A DNA stretch of 64,000 bases. Source: an uncultured Gammaproteobacteria bacterium (GTDB lineage: Bacteria > Pseudomonadota > Gammaproteobacteria > UBA4575). Positions 1 through 64,000 of this stretch are shown here, piece after piece (position 1 is the first letter of the stretch; every line of letters begins with the position of its first letter). A program made the translations under genes and the position numbers. The DNA is taken from positions 306,168 through 370,167 of the forward strand of contig CALSUC010000001.1 in the NCBI GenBank assembly GCA_943789445.1, read 5' to 3'. A model generated the notes under the pieces. The model did not search any database. It was not told the origin of the DNA and worked only from the letters and a program-made list of their open reading frames with translations.

Positions 1-23
1 CAAGTATTAATAATGGTCGCAGG

Positions 24-383
24 GTGATGGTGTTATTTATGTTGGCGGCCTTGGCGTTTGTTTTTTATGGCGATCGTGATTTGTTTAGTGCGGTTGCAGT
101 TAGTGGTACGGCGTCTTTATTTTTAGTGCCAGTGATCTTCTTTAATATCTTTGCGGGTCGCAGTGATATTCCAGTGTGGAGTTTGTTGGCTGGTTTTTCT
201 ATTGCACTAGTAGGCGCAGGACTCTACTTCACTGAATCTTCGGCTTATAGCAGCTTGTTAGGAGAGTCGCATAAGTACAACAAACTGCTCTACATTACTA
301 TGGCAGTGCTTATCTCAAATATGGCACTGTTTTATCTGGGCACTTTTTTAAGCAGGCTGTTAAGCACTAAGCCTAGGCAATGA
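24..383 (+). CDS. small hydrophobic membrane protein, function unknown
   Basis: 119-aa ORF with several predicted transmembrane stretches; no recognisable motif. Confidence 0.4.
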   Translation: MMVLFMLAALAFVFYGDRDLFSAVAVSGTASLFLVPVIFFNIFAGRSDIPVWSLLAGFSIALVGAGLYFTESSAYSSLLGESHKYNKLLYITMAVLISNMALFYLGTFLSRLLSTKPRQ

Positions 384-403
384 AGACTGTGGGTTGTTTA
401 CTA

Positions 404-1369
404 TTATTCTGATCGTTTTTCTGCCTGCTTGATTAGCAGCTCTGCGCTATTACTCTTGATATGCAAATCACGCTGTGGGAATGGAATCTCGATGCCCGCA
501 TTGCCTAATGCAGTTTCAATCTCCCACATGTACATGGCATTCCAAGAGCCAGGTCGGGTGCGGTCATTTTTTGGGTTAAGCCAAATGACCAGTTCGAAAT
601 CTAAACTGTTATCGCCAAAGCCAACTAACCAGACCTGCGGCCTACGTTTGTCACCATCATCATAGGTGATATCGACTTTTCGTGAGGCCGCCAACACCAC
701 GTCTCTCACCAGTTCTTTGTCTGTGCCATAGGCGACACCAAAGGGAATATGAATGCGAACGATGGATTCGTTTAGGGTGTAGTTGGTGACCTTGGTTGAG
801 ATCAGTTCTGAGTTGGGAACAATGATGTCGAGGTTGTCTGGTGTGGTGACAATCGTGCTGCGTACATTGATATCTTTCACGGTGCCACGCAGGCCACTAT
901 CTAGCTCGATAAAGTCGCCAACTTTGACGTTATGTTCAAACAGAATAATGATGCCGGAGACAAAATTATTGACCACTGACTGTAGACCAAAACCGACACC
1001 GACACTTAATGCGCCTGCGACGATAGCGAGGTTAGTGAAGTTAATGCCAACCGAGCTTAAGGCAGTGACTAGCCCAACGATTATGATGATGTAAAAAAAT
1101 ACGCGGATAATGGTATAAACCGCAGGGGGTACCTTGCCATTGGTCGCAGTGTTTAGGCGTAGAAATAGGGCTTGAGCATAACGCGCAATGACGATGGTCA
1201 CGATCATGATCAAGATGCCTTGTAGCAGGCTGACCGTGGTTACTGGGGTTTCACCAATCGAAAAGAATTCGTAGAGGAAGAGGTCTGATAGCATTCTCCA
1301 AACACCGTGGTCTGGCCAAGTGAAGTCTATAGTGGTGTTGGGTAGCCTTATTTGGAAATCGCTTAGCAA
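404..1369 (-). CDS. mechanosensitive ion channel, MscS family
   Basis: N-terminal transmembrane helices followed by an MscS-like pore-helix/beta-domain region (VGFGLQSVVNNFVSGIIILFE...). Confidence 0.8.
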   Translation of the reverse strand: MLSDFQIRLPNTTIDFTWPDHGVWRMLSDLFLYEFFSIGETPVTTVSLLQGILIMIVTIVIARYAQALFLRLNTATNGKVPPAVYTIIRVFFYIIIIVGLVTALSSVGINFTNLAIVAGALSVGVGFGLQSVVNNFVSGIIILFEHNVKVGDFIELDSGLRGTVKDINVRSTIVTTPDNLDIIVPNSELISTKVTNYTLNESIVRIHIPFGVAYGTDKELVRDVVLAASRKVDITYDDGDKRRPQVWLVGFGDNSLDFELVIWLNPKNDRTRPGSWNAMYMWEIETALGNAGIEIPFPQRDLHIKSNSAELLIKQAEKRSE

Positions 1370-1517
1370 TGCATTTACTTCGTTGATGATGGCAAGAGTT
1401 ACCTTATTTTAGATCTCTAAATGCACGCTGTATATTGAATTTAATCTGAATCTTAGTCGGTAAGGGACTTTAACGGTGCTTCAGCAAGGGTATGAGCTGG
1501 TTTTGACTGGTCTAGTG

Positions 1518-2183
1518 CTATTTCTTATCAAGGTAGGCCAACCGCTTAGTGAAATCATCATGCCAGACTTTAGATAGCGCATCGCATTGCAGTATGGATA
1601 CGAGGTCAGCACGACGCAGGCCGCGTGCATAGAATAATTGATTACAACGACTGATCGACCATAGGCTACAACCCGACTCAATCTTTTCTAGCTGCATGCC
1701 GGCAGCAATCTCACCTTCTTGTAGCACGCGTAGGTACCAGCCGGTATAGCCGCTGCCGATGACCCAATTCGGCAATCTTTTTTGCTTGAATTTATGTCCT
1801 AACTTCCAACAGGGTTGGCGTGGTTGGGTGACTTGTAAAACGGCTTCACCGCATTTAAAGGTATCACCAATCAAGACGCCGTGTTCATCGGCCCCAGAAA
1901 GGCATAGGTTTTCGCCAAAGGCACCCTGTGGCTGATTTGGTAGTTGAATGCGTGGTCGTCGTAATAGACCAATACGTTGTTGCCAATGGGCATAGTGTTG
2001 TTGTGGGTAGGCATAGACTGCCTTGTCTAAGCCACCATGCACGCTTAAGTCGGCCTGTTGATCGCCCACCAGGTTTTCTTTGTTCAGCCGTATAAGGCCC
2101 TGTACGGCTTGCTTTGAAATGGCCGATAGCGTCTCGTCCTGAAAGGCCTTGGGTTTGCCAACGTGGATGCTTTCGATCTTCAT
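1518..2183 (-). CDS. MOSC domain-containing protein (YiiM-like)
   Basis: 221 aa; MOSC-like beta-barrel region with a C-terminal helical tail, resembling YiiM. Confidence 0.6.
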   Translation of the reverse strand: MKIESIHVGKPKAFQDETLSAISKQAVQGLIRLNKENLVGDQQADLSVHGGLDKAVYAYPQQHYAHWQQRIGLLRRPRIQLPNQPQGAFGENLCLSGADEHGVLIGDTFKCGEAVLQVTQPRQPCWKLGHKFKQKRLPNWVIGSGYTGWYLRVLQEGEIAAGMQLEKIESGCSLWSISRCNQLFYARGLRRADLVSILQCDALSKVWHDDFTKRLAYLDKK

Positions 2184-2350
2184 TTGAAGGTGCTTTATAG
2201 TTGAGTCTACTGAATATGACTCAAGTTTAGCTGTTGCTAGCTGAAATGTATAAGGCTTAGGAAGGGGAGTAGGTGCTTTGTATATTGCAGCACAATTTAG
2301 CAGTGAGTAGAGTGCTTGCTTATCACCAGTCGTTATTAATATAAGCTGGT

Positions 2351-3268
2351 TTAGTTACTGGCTCTATCTCTTGAGTCTGCAACACTTGCAGTAATGACCT
2401 CTGCCAACAGCTTGAATTCTTTTTGTCGCGAGCTTGATTTGCGCCAGGCTAATGCGATATCGCGATAGGCGCTGTCTGCCATCCGTTGCGTCTTAATCGA
2501 GGTGCCTTGCAGTATGCCGCCATCCACTGCGAGCTCAGGAATAAAGCTGATGCCTAAGTCACCATCCACCATCTTGACGAGGCTATATAAGTCGCTGGCT
2601 GAATACCGTTGCAGTGGATTTTTTTGTACGACATTACAGGTGTTAATGACATGATCTCGCAGGCAATGTCCATCTTCTAACAGTAAGACATGCTGTTCAT
2701 TAAAGTGTTTTATGTCGAAATGATTAGATTCAACGAACCTTGTTTCTTGATGATAGGCGAGACAAAAGTGATCTTTAAATAATGGTAATGTTTCTACATT
2801 ATTAAGCTCCATAGGCAGCGCCAAAATCAACAGATCTAATTCGCCGTCTAATAAAGAGCTATGAATACTATCCGTTTTTCCCTCTTTGATATAAAGGTCA
2901 AGTTTGGGGAATTGAGCATATATGTCTTGGAGTGCATGGGGTAGTAGGAAAGGGGCAATGCTCGGAATAATGCCGACTTTCAATGTGCCGGACAAAACCG
3001 CTTGGAAATTTCTGCTGATATCCATCAGCGCTTCAACATCAAATAATGCGAGTCGCGCCTGAGAAGCAACGCTGGAGCCTATGCTAGTGAATACCGTGCT
3101 ACGGCTAGTTCTATCGACTAGCGAGACCTTGAGTAGGGTTTCTAGGTCTTTGATCGCAAGGCTGAATGCCGATTGAGATACATGACATGATTTAGCGGCA
3201 TGTCCAAAGTGCAGATGCCGTTCTAAGGCAATCAAGTACCTTAACTGCTTGAGTGTGGGGTAGGCCAA
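2351..3268 (-). CDS. LysR-family transcriptional regulator (OxyR-like)
   Basis: N-terminal helix-turn-helix LKQLRYLIALERHLHFGHAAKSCHVSQSAFSLAIKDLE, similar to the OxyR N-terminus, plus a LysR substrate-binding domain. Confidence 0.8.
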   Translation of the reverse strand: MAYPTLKQLRYLIALERHLHFGHAAKSCHVSQSAFSLAIKDLETLLKVSLVDRTSRSTVFTSIGSSVASQARLALFDVEALMDISRNFQAVLSGTLKVGIIPSIAPFLLPHALQDIYAQFPKLDLYIKEGKTDSIHSSLLDGELDLLILALPMELNNVETLPLFKDHFCLAYHQETRFVESNHFDIKHFNEQHVLLLEDGHCLRDHVINTCNVVQKNPLQRYSASDLYSLVKMVDGDLGISFIPELAVDGGILQGTSIKTQRMADSAYRDIALAWRKSSSRQKEFKLLAEVITASVADSRDRASN

Positions 3269-3352
3269 TAGATAATTTTGATATAGTTAACTGCATATAC
3301 TTATATCAACAGTGATTAATAATTGCTGTGGCATTTATACCAAAATAGGTGC

Positions 3353-3727
3353 CTATTTTGTTTTTCGTAATATTAGTGCCGTAATAACTACTGCCATTGA
3401 ACAAAGGCTGATATAGGCCCACAGGGTATCCAGTAATAACATCGATAGGCCGAGAGAAAGCCAAATAAAAAGAATAACTTTATAAGCGGTTAAAGTGGGT
3501 AGTCGTGCGCCATTCTGGAAGGTGTTGATTAGAGGGCCAAAGCTAGGGTGTTGTAACAACCAATGATGAAACCGGGGTGAGGACTTAGCGAAACAAGTGG
3601 CGGTCAGTAATACGAATGGTGTGGTTGGTAGTAGTGGCAGAACAATACCTGCTATACCTAAGCCCAAAGAAATGAAGCCTATTATAATTAATAGGCCATG
3701 CTTTGTTTGAGTACCCAGACGATTCAT
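3353..3727 (-). CDS. DUF454 inner-membrane protein (YbaN-like)
   Basis: 124 aa, two hydrophobic helices, motif GIVLPLLPTTPFVLL typical of YbaN. Confidence 0.7.
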   Translation of the reverse strand: MNRLGTQTKHGLLIIIGFISLGLGIAGIVLPLLPTTPFVLLTATCFAKSSPRFHHWLLQHPSFGPLINTFQNGARLPTLTAYKVILFIWLSLGLSMLLLDTLWAYISLCSMAVVITALILRKTK

Positions 3728-3742
3728 TGCAGGGCCAATAAT

Positions 3743-4051
3743 CTATTGGCTTTCGGCTGCAACAACAAGGTTGTGCTGTTCTAAGCCACCTTGCTTACTG
3801 AAGGCCTCTTCAGGCATAGGATTTTTATGGGCAAGCTTGAAATCATCACTGCCAACCCAGCTACGGAAAGCGACTTCATCTTCCCATTCGGTTAATACAA
3901 TATAAGGTGCATCTTCGCTGAGAGGGCGTAAGACCTGCATGCGGACAAAACCAGGCTGTTGCTCTATTTGTCCAGCTCGTACTATGAAGCGCTGTTCGAA
4001 TTCTTCTGCCCATTCGGATCGTAGGTATACTCTATTACTGACAATATGCAT
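3743..4051 (-). CDS. antibiotic biosynthesis monooxygenase (ABM) domain protein
   Basis: 102-aa ferredoxin-like fold with an ABM-like pattern. Confidence 0.5.
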   Translation of the reverse strand: MHIVSNRVYLRSEWAEEFEQRFIVRAGQIEQQPGFVRMQVLRPLSEDAPYIVLTEWEDEVAFRSWVGSDDFKLAHKNPMPEEAFSKQGGLEQHNLVVAAESQ

Positions 4052-4232
4052 GACAACACGTCTTATTGGTTAAGTTCGAAGGGTACTAGTGTGGCAAAGC
4101 TAGGCGATTAGCTCCAGCCCTTGTTTGGCCTGAGGGCTTGAAATAGACTGAAGCCTCGTAATTGACGCAAAAAAACCTACATAATTCAGTTTTAGCTGAC
4201 TTTAGCAGCTTACGAGTGACCTAAGAATCGAT

Positions 4233-7200
4233 ATGACTAGTCCACATCGCTCGCTACTGGCTAGCCGCCACTTTCTACCTTTGTTTTGTGTCCAATTTCT
4301 GGGTGCGTTTAACGATAATATCTTCCGCTTTGCCCTGCTAACACTGATTACCTATCAGTTTAGTCAGACTGAAGGCTTTGATCCGGCAAAGTTGACGATG
4401 CTGGCTGCGGGCCTCTTTATCCTACCTTTTTTCTTATTCTCAGCGAGTGCGGGTCTGCTGGCAGATCGGTATTCAAAGACGCTATGTATTCGCTATATCA
4501 AACTCTTCGAGCTGCTCATTATGCTCTTTGCGGCCTTAGCGCTAGATCAGCAATGGTGGTATTTACTGTTTTTCTGTCTGGCCTTAACTGGCCTGCAGTC
4601 AGCACTCTTTGGCCCGGTAAAGTATGCCATCTTGCCGCAGTTGTTAGCACGTCAGGAATTACTCTCTGGTAACGCCTGGGTGACCGCTGGCACGTTTGTA
4701 TCGGTGCTCCTAGGGACTATGTTGGGTGGTCTATTGGTTATGGCTGAGAGTGGCCGTCTATGGGTTGCTGTGGTGCTCTGTACGGTGGCTTTGCTCGGTT
4801 ACCTCGCAAGTCTCTTAATACCTAAAACGCTACCAGCAAATAATCAAACAGCGCTGTCATTTAACTTTATTGCGAGTACCGCGCGAGTGATCAGCAGTGG
4901 TTTCGCAAATGCTGAAATTCGCCCGGTGATGTTGGCAATTTCCTGCTTCTGGTTATTTGCCTATGTCATTCAAAGTCAGTTGGCGCCGATGTGTTTACAA
5001 TTGTTGGCGGCAGATGAAACGGTAACGGTATTATTTTTAACCCTGTTTACGTTAGGTATCGCTACCGGTTGCCTGCTCTGTAGTCGATTGCTAAAAGGCA
5101 AGATCAGCCTGCGTTGGGTGCCATTGGCGGCAATCGTCATGTCTTTATTCTGTTTTGATCTATATGTCTTCGTCAGTGCTTATGAAAAAACCATAGGGCC
5201 TCTATTGGCGTGGCGCTATATCCTCGCTGAGCCACACTATTGGCGTCTGATCTTAGATATTTTTATGATTGCACTAGCCGCTGGCTTTTATATTGTGCCG
5301 CTGTATAGCTATCTGCAACATAGTGTTGATGAGAGTGTGCGTGCACAGGTGATCGCAGCGAATAATATTCTCAATGCCCTGTTTATGGTGACGGCATCGA
5401 TCCTAGTCATTACGGCACTATCTAGCGGTTTTGATCTAGCCGATATTTTTTTCTTTCTGGCCTTATTTAATTTGAGTGGCGTGTTTTTCATGATTAAAGA
5501 CATACGAGATTTCTTGACTCGCTTAGACCGTTTCCTGTTACGTCTATTCTTCCGTTTTGAAGTGCGAGGCCTAGAACATTACCCAAAGGACGATACACCG
5601 ACCGTCATCATCGCCAATCATGTTTCATTTTTAGATGGGCCGTTGCTGGTAGCGGCATTACCTGAGTTACCTGTTTTTGCCATTAATCGGGAAGTGAATC
5701 AGAAATGGTGGGCGAGTATGTTTACTCGGTTTTATGAGATGTTCCCATTAGATTCAGCCAAGCCTATGGCGACTAAGAGCCTGATCAAGATGCTACGTCA
5801 GGGGCGTAAAGTAGTGATCTTCCCAGAAGGGCGGATCAGTCATACTGGTCATTTGATGAAGCTCTATGATGGGCCGGGTAAGATTGCAGATATCGCTGGC
5901 GCACAGTTACTGCCAGTGCGCATTGATGGCGCGCAGTATACGTCCTTCGGCCGTGTGACTGGGGGCAAGAAGTTGCGCTGGTTTACTAAGGTGACGGTCA
6001 CTATTTGTAAACCGCAGGCCTTAAAAATTGCACCGGAATTACACTCCAAGGCGCGGGTGGCAAGCCTGCGTGATCGTGTCTATCAGGTGATGACTGAGAT
6101 GATGCTACAAACCTCAGTATCCAAACAAACCCTATTTCAAAGCCTGCAGACTTCACTGCATCGTAATGGCCGTGGCTATGCGATTCTGGAGGATATTAAT
6201 CGCCAGAGCATCACCTTGGGTAAGATGCAGTTGGCAAGTTTGGTCTTGGCAAATGCCTTACGCCCAATGCTACAGGCTAAACAGCCTGTGGGTGTCTTGC
6301 TGCCTAACACTATCCCTACAGCAGTTTGCTTTTATGCACTGCAGTCACAGAGTAGGGTGGCGGCGATGCTTAATTTTTCAGTTGGGCGTGCCGCCTTGCG
6401 TGCCGCTATAGAAACTGCCGAAATCAAACAGGTGATTAGCTCACGCCGATTTATTCAGTTGGCTGAGTTGGGTGAATTGATAGCTGAGATTGAAGACTTG
6501 GTTGATATTATTTATCTGGAAGATGTTAAGACCAAAATTGGTTTGGGGCATAAAGTCACTGCGTTGTTTACTGTCGCCACAGGTCTGGGTTTGCAACGTG
6601 ATCAAGGTGATTGCCACGACCCTGCGGTTATCTTATTTACCTCAGGTTCAGAAGGGATGCCAAAGGCCGTTGTCCTGAGTCACCATAATCTGTTGTCGAA
6701 TCAGGCACAGGTGAATACGGTGATGGATTTTGTGCCACAGGATTGCTTTTTTAATGCTTTACCTTTATTCCATTCTTTTGGTCTAGGTGTTGGCTTGATC
6801 TTGCCGGTTGCTAGTGGCATTCGTACGTTTCTCTATCCGACACCACTGCACTTTAAGCAGATCCCAGACATGGTGTATGACACGCGTGCCAGTGTTATTT
6901 TTGGCACCGACACTTTTTTATCTGCCTATGCGAGACATGCAGCGGCACAAGATTTTAAATCGCTGCGTTATGTTATTGCAGGCGCAGAAAAGCTTAAGGC
7001 CAGTACGCGCGAGTTGTGGCTGAAAAAACACGGCAAGCGTATTCATGAGGGCTATGGTTTAACTGAAACCTCTCCGGCATTGAGTATCAATACAGATGCC
7101 TATGGCAAAGAAGGTAGTGTTGGTAAGTTATTGCCAGGGATAGAGCATCGTTTAGAAAAAGTTGAAGGCATTGAGCAGGGACATAGACTCTGGGTTCGAG

Positions 7201-7646
7201 GTGCGAATATCATGTTGGGTTATATGAAGCATGAACGTTCAGGTGTGCTGCAAGCACCTGAAGATGGCTGGCATGATAGCGGTGATATTGTATCGATTGA
7301 TGCAGACGGTTTTTTGCATATTGTAGGTCGCGCAAAACGCTTTGCTAAAATCGGTGGAGAAATGATTTCATTGGCGCAGTTAGAACAGTGGCTGGCGGAT
7401 GATCTGCCTGAGGCTGATCATTGTCTGGTCGCAGTTGAAGATGAACGTAAGGGCGAGAGATTGGTGCTATTAACGACCCATGTCGGATTGCAACGTCAGC
7501 AGCTACAAAAGGTTATTCAAGCGTTTGGCGGCTCTGAGTTAATGTTGCCACGGACGATAGTCTGCAGAGATGCATTGCCTCTGCTTGGTAGTGGTAAGTT
7601 TGATTACGCGACGATGCAGAAGATTGCTCAGCAGGCATCAGACTAA
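4233..7646 (+). CDS. aas: fused lysophospholipid transporter LplT (MFS) / 2-acylglycerophosphoethanolamine acyltransferase / acyl-ACP synthetase Aas
   Basis: 1137 aa. N-terminal ~400 aa is an MFS transporter with ~12 TM helices. Middle has the PlsC-type HxxxxD motif (ANHVSFLDGP). C-terminus has the AMP-binding motif (FTSGSEGMPKAV) and an acyl-ACP synthetase-like tail. Confidence 0.85.
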   Translation: MTSPHRSLLASRHFLPLFCVQFLGAFNDNIFRFALLTLITYQFSQTEGFDPAKLTMLAAGLFILPFFLFSASAGLLADRYSKTLCIRYIKLFELLIMLFAALALDQQWWYLLFFCLALTGLQSALFGPVKYAILPQLLARQELLSGNAWVTAGTFVSVLLGTMLGGLLVMAESGRLWVAVVLCTVALLGYLASLLIPKTLPANNQTALSFNFIASTARVISSGFANAEIRPVMLAISCFWLFAYVIQSQLAPMCLQLLAADETVTVLFLTLFTLGIATGCLLCSRLLKGKISLRWVPLAAIVMSLFCFDLYVFVSAYEKTIGPLLAWRYILAEPHYWRLILDIFMIALAAGFYIVPLYSYLQHSVDESVRAQVIAANNILNALFMVTASILVITALSSGFDLADIFFFLALFNLSGVFFMIKDIRDFLTRLDRFLLRLFFRFEVRGLEHYPKDDTPTVIIANHVSFLDGPLLVAALPELPVFAINREVNQKWWASMFTRFYEMFPLDSAKPMATKSLIKMLRQGRKVVIFPEGRISHTGHLMKLYDGPGKIADIAGAQLLPVRIDGAQYTSFGRVTGGKKLRWFTKVTVTICKPQALKIAPELHSKARVASLRDRVYQVMTEMMLQTSVSKQTLFQSLQTSLHRNGRGYAILEDINRQSITLGKMQLASLVLANALRPMLQAKQPVGVLLPNTIPTAVCFYALQSQSRVAAMLNFSVGRAALRAAIETAEIKQVISSRRFIQLAELGELIAEIEDLVDIIYLEDVKTKIGLGHKVTALFTVATGLGLQRDQGDCHDPAVILFTSGSEGMPKAVVLSHHNLLSNQAQVNTVMDFVPQDCFFNALPLFHSFGLGVGLILPVASGIRTFLYPTPLHFKQIPDMVYDTRASVIFGTDTFLSAYARHAAAQDFKSLRYVIAGAEKLKASTRELWLKKHGKRIHEGYGLTETSPALSINTDAYGKEGSVGKLLPGIEHRLEKVEGIEQGHRLWVRGANIMLGYMKHERSGVLQAPEDGWHDSGDIVSIDADGFLHIVGRAKRFAKIGGEMISLAQLEQWLADDLPEADHCLVAVEDERKGERLVLLTTHVGLQRQQLQKVIQAFGGSELMLPRTIVCRDALPLLGSGKFDYATMQKIAQQASD

Positions 7647-7660
7647 GGGCGCTATACGGT

Positions 7661-8479
7661 CTATTGTTCGAGTAATTTTCGCCAATCGATACTGTTATCA
7701 GCAAAGACTAGGAAGCCTGGGTTTAGCAGTGATTCTTTGTTGTACTGTAAGGGCTCTAGTTGCAGGTTGGTGAGGAAGCCACCAGCTTCTTCAACGATGC
7801 TCTGAGCGGCTGCAGTGTCCCACTCCCAAGTAGGGCCAAAGCGTGGGTAGAGATCAATACTGCCCTCTGCAACGAGACAGGACTTGAGTGAGCTACCACG
7901 TCTGATCATTTCTTGCCCACCAAGACGTTGCATAAAACGGATCAACTTTTCACCCTGGGCTGAACGACCACCACAAGTCCGCATCGGCTGTTGTGCTTGT
8001 GGTGCGACATGGATCGCCTGAGAGGCCTCCTGTCCGATCTGCTTACTGGCCCCTAGGCCGCTAGCCGCCACATAGAGTACTTTGTCTGCAGGTAGATAGA
8101 TGACGCCTAGGATAGGTTTTTGTTGTTCGATGAGGGCGATGTTAACGGTGAAATCAGGTCGGTCGTTAATGAACTCACGGGTGCCATCGAGTGGATCCAC
8201 CAGCCAGAATGGTCCCCATTGTTTGCGCTCTGCAAAATCGTATAACTCAGATTCTTCGGATAATATCGGTAGTTTCGGCGAAAGCTTGTTTAGTCCTTGT
8301 TGAATGATTTGATTGGCCGCTAGATCAGCAGAGGTCACCGGTGATTTATCTTCTTTGCGGAAGACTTCATACTCTGAGCGGTAGTATTGGAGGATGGCTT
8401 CGCCTGCTTGCTTGGCGATTTCGCTAGTTGCCTGCAATAGTTCGCTTAAATCCTTAGCATCGAAATTTGTTTTTGCCAT
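7661..8479 (-). CDS. cysQ: 3'(2'),5'-bisphosphate nucleotidase CysQ (inositol monophosphatase family)
   Basis: WLVDPLDGTREF metal-binding motif; length and N-terminus typical of CysQ. Confidence 0.85.
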   Translation of the reverse strand: MAKTNFDAKDLSELLQATSEIAKQAGEAILQYYRSEYEVFRKEDKSPVTSADLAANQIIQQGLNKLSPKLPILSEESELYDFAERKQWGPFWLVDPLDGTREFINDRPDFTVNIALIEQQKPILGVIYLPADKVLYVAASGLGASKQIGQEASQAIHVAPQAQQPMRTCGGRSAQGEKLIRFMQRLGGQEMIRRGSSLKSCLVAEGSIDLYPRFGPTWEWDTAAAQSIVEEAGGFLTNLQLEPLQYNKESLLNPGFLVFADNSIDWRKLLEQ

Positions 8480-8611
8480 GATTGCCTACTACCCCATACT
8501 CTGTTGCGGTTGGATAGATGTTGCTATGGTCATATGTAGCGGCATGAATACTATCTCGGGCAGCGGAAAAATGAATAACCTAATTGTAGCTTATGGAGAA
8601 GCTGAGCGCTG

Positions 8612-9286
8612 ATGAATTCTTTCTTAGATTGGCAGGGCATTGATACCGTTCTACTGGATATGGATGGCACCTTAATGGACCTGGGGTTTGATAACTTCTT
8701 TTGGCATGAGTTTTTACCAGAACGCTATGCGCAATTACATGGACTAGCCTTGGAGCCGGTGAAGGCAGATTTAATTGCTCGCTATCGGGCAAAGAGTGGC
8801 AGCCTACAATTTTACTGTACGGATTATTGGAGTGCAGAATTAGGTCTGGATATAGTCAGTATGAAACATGAAGTGGATGAGCGTATTCAACTGTTCCCAC
8901 TAGTTACCGATTTTTTGATGTGGTTACGCGACAGTGGTAAGCGAGTGGTGCTGTGCACTAATGCACATCTGGATATTGTCGAGATCAAGATGGCCAAGAC
9001 CGGTATCTCGCATCACTTTGATCGTATTATTTCCTCTCACAGCTATGGCCATGCGAAAGAGTCACAGCAGTTTTGGGAGCAATTACAGCAGGATGAAAAG
9101 CCTAATTTAAAGCGCACTTTGCTAGTGGATGATAACGTCCATGTGCTATCTGCAGCGAAACAATATGGGGTGGCTCATCTGATTAGTATCTGGCAGCCAG
9201 ATAGTACTGAACCGGTGCAAGATACGGCCGGCTTTGCTGCGATTAATGATTTTTCTGAGTTAGTGCCTGAGCTACGCGCGGTTTAA
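8612..9286 (+). CDS. yrfG: HAD-family GMP/IMP nucleotidase YrfG-like
   Basis: N-terminus WQGIDTVLLDMDGTLMDLGFDNFFWHEFLPE closely matches YrfG; HAD motifs present. Confidence 0.8.
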   Translation: MNSFLDWQGIDTVLLDMDGTLMDLGFDNFFWHEFLPERYAQLHGLALEPVKADLIARYRAKSGSLQFYCTDYWSAELGLDIVSMKHEVDERIQLFPLVTDFLMWLRDSGKRVVLCTNAHLDIVEIKMAKTGISHHFDRIISSHSYGHAKESQQFWEQLQQDEKPNLKRTLLVDDNVHVLSAAKQYGVAHLISIWQPDSTEPVQDTAGFAAINDFSELVPELRAV

Positions 9287-9708
9287 CCACGCTGCCATTT
9301 TTTGAAGCGCTTCTTGCAGTACGTTAAAAGCTCATCATAGTTACGGAAGTAGAGATCAAAACCCTCGCTAGGAGCAGCATCAAACTCGCAGTAATCATTG
9401 TCGTAGCTACGGCAGATTTCAGGTCTAGTTTCATAAATGCCACAGCGTCCATCACCTTGGATATGCTCACAGCGTGCAGCGATAAGTAAATACCAGCCGT
9501 CTTCATCTTTGTAGAGCTCAATATTTTTATGCGAGACCTGCCAGAGTAAATGTTCAAACTCAGATTTCTTTCTGGGCGTGTCGATGAGTTGCGTAACATA
9601 GGTACAGCAAATTGTATTTGTACAAAAACCACATTTATTTTCAGGAGTTATCTTGACGCTGGGGTCTAAGAATTTTTTGATGTCGGCAAATCGGACAACA
9701 CTAGTCAT
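9283..9708 (-). CDS. YkgJ-family cysteine-cluster protein (putative Zn/Fe-chelating, UPF0153)
   Basis: CGFCTNTICC ... CGIYETRPEICRSY motifs. Start moved to the internal ATG at 9708, which is preceded by an AGGAG Shine-Dalgarno sequence. Confidence 0.65.
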   Translation of the reverse strand: MTSVVRFADIKKFLDPSVKITPENKCGFCTNTICCTYVTQLIDTPRKKSEFEHLLWQVSHKNIELYKDEDGWYLLIAARCEHIQGDGRCGIYETRPEICRSYDNDYCEFDAAPSEGFDLYFRNYDELLTYCKKRFKKWQRG

Positions 9709-9719
9709 AAGGGTTACTC

Positions 9720-10106
9720 CTATGAGCCGGACTGATCCCAAGCATAGGCACAGTCTAGTTCAGAGCGGACCTGCTTTAGGCCATCTACATCGACTACGAT
9801 TAGCTCAATTGGACGTTTATTTTGGAATCGCCTGTGTGGCGTATGTAACCAACGTGAGCCCATATAGGCATTACGTGGAAAGGTCGTGCGTAGTGCTTCT
9901 GCGATACCAGCGATATGCTCGATGCGCACAGCAGTCTGCTCCCCTTGGGGAAAGGGATCGCCTTTTCTGAACTTATCTAAATGACGTAGGCGCACCTTGC
10001 TAGGTAGGTCCAAGACATGCAGGATTTGATTTCCATCTAAACCCCACTCATCTAACAAGCGCATGACATTACTCGTGATTGCGCTCTCTACATCGGTTTC
10101 GTTCAT
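9720..10106 (-). CDS. hypothetical protein with a C-terminal region resembling the DUF2384 (Xre/MbcA/ParS-type antitoxin) domain
   Basis: C-terminal RWLHTPHRRFQNKRPIELIVVDVDGLKQVRSELD resembles the DUF2384 consensus (WL..PN..LGG.RPLDLL.T..G...V...L). Confidence 0.4.
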   Translation of the reverse strand: MNETDVESAITSNVMRLLDEWGLDGNQILHVLDLPSKVRLRHLDKFRKGDPFPQGEQTAVRIEHIAGIAEALRTTFPRNAYMGSRWLHTPHRRFQNKRPIELIVVDVDGLKQVRSELDCAYAWDQSGS

Positions 10107-10119
10107 AGCTTTTTAGTGT

Positions 10120-10440
10120 CTAGTGCTTAGGGTCTTTATCACTAGGGCCTTTACTGATCGATTTTTTGAGCGAGTCCATCGACACTACTGCGGTAGTCTT
10201 CGGCTCATCAGCGTAACGTGGGCGAAGAAGTTCTAGGTCGATGCCTAGCTCCTCTGATAGCTCGCGTTCACGTGCAGAGATCAGACCAAAACATTGGCGG
10301 ATGTCTTCTATCGTTGTTTCGTTAAGGACGTTACGCATGCCAGGGCCACTAGGCGCGGTATCCTTTACAATGGCAGCGAGGACCTTACGCATAGTGAGTA
10401 AGATTCGTTGTTCTTTACTGGGTTTTTTGTCGTCTGTCAT
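10120..10440 (-). CDS. hypothetical protein (106 aa), first gene of a small three-gene operon
   Basis: Clean ORF with a 13-nt gap to the next gene on the same strand; no recognisable motif. Confidence 0.4.
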   Translation of the reverse strand: MTDDKKPSKEQRILLTMRKVLAAIVKDTAPSGPGMRNVLNETTIEDIRQCFGLISARERELSEELGIDLELLRPRYADEPKTTAVVSMDSLKKSISKGPSDKDPKH

Positions 10441-10568
10441 GTCTACAGATATCTATTAAGGTTGTTGTTTTCTTGAGCTTTTCAGTATTCAAGCATAGCA
10501 TGCCTCTAAGTCGATCGCGTAGAGCTGTAAAGGTGATTATTTTGAATATTCCAAAAGAGGATTTACTT

Positions 10569-10880
10569 ATGGCCGATGCTAGTATTAAATTTTCTCCAGG
10601 TGATATCGTTAAACACGGAAAATTTCACTATCGTGGTGTTATTTTTGATGTTGACCTTATATTTGAGGGGAGTGAGGAGTGGTATGAGCAGGTTGCACTA
10701 TCACGTCCACCGAAAGATGCGCCTTGGTACCATGTATTAGTCGATGGATCGAAGAACATCACCTATGTGGCGGAACGTCACCTAGTCTTATCAGATGATT
10801 TCAGCGGGATTGACCATCCCTTAGTTAAAGAATTATTTACTGGCCAAGTTGGCCAACATTATCAGGTGTATCAACAATAA
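10569..10880 (+). CDS. hspQ: heat shock protein HspQ / YccV-like hemimethylated-DNA-binding domain protein
   Basis: KFSPGDIVKHGKFHYRGVIFDVD and APWYHVLVDG motifs typical of HspQ. Start set at the internal Met; the 5' extension in the ORF track is probably spurious. Confidence 0.7.
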   Translation: MADASIKFSPGDIVKHGKFHYRGVIFDVDLIFEGSEEWYEQVALSRPPKDAPWYHVLVDGSKNITYVAERHLVLSDDFSGIDHPLVKELFTGQVGQHYQVYQQ

Positions 10881-10885
10881 CTATT

Positions 10886-11353
10886 ATGTTTAAAAAAATT
10901 GAACAGTGGCTAAGTAGCACACTTAAAAAGAAGGTTGAGGAAGACGATAAACGCACCACGGATTTAGCAGCAGCGATACTCATGCTGGAAATTAGCCGTG
11001 CTGATTTAAAAATTGTCGATAGTGAAAAACAGGCGATAGTGAAAAATCTAGTGAATCAGTTTGCTTTGTCAGATGAAGAAGCTGCGGCCTTGTTGGAGCA
11101 TGCGATGTCTGATCAAGATCAACATCTTTCAGCGCATCCGCTGATACGAATGATTAATGACGAGATGGATATCGAGGCTAGACGAGAATTAATGCGAGGG
11201 ATGTGGCGAGTTGCTTATGCGGATGGAGAACTTGAAAAATATGAGGAATATCATCTTCGTAAGACTGCCGATTGGCTTTATCTCTCACACGCTGACTTTA
11301 TGAAAAGTAAGCATGCAGTGATGGACGAATTAGATATCCCTCATGAAGTCTGA
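10886..11353 (+). CDS. TerB-family (tellurite-resistance-like) protein
   Basis: 155-aa helical protein with TerB-like paired acidic helices (ELMRGMWRVAYADGELEKYEE). Confidence 0.55.
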   Translation: MFKKIEQWLSSTLKKKVEEDDKRTTDLAAAILMLEISRADLKIVDSEKQAIVKNLVNQFALSDEEAAALLEHAMSDQDQHLSAHPLIRMINDEMDIEARRELMRGMWRVAYADGELEKYEEYHLRKTADWLYLSHADFMKSKHAVMDELDIPHEV

Positions 11354-11368
11354 GGCGTAAATAACGCC

Positions 11369-11704
11369 TTAGACCATATCTTTCAAACCTTTTAAAGGCA
11401 GAATTTTAACGGCCTTACGGGCAGGTTTTGCTGCAAATACAGTCTCTTCGCCAGTGAAAGGGTTAATACCTTTACGTGCTTTAGTAGCAGGCTTCTTAAC
11501 AGACTTAATTTTGCAGAGACCTAGCACGTTGAATAAGCCTGAACCACGTGGCTTAAGTTCTTTCGCAATGAGTTCTTCTAGCGATGTGAAAACAGCCGCG
11601 ACTTGCTTGCGAGTGAGTTCAGTATCGGTAGCGATTGCATTTAGAATTTCTGATTTTGTTGGTGCTTTTTTTACAGCCGGAGCTGCTTTCTTTTTAACGG
11701 CCAT
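11369..11704 (-). CDS. HU-family DNA-binding protein with a lysine/alanine-rich N-terminal extension
   Basis: HU/IHF core (NAIATDTELTRKQVAAVFTSLEELIA ... GINPFTGEE) preceded by MAVKKKAAPAVKKAPTK; GAGGA Shine-Dalgarno sequence upstream. Confidence 0.8.
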   Translation of the reverse strand: MAVKKKAAPAVKKAPTKSEILNAIATDTELTRKQVAAVFTSLEELIAKELKPRGSGLFNVLGLCKIKSVKKPATKARKGINPFTGEETVFAAKPARKAVKILPLKGLKDMV

Positions 11705-11903
11705 TTTTTATAGATCCTCTATGTGCGAGTGTGTCGATTGATTGACTTAATTTTTTATTTCGTCGATTTTTTTGAGTGTTTGATAGAGACACTCAAAATC
11801 AAACTTTCTTATTGTGATCAAATTGTACACAAGCTAATGATGAGTGCCAATGCTATTCGTAACTAAATTACACTATAAATAGCTCTATAAAACTCGTTTT
11901 TAC

Positions 11904-12452
11904 TCAAACAGAACGTAACATAATGAGCACGCAGTACAAAACAAAGATAACCGCCATTGCTGATAAGTCGATGACACCCGCTGGTGGGACATAACGACGT
12001 GCCAGCGATAACATAGGTTGTGTCAGGCTATCTAAGATCGATAGCATGGGATTGCTGTTGCTATATGAGTTTACGAACCAACTCATTACGGCGCGAATCA
12101 TGACCGAGTAGAGCAAAATAGTAATTAATTTTTCAGCGACAGCGATTATGGCAATGGGGATGATCTGAACGATATGAAATTGCACTTCACGTATTGTCAG
12201 AATCAGATAGAGGTGGAGTAAAGACAGCCCAAATATAAGTAACCAGGTGGCTGAGTCGATACGGCCAAGCGCAGGGATGATTCTACGTACAGGGTTAACC
12301 ATGGGGTCAGTGACTTTGACGACAAATTGCGCGACTGGGTTGTAAAAATCTGCTTTTACCCAAGCCAAGAGAATACGAATTATTAACAGCGCGATATAGA
12401 TGCTTAATAAGCTATCGACGATGAAATAAGAAAGATTAGTAAGGGCTTGCAC
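11904..12452 (-). CDS. yggT: YggT-family membrane protein
   Basis: Two YggT repeats in 182 aa; conserved position next to proC and yggS. Confidence 0.75.
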   Translation of the reverse strand: MQALTNLSYFIVDSLLSIYIALLIIRILLAWVKADFYNPVAQFVVKVTDPMVNPVRRIIPALGRIDSATWLLIFGLSLLHLYLILTIREVQFHIVQIIPIAIIAVAEKLITILLYSVMIRAVMSWFVNSYSNSNPMLSILDSLTQPMLSLARRYVPPAGVIDLSAMAVIFVLYCVLIMLRSV

Positions 12453-12477
12453 CAGCTAGGCTCCTGCTTTTTGGTGG

Positions 12478-13305
12478 TTATTCAAAAGATTGGCTAATTT
12501 CTTTACTGCGTTCGGCTGCGGCTTGCAGTGCTTGTGTAATGAGATCTTGTAAATCATTGGCGCTGAGACTGCGTAGCGCCGCTTCGGTGGTGCCTCCCTT
12601 AGAGGTCACATTACTGCGTAATTGGGCAAAGCTTGCGTCCGATGCGAGTGCTAATTTGGCCGCGCCATGGATCATTTCTAGTGTCAGTAAGGTGCTTTGT
12701 TCGGCACTTAAGCCTAGGGCCTGGCCACTTTCCTGCAAGCACTCCATGAAATAGAACAGGTAAGCCGGTCCGCTGCCTGATAATGCAGTCACCGCATCTA
12801 ATTCAGACTCATCATTCAGCCAGAGTGTCTTGCCGACACTACGCAGTATGTTATCTGCCCTATCGCGATAGATGGCAGCAGTATTTTTATCGGTATAGAG
12901 GCCACTCATGCCATAGCCAATCGCTGCTGGTGTGTTTGGCATAGAGCGCACAACAATCGCTGAAGTCCCTAGATTGTCTTGTAATGATTGGTAAGGAATA
13001 CCGGCTGCTACCGATATAAATAGGCTTTTAGCTGTGTCCATTGAGGCGGCGATATCGCGGCACAGTTGCAGTGTGTCTTTTGGTTTGAGCGCAAGGATGA
13101 AACTGGCGGGTGATGCCAAGGCCGCATTAAACGTCGACAGCGAACAGTCTGGGAAGTCTAGGGCCAAGCGATCGGCATCGGCAGTCTCACGATAGACTAA
13201 GTGTATCTGCTCGGCTGGAACGTTATTATTTAACAGTCCACGCACTAGGCTGGCGCCCATATTACCTACGCCAATTACGACAATTTTTTCATATTCGTCT
13301 TGCAT
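12478..13305 (-). CDS. proC: pyrroline-5-carboxylate reductase
   Basis: NAD(P)-binding IGVGNMGASL and a ProC C-terminal dimerisation domain; synteny. Confidence 0.9.
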   Translation of the reverse strand: MQDEYEKIVVIGVGNMGASLVRGLLNNNVPAEQIHLVYRETADADRLALDFPDCSLSTFNAALASPASFILALKPKDTLQLCRDIAASMDTAKSLFISVAAGIPYQSLQDNLGTSAIVVRSMPNTPAAIGYGMSGLYTDKNTAAIYRDRADNILRSVGKTLWLNDESELDAVTALSGSGPAYLFYFMECLQESGQALGLSAEQSTLLTLEMIHGAAKLALASDASFAQLRSNVTSKGGTTEAALRSLSANDLQDLITQALQAAAERSKEISQSFE

Positions 13306-13338
13306 CTAATGCCCCTACAGTGGTCTCTTATACTGTCT

Positions 13339-14040
13339 TTATTTCTTAATTACTTCACGGCGGCCAAAGATGGCGGTGCCGATTCTCACGATGCTAGAGC
13401 CAGAGGCTATAGCGGCTTCAAAATCATTACTCATACCCATCGATAGGGTATCCAGAGAGATGCCTGCAGATAACAATTGCTGTTGCAGGTCTTTTATTCT
13501 ACTAAAGCTGGCGCACTGTTGCTGAAAGTCTGTGCCTGGACTGGGAATCGCCATTAGCCCACGTAAGCGTAAACCCGGTAGTGTACTAATATGCTGTGCC
13601 AGTGCGGATACATCGTCGACGGCTACGCCTGATTTGGTCTCTTCATTATCGATGTTGATTTGAATGCAGACATTCAGAGGAGCTAAATCTGTAGGCCGTT
13701 GGGTACTGAGTCGATCAGCGATAATTTCACGTTCTATGCTATGCACCCAATCAAAATGCTCAGCGATTACACGCGTTTTATTTTTTTGTATTGGACCTAT
13801 AAAGTGCCAAGTCAGCCCTAGATCGGCAAGTGCAACTACCTTATCTACACCTTCCTGCACATAATTTTCACCAAAGTCACGCTGGCCAAAGCTAGCCGCC
13901 AGTCGCACCTCTTCGATACTACGGGTCTTGCTGACAGCCATTAAGGTCACACTGCCTTTTGCTCGTGCGTGCTTCTGACAGAGCTGGTCAATCTGCTGCT
14001 GTAGAGATTGTACGGGGTGTTGTTCAGTTTGGCTGGGCAT
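13339..14040 (-). CDS. yggS: YggS-family PLP homeostasis protein
   Basis: Alanine-racemase N-terminal barrel family (MAVSKTR...); synteny with proC. Confidence 0.85.
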   Translation of the reverse strand: MPSQTEQHPVQSLQQQIDQLCQKHARAKGSVTLMAVSKTRSIEEVRLAASFGQRDFGENYVQEGVDKVVALADLGLTWHFIGPIQKNKTRVIAEHFDWVHSIEREIIADRLSTQRPTDLAPLNVCIQINIDNEETKSGVAVDDVSALAQHISTLPGLRLRGLMAIPSPGTDFQQQCASFSRIKDLQQQLLSAGISLDTLSMGMSNDFEAAIASGSSIVRIGTAIFGRREVIKK

Positions 14041-14199
14041 AGGAATGTTCGTTTAGTCGCACGGTCGTGCGTGGTCACTGTCTAGCTAGTATCGCTAGAC
14101 TTTCAGTTATAGGCAATTCATTACTGATCGCTGCCTTATGGTGGTACCAATTATTGTAACCCTAATTCTTCAAAGATGAACGATTCGAGAGTCTAAATC

Positions 14200-15183
14200 A
14201 TGTTGCAAAACTATCTAGGTCTAGCCCGTGCACAGGGTGCTTCTGATCTTCATCTTAGTGCAGGCGATGCGCCGCGCATACGTTGTGATGGCAAATTAAA
14301 GAGGCTAGAGCAGGAGACGACGGTTGTTACATCGGAGCTCTTATTAGAGGCTTTAGATGAGACTCAGCGAGCCTGCTTAGATCGAGATAAACATTATGAT
14401 TTTGCCTTACAGCTGAGTGCTAGTGAGCGTTATCGCGCCCATTATTTTTTTCAGCAATCTGGCTTGAGTGCAGTCTTTCGTGTGATCCCAGAGAATATTC
14501 CAACGCTAGATGAGCTCTCTGCCAGCAAAGGATTACGCTTAGCAGCAGAGGTCGATGCAGGATTGGTGTTACTGACGGGTGCCACTGGTAGTGGTAAGTC
14601 GACTACTCTAGCGTCTATCTTGGAGCATAAAAATCAGCGCCAACAGAGTCATATCATGACGTTGGAAGATCCTATTGAATTTAGCTTTGAATCAAAGCAA
14701 AGCATCATTAGCCAACGTCAATATAGACAGCACTATGATGATTTCAATCTGGCACTACGTGGTGCCTTACGTGCGGATCCTGACATTATCATGCTGGGGG
14801 AATTACGTGATCTAGAGACCATTCGTCTAGCATTAACGGCGGCTGAAACCGGCCATCTGGTGCTAGCTAGTTTGCATACCCGTAATGCCAGTCATTGTAT
14901 TAGTCGTATTGTTGATGTCTTTCCTGCGACTGAAAAGGAATTGGTGCGCATGGCATTAGCCGATTCATTGCGTGCAGTGATTGCACAACAATTAGTACCG
15001 GCACGTGCGGGTGGGCGTATCGCATTATTTGAGAGCCTGTTGGTCAATCCAGCGGTAGCCAATTTGATTCGTGAAAATCAGATTGTGCAATTGCTGTCAT
15101 GCATACAGACCGGGGCACAACAGGGGATGCAAAGTTTTCAGCAGGCACGAGAAGCGTTACTTGCAAAGGGCTTGCTCGATTAG
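14200..15183 (+). CDS. pilT: type IV pilus twitching-motility ATPase PilT
   Basis: Walker A GATGSGKSTT, Asp box, His box, and a PilT N-terminus (GASDLHLSAGD). Confidence 0.9.
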   Translation: MLQNYLGLARAQGASDLHLSAGDAPRIRCDGKLKRLEQETTVVTSELLLEALDETQRACLDRDKHYDFALQLSASERYRAHYFFQQSGLSAVFRVIPENIPTLDELSASKGLRLAAEVDAGLVLLTGATGSGKSTTLASILEHKNQRQQSHIMTLEDPIEFSFESKQSIISQRQYRQHYDDFNLALRGALRADPDIIMLGELRDLETIRLALTAAETGHLVLASLHTRNASHCISRIVDVFPATEKELVRMALADSLRAVIAQQLVPARAGGRIALFESLLVNPAVANLIRENQIVQLLSCIQTGAQQGMQSFQQAREALLAKGLLD

Positions 15184-15210
15184 ATTTAGAGGCGTTAGCC
15201 GAGTGGTAGA

Positions 15211-16083
15211 TTAGGCCTGTGGGTAGACGAGTTTGGCATCAAAGATAGGGCCATCAACACAGACTCTGCGCATCGACTGCTGTCCATCTTCTGTAATCAA
15301 CACATTACAACCAGCACAGCCACCGACAGCACAGGCCATGTGTTCTTCTAAGGACAGCTGACACTTCAATTGATGGCGCTGGCAAAATTCAGCGACGGCT
15401 TGCAACATCGGTGTAGGGCCACAGGCAAACACTTCAATTTTATGCTGCTCATTGCTATCGATGCCTGCTAGCCACTGTTCGGCAAGTTCATGCACATAGC
15501 CATCAAAACAACCGGCATAGCCTTGCTTGCTGCTGAGGCGTGAGGGGACGTTAATATCTTCTAATAGGCTCATGGCGGTATCGATACCATCAGGCATGCC
15601 GGCAAGTGATTGCTGAGAGCTTTTTAGATCAAATGGGAAAGGGATCTCAGAACCCATCACAACCATGGCTGTTTTATTCTGTGATTTCTTTAATTCTTCT
15701 GCAAAGAACACGATCGGTGGGATACCCACGCCACCCCCTATCAATAATGGTATGGTCTCTTCTGTACTGAGCTCGAAGCCATTACCGATAGGCCCCATGG
15801 TTTGTAAGCGATCACCCACACGTGCCTTTGCTAGGGCCGCACTGCCAGTACCCACCACCTTGAATAGTATCTCGATCCAGCCTGCGTCGGCATTGGCACG
15901 CATGACTGAGAAAGGGCGTTTCAAGGCGTAGGGGGTTTGATCACACTGCAGGTGAATGAAGTTACCTGGGGCGACGCTAGTAGCGCATTCAGGCGCTTCC
16001 AGGCGAATCACATATTGTTCGGCAGCTAAGCTCTCTAGATTAAGGACTAGCGCCTGTTCAACAAAAATACTGGGTTGATTCAT
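15211..16083 (-). CDS. PyrK-like FAD/NAD-binding oxidoreductase with a 2Fe-2S cluster (dihydroorotate dehydrogenase electron-transfer subunit family)
   Basis: RPFSV FAD motif, GGGVGIPP, C-terminal CAVGGCAGC...C cluster motif. Start codon overlaps the pyrC' stop (ATGA). Confidence 0.65.
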   Translation of the reverse strand: MNQPSIFVEQALVLNLESLAAEQYVIRLEAPECATSVAPGNFIHLQCDQTPYALKRPFSVMRANADAGWIEILFKVVGTGSAALAKARVGDRLQTMGPIGNGFELSTEETIPLLIGGGVGIPPIVFFAEELKKSQNKTAMVVMGSEIPFPFDLKSSQQSLAGMPDGIDTAMSLLEDINVPSRLSSKQGYAGCFDGYVHELAEQWLAGIDSNEQHKIEVFACGPTPMLQAVAEFCQRHQLKCQLSLEEHMACAVGGCAGCNVLITEDGQQSMRRVCVDGPIFDAKLVYPQA

Positions 16084-17360
16084 TATGACTCTGAATAAGC
16101 GAGCTTGCCGGATACAAAGGTGTGTTTCACCTTGCCCTTAAAGCGTTGTCCTAAGAAAGGTGAGTGTTTGCCGCCACTATGCATATCGCTAGCCTGTAAG
16201 GTCCATTCTTGTTTTGGATCAAACAAGCAAAGGTCAGCCGTGGCCCCTGGTGTCAGTGAGCCGGCGTCGATATTTAACATCTGTGCCGGCTTATAGGTCA
16301 CTAAGGCAATGGCCTGCTGCAGGCTGAGAAGATCTTCTTCTACTAAGCGTAAGACCAGTGGTAGCAAAGTCTCTAGCGCCGAGGCACCAATTTTAGTTGA
16401 TGCAAAGGGGGCGAGTTTTGCGTCTGCATCATGTGGTTGATGATCGGAACAAATAGCGTTGAATATTGGATTGCTAATCGCCTGACGCAGACCAGCTAAG
16501 TCATCGGCACTACGCAGGGGCGGTAGCAGATGAAAATTAGGATCAAAGGCGGGGATGTCATCATCACATAAGAAGAGCTGGTGGGCCGCGACATCGGCGC
16601 TGATATTAAGCCCTTCACTGTGTGCTAATTCAAGCATGTGAACGGCGCGCTGTGTCGATAGGCGTGCGAAGTGTACCCGTGCACCGGTGTGTTCGATTAA
16701 AGCGAGGCAGACGCCAACTGCTGCAGTTTCTCCTGCGTTTGGAATGCCGATCAAGCCCATGCGGGTTGCGGCTAGACCTTCGTTGATACAGCCATTTGCT
16801 TGTAGTGCTGGATCCATTGCTTGGTAATGCAATGTTAGGCCTTGGCCGGAGGCGTATTCCATCGCCCGGCGTAAGACTAAATTATTGGCTAGAGGGTGCA
16901 TCACATTACTGACGCCAACACAGCCTGCTTGTTTCAGTGCGGCCATCTCACTCAACATATCGCCCTTTAAGCCAGTCGTTAGGGCGGCAATAACATAAAC
17001 ATGACAGTGGCTGCTGCTGTGGCAGTGCTGCTGCACATATTCTAGTTGTGCTGCTGAGTCGATCACTGGATTACTATCTGGCATGCAGACTAGCGAGGTG
17101 ATGCCAGCGCTGACAGCGGCATGGGTCTCAGAGCTGATTGATTTCTGTTGGGTTTGGCCTGAATTGCCTAAGCGAGCCGCAATATCGACCAGACCTGGGA
17201 TGCAATAGAGCCCGCTAGCATCAATTGATTGATCGGCTTGCCAACCTGCCGGTGGTTCACCAATAGAGAGAATCTTAGCGTCGGCCATGTAGATTGTATC
17301 GACACGATCGATGTCATTGAGCGGGTCGCAGATGTGGCTATTTAAGATTTCTATTTTCAT
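16083..17360 (-). CDS. pyrC': dihydroorotase-like protein, probably non-catalytic PyrC'
   Basis: 425-aa type-I DHOase fold. The metal-binding HxH motif is replaced by PGLVDIAARLG. Lies immediately downstream of pyrB as in Pseudomonas. Confidence 0.75.
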   Translation of the reverse strand: MKIEILNSHICDPLNDIDRVDTIYMADAKILSIGEPPAGWQADQSIDASGLYCIPGLVDIAARLGNSGQTQQKSISSETHAAVSAGITSLVCMPDSNPVIDSAAQLEYVQQHCHSSSHCHVYVIAALTTGLKGDMLSEMAALKQAGCVGVSNVMHPLANNLVLRRAMEYASGQGLTLHYQAMDPALQANGCINEGLAATRMGLIGIPNAGETAAVGVCLALIEHTGARVHFARLSTQRAVHMLELAHSEGLNISADVAAHQLFLCDDDIPAFDPNFHLLPPLRSADDLAGLRQAISNPIFNAICSDHQPHDADAKLAPFASTKIGASALETLLPLVLRLVEEDLLSLQQAIALVTYKPAQMLNIDAGSLTPGATADLCLFDPKQEWTLQASDMHSGGKHSPFLGQRFKGKVKHTFVSGKLAYSES

Positions 17361-17363
17361 GAA

Positions 17364-18278
17364 TTATTGCCCCGCCAACATCGACATCACCGCCATACGC
17401 ACGGCGATTCCGTAAGACACTTGTTGCAGGATCACCGACTGTTCACCGTCGGCGACAGATGAACTAATCTCGACACCACGATTGATCGGGCCAGGGTGCA
17501 TGACGATGGCGTCTTTAGCTGCCAGCGCAACACGCTCTGAGGTCAAGCCAAAGAGTTGAAAGTATTCACGCTCACTGGGTAACAGGGCACCCTGCATACG
17601 TTCTTTTTGTAAGCGTAGGGTGATGATGACATCGGTACCGCTTAAGGCTGCTTCGACATTGTCATAGACATCGACACCTAGGGCTTCGAGCTGTGTAGGC
17701 ATCAGTGTGCGTGGTGCGACCACTCGAATCTCTTTGGCACCTAAGGTACGTAGGGCATGAATCTGTGAACGCGCGACGCGTGAGTGCAGTAGATCACCGA
17801 CAATGGTGACTTTGAGTTGATCAAAAGTCCCTTTGTGGCGACGAATAGTAAACATATCGAGCATCGCCTGAGTTGGGTGCGCATGGCGACCATCACCGGC
17901 GTTAATCACGCTGATGCCGGGAGAGGTATGCTGGCTGAGAAATTCGGCTGCGCCGCTGTCTTGATGGCGTACAACAAACATGTCGACATGCATCGCCTCT
18001 AGATTACGTAGAGTATCTAGCAGGCTCTCGCCTTTTACTGTGGCGGATGCCGCGATATTCATGGTTAGGATATCTGCCGATAAACGTTTCGCTGCAAGCT
18101 CGAAGGTTGAGCGTGTGCGCGTGCTGGCTTCAAAGAATAGATTGACGATGGTCTTGCCACGCAGCAGCGGGACTTTTTTGACCGAGAGGCCATCGGCATT
18201 GATAAACGACTCTGCGGTATCAAGAATAGCAGTCAACTGATCCAGAGTGAGTGATTCAGTTGTTAAGAAGTGCTGCAT
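17364..18278 (-). CDS. pyrB: aspartate carbamoyltransferase catalytic subunit
   Basis: STRTR carbamoyl-phosphate-binding motif, HPTQ, HPGP. Confidence 0.95.
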
Positions 18279-18318
18279 TCGCGCTCGTCTTTTATTTATA
18301 AGTTAGTTAATGATGAAC

Positions 18319-18825
18319 CTAACTAGGGTTCAGTTCGATCACTTTTAGGCCCAGTGGTTCGGGGCCGCTTAGTTTTACCTGCTGATGGGGTTGTAGGTCA
18401 AGCCTCATACCCACTGCATCTGCACTTACGGGCAGTTCGCGCCCGCCACGATCAATCAAAACAACCAACATAACGCTGGCTGGGCGACCGTAATCAAATA
18501 ATTCATTCAACGCTGCACGCACGGTACGGCCGGTGTGTAGCACGTCATCGATCAAGATAATGTCCTTGCCGGAAATATCTAAAGGGAGCTGTGACGGTTT
18601 AACCTGAGGATTAAGCCCGATCTGACTAAAGTCATCACGGTAGAAAGAAATATCTAAGACACCTAGTTCGGTGCTGATATTGAGTTGGCTATGTAATCTC
18701 TCGGCAATCCAGCGTCCACCGGTATGAATGCCGACTAGAATGGGGTCTGCAACTGCGCGCTGTTCGATTAAAGCGGCAGTCTTAGTGTGTAGGTCACCTA
18801 ATAACTGATCGAGCTTGAATTCCAT
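18319..18825 (-). CDS. pyrR: bifunctional pyrimidine regulatory protein PyrR / uracil phosphoribosyltransferase
   Basis: PRTase motif VLIDDVLHTGRT; size 168 aa. Confidence 0.9.
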   Translation of the reverse strand: MEFKLDQLLGDLHTKTAALIEQRAVADPILVGIHTGGRWIAERLHSQLNISTELGVLDISFYRDDFSQIGLNPQVKPSQLPLDISGKDIILIDDVLHTGRTVRAALNELFDYGRPASVMLVVLIDRGGRELPVSADAVGMRLDLQPHQQVKLSGPEPLGLKVIELNPS

Positions 18826-18830
18826 CTAAA

Positions 18831-19256
18831 CTACCCTAGATTACTATTCATCCACGATTCCATTAGCAGGGCTGCTGCAAATGAATCGATCTCTTCTTTC
18901 TTGATCTTACCTTTATTTCGGTCGCGGCGCTCTTTCAATAAATCATAGGCGGCGTGTGAACTCAGGGTTTCATCATGTAGGCAGACTTCTTTTTTGAATC
19001 TTTCTGCCAGTTGCCGACTGAATTTAGTGATTTTCTTACGTAAGGCCTGATTGTTATCTGAATCATCTGGGATGCCAACGATCAATTTGCTGGGTTGCCA
19101 CTCGTTAATCAGTTTCTCAATTTCAGCCCAGTTTGGGCCGGCATTGGAATGCAGTGTAGTCAGAGGTTTAGCACTGGCTGTGATAGCAACACCGACCGCT
19201 ACTCCGGTGCGGCGCTCGCCAAAATCAAAGGCTAGGTAGAGATCATTAGTCGACAA
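18831..19256 (-). CDS. ruvX: Holliday-junction resolvase-like protein RuvX (YqgF)
   Basis: N-terminal LAFDFGERRTGVAV. Confidence 0.9.
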   Translation of the reverse strand: MSTNDLYLAFDFGERRTGVAVGVAITASAKPLTTLHSNAGPNWAEIEKLINEWQPSKLIVGIPDDSDNNQALRKKITKFSRQLAERFKKEVCLHDETLSSHAAYDLLKERRDRNKGKIKKEEIDSFAAALLMESWMNSNLG

Positions 19257-19820
19257 TTAGGCATGCCCCACAGCGGTGGATAATAGATTCATATCAACAC
19301 CTAGATGAAAGCCAGCCGATAACCATTGTTTTTCGGCCGGGGTCGAAAATACGATTTGAGGATCATAGGGGACTGTTAACCAAGCATTGTCGGCAATCTC
19401 TGTCTCTAGTTGTTCAGGTCCCCAGCCGGCATAACCCAAGCTGATCAGACAATGTTCAGGTACCTCATCGTGAGCAATGCTGCGTAAGATATCGGTCGAG
19501 TGGCTCAAGCGAATGCCATCAATGACGTCTATGCCATCTTCTGGATAGAGTGCACTGTCATGCAGGATGAAACCTTGTTCATTGCGTACGGGGCCGCCAT
19601 TGAAGATAGGCATTGGCGGTAGTGCGTTTTTATCATGGTCGATATTCAATTGATTCAATAATTGGTTTAGCGAGATATCGTGGGGTCGGTTTAAGACGAT
19701 ACCAAAGGCACCCTGTTCTAGGGAATGCTCACAAATCAGACAGATACTTTGTTTGAACATAGAATCGGTGAGCCCTGGCATCGCCAGCAATAATTGTCCC
19801 TGTAGTGATTCATTAGTCAT
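19257..19820 (-). CDS. yqgE: YqgE/AlgH-family protein
   Basis: UPF0301 family features; conserved position upstream of ruvX. Confidence 0.85.
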   Translation of the reverse strand: MTNESLQGQLLLAMPGLTDSMFKQSICLICEHSLEQGAFGIVLNRPHDISLNQLLNQLNIDHDKNALPPMPIFNGGPVRNEQGFILHDSALYPEDGIDVIDGIRLSHSTDILRSIAHDEVPEHCLISLGYAGWGPEQLETEIADNAWLTVPYDPQIVFSTPAEKQWLSAGFHLGVDMNLLSTAVGHA

Positions 19821-20643
19821 ATTTCTCTTCTGTGGTGAAGGTTTGGTCGCTTTGGTAAACCCAAGTACGGGTAATCATCAGTTGATCATACTGGCTTTGC
19901 ATGGCCTGAGGGAATGCCCTAAAAGGCTGGCTATGCTCGACCACGTGATGGGCGGCTTGATCCAACACTGGATTACCCGAGCTAGTGACGATCTTAGATG
20001 AAATCAGACGACCATCACTGGCAATCACGACACTCATAATGAGTATGCCGCTGAAGCTTTGTTCGATGGCATGCAAGGGGTAATACAGATTACCTTGTTG
20101 TTCAACGCGTTCTACCCAAAGGCGAACGTAGTCTGCCTCTAATGCCGATTTGCTACTGACGCTATCAAAAAAATGCAATTTCGGGCGTTGTGCATAAGCG
20201 AGTTTGGCGTGGTTTAGCTCTGACATCAGTGTGTTGATATCTTGCGCCTGAGTCTGTTCACTTATCTGTTCAGTTTCTTTAGTGATAGCTGTTTGTTGGG
20301 ATTGCTCATCACTCTTGGTTTGTAGTTGAAATGTGTTGCTAGGGTTTTTATTGGCTGCTGTAGGCGATTGTTCTTGTTGGGATTGACTTAACTGAATACT
20401 GCTCTGTGTTACCGCATGCTGTTGTTGGTTATCGCTATTAGCAAGATAGAGAGCGTCTTCATTGCGTTGCTGATCAGCTACTGGGTTGAGGATGATCTCT
20501 ATCGTGCTACTGCGTTTTGTCTGGTCTTGTATGAATTGGAAACTGAAGCCCAATATGACTAAGGCATGTAAGGCAATAGCGAGTAGTAGGGTGAAACTGA
20601 TGCGATCAATAGGGCGTATTTTTTGGCCAGTTAAAGTTGTCAT
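19813..20643 (-). CDS. TonB-family energy transducer
   Basis: N-terminal TM anchor, Q/S-rich spacer and a C-terminal TonB-like domain; same position as the tonB-like gene between gshB and algH in Pseudomonas. Confidence 0.6.
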   Translation of the reverse strand: MTTLTGQKIRPIDRISFTLLLAIALHALVILGFSFQFIQDQTKRSSTIEIILNPVADQQRNEDALYLANSDNQQQHAVTQSSIQLSQSQQEQSPTAANKNPSNTFQLQTKSDEQSQQTAITKETEQISEQTQAQDINTLMSELNHAKLAYAQRPKLHFFDSVSSKSALEADYVRLWVERVEQQGNLYYPLHAIEQSFSGILIMSVVIASDGRLISSKIVTSSGNPVLDQAAHHVVEHSQPFRAFPQAMQSQYDQLMITRTWVYQSDQTFTTEEKYD

Positions 20644-20663
20644 GGCATTACATATGCATCTAT

Positions 20664-21614
20664 TTAGGCTGAAAGTTTGCGTGCAATGGCATTGAATAAT
20701 TCGGCGCTAATATTGAGATCGAATGCACGATCGAGTTGACGAATGCAGGTTGGGCTAGTGATATTGATCTCAGTGAGATAATTACCAATCACATCAATAC
20801 CAGCGAATAAAATACCATGTTGACGTAAATGTGGTTTCAGCACCTTGCAGATATGTCGATCTGATTCGCTGAGCTCAATCCCTTTGGCATGACCGCCAGC
20901 GGCTAGGTTGCCGCGAAAATCAGAGGCGGAGGGAATGCGGGCCAGTGCATAAGGGATGGGTTCGCCATCGATCAATAAAATACGTTTATCACCGGCGCTG
21001 ATGTCAGCTATAAATTCCTGCGCCATGATGCTGCGGCGGCCGTAATCGGTAATCTGTTCGAGGATCGTGTTTCGGTTCGGATCTTCTTGCTCGATTCTAA
21101 AGATAGAGGCACCACCCATAGCATCTAGGGGTTTGACGACGATGCTGCCGATCTCCTCTATGAAAGATTGTAAGCGCAGGATGTTTGAGCTGATTAATGT
21201 TTCGGCGCAGATCCCTGGGAACTGACTGATACTGAATTTTTCGTTTAGGTTGCGCAGCGCATGTGCATTGTTAACGATCAAGCTGCCCGCTGTCTGCGCT
21301 AACTCTAAGGCGTAAGTTAGATAGACATATTCCATATCGAAGGGTGGATCTTTGCGCATTAAGATGACATCAAAGCTCGCCAGTGTCCGCTCTTCCCAAG
21401 TGCCTAATTTAAACCAGTTATCGTTATCGTCCTGCACCACCACGGGAGCAGCACTGCAATGACTCTCACCATTGCGAACGTGTATTGAGCCTGGCGGAAT
21501 ATAGTATGAGCTATAGGCTCTATTTTGCGCCTCTAGCAGCATTGCAAAGCTACTGTCTTTTTGTACATTGATGGATTCGATCGGATCCATAATGATGCCA
21601 AGTTTGATAGTCAT
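20664..21614 (-). CDS. gshB: glutathione synthetase
   Basis: Prokaryotic GSH synthetase N-terminus MKLGIIMDPIESIN and an ATP-grasp domain. Confidence 0.9.
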   Translation of the reverse strand: MTIKLGIIMDPIESINVQKDSSFAMLLEAQNRAYSSYYIPPGSIHVRNGESHCSAAPVVVQDDNDNWFKLGTWEERTLASFDVILMRKDPPFDMEYVYLTYALELAQTAGSLIVNNAHALRNLNEKFSISQFPGICAETLISSNILRLQSFIEEIGSIVVKPLDAMGGASIFRIEQEDPNRNTILEQITDYGRRSIMAQEFIADISAGDKRILLIDGEPIPYALARIPSASDFRGNLAAGGHAKGIELSESDRHICKVLKPHLRQHGILFAGIDVIGNYLTEINITSPTCIRQLDRAFDLNISAELFNAIARKLSA

Positions 21615-21705
21615 GCTGGGCCTTTTAAACGGTGGATTAACATCTGTCTGCAGATGCTATACAGAGTACTCATTGGTGGTGACTGGATGCAAGTGCCGAG
21701 ACGGT

Positions 21706-22446
21706 TTAAATGCAGTGATTCAAGTCGCCATGTTGTGCCTGAAGTAGGCTGAGTAATGAAATGACAGCAGTCTCTAGGCGTAAGATGCGTGGCCCCATTT
21801 TTATAGACTGGAAGCCATGCTGTTCAGCTAGCGTAACTTCATCTGGGCTAAAGCCACCTTCAGGGCCAATCAGGCAGCTGATGCTCGGTACCGGCTGTGT
21901 CGGCGAATGCGCACGATTAGCGGTCGGTGAGGCGATCAACTTGAGGTTGTCGGTGGGGCAGTTGAGTAAGGCTTGCTGAAACGGTATGGGTTGATTGAGT
22001 TGTGGCAGTTTAGCGCGGCCAGACTGTTCACAAGCGCTTTGAATGACACCCTGCCAATGCGCCATTTTTTTCTCTAAACGGTTTGCTGGTAGGTTGACGT
22101 TAACGCGTGAACTGATGAAGGGTGTGATCTGTGTGACACCAAGCTCAGTCGCCTTTTGTAGGCACAGGTCAAACTTGTCGCCTGCACATAGAGGCTGCAA
22201 TAGATGGAGTTGTAAGGCTGATTCTGTGTCGCTGGTTTGCGCTTGCTGCAGTTGTACGCGTACGGTTTTTTTCTGCACGTCTACCAGTTCACCTGGATAG
22301 TCATTGCCGTCACCATTAAAGACAATAATCGAGTGGCCTACGGTTAGGCGCAGTACATCGCGAACGTATTTGGCGATACCATCATTCAGTTCAATGACCG
22401 TCTCTGCGCGCAACTCTGCAGCCGTGAAAATTCTAGAGATGCGCAC
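21706..22446 (-). CDS. rsmE: 16S rRNA (uracil1498-N3)-methyltransferase
   Basis: N-terminal MRISRIF ... PUA-like domain plus a SPOUT domain. Confidence 0.85.
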   Translation of the reverse strand: MRISRIFTAAELRAETVIELNDGIAKYVRDVLRLTVGHSIIVFNGDGNDYPGELVDVQKKTVRVQLQQAQTSDTESALQLHLLQPLCAGDKFDLCLQKATELGVTQITPFISSRVNVNLPANRLEKKMAHWQGVIQSACEQSGRAKLPQLNQPIPFQQALLNCPTDNLKLIASPTANRAHSPTQPVPSISCLIGPEGGFSPDEVTLAEQHGFQSIKMGPRILRLETAVISLLSLLQAQHGDLNHCI

Positions 22447-22474
22447 AACAGGCCAATTTCAGTAGGGTGGAAGC

Positions 22475-23788
22475 TTAGTAGCGGTAGTGGTTGGCTTTGT
22501 ATGGGCCAGCAACATCAAGGCCTAAGTAGTCTGCTTGCTCTTTACTTAAGGCAGTCAGTTTCACGCCAATCTGTTCTAGGTGTAGGCGTGCCACTTCTTC
22601 ATCCAGATGCTTCGGTAGGATGTAGACCTGATTCTGATAACTTTCTTCATTTTCCCAAAGTTCTAGCTGCGCTAAGACTTGGTTAGTGAAAGAGTTAGAC
22701 ATCACAAAGCTTGGGTGGCCAGTACCACAACCAAGGTTTACTAAGCGGCCTTTGGCTAGCAGGATGATGCGTTTGCCATCAGGGAAGATCACGTGATCGA
22801 CCTGTGGTTTAATTTCATCCCATTCATAATTTTCAAGGCTGGCGACATCAATCTCATTATCAAAGTGACCGATGTTGCAAACGATCGCCTGGTTTTTCAT
22901 TGCAAGCATATGGTCATGGGTAATGACGTTGTAGTTACCGGTAGCAGTAACAAAAATATCGGCTTCACCACAGGCATCATCCATAGTGACAACACGGTAG
23001 CCTTCCATTGCAGCTTGCAGTGCACAGATAGGGTCGATTTCAGTGACCCAGACGGTAGCACCTAAACCACGTAAGGACTGTGCCGAACCTTTGCCGACGT
23101 CGCCGTAACCACAGACGATGGCAATCTTGCCAGCAATCATCACATCAGTGGCGCGTTTGATACCGTCGACCAGCGATTCACGACAGCCGTATAGGTTATC
23201 GAATTTTGACTTGGTGACAGAATCGTTGACATTGATTGCTGGAATCAATAACTCATTCTTTTCAAGCATTTCATACAGACGCATAACGCCAGTAGTGGTT
23301 TCCTCAGAAACACCTTTGACGTCAGCCAGTAGCTCTGGGTATTTGTCATGCATGACTTTAGTTAGGTCGCCGCCATCATCTAATAAGAGATTAGGCTTCC
23401 AACCTTTAGGGGCATGGATGGTGCGCTCTATACACCACTCGTATTCTTCTTCGGTTTCGCCTTTCCAAGCAAATACTGGAATACCGGCTTCAGCCATTGC
23501 TGCCGCTGCGTGATCTTGTGTTGAGAAAATATTGCAAGAAGACCAACGCACTTCGGCACCCAGTTCAATCAGGGTCTCGATTAGTACTGCTGTTTGGATG
23601 GTCATGTGCAGGCAGCCTAGGATGCGGGCGCCTTGCAGTGGTTTGTTTACGCTATGCTTTGTACGCAAGGCCATCAAGCCAGGCATTTCAGTTTCAGCGA
23701 TGGCGATTTCTTTGCGACCCCAATCGGCAAGCGATAGGTCAGCAACTTTAAAATCTTCCATATGGTCGTGCAGCGATTCAATATTCAT
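22475..23788 (-). CDS. ahcY: adenosylhomocysteinase
   Basis: Highly conserved SAHH motifs and an NAD-binding GYGDVGKG. Confidence 0.95.
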
Positions 23789-23828
23789 ATCTATAATTCT
23801 CTACGGGTGGTGGCATTAGGGCTTAGCT

Positions 23829-24980
23829 CTAAGCCTGTTGTAGTGCATCTACTTTGTCTGTTTTTTCCCAACTAAATTCGGGCTCGGTACGGCCAAAGTG
23901 ACCGTAACTTGCCGTCTTGCGATAGATAGGGCGGTTTAGGTCGAGCATACTCAAGATGCCATAAGGGCTTAAATCAAACACCTCATTCACTATCGCCTCT
24001 AACTTTTCATCACCTATGGTACCAGTGCCGAAGGTGTTTATAGAAATAGAAGTGGGCTTGGCGACGCCGATTGCATAGGACACCTGAATTTCACAACGCT
24101 GTGCGAGGCCTGCGGCAACGATATTTTTTGCTACATAACGACCGGCATAGGCGGCTGAACGGTCGACCTTGCTTGGGTCTTTGCCAGAGAAGGCGCCGCC
24201 GCCATGACGTGCCATACCGCCATAGGTGTCGACAATAATCTTACGTCCGGTCAAACCACAGTCGCCAACTGGGCCGCCAATGACGAATTTACCGGTCGGG
24301 TTGATATGAAACTGAGTGTCTTTATTAATCCATTCCTTGTCTAAAACAGGCTTGATGATTTGTTCAAGGACCGCTTCTTTCAGGTCTTTCTGATTGGTGT
24401 CTGGGCTGTGTTGTGTTGATAGCACGACTGCATCAATGCTAACCGGCTGGTTGTTTTCGTAGCGAAAGGTGATCTGGCTCTTGGCGTCGGGACGTAGCCA
24501 AGACAATTCACCGGATTTGCGTAATTCTGCCTGACGTTTCACTAGGCGATGGGCATAGGTAATCGGGGCCGGCATTAAGACATCGGTTTCGTTGCTGGCG
24601 TAGCCAAACATCAGACCCTGATCACCGGCACCTTGGTTCTTCTCGGTATCGCGATCGACACCCTGTGCGATATCAATAGACTGCTCACCTAGGGCATTAA
24701 TGACTGCACAGGTGTGGCCGTCAAAGCCCTTTTCGGTATGGTCGTAGCCGATCTCATTGATAACGTTGCGGACTATCGGCTCGACATCGATTCTTGCGCT
24801 AGTGGAAATTTCACCTGCGAGTATGACCATGCCGGTCTTAACTAGAGTTTCACAGGCGACTCTGGCATTCGGGTCTTTCTCTAAGATGGCGTCTAGGATC
24901 GCATCGGAGACTTGGTCTGAAATCTTATCTGGATGGCCTTCAGAAACCGATTCTGAGGTAAAGCTGTATCGACTACTCAT
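23829..24980 (-). CDS. metK: S-adenosylmethionine synthase
   Basis: [13 protein letters not shown] and GGGAFSGKD signature motifs. Confidence 0.97.
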
Positions 24981-25205
24981 GTTGCTGCGTCCCTTTAGAA
25001 AATCTGTATCAGTGGCTGTCCAGATCGGATAGCACTGGCTAGGTGAGAGTTCGGCGAAGTACTCATTACTTCTCGATCACCTTATTCAGGCGCGAGTATA
25101 CAATGCCGTGACGGGTGCTGGAATACTGCACTTAGTTCGGCGTACTGATTTTGCAACAGGCTGCCTTGTATGCTGAGATGAATATAAAATAAGGACAGAT
25201 AAACT

Positions 25206-25766
25206 ATGGCAAAAACAGCTTCTAGGATGATCCCTTTGGGGACAATAGCGCCTAAATTTGAGCTTTTCGAAGTGGTATCGCAGGAGATCAAGTCTTTTGA
25301 TCGTCTTGTGGGTGCTGCGGCTACGGTCGTTATGTTTATCTGTAATCACTGTCCTTTTGTCCACCATGTGCGACCAGAGCTAGCCGCAATGGCCGATGAA
25401 TATCAGCCCAAGGGTGTACAGTTCATTGCAATTAATTCAAATGATGTACAAAACTACCCCGATGACTCCCCAGCATTAATGCAGGTCGAGGCGGCTGAAC
25501 AGGGTTATCACTTTCCTTATTTTTATGATGAGGAACAAACGGTGGCACGAGCCTATGGTGCTGAATGCACACCAGATTTCTTTGTTTTTGATGCGCAGCA
25601 GGCCTGTGTCTACCGCGGTCAGCTAGATGATTCTCGTCCGGGTAATGACGTTATTTTGAGTGGCTCAGATCTGCGTGCGGCATTGAACAATGTACTGGCC
25701 CAGATCCCGGTCGATGCCAATCAAAAGCCTAGTATTGGTTGTAATATTAAGTGGAAGCACTCTTAA
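25206..25766 (+). CDS. thioredoxin-fold (redoxin/AhpC-TSA-like) protein
   Basis: CNHC redox motif in a thioredoxin-like fold. Confidence 0.6.
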   Translation: MAKTASRMIPLGTIAPKFELFEVVSQEIKSFDRLVGAAATVVMFICNHCPFVHHVRPELAAMADEYQPKGVQFIAINSNDVQNYPDDSPALMQVEAAEQGYHFPYFYDEEQTVARAYGAECTPDFFVFDAQQACVYRGQLDDSRPGNDVILSGSDLRAALNNVLAQIPVDANQKPSIGCNIKWKHS

Positions 25767-25956
25767 ACGACGATTATGTTCCTTTAGCCCCCTGCTTAAG
25801 CTTGCGGCTGACTAGTAAGTCATGGAAAATACTCGCCGCCAAACCCATTGCCGTAGACCCCTTATATAAGGTGTCACGATCAGCAGCGTAAACAGACGCT
25901 GATCGAGTCCCAGCTGACTGCTGCAGTCACTATTAACCTCAACCGAAATTGAGATT

Positions 25957-27948
25957 GTGGAAAACCGAAAAGAGCTAGCGAACGCTATACGTGCCCTCAG
26001 TATGGATGCTGTGCAGAAGGCAAATTCTGGTCACCCTGGTGCCCCTATGGGCATGGCTGATATTGCTGAAGTGTTGTGGCGTAAGTATTTACGACATAAC
26101 CCAAACGACCCTAAATGGCCTAACCGCGACCGATTTGTCCTGTCTAATGGTCATGGATCGATGCTGATTTACTCCTTGCTGCATTTGAGTGGCTACGAGT
26201 TGAGCATTGATGACATTAAGGATTTTCGTCAGCTGCATTCAAAAACCCCAGGCCATCCAGAAGTGGATGAAACGCCGGGTGTTGAAACCACTACTGGCCC
26301 CTTAGGCCAGGGTTTAGCTAATGCCGTCGGTATGGCAATGGCAGAAAAGATTCTTGCACAGCAGTTCAACCAAGAGGGTCATGAAGTTGTTGATCACTAC
26401 ACCTATGTGTTTGTCGGTGACGGCTGTTTGATGGAAGGGGTGTCACACGAAGTGTCTTCTTTAGCCGGCACTTTGAATTTGGGTAAGTTGATCGTCTTTT
26501 ATGACAACAACGGTATCTCAATCGATGGTGAGGTTGATGGTTGGTTTACTGAAGACATTCCAAAACGTTTTGAATCGTATGGCTGGCAAGTTGTACGTGA
26601 TGTCGATGGTCATGATGCCGCCGATGTCGAGCAGGCGATTGAGCAGGCTCGTAGTAATACTCAGCAACCGACATTAATCGATTGTAAAACGATTATTGGT
26701 TGGGGTTCGCCAAACAAGCAAGGTGACGAAGGCTGTCATGGTGCCCCATTAGGTGACGAAGAAATTAAGCTGGCACGAGAAGTCATGAACTGGCCACACG
26801 CGCCGTTTGAGATTCCTCAGCCAGTCGCTAAGGCTTGGGATGCGCGTCCTGCAGGTGCTGTGCAACAGCAGGCTTGGCAGGAAAAGTTCGATGCTTATGC
26901 AACGGCTCATCCAGAGTTATCGGCCGAATTCACACGTCGTCTGCAAGGGCTGTTACCCGCAGAATGGCAGACCGCTATGGTGACTGCGATTGAAGCGACT
27001 GTTGCCGAAGGCAAGACCGTAGCGACACGTAAGGCCTCCGAGTTGGCCTTGAATGCGCTAGGGCCTGTGCTGCCTGAATTATTGGGTGGCTCTGCCGATT
27101 TAACTGGCTCTAACAATACCTGGTGGCAAGGCTGTAAATCGATTACTGCAAACGATGCCTCTGGTAACTATATTCATTACGGTGTGCGCGAATTTGGTAT
27201 GTCGGCGATTATGAATGGCATCGCACTATATGGTGGATTTATACCTTATAGCGGTACCTTCCTGACTTTTTCTGATTACGCCCGTAACGCGGTACGTATG
27301 TCAGCGCTGATGAATACACATTGTTTATTTGTATACAGCCATGATTCAGTTGGTCTAGGTGAAGACGGTCCTACCCATCAACCGGTAGAGCATGTCGCTA
27401 GTTTGCGTGGCATTCCTAATATGACCCTGTGGCGCCCCTGTGACACAGTGGAATCCTTGGTCGCATGGAAGACAGCGATCGAAGCCAAGCGACCGGCTTC
27501 GTTAATTCTTTCACGTCAAGGTGTACCGTTTATTCCACGAGAGCAAAAGCAAATCGATGCGATTGCTCGTGGCGGCTATGTGTTGTTTGAAAGTGAGAAC
27601 GAGCTACAGGTCATCATTATCGCAACTGGAACTGAAGTCGGCATTGCGCTAGAAGCAGCACAACAGCTTGCTGAGCAAAATGCGGGTGTGCGATTGGTGT
27701 CTATGCCTAGTGCTGAGACCTTCAGCATGCAAAGCGATGATTACCGTGAACAGGTCTTACCAACGGCCATGCGCGCACGTCTAGCAGTAGAAGCAGGGAC
27801 TAGTGACTACTGGCGTAAGTTTGTTGGCATCGACGGTGATGTGATTGGGGTTGATCAGTTTGGTGCGTCGGCACCGGGCCCAGTACTGATGAAACACTAT
27901 GGCTTCACTGTTGAAAATATTGTGCAGCGTGCACAGAAACTAATTTAA
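25957..27948 (+). CDS. tkt: transketolase
   Basis: N-terminus [37 protein letters not shown]; 663 aa. Confidence 0.97.
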
Positions 27949-27975
27949 TTTTAAGAGATATAAGGAAGATAGATC

Positions 27976-28989
27976 ATGACAATTAGAGTCGCTATTAATG
28001 GCTATGGCCGCATCGGACGAAACATCCTACGTGCTTTATATGAAGCAGGCCGTACCGATGAAATTAAAATCGTTGCGATCAATGATTTGGGTGATGCCGC
28101 AACTAATGCGCATTTAACTAAGTTCGATACTGCGCATGGTACGTTTAACCATGAGGTTAGCTTGGACGGTGATGACATCATGATTGATGGTGATCGTATT
28201 AAGGCTTGTTGTGAACGTGATCCATCTAAGCTGCCATGGAAAGAGCTTGAGGTTGATGTCGTGCTTGAATCTACTGGCTTCTTCGCTAGTAAAGAAAAGG
28301 CTTCGGCACACTTGGTTGCTGGTGCAAAGAAAGTTGTAATTTCAGCGCCGGGCGGCGGCGATGTTGATGCCACTATTGTCTACGGTGTTAACCATGATTT
28401 ATTGAAGGCTTCAGATACTGTTATTTCAAACGCATCTTGCACGACTAACTGTCTTGCACCTTTAGTCAAAACCTTGAACGACAGCATTGGTGTTGAGTGT
28501 GGTTTGATGACTACGATTCATGCTTACACGAATGACCAAGTACTGACTGATGTCTATCACTCTGACTTGCGTCGTGCGCGTTCTGCTACACAATCAATGA
28601 TTCCAACTAAGACCGGTGCGGCAGCAGCCGTCGGTTTAGTATTGCCAGAAATGAATGGCAAGCTTGATGGTTTCTCTATGCGTGTGCCAACTATTAACGT
28701 CTCTGTTGTTGATCTGAGCTTCACTGCTTCACGTAATACGACAGAAGAAGAAATTAATGAAGTCATGCAGGCGGCTGCTACCGGTTCAATGAAAGGTGTT
28801 TTGGGTTACAACACGTTGCCATTAGTGTCATGTGATTTTAATCATAATCCTGCATCATCAGTATTTGATGCGACCCTGACTAAGGTGATGAACGGCAACC
28901 TTGTGAAAGTACTATCCTGGTATGACAATGAGTGGGGTTTCTCAAACCGTATGCTCGATACTACGATTGCTTTGATGAACGCAAAGTAA
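27976..28989 (+). CDS. gap: type I glyceraldehyde-3-phosphate (or erythrose-4-phosphate) dehydrogenase
   Basis: NGYGRIGR Rossmann motif and [10 protein letters not shown] catalytic cysteine motif; lies between tkt and pgk. Confidence 0.9.
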
Positions 28990-29000
28990 GCTAATAGATA

Positions 29001-30191
29001 ATGTCTTCAGTAACACATATGAATGAACTCGAATTGGCCGCCAAGCGTGTGCTGATTCGAGAAGATCTTAATGTCCCTGTGAAAGAGGGCGTGATCAACA
29101 ATGACGCACGCATTCGTGCCGCCTTACCAAGCATACAAGTTGCCTTGGATGCTGGTGCAGCAGTGATGTTGATGTCGCATTTAGGTCGTCCAACAGAGGG
29201 TGAGTATTCTGCTGAGTATTCGTTACAACCAGTGGCTGATGCCTTAAGTAAGGCCTTGGGTCGCCCAGTGCCTTTAGTCCGTGATTGGATTGATGGTGTA
29301 GACGTGGCCCCTGGTGAATTAGTATTGCTAGAGAACGTTCGCTTCTTGGTCGGTGAGAAGAAATCAGCTGCTGAGCTATCGAAAAAAATGGCAGCACTTT
29401 GCGATATCTTTGTGATGGATGCCTTTGGTACCGCACACAGGGCGCAGGCGTCTACTTATGGTGTTGCAGAGTACGCCGCTGAAGTATGTGCCGGCCCATT
29501 ATTAACCGCTGAACTTAATGCCTTAGAGCAAGCTTTGAAAAAACCTTCGCCGCCGATGGTTGCGATTGTTGGTGGCTCTAAAGTGTCGACTAAGTTGGCC
29601 CTGCTTGAACAATTAATTGATCGAGTAGATCAGCTGGTTGTTGGCGGTGGCATTGCGAATACATTTATTGCAGCAGCAGGTCATTCGGTAGGTCAGTCTT
29701 TATATGAAGCTGATTTGGTGCCGGTGGCAGTGAAGCTGATTGAACAGGCTGCCGCGCGCGGTGCGCAGGTCCCGATACCAACTGATGTTGTTTGTGCTAA
29801 AGCATTTTCATCAGATGCCCCTGCTGAGATCAAAGCGGTGAGTGATATTGCAGCGGATGATTTGGTTCTAGATATAGGCCCAGAAAGTGCGAAACATCTA
29901 GCGAGCCTGATGGCCGATGCCGGCACCATTGTTTGGAATGGGCCTGTGGGCGTTTTTGAATTTACACAGTTTGCGGATGGCACACGTGTACTTGGCGATG
30001 CAATTGCAAATAGTCAGGCATTCTCGATTGCAGGTGGTGGTGATACCGTCGCTGCGATTGATAAATTTAATTTAAGTGAGAATATTTCTTACATCTCAAC
30101 CGGCGGCGGTGCCTTCCTTGAGTTTCTAGAAGGAAAGACTTTGCCAGCGGTTGATATTTTGCAAAAACGAAAAGGACAGCTCGTCACATGA
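29001..30191 (+). CDS. pgk: phosphoglycerate kinase
   Basis: [13 protein letters not shown]-terminus and a PGK fold throughout. True start may be the Met six codons downstream. Confidence 0.95.
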
Positions 30192-31651
30192 TGCAGCGTA
30201 GAACTAAGATTATCGCCACCTTAGGTCCGGCGACCGATGATGAGCAAGTAATTGCCGATATCATAGAAGCGGGTGTCAATTTAGTCCGGCTTAATTTCTC
30301 GCATGGTAGCTTTGATGAGCATCGTGTACGAGTAGAGCGTGTACGTAAAGTATGCGCCGAGAGAAATTATCATGTCGGTATCCTGGGTGACCTGCAAGGC
30401 GCAAAGATCCGAGTAGGTCGATTTAAGGACGGCAAGATCATGCTGGCAGTAGGGGATAGTTTCATCCTCGACGCGGATCTAGACTTAGATGCCGGCAATC
30501 AAGAATCAGTGGGTTTAACCTATAAAGAATTGATTGAGGATATCGTTGTTGGCGACAAGCTCTTACTAGACGATGGCCGGATTATTCTTGTGGTCGATGA
30601 GATTACAGGTAATCGTGTTAAGACCACGGTTGATGTCGGTGGTGAGTTATCCAGCAGTAAGGGTATCAACCGGATGGGCGGTGGTCTTTCTGCAGCTGCA
30701 TTGACCGAAAAAGATCGTGAAGATATCTTGCATGCGGCAGCACTTGATGTTGATTATCTAGCAGTGTCTTTTGTTAAGACCGCCGATGATGTTTATCTTG
30801 CACGAAAGTTATTGCAAGAGGCTGGCGGTGATGCCGGTATCGTTGCGAAGATTGAGCGTGCAGAAGCACTCGATATGATCGATGAGATCATGGAAGCGTC
30901 AGAAGTTATTATGATCGCACGTGGTGATCTGGGTGTTGAGATTGGTGATGCCGATGTCCCTGGTGTGCAAAAGTCTTTGATCTCTAGAGCACAGGAAACA
31001 AAGTGCTTAGTGATCACGGCAACGCAGATGATGGAATCAATGATCACTAGTGCCATTCCGACACGTGCAGAGATGTCTGATGTAGCGAATGCTGTATTAG
31101 ATGGAACTGACGCCGTAATGTTATCAGGTGAGACTGCAGTAGGTGCCTATCCTGTTGAAGTAGTCGAAGCGATGAGCCGTGTGTGTCTCGCCTCTGAACG
31201 TCAAGATTTGCTGCAATTCCAAACTGAGCGCCATGAACCTAGTCTAGATCGTGTGGATGAGGGGATTGCGATGGCCGCGATGTTCTTAGCGAATCATTTG
31301 AATGTCACTGCGATTGCAGCCTTGACCGAATCTGGTTCAACCGCGCTGTGGATGTCACGGATTAACTCAACGATTCCGGTGTATGCATTTACACGCCATG
31401 TGAAAAGTTTACGTCGTGTGACATTGTATCGTGGTGTCTTTCCAGCCTACTTGGACTTCATGGGTAAGACGCATGCACAAGTGAATCGTGCTGCCATTGC
31501 TGTACTTCAGGATTGTAATGAAGTCGAAGAGAATGATTTAGTGATACTGACCAAGGGTGACTTGATTGGTGTCGATGGCGGGACTAATGCGATGAAGATA
31601 CTGAGCGTTGGGCATCTGATTGAAGAAGAAAACGATCCGGAAAGTATTTAG
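30188..31651 (+). CDS. pyk: pyruvate kinase
   Basis: [13 protein letters not shown]-terminus, [11 protein letters not shown] motif. Confidence 0.95.
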
Positions 31652-31725
31652 TCATCAGCTGATATGATATTTGCGATGATGGTTATTTAAATATTATAGT
31701 TTAAGACAGTGTTTGGGAGAGCAGA

Positions 31726-32730
31726 ATGAATATTGAAGAGTTGAGACAGACCGCAAGTGCAATGGTTGCGCCGGGCAAGGGTATTTTAGCGATGGATGAA
31801 AGTCATCCGACCTGTGGTAAGCGATTCAAGGCGCTAGGTATTCCAGAGACAGCAGAGATGCGTCAGGCGTATCGCGATATGCTGCTCACCGCTCCAGGCC
31901 TATCGGACTACATTGGTGGTGCGATTTTATTTGATGAGACTATCCGCCAGACATTATTAGACGGCACACCTTTCCCTAAATATATGGAAGCTAATGGCAT
32001 AGTGCCAGGCATTAAAGTGGATGCCGGTGCTAAGGTTTTACCGGGCCATGAAGATGAAAAAATTACAGAAGGTTTAGATGGTCTGCGCGATCGTTTGGCT
32101 GAGTACTATGCATTAGGCGCACGTTTTTCAAAATGGCGTGCAGTCATTACTATCGGTGATCACATGCCAACTTGGGCATGTATCGAAGCGAATGCTCATG
32201 CCTTAGCGCGTTATGCTGCACTAAGCCAAGAAGCGAATATTGTGCCTATCGTTGAGCCAGAAGTATTGATGGATGGTAGTCATTCTATTGAACGTTGTTA
32301 CGAAGTAACTGAGTTGGCACAGCGTATTACCTTCCAACAACTACGCAATCAAGGCGTAGCATTAGACGGTATGATCTTGAAGCCTAGCATGGTGATCTCT
32401 GGCGCAAACGCGAGTAATCGTGCCGACGTAGAGACGGTTGCACGTGAGACAGTGCGTTGTTTATTAAACACAGTGCCTGCGTCAGTCGCTGGTATCTCTT
32501 TCTTATCCGGCGGCCAGAGTGATGAAGAGGCCAGTGCACATTTGAATGCGATGCATAACCTAGGTGTCGATCTGCCATGGCCTTTGACCTTCTCTTATGG
32601 TCGTGCGCTACAGCAAGCATCGATGAAGGCTTGGGATGGTAAGGCTGAGAATGTTACAAAAGCACAAGAGATTTTATTAGAGCGTGCGAGTAATAATGGT
32701 AAGGCAGCGATGGGTCAATACAACCCGTAG
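31726..32730 (+). CDS. fba: fructose-bisphosphate aldolase, class I
   Basis: GILAMDESHPTCGKRF N-terminal motif and ~335 aa size of class I (Schiff-base) aldolases. Confidence 0.85.
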   Translation: MNIEELRQTASAMVAPGKGILAMDESHPTCGKRFKALGIPETAEMRQAYRDMLLTAPGLSDYIGGAILFDETIRQTLLDGTPFPKYMEANGIVPGIKVDAGAKVLPGHEDEKITEGLDGLRDRLAEYYALGARFSKWRAVITIGDHMPTWACIEANAHALARYAALSQEANIVPIVEPEVLMDGSHSIERCYEVTELAQRITFQQLRNQGVALDGMILKPSMVISGANASNRADVETVARETVRCLLNTVPASVAGISFLSGGQSDEEASAHLNAMHNLGVDLPWPLTFSYGRALQQASMKAWDGKAENVTKAQEILLERASNNGKAAMGQYNP

Positions 32731-32751
32731 TAAACACTGCTAGCCAGTTAT

Positions 32752-32782
32752 AAAAAAGGCCCGCAATGCGGGCCTTTTTTAT
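32752..32782. terminator. bidirectional rho-independent terminator
   Basis: AAAAAAGGCCCGCAATGCGGGCCTTTTTT: a 7-bp GC stem with an A-run before and a T-run after. Confidence 0.8.
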
Positions 32783-32843
32783 GTCAGAAATATTTAGCAG
32801 CTATAGATTAGCTGCCGTTCTATTTCCATATCTGTTGCTTCAC

Positions 32844-33521
32844 TTAACCATGGACAATCTGTAACAACTTATCCAATGTGTTGTTGGCCTCATTGGTGTT
32901 ATAGGGTAATACAGGTAGCTTTAATCTTGCACTTAAGTCAGCCAGGTTATCCATCGCGACATCTTCTTCATCTGTAGTTGGGATCTGGTTGACGATGACA
33001 GCAAGGCATTCTAAGCCGCATGACTCGATTGCAGCCAAGCTGAGCAGGGCTTGGTTAATACAACCTAAGCGATCACGTACGACCAAGATCACTTGCGCCT
33101 GCATAGCCTCGGCTAAATCTGCATTGAGGCCATCGCTACACAATGGGGAATAAAAACCACCGGCACCCTCAACTAAGAGTAGCTCATCTGATACATCACC
33201 TTGGCAGGCTGTTACTAGTTGCTGCACGCTGACAGTTTCATTCGCCAGTCGTATGGCACGCTCAGGCGAGATGGCAGGTTCATAGCGATAACGGCAGACA
33301 TCATCTAGGTCGCAGTTGTCGGTGCTCGCGTTTTGGTAGGCGCTGACATAATTGCTGGCGTCGGCGGGTAGTAGTGCCGCGCCTTGACGTTGGCAGCCAG
33401 ACTCAACTGGTTTACGCACACTAAGCTTAAGCCCAGCCTGCAATAATTTTTCTGTCAGGCGGGTGCCAATAAAAGTCTTGCCGACGTCAGTGTCGGTTCC
33501 TGTGATAAATATCGTTTTCAT
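32844..33521 (-). CDS. bioD: dethiobiotin synthetase
   Basis: MKTIFITGTDTDVGKT P-loop. Start moved to the internal Met that matches the canonical BioD N-terminus. Confidence 0.85.
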   Translation of the reverse strand: MKTIFITGTDTDVGKTFIGTRLTEKLLQAGLKLSVRKPVESGCQRQGAALLPADASNYVSAYQNASTDNCDLDDVCRYRYEPAISPERAIRLANETVSVQQLVTACQGDVSDELLLVEGAGGFYSPLCSDGLNADLAEAMQAQVILVVRDRLGCINQALLSLAAIESCGLECLAVIVNQIPTTDEEDVAMDNLADLSARLKLPVLPYNTNEANNTLDKLLQIVHG

Positions 33522-33569
33522 AGGGTGACTAGTGTAACGAAGAATCACTTCGTCCTCAGCTAAATTAGT

Positions 33570-34130
33570 TTGATAATCGCAAATAGGCGTATGCTACGCA
33601 GCATGTTATTTAGCCTATGTCAGTCCAGCGTTTCCCGCTGCATGCTTATATTCGTATTGAGTACCGCCTTGAGCCCAATCTGGGCTGCTGGAGGTATGGG
33701 CGATTGGAGCCGGATGTGGGGGCCTGAAATAGAACTGCTTGAAGCCCAATTGCTGTTTAAACAACAAGATTGTGGCTTAACTGACGAACTGTTTCTTGAG
33801 ATTTTAGGGCTTGCGCAGTTAAAGCAGACACTATCTCAACAGCGATTTTTAACACTGAATATCGCAGAGAAGCCTAAGGATAAGCGTTGGTTCTTGATTG
33901 CTAGCGGACAAAAGCCAAATGGTGGCTATGATCTTAGTTTTGAAGGTCTAGATCCTTACATGGAGTATAAGGAATTGTCTTTGGTGTGGAGTGAGCCACA
34001 GCCAGATCACATCTATACACAGGCCATAGTTAGCCCCTGTCTATTGATTGAGTTGTCAGCAGAGGATCGCTTGCCAATCCTTGTGGTTGACCACGAGGGT
34101 AACAAGCGACACCGCTTTAATGCAGAGTAA
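33570..34130 (+). CDS. hypothetical protein, probably secreted or periplasmic
   Basis: N-terminal hydrophobic signal-like segment (MLIFVLSTALSPIWAAG), then a ~140-aa soluble domain; start codon uncertain. Confidence 0.4.
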   Translation: MIIANRRMLRSMLFSLCQSSVSRCMLIFVLSTALSPIWAAGGMGDWSRMWGPEIELLEAQLLFKQQDCGLTDELFLEILGLAQLKQTLSQQRFLTLNIAEKPKDKRWFLIASGQKPNGGYDLSFEGLDPYMEYKELSLVWSEPQPDHIYTQAIVSPCLLIELSAEDRLPILVVDHEGNKRHRFNAE

Positions 34131-34142
34131 ATACTTTACTGA

Positions 34143-36011
34143 TTAGTCACGTGACTTAGGTCGGCTGAATGTTTTCTTTGGACCTTTGCCAGTCGGATTT
34201 CCAGAAAACTTTCCAGAACCGCCAGGCTTACGTTGCGAACTGCGTGGCTTTTTATCACTACGTGGTTTGCGTGGTGCCCCTGTAGATCCTGACTCTTTTC
34301 CAGCCTCACCAGCTTTACCAATATTTAATTGCTGTCCTGCAATCCAGATACCTTTCAATTGAGCAAACACTTCATCAGGCATACCTTCAGGCAAATCAAC
34401 TAAGCTGTGATCATCATAAATCTTGATGTGGCCGATATATTTGCTATCAAGCCCAGCTTCGTTGGCAATGGCGCCAACAATATTACCAGGCTTAACTTCA
34501 TGATCATGCCCAACCTCGATACGAAAACGCTCCATACCGGCTTCTAGTTCACGATCGAATACCCTGCGCTTACTGTCTTCACGACGCCTTTCAGAGCGAG
34601 AACCTTCATCGCGATTAGAGCGTGGCTTGCGTTCTTTACGACCGCGGCCTTCACCTGAATCAGATGAGAAGGGTTTACTCTTCATAGGTTTGTTGCTGAG
34701 TAATAACGGTGTGTCACCCTGTACCATTCTGGCTAGGGCAGCACCGATTTCAACAGCGGGGATGTTGTGTTCTTGTTCAAACTTCTCGATCAAACCGGAA
34801 AAGAAAGTCAGGTCTTCACTGGCCAATGTATCGCTGATACGTTGGTTGAATTTCTCGATACGTTTGTCATTAATGAGATTGGCAGATGGTAATTCCATCA
34901 TCTCAATCTTGCTCTTAGTGGCACGCTCGATGGCACCGAGTAAACGCTTTTCACGTGGTGCTACGAATAGAATGGCTTCACCACTACGACCAGCACGGCC
35001 AGTACGACCGATACGATGAACATAAGACTCAGTATCGTAAGGGATGTCATAGTTAATAACGTGACTAACGCGATCAACATCAAGACCACGTGCGGCGACA
35101 TCGGTTGCAACTAAGATATCGATCTTGCCTGATTTGAATTGCTGAATCGTGCGTTCACGCTGACTCTGTTGTATATCACCATTAATCGGTGTTGCTGCAT
35201 AACCACGTGCCTGTAATTTCTCGGCAAGTTCAGTAGTGGCTGTTTTGGTGCGTACAAACAGGACGATGCCGTCAAAAGTTTCTGCTTCTAAGATACGTGT
35301 GAGTGCATCTAATTTATGCACACCACTGACAGGCCAGTAGCGTTGTCGAATAGTCGAGGCAGTGGTTGTCTTTAGCTCAACCGTGACCTGATGTGGATCG
35401 TTTAAATATTTGGTCGCTATACGTCGAATTTGATTCGGCATAGTGGCTGAGAACAATGCGATTTGGCGATCAGGTGGTGTTTGATCGAGGATCCATTCAA
35501 CGTCATCAATAAAGCCCATACGCAACATTTCATCGGCTTCATCAAGTACTAAAGCGGTTAGGCTGCCAAGGTTTAAGGTGCCACGACGCATATGGTCCAT
35601 GACACGACCTGGCGTACCAACAACAACATGCACACCGCGCTGTAGCCCGCGGATTTGACCACGATAATCTTGGCCACCGTAGATCGGTAGGACGTGAAAA
35701 CCATCTAGTTTAGAGGCGTATTTTTGAAATGCCTCGGCTACTTGAATGGCCAGTTCTCGGGTTGGTGCTAAGACCAATACCTGAGGATCTTTTTGTTTTA
35801 AATCTAGATTCGATAGGATCGGTAATGCAAAGGCAGCGGTTTTACCGGTACCTGTTTGCGCCTGACCTAGCACATCCTTACCTTCTAATAAGAGAGGGAT
35901 GGTGCGTGCTTGAATCGGTGACGGTGTCTCGTAACCGATTGTATCGAGCACGGTTAGGAGTGCTTTCTTAAGATCGAACTGATCAAAAGACGTGATGCTT
36001 TCTTCGGACAT
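34143..36011 (-). CDS. deaD: ATP-dependent DEAD-box RNA helicase DeaD/CsdA
   Basis: Q-motif, Walker A AQTGTGKT, DEAD box, SAT, HRIGRTGRAGR, and a basic RG-rich C-terminal tail. Confidence 0.95.
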   Translation of the reverse strand: MSEESITSFDQFDLKKALLTVLDTIGYETPSPIQARTIPLLLEGKDVLGQAQTGTGKTAAFALPILSNLDLKQKDPQVLVLAPTRELAIQVAEAFQKYASKLDGFHVLPIYGGQDYRGQIRGLQRGVHVVVGTPGRVMDHMRRGTLNLGSLTALVLDEADEMLRMGFIDDVEWILDQTPPDRQIALFSATMPNQIRRIATKYLNDPHQVTVELKTTTASTIRQRYWPVSGVHKLDALTRILEAETFDGIVLFVRTKTATTELAEKLQARGYAATPINGDIQQSQRERTIQQFKSGKIDILVATDVAARGLDVDRVSHVINYDIPYDTESYVHRIGRTGRAGRSGEAILFVAPREKRLLGAIERATKSKIEMMELPSANLINDKRIEKFNQRISDTLASEDLTFFSGLIEKFEQEHNIPAVEIGAALARMVQGDTPLLLSNKPMKSKPFSSDSGEGRGRKERKPRSNRDEGSRSERRREDSKRRVFDRELEAGMERFRIEVGHDHEVKPGNIVGAIANEAGLDSKYIGHIKIYDDHSLVDLPEGMPDEVFAQLKGIWIAGQQLNIGKAGEAGKESGSTGAPRKPRSDKKPRSSQRKPGGSGKFSGNPTGKGPKKTFSRPKSRD

Positions 36012-36060
36012 TGGGTGCCTTAATCTATGTGTTAGGGCCTAAGCCCGCTAAGAAGAGCGA

Positions 36061-36948
36061 TTAGTAAGCTAAAAGCCGTGCGGCTGCTTCTTCGTATTTC
36101 GCTTGAGTGTTTTCGACGATTTCTTGTGGTAGCTCTGGTCCCGGGGCTGTCTTGTTCCAGTCCAAGGTCTCTAGGTAGTCACGGATATATTGCTTATCAA
36201 AGCTACTGGGATTCTGTCCTGGCTGATAACCAACAGCTGGCCAGAAACGTGATGAGTCAGGAGTCAGCACTTCGTCGATCAAAGTGAGTTGTCCATCCTT
36301 ATCTATTCCAAATTCAAACTTAGTATCAGCAATGATGATGCCTTTTTCTAAAGCATAATCAGCCGCTGTTTGATAAAGCGTAATACTAATATCACGTACC
36401 TGAGTCGCTAGATCTTCACCGAGTAGCTTAACCGTCTCTGCAAAAGAGATATTTTCGTCGTGCTCACCCACTGCTGCCTTAGTAGAAGGCGTAAATAGAG
36501 TGTTAGGTAATTTTCCAGCTAGCGGAATGTCCGCTGGCAATGAAATACCACAAACTGAGTGGCTAGTTTCATATTCTTTCCAGCCTGAACCAATGAGGTA
36601 ACCGCGAACGATAGCTTCAATGGGTAAGGCCTTTAGACGTTTAACAATCATGCTGCGACCTGCAGCCTGTTCGTATTCATCTGTTGTTAGGTTGAGGTCA
36701 TCCAAGCTCATATCGCTAAGCTGGTTAGGAACCTGCTTGGCAAAAAATTGGAACCAAAACGCTGATACTTCAGTCAGTAGAGCGCCTTTTTGTGGGATTG
36801 GCGTCGGCATAATGACGTCAAAAGCCGAAATGCGATCGGTCGCGATCACCAACATATGCTCATCATCGACACGATAGATATCACGCACCTTGCCTCGGTG
36901 TAGGATTTCTAAGCTGTCAAAGTTGGTATGATGGATGCTGCGAGTCAT
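36061..36948 (-). CDS. purC: phosphoribosylaminoimidazole-succinocarboxamide synthase
   Basis: Long-form SAICAR synthetase (295 aa) with conserved GKVRDIY and ADTKFEFG motifs. Confidence 0.92.
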   Translation of the reverse strand: MTRSIHHTNFDSLEILHRGKVRDIYRVDDEHMLVIATDRISAFDVIMPTPIPQKGALLTEVSAFWFQFFAKQVPNQLSDMSLDDLNLTTDEYEQAAGRSMIVKRLKALPIEAIVRGYLIGSGWKEYETSHSVCGISLPADIPLAGKLPNTLFTPSTKAAVGEHDENISFAETVKLLGEDLATQVRDISITLYQTAADYALEKGIIIADTKFEFGIDKDGQLTLIDEVLTPDSSRFWPAVGYQPGQNPSSFDKQYIRDYLETLDWNKTAPGPELPQEIVENTQAKYEEAAARLLAY

Positions 36949-37084
36949 TCGGTATCCCGGTCAATAAGGGCGGCAATTGTAGTGCCATTGGCTTCAAATG
37001 GATATAGAACACAGGATATAGTACTGGCCTTATGACGCAAAAAGTTGGAAAATGCGCGTTTTTTATCGGTAAGAGTGCATAAAT

Positions 37085-37570
37085 ATGGCCAAAATTGGCA
37101 TTATCATGGGCAGTGACAGTGACTGGCGCATCATGCAGGCGGCTGATCATATGCTAAATGAGTTCGATCTGGACCATGAATGTAAGGTGGTTTCAGCACA
37201 TCGTACCCCTGAACTTTTATTTGAATACGCATCTACTGCGCACGAGCGCGGACTGCAGTGCATTATTGCGGGAGCCGGCGGTGCAGCGCATCTACCTGGT
37301 ATGACGGCGGCAATGACTGATGTTCCGGTATTAGGTGTACCCGTGCCAGGAAAGCATCTTGAAGGCCAAGATTCACTCTTATCTATTGTACAAATGCCCA
37401 AGGGCATTCCAGTCGCGACCTTTGCCATTGGTGAGGCTGGCGCTGCCAATGCTGCGCTATTCGCTATCGCGATGATCGCAAATACAGATGCGGCCTTAGC
37501 AGAAAAATTAGCCACTTTTCGCGCAAAACAGCGTGATCAGGTCTTGGCCAAAGTACTACCACCCGCATAA
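37085..37570 (+). CDS. purE: 5-(carboxyamino)imidazole ribonucleotide mutase
   Basis: [11 protein letters not shown] and AGGAAHLPG motifs. Confidence 0.95.
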
Positions 37571-37638
37571 GATGAAATCAGCGTTTGTTTTAAAACGTCA
37601 CTGATTCACCACACAATTAGTAGAGTCAAAACAATACG

Positions 37639-38793
37639 ATGTCATTAGACGTAACATTTCCCTTACAACCGGGTGCCGTACTTGGCATGTTGGGCGGTGG
37701 TCAATTAGGCCGCATGTTTGCCTTGGCCGCAGCCGAAATGGGTTATCAAGTTTGGGTTTACGATCCGAATGAAGTAAGTCCTGCAGGCGAAGTGGCCTAT
37801 CGCCATATTCAAGCCGCCTATGATGATAAAACTGCCTTGGCTGAATTTGGTCAAGCCTGTGCCGTAGTGACTACTGAGTTTGAAAACATTCCAGCTGATA
37901 CGCTGCGTTACCTACAAAGCTATTGCCAAGTCTGTCCGAATCCAAATGCCGTGCACATTGCACAGAATCGGATTCGAGAGAAAACCTTTGTTAATGACCT
38001 CGGTATCCCGACCTCTGCGTTTAAAGCGATTAACAGTCTGCAGGACATAGACGCTGCAACTGATCTCAATTTCCCCTGTATCTTGAAGACGGCAGAGTTT
38101 GGCTATGACGGCAAAGGTCAGGCGGTAGTCGAGGATCTTGCAGCGGCATCGAATGCATTTGCTGAAATGGGTGAAGTGCCTTGCATCCTAGAAGAAAAGA
38201 TCCAGCTCGAGAGTGAAATCTCAGTCGTGCTGGGGCGTAATCAACAGGGTGAGATTAGCTTCTTCCCAGTGGCTCGTAACGTACACAAAGATGGCATTTT
38301 ACATATCAGTAGTGTGCCGGCTGAAGTGAGTGATGAGTTGCAAACCTATGCCTGTGAATTGGCGCAGCGGATTGCTGAAAACCTCGACTATGTTGGCATT
38401 ATGGCGGTGGAGTATTTCATCGATCCAGAACAACGCTTACTGGTGAATGAGATTGCACCACGGGTACATAACAGTGGCCACTATTCACAAGATGCGTGTT
38501 CTATCTCGCAATTTGAACAGCAGGTGAGAGTGCTCTGTGGCTGGGTGCCAGCTGATACACGCTATCACACGCCAGTGGCCATGGTGAATATCCTTGGCGA
38601 TGCCTGGCATCAGGGTGAGCTAGCAGCCGAGTCTTTATACAATAACGTTAATATCAAGGTGCACATCTACGGTAAAGCCGGTGCTAAGCCGGGTCGTAAA
38701 ATGGGTCACTTTAATGTCTTGGCCGAATCGGTAGCCGATGCGATCAAGTTGGGTGAAGCAGCCTATCAACAGATGATGAATCCTCCGGCCTAA
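37639..38793 (+). CDS. purK: N5-carboxyaminoimidazole ribonucleotide synthase
   Basis: ATP-grasp fold with a PurK N-terminus (LGMLGGGQLGRM). Confidence 0.92.
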   Translation: MSLDVTFPLQPGAVLGMLGGGQLGRMFALAAAEMGYQVWVYDPNEVSPAGEVAYRHIQAAYDDKTALAEFGQACAVVTTEFENIPADTLRYLQSYCQVCPNPNAVHIAQNRIREKTFVNDLGIPTSAFKAINSLQDIDAATDLNFPCILKTAEFGYDGKGQAVVEDLAAASNAFAEMGEVPCILEEKIQLESEISVVLGRNQQGEISFFPVARNVHKDGILHISSVPAEVSDELQTYACELAQRIAENLDYVGIMAVEYFIDPEQRLLVNEIAPRVHNSGHYSQDACSISQFEQQVRVLCGWVPADTRYHTPVAMVNILGDAWHQGELAAESLYNNVNIKVHIYGKAGAKPGRKMGHFNVLAESVADAIKLGEAAYQQMMNPPA

Positions 38794-39800
38794 TGAGCCA
38801 GTCCATCCCAGAATTTTTCCCTGCTTTTCGCATTCATGCTGCCGACGGTTTCCAAGGTGCTGCGGTAGAACAGGTTTCCTTAGACCAGCTAAGCCCTGGT
38901 GAAGTGGTGCTTGAGGTGGAATATTCCAGTGTTAATTTCAAGGATGCCCTGGCCGGTAGCGGCAGGGGTAAGATCCTGCGTCTGCCTGAATTAAATGGTG
39001 GCATTGATTTGGCTGGCACGGTGGTCGCTTCTGAACATGCTGATTTTACGCCGGGACAAAAAGTACTGGCTAACGGTAGCGGACTCAGTGAAGTGCATGA
39101 TGGTGGTTACAGCCACTACGCACGCATACCCGCTGAATGGTTAGTGCCGATGCCACCGGGTTTGGATACGCGCAGCGCGATGATCTTGGGGACCGCTGGG
39201 TTTACCGCGGCCTTGGCAGTGCAGCGACTACTGGATAATCATCAGCAGGTAGAGCAGGGCCCTATTGTAATCACCGGTGCCAGTGGAGGTGTCGGTAGTT
39301 TTGCAGTGCAGCTATTAACACAACTTGGCTTTGACGTAATCGCCATGACTAGAAAGCAAGAACACCATGCTTATTTGCGTTCCTTAGGTGCGCAGGATGT
39401 CAGGCATACCGATGAACTGAATAATAATGCTAGCCCGATGTTAAAAGGACAATGGGGTGGGGCGATTGATAATTTAGGCGGTGATGTACTTGCTAGCTTG
39501 AGTAAATCAGTCAAGCCATGGGGCAATATTGTGAGTGTTGGTATGGCTGCTGGTGTTGAATTGAATACCAGTACCATGCCTTTCATCTTGCGTGGTGTGT
39601 CTATTCTAGGGGTGACTTCTGCCGCCTGCCCACAGGCCCTGCGAAAAAATATTTGGCAACGTTTAGGCAGTGATTGGCTGCCGCAAAAACTAGAGGCAGT
39701 CTGTGCTGTAGAGATCGGTTTGCAGGAATTACCACAGGCGTTTGATGCCTTGCTCAAGGGTCAAGTGCAGGGTCGCCAGCTGGTTCGCGTTAAGTCTTAA
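38793..39800 (+). CDS. YhdH/YhfP-family (AcuI-like) MDR quinone oxidoreductase
   Basis: Medium-chain dehydrogenase fold with an ITGASGGVGS NADPH motif. Start overlaps the purK stop by 1 nt. Confidence 0.8.
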   Translation: MSQSIPEFFPAFRIHAADGFQGAAVEQVSLDQLSPGEVVLEVEYSSVNFKDALAGSGRGKILRLPELNGGIDLAGTVVASEHADFTPGQKVLANGSGLSEVHDGGYSHYARIPAEWLVPMPPGLDTRSAMILGTAGFTAALAVQRLLDNHQQVEQGPIVITGASGGVGSFAVQLLTQLGFDVIAMTRKQEHHAYLRSLGAQDVRHTDELNNNASPMLKGQWGGAIDNLGGDVLASLSKSVKPWGNIVSVGMAAGVELNTSTMPFILRGVSILGVTSAACPQALRKNIWQRLGSDWLPQKLEAVCAVEIGLQELPQAFDALLKGQVQGRQLVRVKS

Positions 39801-41029
39801 CTGGCAAAGAATACGTAAGATAAAAAGACCGCCGCTGTGATACCGGCAACATCTGCCAATAAAGCACAGGCAATGGCGTAACGAATTTTTGTAATCCCCA
39901 CCGCGCCACAATAGACCGCCAACACATAAAAAGTAGTCTCTGTAGAGCCTTGCATGACGGCAGCTACCTTCGCTGGAAAAGACTCCACTCCCTCTGTTTG
40001 CATCACATCTAACATGGCAGCACGTGCACCACTTCCACTAAAGGGTTTCATTAGCGCGGTAGGCAGTGCATCAATAAATGCAGTGTCGATATGCAGTAAG
40101 CTAAAGCAATAACTCAATCCAGAAATAAGCCCGGCGAGTAAACCACTGACACGTAGCATGGCAATAGCCAATAACATGGCGATTAAATAAGGGATTAATT
40201 CAATCGCTGTTTGAAAACCCTGTTTGGCTCCACTAACAAAGGCCGCATAGACATCGATCTTTTGGCGTAAGCCAGCAATCAGGAACAGCGCAATCACTGC
40301 AAATAAAGTGAAGTTGGCAAACAGCTGTGCCTGTTGACTCATCTGGTCGGCAGGCAGATTCATAAAATAGATGGCAAGGCCGATTGGAATCGCACTTAGG
40401 CCGCCAAGATATAAAAGTACCGTGCGGTTGAATAGATCTAATTTTTGCACATAGGCAACACTGAATAAGCCCACTAAAGTCGATGTGAAAGTGGCGAGCA
40501 GAATAGGGATGAATACTTCAGTTGGGTAGAGTGCGCCTTGTTGTGCACGAAATAAAAACACGCTGATGGGTAAGACAGTTACTGAAGATGTATTGAGTAC
40601 AAGAAAAAGAATCTGCGCATTGGATAGGGTATCTGGCGTCGTATTGTTTTTCTGTAACTGCTGCATGGCCTTAATGCCTAATGGGGTTGCAGCATTATCT
40701 AGGCCTAGGGCGTTAGCCCCTAAATTCATGGTGATTGCACCCATGGCCGGATCACGTTTCGAGAGTTCAGGCATTAACTTTCGAAACAAAGGATCTAAGG
40801 CAATAGCGACACGCTCAATCAATCCAGCTTGTTCGGCAATCTTGAAGAAGCCCAGCCAAACCGCCATTAAACCGATGAGGCCAATAGCAATCTCGACACT
40901 TAAACCTGCGGTGTTAAATAAAGCACGAATCGCCTGATCAAAGATCAGTGTGTTACCAAAAAATAGTAATTGGATCAGGCAAGCCAGAAATGAAATAAGG
41001 ATGCAGCCAGCCCAAAACCAATTAAGCAT
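39797..41029 (-). CDS. nucleoside-recognition (Gate) domain membrane protein (fused SpmA/SpmB-like)
   Basis: 410 aa, ~10-12 TM helices, tandem nucleoside-recognition-like halves. Confidence 0.5.
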   Translation of the reverse strand: MLNWFWAGCILISFLACLIQLLFFGNTLIFDQAIRALFNTAGLSVEIAIGLIGLMAVWLGFFKIAEQAGLIERVAIALDPLFRKLMPELSKRDPAMGAITMNLGANALGLDNAATPLGIKAMQQLQKNNTTPDTLSNAQILFLVLNTSSVTVLPISVFLFRAQQGALYPTEVFIPILLATFTSTLVGLFSVAYVQKLDLFNRTVLLYLGGLSAIPIGLAIYFMNLPADQMSQQAQLFANFTLFAVIALFLIAGLRQKIDVYAAFVSGAKQGFQTAIELIPYLIAMLLAIAMLRVSGLLAGLISGLSYCFSLLHIDTAFIDALPTALMKPFSGSGARAAMLDVMQTEGVESFPAKVAAVMQGSTETTFYVLAVYCGAVGITKIRYAIACALLADVAGITAAVFLSYVFFAS

Positions 41030-41032
41030 GTG

Positions 41033-41359
41033 CTATCGGCCAATCGCCAAGTAGAACGGAAGCCACATGACAATCATGAATGCGACAGCCGCTAGTTCTG
41101 TCCAGAGGATGATGCGAAAGCGCGTACTCTCTTCACCACTGCTATCGCTGGCACGTATTTTTGACATCAAGGCATCAAATAAAATAACCATGATGAATAA
41201 TGGTGCGGCAGCCGGTGCGACCAAGGTCTGTACCATCTCCCAACCAGAGTAAGAAATGTAAGATCCCGGTTCAGGACGGATTAACACATTAAAGATGCCA
41301 AGGACGATCAAGCCCCCACGGAGTAAGCCTAGTGACTTTAGATAGTTCATAGAGGACAA
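41033..41359 (-). CDS. small membrane protein, function unknown
   Basis: 108 aa, three hydrophobic helices, 3 nt downstream of the preceding gene. Confidence 0.45.
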   Translation of the reverse strand: MSSMNYLKSLGLLRGGLIVLGIFNVLIRPEPGSYISYSGWEMVQTLVAPAAAPLFIMVILFDALMSKIRASDSSGEESTRFRIILWTELAAVAFMIVMWLPFYLAIGR

Positions 41360-41541
41360 CGTAGAAAATAAAAACCTAGTGTAACAAAAATGTTGCTAGG
41401 TAGGTGTTGCATAAAGCACTGGCTAGTTTGATCCTTGTAAAGGTGGCGATGGGGTGTTGGTATGCGCTAATGCAACAAGACTATACTGAACTCTGCTGTC
41501 TGCTAGGATGAATAAAATATTTAGTTATAAGGGATCTAGAA

Positions 41542-41967
41542 ATGAAGAAATTGATAGTTAGTTTATGTGTTTTGTTTATGCCGTTCTCCACCTTGTCTGC
41601 CGATGGCCATGTCTCTATGGCGCCGAAAGATGCCGAGGTCTATTTCATTCAGCCTGTTGATGGTCAGACCCTATCTTCACCGTTTAGTGTGAGCTTTGGT
41701 CTTAAAGGGATGGGCGTTGCACCCGCGGGCGTTAAAAAACAGAATACTGGACACCATCATCTATTGATCGATTTAGAGCAATTGCCAGACCTATCAAAAC
41801 CACTGCCTGCAAGCGAGCATGTGAAACATTTTGGCGGTGGGCAGACCGAAGTAACGCTAGATCTACCTAAGGGTGAGCATCGCTTACAACTATTGCTGGG
41901 TGATCACCATCATATGCCGCATCAGCCGCCAGTCATGTCTGAAACAATCACGGTTACAGTCGAGTAG
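41542..41967 (+). CDS. DUF4399-like secreted protein
   Basis: Signal peptide MKKLIVSLCVLFMPFSTLSA, then a domain with GHHHLLID and a C-terminal His cluster. Confidence 0.5.
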   Translation: MKKLIVSLCVLFMPFSTLSADGHVSMAPKDAEVYFIQPVDGQTLSSPFSVSFGLKGMGVAPAGVKKQNTGHHHLLIDLEQLPDLSKPLPASEHVKHFGGGQTEVTLDLPKGEHRLQLLLGDHHHMPHQPPVMSETITVTVE

Positions 41968-42036
41968 CGCGTCAAATAATGCTAAAAATGCCGGTTTGTG
42001 TGGCCTTGTTTAGCGTCGCAGGTGTTTGAGGTTTTG

Positions 42037-42369
42037 CTAATTGATTAGCCTGATGAGGCTGATCAGTGCAAGACTGCCTGCGTTGCTAAGCAAGGCAACT
42101 AAAAGACTTCGGCTCCAGCCACATGAAGAGAAAAGATTGATCAGGTAGCCGCACAATACAATGGCGAATAAGTAATTGACTACCGGGATAGCAAGATAAA
42201 AGCCGGCGAGTTGGGAGACGAATACGGTCCCTACTAAGCGTGATAGCCGCACGTTGATTGGTGAACTATTTCTTGCTCGACGATTGTTAGCCAAGCTGAT
42301 GAGGATCCATAGGAAAAGGCCGTTGGAGATTAGATTTATCGCGAACTCGTTTAAGCTGATAAGTAACAT
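42037..42369 (-). CDS. small membrane protein, function unknown
   Basis: 110 aa, three or four TM helices. Confidence 0.4.
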   Translation of the reverse strand: MLLISLNEFAINLISNGLFLWILISLANNRRARNSSPINVRLSRLVGTVFVSQLAGFYLAIPVVNYLFAIVLCGYLINLFSSCGWSRSLLVALLSNAGSLALISLIRLIN

Positions 42370-42677
42370 GATAGTTGAGCCTTGTGTAAAGTTAGGTATG
42401 ATTATTAAATCTCATAGTCTTTGTTTAATGTAAATTTAAATAACTATTATAAAGTTTAGCACAAGGTCTTGTTTAGCCTAAATTAAGATCTGTTATAGAT
42501 CTTGTTTATGGCTATCCAGAATGGGATCACCATACTGTCTCTGATGGTATTTTTTTTAGTAACTTAGGTCGGTAGAATGCCTGTGGTTATTATTTTTCGA
42601 TGGCTTTTTTGACTATCGTAATCGTGCAATGAAGCGTGAACGAATGAGTATTCGTGGAGTCGCTGAATTAAGGAGTA

Positions 42678-42989
42678 ATGATGAAAGCAATTATTTTGGC
42701 AATGGCCACTGTAGTAAGTTTGAGTTCTGGCCTAGTACAGGCAGCAGATATCGATGCGGGTAAAGCGAAATCAGCAAGTTGTGCAGGCTGCCATGGTGGT
42801 GCTGGCATTAGCCCAGCGCCTATCTATCCAAACCTGGCAGGCCAAAAAGAGATGTACCTGTATCAGCAATTAGCAGCATTCAAAAGCGGTACACGCGACA
42901 ATGCCATGATGGCATCTATGGTTGCCGGCTTGAGTGATGATGATATGAAAAACATCGCAGCCTACTACGCTAGCCTTTCTTGTAAGTAA
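42678..42989 (+). CDS. monoheme cytochrome c (class I, c552/c5-like)
   Basis: Signal peptide, CAGCHG heme-binding motif, and a distal Met ligand region (MMASMV). Confidence 0.85.
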
Positions 42990-43034
42990 GAGAGTATTAG
43001 ATCAGCCTGACTCAGGCCGGTCTGTAGTTGGCGC

Positions 43035-43090
43035 AAAATCAAAGCCTGAACAGCGTTAAGTCATGACTTAACGCTGTTCGGGCTTTTTTA
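43035..43090. terminator. bidirectional rho-independent terminator (long palindrome)
   Basis: 20-bp stem GCCTGAACAGCGTTAAGTCA/TGACTTAACGCTGTTCGGGC centred on CATG, with an A-run before and TTTTTT after. Sits between convergent genes. Confidence 0.8.
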
Positions 43091-43570
43091 TAGACTGACG
43101 TGTTCTAATCCTAGAGCAATAACCAAAACTATCAATCCAATCAATAGGTTAAGCCCAACCAACTGGCGAATTTGGCCCAGACTCTTAGCCCCTGCTGCAA
43201 AATCCTTTGCCTCTACTGCGCGCTGCAACTTCTTATAAGGTGCAAAAAAGACATGCAGATAGATCAAAATCATGACGATGCCAAGGGCCTGCATGAGATG
43301 CACATGCCCGCCGACCGAGGCAAAACCGTTAAAGAATGAAAAGATCATCCAGTAACCGGTTAACGGTAATAAAATGACCGCTAGCCAGACCCATAGGAAA
43401 AAGCGTCCCAAGGTTTGAGACCACAGGGTTAAACGTTCAGGGGGTGCCAGCACGCTTGCTGCGACAGGGCGTAGTGCCACATAGGCGAAGAACATACCGC
43501 CAACCCAGATGACAGCGCTGAGGCCGTGTAGGGTGATGGCTAAAGGGTACATGAGGCTATCTAGAGTCAT
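43088..43570 (-). CDS. CopD/HemJ-like integral membrane protein
   Basis: ~160-aa four-TM protein resembling the CopD/DUF2269/HemJ families. Start set at the internal Met; could be 43639. Confidence 0.45.
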   Translation of the reverse strand: MTLDSLMYPLAITLHGLSAVIWVGGMFFAYVALRPVAASVLAPPERLTLWSQTLGRFFLWVWLAVILLPLTGYWMIFSFFNGFASVGGHVHLMQALGIVMILIYLHVFFAPYKKLQRAVEAKDFAAGAKSLGQIRQLVGLNLLIGLIVLVIALGLEHVSL

Positions 43571-43703
43571 AGTGTGTGCTCGTAGTAAAATATGGCTCTT
43601 AGTATAGAGCAGCAAGGCAATTTGCAATACTGACTTCATCCCTATGCAAAGCGCTACGAGCTAGGATAAAGTTGCGGTATAGAGTCATAGACAAGGAAAT
43701 ATC

Positions 43704-44375
43704 ATGGAAAACTGGATTGCACCCTCGATTTTGGCGGCAGATTTCGCTCGTTTAGGTGAAGAGGTCGACAATGTATTGGCGGCCGGTGCGGATATCGTAC
43801 ATTTCGATGTTATGGATAATCACTATGTACCTAACCTGACGATTGGTCCCTTGGTTTGTGAGGCCTTACGAAAATACGGTATTACAGCGCCGATTGATGT
43901 GCATCTCATGGTCTCGCCAGTTGACCGTTTGATCGGTGATTTTGCGGCTGCTGGTGCCAGCTATATTACCTTTCACCCAGAAGCGAGTGAGCATGTGGAT
44001 CGCAGTCTAGAGCTGGTCCGCAGTAGTGGCTGCAAGAGTGGTCTGGTGTTTAACCCAGCAACACCACTGCATTATCTCGACTATGTAATGGATAAGGTCG
44101 ATATGATTTTACTGATGTCGGTTAACCCTGGCTTTGGTGGCCAATCATTTATCCCGTCGACGCTAGATAAGGTGGCGCAGGTGCGTGAGCGCATTGTGGC
44201 CTCAGGTCGAGATATTCGCCTAGAAGTCGATGGTGGGGTAAAGATCGATAATATTGGCGCGATTAAAGCGGCCGGCGCCGATACCTTTGTTGCTGGTTCC
44301 GCTATTTTTAATAGTGATGACTATGCAACAGCGATAGCAGCAATGCGGCAAGAGCTGGCAGTGGCCAGTCGTTAA
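43704..44375 (+). CDS. rpe: ribulose-phosphate 3-epimerase
   Basis: [18 protein letters not shown]-terminus and [14 protein letters not shown] motif. Confidence 0.95.
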
Positions 44376-44411
44376 TCAACGGCTAGCACAGCTAGGATAA
44401 GGATTTCTCTT

Positions 44412-45092
44412 TTGCCAAGTTACCTAAAAAAGCCAGAGTGGCTTTGTTTCGATCTGGACGGCACTTTAGTCGATAGTGCGCCTGATATTGCAGCAGCCAT
44501 GAATTATGCCTTGCAGGAAATGGGTTTAGCACCAGCGACACTGGCTGAGGTACGTAACTTTATTGGTGACGGGGCTTATGTCTTGTTGCAGCGTGGTTTG
44601 TCTCACGCCGGGCTGGAGCAGCCGAGTGAAGCTGACATGGTGCAGGCTAGACGTTACTTTGATCTGGCCTATGGCGAGGGTATCGCAGCACATAGTATTT
44701 GTTACCCCGATTGTGAAACAGTACTGGCCTCATTTGCGGCGCAGGCGATACCGATGGCTCTGGTCACTAATAAGCCACGCCAGTTTGTGCCGCCGTTACT
44801 GCAGAGATTGGGTTTATCTGATTATTTCCCGGTGCTACTTTGTGGTGATGACCTAGCGCAAAAGAAGCCTCATCCTGCGCCGATTCAATCGGCGGTGGCG
44901 CAAATGCAGAAGGAAGTGACTAGCGGCTATATGGTGGGAGACTCGGTTACCGATATGGAAGCAGCGTGGCGTGCCGGTGCGGGTGCAATTTATATGTCCT
45001 ATGGCTATAATCGCGGCGTCTCAGTCGAACAATTTAATCCCATACGATTAAATGGACTGGCGCAATTATTGAATCTATTTGAACGAGAGTAA
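44412..45092 (+). CDS. gph: phosphoglycolate phosphatase (HAD family)
   Basis: FDLDGTLVDSAPDI motif I; position between rpe and trpE as in Pseudomonas. Confidence 0.85.
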   Translation: MPSYLKKPEWLCFDLDGTLVDSAPDIAAAMNYALQEMGLAPATLAEVRNFIGDGAYVLLQRGLSHAGLEQPSEADMVQARRYFDLAYGEGIAAHSICYPDCETVLASFAAQAIPMALVTNKPRQFVPPLLQRLGLSDYFPVLLCGDDLAQKKPHPAPIQSAVAQMQKEVTSGYMVGDSVTDMEAAWRAGAGAIYMSYGYNRGVSVEQFNPIRLNGLAQLLNLFERE

Positions 45093-45095
45093 TGG

Positions 45096-45149
45096 ATGTT
45101 TCATCTTCCTATAAAAGATTGGCAGTTTGATCAGCGTTGGCGTGCGTAG
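45096..45149 (+). promoter_or_regulatory. candidate trp leader peptide ORF (17 codons, 2 Trp) with a downstream T-run attenuator
   Basis: ATG TTT CAT CTT CCT ATA AAA GAT TGG CAG TTT GAT CAG CGT TGG CGT GCG TAG. A GC-rich segment and TTTTTTT at 45182-45188 lie just before the trpE start. Confidence 0.45.
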
Positions 45150-45207
45150 CGTGTCTAGAGCGCTGCTCGCGAGTGTCTGTCTTTTTTTAATTTGAATTTG
45201 AGTATCC

Positions 45208-46686
45208 ATGAAACCATCAACTTTTTCTGAATTTGCCAAACAGGGTTTTAGCCACGTCCCCGTCGTGCGCGAGGTCGGTGCCGATCTCGATACCCCACTC
45301 AGTGCCTATCTTAAGCTGGCCAACACCCCCTATAGTTTTCTATTTGAATCCGTCCATGGTGGTGAGCGTTGGGGCCGTTATTCTATTATCGGTTTGCAGT
45401 GTGATGAAGTCATCTCGGTACGTGGAGAAGAAATCACTAGGACACAACAAGGTCAGGTCGTTGAGCAATTAGCACATGCTGACCCGTTGAGCTGGATAGA
45501 AGATTATCGTCAGCAGTTTAAGTTGCCTAAGATTGCTGGACTGCCAGGGTTTATTGGTGGCTTGGTAGGTTACTTTGGCTATGAAACCATTCGGTATATC
45601 GAACCTCGGCTGGCTAAAGAGCAAAAGCCTGATGCGCTGAATGCGCCCGATATCTGTTTAATGACCAGTGGTGAATTATTGGTCTTTGATAGTCTCAAGT
45701 CTTCAGTGTTTATTGTCTTATTGGTCTCAACAAAAGACGAAAATAACTTGGCAAAAGCACAGCTGCGGATTGATCAGCTAGCGACTGCCATGCAGCAGAA
45801 AGTGTCTTTACCGGTATTAGACCTTAGTGATCAGCCAACCAATGATCTTGATTTCGTTTCTGGCTTTAGCCAAGAAGGTTTTAAGACCGCGGTCGAAAGT
45901 GCGCGAGATTATATTGCGCAGGGTGATGCCATGCAGGTGGTTCTGTCGCAGCGTCTGAGTGCACCCTTTAATGGGGAGCCCTTAGATGTGTATCGTCATC
46001 TGCGTCGATTGAATCCTTCACCGCATATGTATTATTTAGATATGGGTGACTTCCAGATTGTTGGATCATCACCAGAAATTTTAGTGCGACAAGAAGAACA
46101 GCAAGTGACCCTACGTCCGATCGCAGGTACGCGTCCACGCGGTGCTACTGAGGCAGAAGACTTAGCGTTAGAAAAAGAATTACTCAGCGATCCAAAAGAA
46201 TTGGCAGAACATTTGATGCTGATCGATCTGGGTCGTAATGATGTTGGTCGTATCGCTAAGACGGGTACCGTCGAGCTGACCGATAAAATGATCATCGAGC
46301 GTTATTCGCATGTGATGCATATCGTCTCGAATGTCACTGGTGAATTGCTCGACGACTACTCCAGCATGGATGTGTTGCGGGCTACCTTCCCGGCAGGCAC
46401 TGTTTCTGGTGCGCCTAAGATTAGAGCGATGGAAATCATTGATGAGTTAGAGCCGATCAAGCGTGGCGTCTACTCCGGTGCCATTGGTTATCTCTCATGG
46501 TACGGCGACATGGATACCGCTATTGCGATTCGCACAGCGGTGATACAAGATCAAACGATTCATGTGCAGGCCGGTGCCGGTATTGTGTATGACTCGGTTG
46601 CAGAGAATGAATGGCAAGAAACGATGAATAAGGCGAAGGCCGTACTACGTGCTGCCGCGCTGGCCGATAAGCCAGCCAAGCAATAG
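45208..46686 (+). CDS. trpE: anthranilate synthase component I
   Basis: Chorismate-binding domain motifs (GAIGYLSWYGDMDTAIAIRT) and an N-terminal Trp feedback region (LESV). Confidence 0.95.
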   Translation: MKPSTFSEFAKQGFSHVPVVREVGADLDTPLSAYLKLANTPYSFLFESVHGGERWGRYSIIGLQCDEVISVRGEEITRTQQGQVVEQLAHADPLSWIEDYRQQFKLPKIAGLPGFIGGLVGYFGYETIRYIEPRLAKEQKPDALNAPDICLMTSGELLVFDSLKSSVFIVLLVSTKDENNLAKAQLRIDQLATAMQQKVSLPVLDLSDQPTNDLDFVSGFSQEGFKTAVESARDYIAQGDAMQVVLSQRLSAPFNGEPLDVYRHLRRLNPSPHMYYLDMGDFQIVGSSPEILVRQEEQQVTLRPIAGTRPRGATEAEDLALEKELLSDPKELAEHLMLIDLGRNDVGRIAKTGTVELTDKMIIERYSHVMHIVSNVTGELLDDYSSMDVLRATFPAGTVSGAPKIRAMEIIDELEPIKRGVYSGAIGYLSWYGDMDTAIAIRTAVIQDQTIHVQAGAGIVYDSVAENEWQETMNKAKAVLRAAALADKPAKQ

Positions 46687-46701
46687 CAGGAAAGTAAAAC
46701 T

Positions 46702-47283
46702 ATGCTTTTGATGATCGATAACTATGATTCCTTTACTTATAACCTGGTGCAGTACTTTGCTGAGCTAGGCCAGCAGGTGAAGGTTGTGCGTAATGACGCC
46801 ATTGGCCTGCAAGAGATCGCTCAAATGAAACCGGATCATATTGTGTTATCGCCAGGGCCTTGCACCCCAAATGAAGCCGGTATCTCGCTGCAAGTGGTTG
46901 AGGAGTTTGCGGGCAAGATTCCATTGCTCGGTGTCTGCCTTGGGCATCAAACGATAGGGCAGGCGTATGGTGGCAAGATCGTGCGCGCTAGTGACATCAT
47001 GCATGGTAAGACCTCGCCAGTGCATCACCATGATCAGCATATGTTTAAAGATTGCACGCAGCCGTTCACTGCGACTCGTTATCACTCATTGGTTATCGAG
47101 AAGGCCAGCTTGCCAGAATGTTTGCAGGTCACCGCGTGGACCGAAACAGAAGATGGGCAGATTGATGAAATTATGGGTGTGCGACATAAAGAGCTGGCTG
47201 TGGAAGGCGTGCAGTTTCACCCGGAATCGATCCTTACAGACTTTGGCCATCACGTGCTAAAGAACTTTGTCGAACAGAATTAA
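46702..47283 (+). CDS. trpG: anthranilate synthase component II (glutamine amidotransferase)
   Basis: Class-I GATase: [11 protein letters not shown], catalytic GVCLGHQ, HPES. Confidence 0.93.
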
Positions 47284-47284
47284 T

Positions 47285-48307
47285 ATGAGTGTTATTCAGC
47301 AGCATCTAGGTCAGCTTATTATCGGACAAGACTTAACGTCGGCCGAGATGGAAGCAGCGATGGATAGCATCATGCAAGGTGAGGCGACACCCGCTCAAAT
47401 TGCAGGATTTATTGTTGCCTTACGGATGAAAGGTGAGACGGTCGATGAGTTGGCTGCAGCGGCACGTGTCATGCGCAAGTTGTCGAGTAAGGTCGATCTG
47501 GGTCAGCAAGATTTAGTCGACACCTGCGGTACTGGTGGCGATGGTCAAAAAACATTTAACATCTCAACCGCGTCGGCGATAGTCGCCGCCTCTGCTGGGG
47601 TCAAGATTGCCAAGCATGGCAATCGATCAGTCTCAAGCAAGACTGGTAGTGCCGATGTGTTGGAAACACTGGGTGTGCGTTTAGATGTCAGCCCAGAAGT
47701 TATTGCCAACTGTGTGCGACAGGTCGGTATCGGCTTTATGTTTGCACCGATGCATCATAGTTGTATGAAGCATGCGATTGGCCCACGCAAAGAATTAGCC
47801 GTGCGTACCCTATTTAATCTGCTCGGACCTTTAACCAATCCGGCCGGTGCAAAAAGGCAAGTGATGGGCGTTTTTGATGACGTCTGGCTAGAGCCTTTAG
47901 CCAAGGTGTTAAATAGCTTAGGCAGCGAGCATTGCCTAGTAGTGCATGCCGATGATGGTTTGGATGAGATCAGTATCTCAGCACCCACTCAAGTCTGTGA
48001 GCTGAAGTATGGTGAGATCACACGGTTCCAAATCCAGCCAGAAGATTTCGGTTTGCAGCGTGCCGATGCCAGTGCGATTCGGGTAGAAGATGCGGCGCAA
48101 AGTGCGCAGATGATTCACGCGATCTTCGCAGGTGAGCAGGGCCCAGCAGCTGACATTGTTAGCCTCAATGCCGGTGCCGCGATCTACATTGCAAAACAAG
48201 CACCCTCTTTATCGGCAGGTGTTGAAATAGCCGCTAGCCAACTTCAGTCCGGGGCTGCCGCTAAGACCTTAGCCGCACTTATTGAATTTACGACAACCGT
48301 AGCATAA
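47285..48307 (+). CDS. trpD: anthranilate phosphoribosyltransferase
   Basis: CGTGGDG and NRSVSSKTGSADVLE motifs. Start taken at the Met just after the trpG stop; the ORF track begins 18 nt earlier. Confidence 0.92.
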   Translation: MSVIQQHLGQLIIGQDLTSAEMEAAMDSIMQGEATPAQIAGFIVALRMKGETVDELAAAARVMRKLSSKVDLGQQDLVDTCGTGGDGQKTFNISTASAIVAASAGVKIAKHGNRSVSSKTGSADVLETLGVRLDVSPEVIANCVRQVGIGFMFAPMHHSCMKHAIGPRKELAVRTLFNLLGPLTNPAGAKRQVMGVFDDVWLEPLAKVLNSLGSEHCLVVHADDGLDEISISAPTQVCELKYGEITRFQIQPEDFGLQRADASAIRVEDAAQSAQMIHAIFAGEQGPAADIVSLNAGAAIYIAKQAPSLSAGVEIAASQLQSGAAAKTLAALIEFTTTVA

Positions 48308-48324
48308 ACCAAGTCAGAGAAATT

Positions 48325-49143
48325 ATGAGCAACGAAGTACCTGAAATTTTAGAAAAAATCCTTACGCACAAACGAGCTGAGGTGGATGAAAAGAAAACCC
48401 GCGTGGCCGAATCGATGATGCAGGAATGGGCGCAGGACAACAAAGGTGATCAGCGACCGTTTGAGCAAATGCTACGTGCCGCAATTAGCGCCGATAAGCC
48501 TGGTGTGATCGCCGAGATCAAACGAGCCTCACCTAGCCAAGGCATCTTGCGCGAAAACTTTGACCCGATGTCGATTGCCAGTAGCTATCAATTTGGTGGT
48601 GCGACCTGTTTATCAGTCTTGACCGATAGTGAATTCTTTAAAGGTGGTGGTCCAGCGCTGGAGTTTGCGCGTAAGTCATGTGGTCTGCCGGTATTGCGTA
48701 AAGATTTTATTATCGATCCGTATCAAATCTATGAGACCAAGGCACTGACTGCGGATTGTGTTCTATTGATTGTGTCGGCACTGACAGATGAAGTCTTAGC
48801 CTCTTTGTATGAGCTAGCAAAATCATTGAACCTAGATGTTTTGATCGAGGTGCATAACGAGCAAGAGATGCAGCGCGCTCTAGCCCTGAAGCCGACCTTG
48901 ATCGGTGTGAATAATCGTAACCTACATACCTTTGAAGTTGATCTAGATACGACCTTACGTCTGCGTGACATGGTGCCGCCTGAAGTCGCCTTGGTTACAG
49001 AGAGTGGTATTCACTCGTTAGAAGATATCGCCAAGATGCGTGAAAATGATATTCACTTATTTTTGGTCGGTGAAGCCTTCATGCGTGCCGAAGACCCTGG
49101 TCAGAAATTAAAAGAATTATTTTTCCCTAATCGTAGTTATTAA
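48325..49143 (+). CDS. trpC: indole-3-glycerol phosphate synthase
   Basis: ILEKILTHKRAEV N-terminus, IAEIKRASPSQG, LIGVNNRNL motifs. Confidence 0.93.
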   Translation: MSNEVPEILEKILTHKRAEVDEKKTRVAESMMQEWAQDNKGDQRPFEQMLRAAISADKPGVIAEIKRASPSQGILRENFDPMSIASSYQFGGATCLSVLTDSEFFKGGGPALEFARKSCGLPVLRKDFIIDPYQIYETKALTADCVLLIVSALTDEVLASLYELAKSLNLDVLIEVHNEQEMQRALALKPTLIGVNNRNLHTFEVDLDTTLRLRDMVPPEVALVTESGIHSLEDIAKMRENDIHLFLVGEAFMRAEDPGQKLKELFFPNRSY

Positions 49144-49186
49144 AGCAGCTAGCCGATAAAGGCATGAGTTGAAGGTTTAGGAAAGA

Positions 49187-49966
49187 ATGGATAAAGAGTC
49201 GAAGATCAGCCTGTATGGGTTTAACAACCTGACGAAGACGCTGAGTTTCAATTTTTACGATATTTGTTACGCCAAAAACGAACGTCAGCGTACAGAGTAT
49301 CTGGCCTATATTGATGAGACCTATAATAGCCAGAGACTGACCGAGGTATTGCAGGAAGTAGCTAAGATTATTGGCGCCAACATCCTCAATATTGCGACCC
49401 AAGACTATGAGCCAAGTGGCTCTAGTGTGACCATGTTGATCTCAGAAGAGGATGCCTACGATGTTGACGATCCCAACTGCCCAAGTGTGGTTGCGCACTT
49501 AGATAAAAGTCACCTAACGGCGCACACCTATCCTGAGTCACATCCGGATGGTGGTATCAGTACCTTTCGTGCCGATCTGGATATCTCCACCTGTGGTCGT
49601 ATCTCGCCGTTAAAGGCGCTCAACTTCTTAATCGATAGCTTTGACGAAGACATCGTCATTATGGACTACCGCATCCGTGGTTTTACTCGCGATGTGGAAG
49701 GTAGGAAGTTTTATAAAGACCACTCGATTTCGTCGATTCAAGATTATCTGTCAGAGCGCACACGGGCCCAGTATCAAATGATTGACGTCAATGTGTATCC
49801 GGAAAATTTCTTTCATACGAAGATGATGTTGAAAGATTTTTCGTTCGATAATTATTTCTTTGGGCAGGGCTCGGGGGATATGAGTGCCGCTGAGATCGAG
49901 AAGGTCGAAAAGCGTCTTAAAAAAGAAATGACAGAGATTTTTTATGGCATGAATATGCCGGACTAA
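49187..49966 (+). CDS. speD: S-adenosylmethionine decarboxylase proenzyme (class 1B, E. coli-type)
   Basis: Near-colinear with E. coli SpeD: [40 protein letters not shown]. Confidence 0.93.
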
Positions 49967-50625
49967 ATCCAGTAGGCACCACTGGTCATACCTTTTGAAA
50001 CCAGTGTCATGATTTTTTTGATTGGTTTAGGTAGTTCATGTGCGCCAAGTTTTCTGGCTTCTTCACCGTGATGGCGTTCGTCTTCACGCATCTGTTCTAA
50101 GATCGCTCGGCTACGATTGTCTTCCACCGACAACTGGCCTAGATGATCATCCAAATGGCGTTCGACCTGTGCCTCAGTCTCTGCAACAAAACCCAAGCTC
50201 CAGCGATCACCAACCCAGCCTGCGCTGGCACCTAACACATAGGAAGAGGCATACCAAAAAGGGCTTAAGAGACTGCGTGGGGCGTTTAATTCGGACAGAC
50301 GGGTCTCACACCAAGCAAGATGATTGAGTTCCTCCTGTGCCGAGGTCTCCATCTGTCGTAAGGTTTGTTGATTTTGCGCAGTTAATGCCTGACCGTGATA
50401 AAGCCCTTGAGCAGCAATTTCACCCGCATGGTTGACGCGCATTAACCTAGCCGACTCAATACGCTCTTGCAGACTCAGATCATCTTCAATCATGTCCTGT
50501 GCTGGGTAGGGTGCTGAAATTGTTCTGCGTTGTAGGGTGACCACGCGTAGCCCACGGTCAAATTCTTGAATCAGGCGGTCGGCGAGACTGAAGTGGCGTA
50601 ATGGTTTATTCGGTGTGTTACTCAT
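49963..50625 (-). CDS. coq7: demethoxyubiquinone hydroxylase (Coq7 family)
   Basis: Ferritin-like di-iron motifs; [24 protein letters not shown] matches Pseudomonas Coq7. Confidence 0.9.
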
Positions 50626-50634
50626 ACTCAGATG

Positions 50635-51819
50635 TTAACTCAGTTGTCTCGCTAGTAATTCGATCGGGTGCATGATCTCTACCTGTTGGGCCTGTGCACT
50701 CAAGGCCATACGTAACTGGCTGCTGCAGCCAACGTTCGCTGACAACACCAGATCGACCTCTGCCGCCGCGATGGTTTGAGCCTTACGCTGGGCTAATGCC
50801 TGGTTACTGGCCTCTGGCGTTAATAATTGCACACCACCAGCACCACAGCAGTGCAGATTATCATTGAACTCATGCACATCGAGCTGCGGTATCTTCGCCA
50901 ATAGCTGATACATCGCTTTCATTGCGGCTGGGTTTGCATGCAGGCTACAAGGGATGTGCAGTAATACTTTTTTGTTTAGAGCACGTGGCTTTAGCGTGTT
51001 AAATGCGTCCTGCGCCAGCAGCCATTGCTGAATGTCCCAATGCTTCAGGCCGGCCTTATCTATCTGCTCTAGCTGGCTACCGCAGCCGCTGGCAATACTG
51101 ACGACATCACGGCATGACAGCGTGGCCCAGTGCTGGCGTAGTTGCTGCCGTTGTTTTTCGGCATAGTCAGGCAAGCCAGCATGCTGCGCCAGAGCGCTAC
51201 AGCAATCGCTAGCGGCACTTAGGCGAGGTTTGCATCCCATGGCGCGGATAAGCAGTTGTGCGCTGTCTAAGGTGCGCTGATCCATTATGCGGCCGCTGCA
51301 GCCTTGGAATAACAGTACCGATTGACCCGAAGCAGCAGCCGTGGTCTTTATGGGCGCTATTTTGTCTGCGCTCGTGATACTGGCAGCGAGCCTAGCGAGC
51401 TGACTGAAGGCAGAGGAACCAGAGCGATTCAGTCGTCGTGCCAAGGGTAGGCTGGCCTTGATTAGGGTTTGGCCGATACCGCTACTGAGTCCGTGGATCA
51501 GCAGAGTCTGTAACAGTCGTGGAATAAGAGGTAAATGCTTACGATAGGCACTACGTCCGGCATCGATGATCGCCTCGAAATCAACTTTAGCTGGACAAAC
51601 CTGCTGACATTTTAGACAGGTGGTGCAGCTCTGTAGGTGTTGGTTTAGCGCTGGGCTAGGGTCTAATTGCTCTTCTAAGAAAGCCTTGACCAGTGAAATA
51701 CGTCCACGCGGCGACTCTCCCTCATGTTGGCTGACCGCATAGGTTGGGCAGTGAGGCAGGCAGAGGCCGCACATTACACAATGCTCAGTGTTTCTTATAC
51801 TGTCAGTAGGATGCGACAT
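50635..51819 (-). CDS. (Fe-S)-binding protein, GlcF/heterodisulfide-reductase-like (two 4Fe-4S motifs plus CCG domains)
   Basis: CVMCGLCLPHCP and CTTCLKCQQVCP ferredoxin motifs; C-terminal CCG motif (LHCCGAGG). Confidence 0.7.
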   Translation of the reverse strand: MSHPTDSIRNTEHCVMCGLCLPHCPTYAVSQHEGESPRGRISLVKAFLEEQLDPSPALNQHLQSCTTCLKCQQVCPAKVDFEAIIDAGRSAYRKHLPLIPRLLQTLLIHGLSSGIGQTLIKASLPLARRLNRSGSSAFSQLARLAASITSADKIAPIKTTAAASGQSVLLFQGCSGRIMDQRTLDSAQLLIRAMGCKPRLSAASDCCSALAQHAGLPDYAEKQRQQLRQHWATLSCRDVVSIASGCGSQLEQIDKAGLKHWDIQQWLLAQDAFNTLKPRALNKKVLLHIPCSLHANPAAMKAMYQLLAKIPQLDVHEFNDNLHCCGAGGVQLLTPEASNQALAQRKAQTIAAAEVDLVLSANVGCSSQLRMALSAQAQQVEIMHPIELLARQLS

Positions 51820-51886
51820 CGATGGGCTACAGCGGCTTACATTTCGGTTAAGGTTAACTATTCACCAGAGTTTAGGATTTATTGCC

Positions 51887-52192
51887 ATGAGTTACTACAA
51901 ACGCCATATGTTTATTTGTACAAACCAACGCGAAGACAAGATTTGCTGTCAGGATCACGGTGCCGCTGAAAAGCGCAATGCAGTGAAAAAGATAGCCAAG
52001 GAGCTAGGCCTTAGCGGACAAGGCAAGATTCGTATCAATAATGCGGGCTGTTTAGACCGCTGTTCCGAGGGGCCAGTGGCGGTGGTGTATCCGGATGAGA
52101 CCTGGTATCGCTATGAAAGCGTGGCCGATCTCGAGGAAATCGTGCATAAACACCTCGATCAGGGGCAGCCAGTCGAGCGTTTGAAGATCTAG
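51887..52192 (+). CDS. thioredoxin-like [2Fe-2S] ferredoxin
   Basis: Cys pattern C-x-C...C-x3-C (FICTNQ...CCQDHG...GCLDRC) in ~100 aa. Start set at internal Met MSYYKRHM. Confidence 0.65.
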   Translation: MSYYKRHMFICTNQREDKICCQDHGAAEKRNAVKKIAKELGLSGQGKIRINNAGCLDRCSEGPVAVVYPDETWYRYESVADLEEIVHKHLDQGQPVERLKI

Positions 52193-52324
52193 GGGAGCTA
52201 ACTGCTGTACAGGATGATTACCGTTAATCGATTGGTAAAGCTTGACAAGCCTTTACTAATATTAGAAGATGCAAATATTCAAATATTATTGAATATTGCT
52301 TTACTCCTCTTGTGGTATCCATTA

Positions 52325-52360
52325 CGCGACGGCCTTAATTAGGCCGCCGCGTTTTTTTTT
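52325..52360 (+). terminator. rho-independent terminator
   Basis: CGCGACGGCC-TTAATTA-GGCCGCCGCG followed by T9. Confidence 0.75.
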
Positions 52361-52452
52361 GCCTAAAAAGTAACCGCGAAGCGTTTAATTGGCTTGTTTA
52401 GCCTCAACTACTCTAGTAGTATTGCGCGCCTTTACAGAATTCTATTACCCGT

Positions 52453-52881
52453 ATGAAAACACTAAGCACAAAACCTGCTGATGTCATTCGCCAATGGTTT
52501 TTGGTCGATGCCACTGATAAAACATTAGGTCGTCTATCGACTGAGATTGCTCGTCGCCTGCGCGGTAAGCATAAGCCAGAATACACGCCACACGTGGATA
52601 CGGGCGATTACATCATTGTAGTTAACGCGGAAAAAATTCACGTTACCGGCAATAAGTTGAACGACAAGATGTACTACCACCACACTGGTTACATCGGCAA
52701 CATGAAGAAGACTAATCTTTCTGATCTATTGGAAGAGCACCCAGAACGCGTCATTGAGACAGCGGTTAAGGGTATGTTGCCAAAGAATCCATTAGGTCGT
52801 GCGATGTTCTCCAAGCTTAAAGTCTATGCTGGCCCAGAACATAAGCATCAATCGCAGCAACCAGAAACTCTGGATATTTAA
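52453..52881 (+). CDS. rplM: 50S ribosomal protein L13
   Basis: Canonical L13 sequence ([11 protein letters not shown]...WFLVDA). Confidence 0.97.
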
Positions 52882-52886
52882 AGAAT

Positions 52887-53279
52887 ATGGCTACTACACA
52901 ATATTACGGTACCGGACGTCGCAAGAGTTCCTCTGCACGCGTCTACCTTAAGCCTGGCAAGGGCCAGATTGTTGTTAACTCGCGTGAAGACAACGTGTAT
53001 TTCGGTCGTGAAACTTCACGTCGTATTATCCGTCAGCCGCTAGAAGCAACCGACACATTATCTCAGTTTGATATCAGCGTTAGCGTTAGCGGCGGTGGTT
53101 CAAACGGTCAAGCCGGCGCAATTCAGCTCGGTATCGCTCGCGCACTATTGGTTTACAACGAAGAGCTTCGTGGTGAATTACGTAAGGGTGGTTTCTTAAC
53201 CCGTGACGCACGTGAAGTTGAGCGTAAGAAAGTTGGTCTACGCAAAGCGCGTAAGAAAGAGCAGTACTCCAAGCGTTAA
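52887..53279 (+). CDS. rpsI: 30S ribosomal protein S9
   Basis: Canonical S9; C-terminus [14 protein letters not shown]. Confidence 0.97.
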
Positions 53280-53286
53280 TCTTTAT

Positions 53287-53325
53287 GGTGCTTCGGACCA
53301 GCGGTCCGGAGCACTTCTGTATTTC
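53287..53325 (+). terminator. probable rho-independent terminator after rpsI
   Basis: GGTGCTTCGGACC-AGC-GGTCCGGAGCAC hairpin followed by a T-rich tract. Confidence 0.55.
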
Positions 53326-53399
53326 CTCTCGTTATCCTCGAAAGCAGTCGTTTATTGGCTTATTAGCCAATACCTCGCGCTATATGTTTATCCTAACGA

Positions 53400-54146
53400 T
53401 TAAGCATTCTTCAGTGTTTCTAATGCAGCAGCAGATGCCTGTTGTAAGAATAAGCTATCAACACCGACCGTCAATAGACTAAAGCCTTGTTCCTTATACG
53501 GCGCAACATCCTCTGCACTGACACCAAAAATACCCAATACCTTATCGTGATCCATACAGGCTTCAGTGATTTGCTCGATGGCGTCAATAAATTCAGGATT
53601 TTCAAAGTCACCGACCTGACCGAGGCTGGCAGATAGGTCATAAGGCCCAATGAGCACCGCATCAACCCCCTCACAACTGGCCATGGCATCGATATTACCG
53701 ATTGCATCACGGCTTTCGGCTTGGATAACGATGATGGTTTCGTCGTTGGCCCGCGCTAGATAGTCCTGAAAACTCAAGCCATAATCATGTGCTCGACCTA
53801 AACCTACTCCGCGTTGTCCTTGCGGTGGATATTTACTGACACGGACGATGTCTTGCGCTTCGGCTAAGCTTTCTACCTGTGGCACGATAATGCCAGCAGC
53901 ACCGGCGTCTAAAGTTTTTTTAATGAAGCCTTCATCAAATCCGGGCACACGGACTAGGCAGGGGCAATCGCCAGCAGCCTGAATTAGGCGAAAGACCTCA
54001 TTGGGCCCGAGTGCACCATGTTCGGCGTCGATGAACAGCCAATCGTAGCCAAGCTTCACCGTCATTTCGACGGCCTCAACGCTTGCCATCGACATCAAGG
54101 TGCCATACAGCACTTCATTGTTCAGTAGTCGTTGTCGCAGCGCCAT
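53400..54146 (-). CDS. HpcH/HpaI-family aldolase (2-keto-3-deoxy-acid aldolase / citrate-lyase-beta-like)
   Basis: TIM-barrel aldolase motifs (WLFIDAEHGA, metal-binding E/D). Confidence 0.7.
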   Translation of the reverse strand: MALRQRLLNNEVLYGTLMSMASVEAVEMTVKLGYDWLFIDAEHGALGPNEVFRLIQAAGDCPCLVRVPGFDEGFIKKTLDAGAAGIIVPQVESLAEAQDIVRVSKYPPQGQRGVGLGRAHDYGLSFQDYLARANDETIIVIQAESRDAIGNIDAMASCEGVDAVLIGPYDLSASLGQVGDFENPEFIDAIEQITEACMDHDKVLGIFGVSAEDVAPYKEQGFSLLTVGVDSLFLQQASAAALETLKNA

Positions 54147-54159
54147 AGTAGTTATCCTT

Positions 54160-54813
54160 TTAGATGATCTTTAGGCCGCTATCGCCACCCAATAACAACA
54201 CATCGGCTGGACGAATAGCAAAGATACCAACAGTCACCACGCCCGCCAATGTGGCGATTTGGGTCTCCATTTCTATCGGTTTAGTGATGCTTAGGTTGTG
54301 TACATCGATAATAATATTGCCATTATCAGTGGTAAATCCTTGACGTAATTCTGGCGCACCACCGAGCTGGACCATACGGCGTGCCACTGCACTACGTGCC
54401 ATTGGCACCACTTCGATAGGTAACGGGAAACGGCCTAGACGGTGCACTAATTTAGAGTCATCTGCGATACAAATGAATTTCTTACTGGCGTTAGCAACGA
54501 TCTTTTCGCGAGTCAGTGCACCGCCACCACCTTTGATTAAGGCGCGTAGTTCAGTCGCTTCATCGGCACCATCGACGTATAAAGGCAGATCACCAGTAGC
54601 ATTTAGGTCGAGTACTGGGATATTGTGACCACGTAAACGTTCCGCTGATGCTTCAGAGCTTGCCACCGCGCCATCGATTTTGCCGCGAATCTTGGCCAGG
54701 GCATCAATAAAATAATTGGCGGTAGACCCTGTACCAACACCGATTACATCGTCGTTTTGTATATAATCGAGTGCTGCTTCGGCAGCTAAACGTTTTTTGT
54801 CGTCGGCATTCAT
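54160..54813 (-). CDS. rpiA: ribose-5-phosphate isomerase A
   Basis: [34 protein letters not shown] matches the RpiA N-terminus. The ORF-track 5' extension (47 hydrophobic residues) is judged spurious. Confidence 0.9.
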
Positions 54814-54877
54814 TGTTTTTCTCACTAAGACTGACTGATGAAGGGTATAAAGATTACCGTAAAGGCTAAAGCATATT

Positions 54878-56431
54878 GTGACAATTTCAAAGACACAGAT
54901 GGAAATCAGTAGCACTAAAATCAAACAACTCGCAGAGATGATTCCGGCGACCAATGTCTACGACGTGGCCGATGTCTCGGCGTTGACCTTTGCTAAGCGA
55001 TTGAGTGATCGCCATAGCAACCAAGTGTGGTTGAAACGTGAAGATCAACAGAGTGTGTTTTCATTTAAGTTGCGCGGTGCCTATAACAAAATATCCAATC
55101 TTTCTAAGGAGCAATTACAAGCAGGTGTGATTGCAGCCTCTGCAGGTAATCATGCGCAGGGTGTTGCCTTAGCCGCACAGCGTTTGAAGATTAATGCGCA
55201 AATCGTCATGCCAACCACCACACCACGAATCAAGGTCGAGTCAGTACGCGCGATGGGTGCTGAAGTAGTGTTGTATGGCGATAATTATGATGAGGCCTGC
55301 GGACATGCCTTAGAACTTGTTGCTACATCGGCACAAACCTTTATTCATCCTTACGACGATATGGCCGTCATGGCCGGGCAGGGCACAGTCGCAAAGGAGA
55401 TCTTAGAACAATTTGAATCTGATATAGATGCGGTGTTTATTCCAGTAGGTGGTGGTGGCTTGATTGCTGGCATGTCTGCATGGATACGCACGCATTCACC
55501 AAAGACCAAGATTATTGGTGTTGAACCAGCAGATGCACCAACCTTACACGCGGCTATGGCAGCACAAGAGCGCGTTATTCTCGAGCAGGTCGGTATCTTT
55601 GCCGATGGTGTTGCAGTAAAGCAGATTGGGGAAAATACATTTGATGTGGCGCGCGAAACGGTGGATGAAGTGATCCTCGTTTCTATTGATGAGATGTGTG
55701 CTGCGATACATGACATTTTTGATGACACACGCGTGTTATCTGAGCCTGCTGGTGCGCTGGCCGTTGCCGGTATGAAGAAATACATCACTAGGGAGAACTG
55801 TAAAAAGCAAAATCTAGTGGCGGTTAATTCTGGTGCTAACGTTAATTTCGATCGCTTGCGCCATGTGGTTGAGCGCTCTGAGGTTGGCGAGGGGCGTGAA
55901 GGTCTATTTGCGGTAACGATTCCAGAAGAGAAGGGTAGTTTTTTACGGTTCTGTTCAATTATTGGAAGATGCAGCATCAGTGAATTCAATTATCGTTATT
56001 CGAAGGCCTCCGAGGCACATATCTTCCTGGGCGTGAAATTTGAGCATGCACAGACAGAAAAAATCGCGATGATCGAAAGGCTGGCGGATAACGGCTATGC
56101 GGTTGTCGATATCTCGGATAACGAGATGGCAAAGCTGCACTTGAGACATCTAGTTGGTGGTCATTCACCTGAATTAGAAGATGAATTTTTAGTTCGCTTT
56201 GAATTTCCAGAGCGCCCTGGGGCCTTGCTGCAGTTTTTAGAAGGCATGGGTTCGCGATGGAATATTAGTCTATTTCATTATCGGAATCATGGCTCTGCTT
56301 ATGGGCGTGTGTTGGTTGCTGCACAGGTGGCAGCACAGGATCGTGATGCGTTTAGGGTCTTTTTAGACGATTTGGGCTATAGGTATTATGAAGAATCAGA
56401 CAACCCCGCCTATTCTCTATTTTTGAGATAG
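54878..56431 (+). CDS. ilvA: biosynthetic threonine dehydratase (threonine ammonia-lyase)
   Basis: PLP site SFKLRGAYN, two C-terminal ACT-like regulatory domains, ~510 aa. Exact start uncertain among several N-terminal Met codons. Confidence 0.9.
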
Positions 56432-56433
56432 CA

Positions 56434-56465
56434 TAAAAAAAGGGCCCTGTTAGGGCCCTTTTTAG
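56434..56465. terminator. bidirectional rho-independent terminator
   Basis: AAAAAAAGGGCCC-TGTTA-GGGCCCTTTTT between convergent ilvA and the histone-like gene. Confidence 0.8.
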
Positions 56466-56477
56466 GTCTTACTCAGC

Positions 56478-56972
56478 TTATTTTCGTTTAGCTGGAGCTT
56501 TTTTCTTCGCTGCTACCTTTTTCTTAGGCGCCGCTTTTTTCTTTGCTGCTACCTTTTTCTTAGGTGCTGCTTTTTTCTTTGCTGCTACCTTTTTCTTAGG
56601 TGCTGCTTTTTTCTTTGCTGCTACCTTTTTCTTAGGTGCCGCTTTTTTCTTTGCTGCTACCTTTTTCTTAGGTGCCGCTTTTTTCTTTGCTGCTACCTTT
56701 TTCTTAGGTGCTGCTTTTTTCTTTGCTGCTACCTTTTTCTTAGGCGCCGCTTTTTTCTTTGCTGCTACCTTTTTCTTAGGTGCTGCTTTTTTCTTTGCTG
56801 CTACCTTTTTCTTAGGCGCCGCTTTTTTCTTTGCTGCTACCTTTTTCTTAGGTGCTGCTTTTTTCTTTGCTGCTACCTTTTTCTTAGGTGCTGCTTTTTT
56901 CTTTGCTGCTACCTTTTTCTTAGGCGCCGCTTTTTTCTTCGCAGTTGCAGTCTTGCGTTTGATGGCCATCAA
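56478..56972 (-). CDS. histone H1-like lysine/alanine-rich nucleoid protein made of tandem 12-aa repeats
   Basis: 164 aa: MMAIKRKTATA + 12 x (KKKAAPKKKVAA) + KKKAPAKRK. Strong GGAGG Shine-Dalgarno sequence; bidirectional terminator immediately downstream. Confidence 0.8.
   Translation of the reverse strand: MMAIKRKTATAKKKAAPKKKVAAKKKAAPKKKVAAKKKAAPKKKVAAKKKAAPKKKVAAKKKAAPKKKVAAKKKAAPKKKVAAKKKAAPKKKVAAKKKAAPKKKVAAKKKAAPKKKVAAKKKAAPKKKVAAKKKAAPKKKVAAKKKAAPKKKVAAKKKAPAKRK
56497..56945. repeat. 36-bp tandem direct repeat array (~12.5 copies), in-frame within a CDS
   Basis: Unit GCTGCTACCTTTTTCTTAGGYGCYGCTTTTTTCTTT repeated head-to-tail. Copies differ only at two synonymous wobble positions (GGCGCC / GGTGCT / GGTGCC). 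Confidence 0.95.
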
Positions 56973-57135
56973 ATATTCCTCCGAACTCGAATGTTAATAT
57001 AAGAACGAAATTGAGTATAAACAACAAAAGTAAAAAAGCTACTTTTTTTAGTTTCAAATTAAGTGTTAGGAATAACTATTTTTTTATAATTTTAGAACGC
57101 AGATAAAATTTAATGCAGTATTCGCATCGAAAAAT

Positions 57136-57585
57136 TTATTCCATCGTTAATATCAAGTTCCATTCGTCTTCACTTACTGGCATAACGGATAAGCGATTAC
57201 CTTTGCGGACTAAAGCCATGTCCTCTAATCCCTTTGTTTCACGCAGTTCTTGCAGACTAATAACGCGTTTCATCTTGCGCTTATATTTAACGTCGACCAT
57301 AAACCAACGGGGCTTATCTGAGTCACTTTTGGGATCGTAATGCTTATCTTTTGGATCAAATGCGGTGTGGTCTGGGTAACTTTCTTTGTGAATAGTCATC
57401 ACGCCAACAATACCAATTTCATCGCAATTTGAATGATAGAGAAATGCTAGATCACCTATTTTCATTTGATCACGCATCATGTTGCGCGCTTGATAGTTGC
57501 GTACACCATCCCAATGCTCAACTTTATCTCGTTTTAGATGATCGATGCTGTATTCGCTGGGCTCTGACTTCATTAACCAATATTG
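57136..57585 (-). CDS. EVE (PUA-like) domain protein
   Basis: ~150-aa EVE-domain pattern (MQYWLMKSEPSEYSI...GDLAFLYHS). Start set at internal Met. Confidence 0.7.
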   Translation of the reverse strand, partial: QYWLMKSEPSEYSIDHLKRDKVEHWDGVRNYQARNMMRDQMKIGDLAFLYHSNCDEIGIVGVMTIHKESYPDHTAFDPKDKHYDPKSDSDKPRWFMVDVKYKRKMKRVISLQELRETKGLEDMALVRKGNRLSVMPVSEDEWNLILTME

Positions 57586-57674
57586 CATAATGATTCTCGC
57601 TGATGACTGACCTGAATCACTAAACAATTAGCGATAGGTGATGTGTTTAAGATTGGGGGATTGACTCGCTTTAA

Positions 57675-57862
57675 GAGGGCGCTCTCCAGAGTACCGTGGT
57701 TTTCCGCGTACCTTGAACCAGAGGTTCAAGTGGGACTGTGGTTGACAGTGTTAGGCTTTCCGCAGAACGGATATGCACACTACTATCAAACCGAACAACC
57801 CCGAGGTGTGTTAATAGGCTCAAGGGGATTAACGGCTGACTCACAAATACTTCAGAGGCGCA
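57675..57862 (-). ncRNA. ssrS: 6S RNA (SsrS)
   Basis: Minus-strand transcript aligns by eye to E. coli 6S RNA: UCCCCUUGAGCCUAUUAA vs UCCCCUGAGCCGAUAUU; GAAAGCCUAACACUG vs GAAGCCUUAAAACUG; CUUGAACCUCUGGUUCAAGG vs CUUGAACCAAGGGUUCAAGG. Lies directly downstream of zapA as in E. coli and Pseudomonas. Ends approximate. Confidence 0.8.
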
Positions 57863-57884
57863 GCCTTAGTTTACGCCGCGTAGC

Positions 57885-58199
57885 CTATAACTCCAACTGT
57901 TGACTAGTACGAATAGCCTCTTCTAGGCGGTCATTTAGGCTGCGTAACTTGTTAGTTACATGCTCGGCATTAGATTCATGCGTCTCTCTAGTCTCTAGAT
58001 AGTCATTGGCCATATTCAATGCGGCCATGATTGTGACGCGATCTGAACCAATGGCATTACCACCCTCGCGGACTTCTATGATGCGCTGGTTGAGTAGGTC
58101 GACTGAGGCGCGTAGCGCTGACTCTTGACCTGTTGCGCAGGCGATACGATATTCTTTTTCAAGCACCTTGACGGCGATTGGGCTACCTTTACTACTCAT
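57885..58199 (-). CDS. zapA: cell division protein ZapA
   Basis: 104 aa; N-terminal VKVLEKEYRIAC and a C-terminal coiled coil. Confidence 0.85.
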   Translation of the reverse strand: MSSKGSPIAVKVLEKEYRIACATGQESALRASVDLLNQRIIEVREGGNAIGSDRVTIMAALNMANDYLETRETHESNAEHVTNKLRSLNDRLEEAIRTSQQLEL

Positions 58200-58405
58200 T
58201 CACTCTGCTCTAGCGATTTTAGTCGATCGAGGATCTTCTCTACTCGAACGCGCGCTTGGTCTTGTTTTTCTAAGAGAGTTTCACGTTCAGTGCTAAATTC
58301 AACTTTCTGCTCGCGTAGTTGTCGATTTTCGTCTTTTAATTGTGCGCATATCGCGATTAATTCGTCGATGCGCATCTCTAATCGTTTGAGGTCTTCGTCT
58401 TGCAC
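58196..58405 (-). CDS. small coiled-coil protein (TIGR02449-like), conserved upstream of zapA
   Basis: 69-aa heptad-repeat protein (LKDENRQLREQK...). Overlaps the zapA start by 4 nt. Same arrangement as Pseudomonas PA5228-zapA. Confidence 0.6.
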   Translation of the reverse strand: MQDEDLKRLEMRIDELIAICAQLKDENRQLREQKVEFSTERETLLEKQDQARVRVEKILDRLKSLEQSE

Positions 58406-58533
58406 TACGCTGTCCTAGATTGAATATCTTTATGATAGTAGTTTTTGTATTGACGCTGGTCAATCTTCTTGAGCCGATCAAATTTTTTTATTAGGGCTTA
58501 AAAGCAGAAAGCTTTAGGTGTTAAACTCTGACT

Positions 58534-59085
58534 ATGTACTTACCTAGCTATAATCAAGTTGAAACTCTTCTGGAAAATGTCGCCTTAGAAAAGCGTGCCG
58601 CTGAATGGCATGGCTTCCTCTGCGGTGCGATAGCAGTGGATATCGCTTATCCCCTGGTAACATCGGTTCAAACGATGCTCTCAAATACCGCAGAAGTCGC
58701 TATAGGTGAGGATTTAAGCGGACAATTTGATGAAATCTATAGCACCGTACTCGCTCAATTGACCGACTCTAATCTGCAACTCCAACTGTGTTTGCCTGAA
58801 GGTGAAGATGTTGGTCTTGGTGAACAAGTGAGTGCCCTGGCCGAATGGTGTGAAGGCTTTCTCTACGGTCTCGCCAATGCCGGTATTCAAACAAAAGGTA
58901 ATTTAGGCGCCGAAATCAAAGAAATATTACATGATATTGGTGCGATAGCGCAGGTAGATGGGGTGGAACTTGCTGATGAGGAAGAAGAAGTCTCTTTTGT
59001 TGAATTAGTCGAGTTTGTACGTGTGGCTGTTCTGCTACTGGCCGAAGAAGTCCAGCCAATGAAGTCATCAAGAACAGTACATTAA
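58534..59085 (+). CDS. ygfB: UPF0149-family protein YgfB
   Basis: N-terminal AAEWHGFLCGAIAV region; conserved ygfB-pepP-ubiH-ubiI synteny. Confidence 0.8.
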   Translation: MYLPSYNQVETLLENVALEKRAAEWHGFLCGAIAVDIAYPLVTSVQTMLSNTAEVAIGEDLSGQFDEIYSTVLAQLTDSNLQLQLCLPEGEDVGLGEQVSALAEWCEGFLYGLANAGIQTKGNLGAEIKEILHDIGAIAQVDGVELADEEEEVSFVELVEFVRVAVLLLAEEVQPMKSSRTVH

Positions 59086-59237
59086 GCCTCGTACAGGCCT
59101 GTTGATGGCCTCCTGCTTGATCGAAACGCGTTATCATTCAATACCAGCTAAAAGCCCAGTGCACGGATCAATGATGCAAGTCATTTTTCTTCGGGCCGGA
59201 TGCGACATCTTAAGTTGAGCATGAGATAGATTAGGTC

Positions 59238-60548
59238 ATGAATAAAGAATTTATAAAGCGTCGTAAAAACCTGATGCGAATGATGGGTGAGGATGCGATC
59301 GCGATCCTACCAGCAGCCACTGTAAAAACGCGAAATCGAGATGTCGATCATGATTATCGGCAAGACAGTGACTTTCTATACGCCACGGGCTTTGAAGAGC
59401 CTGAAGCGGTTGCGGTACTGATACCTGGCCGTGGTCATGGCCAATACATTCTCTTTTCTCGCGAACGCGATGAAGAAATGGAGACTTGGCACGGACGTCG
59501 TGCCGGACAGCAAGGTGCACTAGAGCGCTATGGCGCCGATGATGCGTTTCCGATCAGTGATATTGATGAAATCCTCCCCGGCTTGTTAGAACAACGTCAG
59601 CGCGTATTTTACACCATGGGCATCAGCGATGAGTTTGACCAACGCATATTGGCTTGGCTCAAGCAGTTGCGCGACAACAGTCGTAGTGGCACACAAGCAC
59701 CGCATGAATTGATCTCTCTGGATTACTTCCTGCATGAGATGCGTCTGTTTAAATCACCGAAAGAAATCAAAATGATGAAGACTGCGGCCAAGGCCTCGGT
59801 CAGCGCGCACCAGCGTGCGCTTCAACGCTGTAAACCAGGTCTCTATGAATATCAAGTCGAGGCCGAATTGTTATACGAATTTAAGCAGGCCGGCTGCGCA
59901 ACGGCTTATCCATCTATCGTTGGCGGCGGTGCCAACGGCTGTATCCTGCATTACACCGAAAATAATGAAGTCTTACAGGATGGCGATCTGCTACTGATCG
60001 ATGCGGGTGCTGAATATCAAGGCTACGCCAGTGACATCACCCGTACCTTTCCAGTCAATGGCACCTTCTCTGACGCACAACGTGCGCTTTATGATTTAGT
60101 GTTAGACGCGCAACTGGCGGCAATCGATGCGGTGCAGCCCGGTAATCATTGGGATCAGCCACATATGGCGGCGGTTAAGGTATTGACTAAGGGTATGGTC
60201 AAGCTTGGCATCCTTAAGGGTCGACCGGCACAGCTGATTAAAGACGGCGCCTATCGAAAATATTATATGCACCGCACCGGTCATTGGCTGGGCTTAGATG
60301 TGCATGATGTCGGTGATTATAAGCTCGATGAGCAATGGCGTATTTTTGAGCCGGGCATGGTGTTAACCGTCGAGCCAGGTATTTACATCCCAGAGGGTAG
60401 CCGAGGTGTGCCGAAGTGTTATTGGAATACCGGTATCCGTATAGAAGATGATGTCCGCGTAACCAAAGACGGTCACGAAGTGCTGACCCAAGCCTTGGTT
60501 AAGACATCCGAAGATATTGAGGCCTTCATGGCCACTGGTGCTGCCTAG
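59238..60548 (+). CDS. pepP: Xaa-Pro aminopeptidase
   Basis: AMP_N domain and M24 pita-bread domain (HGTGHWLGLDVHD, metal ligands). Confidence 0.93.
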   Translation: MNKEFIKRRKNLMRMMGEDAIAILPAATVKTRNRDVDHDYRQDSDFLYATGFEEPEAVAVLIPGRGHGQYILFSRERDEEMETWHGRRAGQQGALERYGADDAFPISDIDEILPGLLEQRQRVFYTMGISDEFDQRILAWLKQLRDNSRSGTQAPHELISLDYFLHEMRLFKSPKEIKMMKTAAKASVSAHQRALQRCKPGLYEYQVEAELLYEFKQAGCATAYPSIVGGGANGCILHYTENNEVLQDGDLLLIDAGAEYQGYASDITRTFPVNGTFSDAQRALYDLVLDAQLAAIDAVQPGNHWDQPHMAAVKVLTKGMVKLGILKGRPAQLIKDGAYRKYYMHRTGHWLGLDVHDVGDYKLDEQWRIFEPGMVLTVEPGIYIPEGSRGVPKCYWNTGIRIEDDVRVTKDGHEVLTQALVKTSEDIEAFMATGAA

Positions 60549-60571
60549 TTAGGCACACAATTCGATCTCTG

Positions 60572-61789
60572 ATGCCCATGCAAAACGATATTAAACAATA
60601 CGATGTAGTCATCGTCGGTGGCGGTCTCGTTGGTACGGCGCTGGCCGCTGCCTTGGCCAAGTCACCGCTATCGATATTACTCCTAGAACAAAATACAGTG
60701 GCTGCCGTTGCGGCCAATATTCTCGATCTACGGACTACTGGTCTGTCACGAAGCTCAGCCACCATCTTTCAACAGATTGGCCTATGGGAAAAGATCGAGC
60801 CGCTGGTTACAGCGATCGAAAAACTCGATATCTCAGAGCAGGGTGGTTACGGCAGTGCGCGTATCGATGCGCGCGAATTTGAGATGTCGCCTGTTGGCTA
60901 TATGGCGCCTAACCTCGACCTGATCAAAATCCTCAGTGAGTACGTGCAAGGGCTGGAGAATGTCAGCATACAAGCGCCCGCCAGTTTAGTGGCGCTAGAG
61001 AAGAATGCGCAGGGCTATCTGCTGCAATGCAGTAGCGGTGAGGACGAGCTGCAGGTGCAAGCGAGCTTAGTAGTAGGTGCCGATGGTGCACGTTCTAAGT
61101 TGCGCTCTCTATTAGCTATCGATTCCAGCCATAAAGATTATGCGCAGACCGCGATTATTAGTAATGTGCGGCCAGAGAAGTTACACAACAACTGCGCCTA
61201 TGAGCGTTTTACCCAACACGGACCGCTAGCGATACTGCCGATTCAAGATCAGCATTGTGCCTTGATCTGGACCCATGCCAATGAACAGGCTGCGGCACAT
61301 ATGGCATTAGACGATGACGCCTTTCTGGCGGCCTTACAGCAAGCCTTTGGCCATCGCTTAGGGCGATTGGAGGCGGTCGGTGAACGTGTCTCTTACCCAC
61401 TATCAATGACCACCGCCAGCGCGCTCTATAAGCCGGCTGCAGTACTCCTTGGTAATGCTGCACAGTCGGTGCACCCGGTGGCCGCGCAGGGCTTTAACCT
61501 AGGCCTAAGAGACGTGCAGAGTTTAGTTGGCCTACTGCAACAGCAAGATTATAAATTAGACGGCTTAGATCAGCTGCTCAAGGTCTATGCAGACAGTCGT
61601 GTCGCCGATCGAGAGCATGTGATTAAGCTGACCGATGGTTTAACCCGGATGTTTGCCGCGCAGTTCCCTGCGGCACGTGCATTGCGTGGTGTTGGCTTAC
61701 GGGTGCTCGGTGCATTAGCGCCATTACAACGTGTGTTACTCAATCGAAACAGTGGCATGCGTTATCTCAATCATTGGTTTGATCAGTAG
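60572..61789 (+). CDS. ubiH: 2-octaprenyl-6-methoxyphenol hydroxylase (flavin monooxygenase)
   Basis: FAD motif YDVVIVGGGLVG, GD motif GADGARSKLR, DAAQSVHPVAAQGFNLGLRD; position after pepP. Confidence 0.85.
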   Translation: MPMQNDIKQYDVVIVGGGLVGTALAAALAKSPLSILLLEQNTVAAVAANILDLRTTGLSRSSATIFQQIGLWEKIEPLVTAIEKLDISEQGGYGSARIDAREFEMSPVGYMAPNLDLIKILSEYVQGLENVSIQAPASLVALEKNAQGYLLQCSSGEDELQVQASLVVGADGARSKLRSLLAIDSSHKDYAQTAIISNVRPEKLHNNCAYERFTQHGPLAILPIQDQHCALIWTHANEQAAAHMALDDDAFLAALQQAFGHRLGRLEAVGERVSYPLSMTTASALYKPAAVLLGNAAQSVHPVAAQGFNLGLRDVQSLVGLLQQQDYKLDGLDQLLKVYADSRVADREHVIKLTDGLTRMFAAQFPAARALRGVGLRVLGALAPLQRVLLNRNSGMRYLNHWFDQ

Positions 61790-61804
61790 GCATATAATTC
61801 GATC

Positions 61805-63004
61805 ATGGCACAGGCAATAGAAGATTTTGATGTAGTGATTGTGGGCGGCGGCATCGTCGGCTTGAGTGCGGCCTGTATGCTCGCGCCAATGGTCGAGCGC
61901 ATCGCCTTGGTGAATAAAATTCCAGCCCCTGAATGGTCGCCCGAGAGTGACTATGGCCTGCGCGTCAGTGCGATTAATTTGGCGAGCCAAAAATTACTCA
62001 CCGAGATCGGTGTCTGGGATCATATTCAACAGATGCGTTGCGCGCCTTATCACGACATGGTGGTGTGGCAAGGCTTGGCCGATGCGGAAATGCATTTCTC
62101 TGCCAATATGACACGGCATAATTCGCTGGGTGCGATCGTTGAGAACAATGTCTTATTGCAGGCACTGAGCCAGCAGGTCAAAACTCTGGCCAATGTGAGC
62201 TGCTATGAACCTAGCAGCATGCAGCATTTTTCAGAGCTATCCGATAACAGCATCTTGATCGAATTAGAAGATGAGCAGGGCCAGAGTCATCGTTTAACTA
62301 GTCGTCTATTGATTGGTGCCGATGGGGTCCACTCTAAAGTGCGCAGTTGTGCTGGTATCTCGGCGACACGGCAAGACTATCAACAGTCGGGTGTGGTCTG
62401 CACCGTAGTCACAGAAAAACCACATCAAGATACCGCTTGGCAATGTTTTACCGAACAAGGCCCCTTGGCCTTACTGCCGTTAGCCGGCAAGCACTGCTCG
62501 GTAGTTTGGAGTCTGCCAACGGCGGAAGCGGAGCAGATGCTGACCTTATCGGATGAAGATTTCAATGCCAGGCTGAGCATGGCCAGTGAATATCGCTTAG
62601 GAGGGCTACAGATTGCGTCTAAGCGAGCTTCATTCCCACTCGCCGGCAGTCAGGCTAATGAATACATAGGTCGTCGAGTGGTCCTCTTAGGCGATGCTGC
62701 ACATGCGGTCCATCCATTGGCTGGTCTTGGTCTTAATCTCGGTTTAGAAGATCTAGTCTATCTGCAGCAATTGATGCAGGCCAGTGATCGAGAGCTAGGC
62801 AGTGAGCGCGTATTACGGTGTTATCAACGCGCTAGAAAAACCGAAAATAGCTCGATGCAGCAAGCCCTAGAAGCGATCGACAAGCTCTTTCGTCAGCCAC
62901 AACCGTGGTTTCGCAGTCTGCGTTCCATAGGCTTCTCTGCGAGCAATCGCTGCAAGCCAATCAAAATGGCATTTATGCGCCGTGCCCTCGGTGTGCCGTT
63001 ATAA
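61805..63004 (+). CDS. ubiI: 2-octaprenylphenol hydroxylase UbiI (VisC) flavin monooxygenase
   Basis: FDVVIVGGGIVG, GADGVHSKVR, DAAHAVHPLAGLGLNLGLED; second paralog directly after ubiH. Confidence 0.85.
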   Translation: MAQAIEDFDVVIVGGGIVGLSAACMLAPMVERIALVNKIPAPEWSPESDYGLRVSAINLASQKLLTEIGVWDHIQQMRCAPYHDMVVWQGLADAEMHFSANMTRHNSLGAIVENNVLLQALSQQVKTLANVSCYEPSSMQHFSELSDNSILIELEDEQGQSHRLTSRLLIGADGVHSKVRSCAGISATRQDYQQSGVVCTVVTEKPHQDTAWQCFTEQGPLALLPLAGKHCSVVWSLPTAEAEQMLTLSDEDFNARLSMASEYRLGGLQIASKRASFPLAGSQANEYIGRRVVLLGDAAHAVHPLAGLGLNLGLEDLVYLQQLMQASDRELGSERVLRCYQRARKTENSSMQQALEAIDKLFRQPQPWFRSLRSIGFSASNRCKPIKMAFMRRALGVPL

Positions 63005-63114
63005 GGCGATGATTGCGGCAGATGCGTGCTTACCAGCGACCGCTGGATAGGCTATTATCTGCGCTGATTTATTTTGACCCTACGATTGGCACCACTACAG
63101 TAAGAGAGAATGCG

Positions 63115-63336
63115 ATGAAAGAACTTAAAAAAACCGGTGAATTCACCATCTTTGAAAAAAAATCAGGTCGTTACGCAGTGAAAAATGCAGAGCGTAAGAT
63201 CGTCAGTGCTGAAGAAAAGCAAAAGATCTTATTAGAAGCAGGTCTGATCAAGCTGAGTGAGCCGAAAGCGGTGGCACCAGTTGAAGAAGCGCCAGCTGAG
63301 GAAGACGCTCCTGCGGAAGACGCAGCAGCCGAGTAA
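63115..63336 (+). CDS. small hypothetical protein with an acidic Ala/Glu/Pro-rich C-terminal tail
   Basis: 73 aa starting MKELKKTGEFTIFEKKSGRY. The ORF-track 5' extension is probably spurious. Confidence 0.4.
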   Translation: MKELKKTGEFTIFEKKSGRYAVKNAERKIVSAEEKQKILLEAGLIKLSEPKAVAPVEEAPAEEDAPAEDAAAE

Positions 63337-63434
63337 GTTTATACCCCATCACTAGTTTGCTGAGTGGGCCCTAATGGTTCACCAATAAGCTAGTGATGTT
63401 TTACTATCTTAAATTTAGAACAGAAGGAATTTTT

Positions 63435-63716
63435 ATGGCTAAGGCAAGCGCACGACATATCCTAGTTGCAGACGAACAGAGCTGTAACGATCTAAAGACA
63501 AAAATTGCAGAAGGCGCGGATTTCGCGGCGGTAGCACAAGAACACTCAAGCTGCCCATCAGGTGCTCAAGGTGGTGATCTGGGTGAATTTAGCCCCGGCA
63601 TGATGGTACGTGAGTTCGACGAAGTCGTTTTCAGTGCACCACTCAACGAAGTACAAGGCCCGGTTAAGACCCAGTTTGGTTACCACTTACTAGAAGTAAC
63701 TAATCGCAGCGACTAA
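63435..63716 (+). CDS. ppiC: parvulin-type peptidyl-prolyl cis-trans isomerase PpiC
   Basis: 93 aa; ARHILV ... GGDLGEF ... TQFGYHLLEV rotamase motifs. Confidence 0.88.
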   Translation: MAKASARHILVADEQSCNDLKTKIAEGADFAAVAQEHSSCPSGAQGGDLGEFSPGMMVREFDEVVFSAPLNEVQGPVKTQFGYHLLEVTNRSD

Positions 63717-64000
63717 GCACTAACTATCAGCATCACCATCAGCGCTTAGCCATCGGCTAGGAGCCGACCCTCAAATGATGCTGGGCAACGGTCGATGTCG
63801 ACGCTTGCAAAAAGCTAGCGGCATCGATCTGTTCTGCCAATTTCTCCTAATAAATAAAATCACTCTATCTGCTGGCTGTTGGTTAATGCTATGCACGCTC
63901 GCTATTGCTTCCTCTTGTCCTTGATTAAATTCCGGAACAGCTCCGTTCGTTCTCAATGTCATGATCAGTATTTTTTTAAAGGCGATAAATACCCTCGGTA

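Follow-up and report, generated by a model that had tools for sequence, protein, structure and literature searches.

The 64-kb window, by which we mean the whole stretch of DNA analyzed here, comes from an uncultured coastal marine gammaproteobacterium and holds one tandem array only, placed by Tandem Repeats Finder (TRF) at 56497-56939 with a period of 36, 12.3 copies, 96% matches, 0 indels, and a score of 809. The array lies inside a small minus-strand gene (here called the repeat gene), which is preceded on the same strand by zapB, zapA, 6S RNA, and an EVE-domain gene, in this order, and is flanked on the other side by the convergent ilvA and then by rpiA (Table 1). The spacer between the EVE gene and the repeat gene is 166 bp long and AT-rich (GC about 0.35), as the sequence-only reading of this DNA had described the upstream region.

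Table 1. Positions of the repeat gene, its signals, its neighbors, and one further gene in the window
Feature	Coordinates	Strand	Evidence
HU-family protein, outside the repeat locus	11369..11704	-	ORF; Pfam Bac_DNA_binding PF00216, residues 16-111, E 5.8e-15
ilvA, threonine dehydratase, convergent with the repeat gene	54878..56431	+	Pfam PALP and Thr_dehydrat_C
Hairpin AAAAAGGGCCC-taaca-GGGCCCTTTTTTT, between the convergent stops of the repeat gene and ilvA	56435..56463	.	RNA fold
Repeat-gene CDS, 163 aa and TAA	56478..56969	-	ORF list, codon table, composition
36-bp in-frame tandem array	56497..56939	-	TRF and unit-by-unit codon table
Shine-Dalgarno GGAGG, 8 nt before the ATG	56978..56982	-	Sequence read
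-10-like hexamer TATACT (TTATACT in the window), about 45 nt upstream of the ATG	57014..57019	-	Invariant in alignment
Upstream block: A-tract AAAAAAA (57043-57049), then GTAGCT (57037-57042)	57037..57049	-	Alignment
EVE-domain gene, directly upstream of the repeat gene	57136..57588	-	Pfam EVE, E 4.5e-62
6S RNA	57680..57861	-	Rfam, 80.5 bits

Read codon by codon, the product is MAIKRKTAT, 12 copies of AKKKAAPKKKVA, and AKKKAPAKRK, followed by TAA. The 12 complete units span 56942 down to 56511 on the minus strand and account for 144 of the 163 residues as exact 12-residue repeats, and the C-terminal AKKKAPAKRK is a partial and diverged 13th unit. Each unit joins the hexamers AKKKAA and PKKKVA, giving a hexamer/dodecamer periodicity with a KKK-x3 rhythm. 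Unit variation inside the array is confined to the third positions of Ala codons 5 and 6 (GCA/GCG), with the unit-initial Ala codon reading GCG rather than GCA in copy 1 and in the partial copy, and all of these changes are synonymous. The TRF period and the codon table thus bear out both the 12 near-identical 36-bp in-frame repeats and the purely synonymous differences among copies that had been claimed from the sequence-only reading. As for programmed -1 frameshifting on the lysine codons, the unit offers G AAA AAG and G AAA AAA in place of the canonical heptamer A AAA AAG.

The only start-bearing ORF over the array in the ORF list is that at 56478-56972 on the minus strand, which had also been the initial assignment; its stop end stands and its start does not. 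TTG 56972 is missing from two aligned orthologues (L131 and L133), whereas ATG 56969 is conserved, so that, judged from the alignment, the true start is ATG 56969 and not TTG 56972. The Shine-Dalgarno sequence noted earlier is present, and its position holds GGAGG or GGGGG in 7 of 7 aligned orthologues. Downstream, a hairpin begins ~15 nt past the stop of the repeat gene, and the segment 56425-56480 on the minus strand folds with -21.1 kcal/mol (z = -3.3 versus shuffles); in this fold the hairpin looks like a bidirectional intrinsic terminator, and since it lies between the convergent repeat gene and ilvA, it probably terminates both. A scan with consensus promoter and terminator models reported no terminator, and no sigma-70 promoter match on the minus strand; the scanner probably overlooked the hairpin because its T-run gets counted into the stem. 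A check for frame-disrupting errors, which the sequence-only reading had named as a sign of a pseudogene, found the repeat tract intact, with ribosome-binding site and terminator, and an identical 163-aa protein is encoded on ENA ERZ10646659:contig_16797. The locus is an intact and conserved gene of this uncultured coastal marine bacterium.

With 79 K and 2 R and without any D/E or aromatic residue, the 17.1-kDa repeat protein carries a net charge of roughly +80; its other residues include 53 A, 13 P, and 12 V (overall 48% K, 33% A, 8% P). AlphaFold2, run on the single sequence without an alignment, returned a mean pLDDT of 61, a pTM of 0.10, and zero secondary structure, a prediction that is consistent with disorder, as weak evidence. 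hmmscan against Pfam-A found no family at E <= 0.01 nor at E <= 10, to which the composition filters of HMMER may contribute; HC2 (PF07382) gave no match even at E <= 10, Linker_histone (PF00538) gave none, and NCBIfam gave none at E <= 1. A search of 5.8 billion proteins returned compositional matches only, namely, K/A tails on DksA-, SWIB-, HU-, and PEP-CTERM-type proteins. Several of these tails show nearly the same 12-residue rhythm as AKKKAAPKKKVA: a DksA-like protein (P0002) has about 8 units of the KKKAAPKKKAAV type, and a SWIB protein (P0005) has KKKAAPKKKAAA units. The sequence-only reading had seen here the pattern of H1-like proteins (AlgP, BpH1, Hc1/Hc2) and had called for profile and protein searches. 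The composition agrees with that pattern, whereas homology to any characterized H1-like protein is not detectable with Pfam or NCBIfam, and the protein search yielded the tail matches alone. Compositional matches are not orthologues, and therefore neighboring genes were used as search anchors.

The anchor of the slot is ilvA, and a search with IlvA among 185,579 species genomes found one locus at 96% identity (L002) and the next at 63% or less. Synteny was examined in 80 genome loci. The order rpiA-ilvA-(x)-EVE-zapA-zapB-ygfB-pepP is widespread, and 13 of the 80 loci have a gene for a small K/R-rich, D/E-free protein convergent to ilvA, including one from a cultured bacterium, Thiohalophilus thiocyanatoxydans DSM 16326 (L041). 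Positional orthologues are found in Thiohalophilus, Thioalkalispiraceae, Chromatiales, and further lineages, and the slot between the EVE gene and ilvA is kept across orders of Gammaproteobacteria. Intermediate relatives (EVE 74 to 83% identical, on contigs of 0.35 to 2.1 Mb) keep the N terminus MAI/VK(K)RKTA, and their repeat bodies differ: a (KRKTA)n pentamer in L131, a 45-bp unit x7 with 96% identity in L132, and a 51-bp unit x5.4 with 98% identity in L133. Unit periods among same-slot orthologues include 15/30, 45, and 51 bp, and in the more remote ones the unit measures 39, 27/54, 69, 42/84, 81, or 18 bp, with 60 to 96% identity. Across lineages, the proteins range in length from about 70 to 190 aa. 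By these sequence comparisons, each lineage has amplified its own basic unit, while the slot and the upstream motif persist and the N terminus persists only in the nearer relatives.

The promoter-like block upstream of the gene emerged only through comparative alignment, not through the consensus scan. In an otherwise diverged spacer, the alignment keeps the A-tract and a TAG (invariant columns A87-A93 and T95 A96 G97 of alignment A1), the invariant TATACT, a TTAAC.TT block, and the Shine-Dalgarno sequence. The GTAGCT of the window corresponds to CTAGC/CTAGT in orthologues and stands 17 nt from TATACT (GTAGCT-N17-TATACT), and half of the distant orthologues read CTATACT at the -10-like hexamer. 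Expressed as CT[AG]G[ACT]-N16-19-[CT]TATACT, the motif has 12 matches in 1.86 Mb (80 loci, both strands), 11 of which sit 30 to 57 nt upstream of the ATG of a K-rich gene. Two of the matched genes (L004 and L022) are outside the set that defined the motif, and the one in L022 was found through the motif. The motif is thus almost exclusive to the K-rich gene family within the 80 loci. TATACT is also a good sigma-70 -10 element, and a sigma-S reading of the block is for this reason a hint and not a demonstration. The published sigma-S -10 consensus is (C)TATACT, and sigma-S promoters are without a distinctive -35 (PMC5650638, PMC3923258). As a prediction from the alignment, the upstream motif hints at stationary-phase or stress control.

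How variable is the array among close relatives? Their alleles were fetched via the EVE neighbor (relatives 93 to 100% identical), giving 41 contigs or loci. A comparison of copy number across relatives, suggested by the sequence-only reading, showed 12 versus 14 units at 99.5 to 99.9% flank identity. Four closed arrays from at least three datasets have 12, 12, 14, and 14 units: 12 in the window and in contig_16797 (ERZ10646659), and 14 in L096 (ERZ10646689:contig_32392) and in L098, a SPAdes contig of ERZ807182 with nearly the same unit order as L096. The flanks of L090 to L098 are 99.5 to 99.9% identical to those of the window, and those of L002 about 90%. None of the fetched contigs matches the window exactly. 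Between contig_16797 and the window there are 27 mismatches over 16,312 aligned bases, 11 of them inside the 443-bp array (binomial p = 5e-11), and this clustering means that the order of GCA/GCG units differs between these two alleles although both have 12 units.

Shorter closed alleles have 7 units (L097), 6 units (L002 = L107; L083), 5 units (L085 and L089), 4.5 units (L115), 4 units (L086, L106, and L123), or 1 unit (L092, L108, and L121). The array is where the contig ends (in or at it) for 24 of the 41 contigs, some of them up to 383 kb, and 5 of the 41 have 100-N gaps within it. Since most short-read contigs break or gap in the array, the short closed alleles (1 to 7 units, from short-read de Bruijn assemblies) are probably collapsed; those with 1 unit come from MEGAHIT or JGI assemblies and resemble collapsed loops. 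As proof of large copy-number swings, the alleles of 1, 4, 4.5, 5, 6, and 7 units were down-weighted as assembly-limited, and the copy-number case rests on 12 versus 14 units together with cut-off arrays that already have at least 8 units (L124). Copy-number variation between close strains is real, though assembly-confounded. Two alleles are frameshifted (L084 and L117, in the latter case 7 nt from the contig end), which may reflect assembly or sequencing errors. An 18-bp half-unit deletion that gives KKKVAAKKKVAA at unit 2 recurs in independent assemblies and in two clades. Both the 36-bp unit and the 18-bp half unit are multiples of 3, so the length changes and the frame does not. Of the dynamic or phase-variable behavior that had been proposed for the locus, in-frame length polymorphism stands and on/off phase variation does not: the on/off switching of frame or promoter that marks a phase-variable contingency locus was not seen among these alleles.

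Synonymous sites inside the unit, with c5, c6, and c12 denoting the third positions of Ala codons 5, 6, and 12, separate the clades. In the window clade, c6 is A or G and c12 is A in all units; c6 is T in all units of the P0092 clade (EVE 97% identical, including L002), and the P0099 clade (EVE 93% identical) combines c5 = A, c6 = T, and c12 = C throughout. Clade-specific synonymous states fixed in all units indicate, at the sequence level, concerted evolution, since the same state in every unit requires repeated gain, loss, or conversion of units. Among 190 units from 46 distinct alleles, which are not independent samples, differences from the consensus comprise 343 synonymous and 4 nonsynonymous changes, a nonsynonymous share of about 1%. 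Judged by this ratio, the amino acid unit is clearly preserved, and the protein is under purifying selection.

Which known proteins does the repeat protein resemble? DNA is bound or condensed by the K/A(/P) repeats found in Hc2, BpH1, AlgP, and DdbA, and repeat number is variable in several of these proteins (PMC2848022, PMC9239181, PMC3643593). In architecture and evolutionary behavior, though not in sequence, the repeat protein comes nearest to Hc2 (HctB) of Chlamydia trachomatis and to its Hc2-like counterparts in Bordetella (BpH1), Burkholderia, Ralstonia, and Herminiimonas (PMC2848022). Like them, the repeat protein is small, consists of nearly nothing but K/A-rich tandem repeats, and has no folded domain; it also shares the in-frame repeat-number polymorphism between strains with conserved flanks, here 12 versus 14 units. 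Hc2 ranges from 165 to 237 aa and BpH1 from 182 to 206 aa, and 14 size variants with intact flanks are known in Burkholderia (PMC2848022). In contrast to the pentamers of Hc2 and BpH1 (36-residue elements in Hc2), the repeat protein uses a KKKxxx hexamer within a 12-residue unit; pentamer periodicity is absent from it, although the distant orthologue L131 does use a KRKTA pentamer. It is almost without arginine and about 48% lysine, and it differs further in phylum or class, genomic slot, and upstream motif; the expression of Hc2 is developmental. With no HMM match and another rhythm, taxon, and locus, the repeat protein cannot be filed by sequence as a member of the Hc2-type proteins.

Other likenesses are more partial. 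The C-terminal domains of AlgP and PhaF in Pseudomonas share K/A/P tandem repeats, predicted disorder, and an H1-tail-like composition, but these proteins have an N-terminal helical domain where the repeat protein has only 9 nonrepeat residues, and each of their tetrameric units includes a single lysine (25% K), whereas the repeat protein contains no KPAA. These domains bind DNA and, in addition, polyphosphate (polyP) granules in the case of AlgP or RNA in the case of PhaF, and the repeat region of AlgP is a mutational hot spot (PMC9239181, PMC12818456). The C-terminal domain of eukaryotic H1 has the same K/A/P composition, intrinsic disorder, and polycationic charge pattern, but the repeat protein lacks the winged-helix globular domain and S/TPKK motifs, and its repetition is perfect. 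In the tailed proteins (DdbA of Streptomyces, HupS/HupB-type HU, DksA, and SWIB), repeats are appended to a folded domain, whereas here they make up the whole protein; the H1-like domain of DdbA condenses DNA in vitro (PMC3643593). The repeat protein is a new example, and probably a new family, within the known H1-like kind and not a new system.

With moderate confidence, we favor the reading that the locus is a functional gene for a disordered, H1-tail-like, DNA-condensing polycation whose array evolves by slippage or recombination. The independently transcribed gene would yield a small intrinsically disordered polycation of about +80 with a KKK-x3 rhythm, which most likely coats and condenses DNA nonspecifically as an H1-tail-like counter-ion; DNA binding and nucleoid compaction are suggested by analogy with other H1-like bacterial proteins. 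The number of units would set the length and valence of the protein. Slipped-strand mispairing or unequal recombination among the 36-bp units may alter that number, occasionally delete an 18-bp half unit, and homogenize variants within a lineage, while selection keeps the amino acid unit. Over longer times, newly amplified basic units replace whole arrays, with promoter and slot staying in place. The sigma-S-type -10 and the lack of a canonical -35 would suit a possible induction in stationary phase or under stress.

Could the polycation act on something other than DNA? It may mainly bind RNA, whether as a chaperone of RNA, as a modulator of translation, or in association with ribosomes, which we regard as unlikely. 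The KPAA region of PhaF binds mRNA (PMC12818456), a disordered polycation of +80 would bind any polyanion, and 6S RNA and a PUA-like EVE gene are found immediately upstream of the repeat gene; however, the synteny of 6S RNA and EVE is widespread even without a K-rich gene, the KPAA motif of PhaF is less dense and is joined to an N-terminal domain, the repeat protein is without a domain able to confer target specificity, and most characterized all-repeat K/A proteins (Hc2 and BpH1) bind DNA (PMC2848022). We likewise doubt that its main role is to organize or tether polyP granules or another anionic inclusion in the manner of AlgP. AlgP, whose net charge is +55 and whose C-terminal domain consists of KPAA repeats, accumulates on polyP granules, which are not evenly spaced without it (PMC9239181), and a sigma-S-like -10 would suit starvation-induced polyP biology, but no ppk or ppx linkage was seen at the locus, and the helical N-terminal domain of AlgP is missing here. 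Both roles could coexist with DNA binding.

Two further alternatives concern the array itself. That it is real but stable, the copy-number differences in public data being assembly artifacts, is suggested by the contigs that stop or carry 100-N gaps in it (24 and 5 of 41, respectively) and by the loop-like 1-unit alleles. Against this stand the closed arrays of 12, 12, 14, and 14 units from at least three datasets, with near-identical order in the two 14-unit versions and unlike order in the two 12-unit versions, the clade-specific synonymous states that need gain, loss, or conversion of units, and the wholly different units of farther lineages, so we give this explanation only a slim chance. 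It is hardly credible that there is no gene for a K-rich protein at all and that the array is a pseudogene or a noncoding satellite or is read as protein from the plus strand. On that strand, two frames stay open over the array, and one of them also makes the variants synonymous; plus-strand coding was rejected because neither has a start codon before 56953, beyond the array. The minus frame, in contrast, has a conserved ATG, Shine-Dalgarno sequence, N-terminal peptide, promoter block, and terminator, and both the nonsynonymous share of about 1% and the retention of the slot across gammaproteobacterial orders speak against a noncoding array. Every part of the earlier interpretation that could be checked was supported, within the limits given above for the start codon, homology, phase variation, and the short copy numbers of public assemblies.

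A more far-reaching version of this reading is possible, and we put it forward tentatively as a rather doubtful one. The gene may belong to an undescribed family, widely conserved in Gammaproteobacteria, whose polylysine-like proteins have no domain and a dedicated CTAG(C/T)-N17-(C/T)TATACT promoter, and which is induced in starvation or stationary phase as the principal condenser of the nucleoid (or of polyP) and selected for charge and length, with array length a tunable strain-level trait. If so, selection on total charge and length would lead lineages to discard and re-amplify units repeatedly, and array length would be tunable by strain in abundant coastal marine populations.

Among bacteria, a few pathogens and Pseudomonas have so far been known for H1-like proteins. 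A comparable protein is now found in abundant uncultured coastal marine Gammaproteobacteria, with positional orthologues elsewhere, and it offers a clean natural case of selection for composition and charge over sequence, the repeat body being replaced by lineage and homogenized within lineages. The conserved upstream motif and the cultured carrier, T. thiocyanatoxydans DSM 16326, make the function testable. In short-read metagenome assemblies, contigs often break and copies collapse at the array. Standard tryptic proteomics would probably overlook a protein in which every second residue is lysine and D, E, and aromatic residues are absent, so that proteins of this polylysine-like type may be underreported.

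Outside the repeat locus, the window encodes an HU-family protein for which the sequence-only reading had described a K/A-rich N-terminal tail. Pfam confirms the HU domain, and the extension, MAVKKKAAPAVKKAP, is modest, with about 15 residues only, and is of the K/A type seen in the repeat protein.

The lysine codons of the 36-bp tandem array in the K-rich gene follow an almost invariant order (AAG AAA AAA ... AAG AAA AAG) across 190 units, with variation limited to one of the six lysine codons per unit and seen in only 5 of these units. With this pattern no A-run is longer than six and the canonical slippery heptamer (A AAA AAG) does not occur. Both alternative frames of the array meet a stop codon once per unit.

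The array is a systematic breakpoint of assemblies. Twenty-four of 41 related metagenome contigs, including ones up to 383 kb, terminate in or at it, and in 5 of the 41 scaffolding bridges it with 100-N gaps. The closed arrays of 1 to 7 units in short-read assemblies are probably collapsed versions. Five alleles, distributed over two clades whose EVE proteins are 99% and 97% identical to that of the window, carry an 18-bp half-unit deletion (KKKVAAKKKVAA) at unit 2; in L115, a relative from a third clade (EVE 93% identical), the half unit is located at unit 4. The unit-2 allele common to two clades either is a long-standing polymorphism or has arisen more than once.

Features of the K-rich gene, its relatives and the window. 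L-handles are fetched loci of relatives; P-handles are database proteins matching the K-rich protein by composition only.
Feature	Position	Strand	Loci or proteins
Array with lysine codon pattern	window 56511-56942	-	
Half-unit alleles of array			L082/L127, L087/L112, L111, L115, L122, L126
Contig ends in or at array			L093, L094, L099-L105, L111-L114, L118-L120, L124-L130
100-N gaps in array			L090, L109, L110, L116, L122
Upstream motif	window 57014-57049	-	also L003, L004, L005, L014, L022, L027, L041, L042, L045, L054, L081
Conserved 5'-UTR blocks	window 56990-56997	-	also 5' UTRs of L014, L027, L041, L081
K/R/G-rich family variant	~7600-7770	-	L022
KKKAAPKKKA(A/V)(A/V)-type tails			P0002, P0004, P0006, P0007 (DksA-like); P0005 (SWIB); P0001, P0003
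6S RNA (ssrS)	window 57680-57861	-	
K/R-rich open frame	window 5309-5578	-	

Upstream of the gene lies the motif CT[AG]G[ACT]-N16-19-[CT]TATACT. It is near-exclusive to the family: of its 12 matches in 1.86 Mb, 11 precede a K-rich gene. Its CTAGC part is conserved, and in six orthologues its -10 is the sigma-S consensus CTATACT. Conserved blocks also lie in the 5' UTR, between the -10 and the Shine-Dalgarno sequence: the window clade and the intermediate relatives L131-L133 share TTAAC(A/G)TT, and a separate group of orthologues has GCTAAACTCAGTGCTCAAC. These blocks may form a control element, translational or RNA-level. The same upstream motif precedes a short K/R/G-rich family variant in L022 (MAAKKKRAKKGGKRRGKKK...), which the K/A composition filter had overlooked.

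The 6S RNA gene (Rfam, 80.5 bits) directly follows zapA and precedes the EVE gene, a placement common to many Gammaproteobacteria.

Unrelated database proteins carry tails whose 12-residue rhythm, KKKAAPKKKA(A/V)(A/V), is almost that of the K-rich protein; this suggests convergent selection for a KKK-x3 hexamer module, or that such modules have been transferred between genes. The exact 163-aa K-rich protein is encoded on ENA ERZ10646659:contig_16797. Elsewhere in the window, a K/R-rich stretch (KRKNRRNRKRSKRVK) lies within an open frame, possibly an artefact of reading another gene out of frame.
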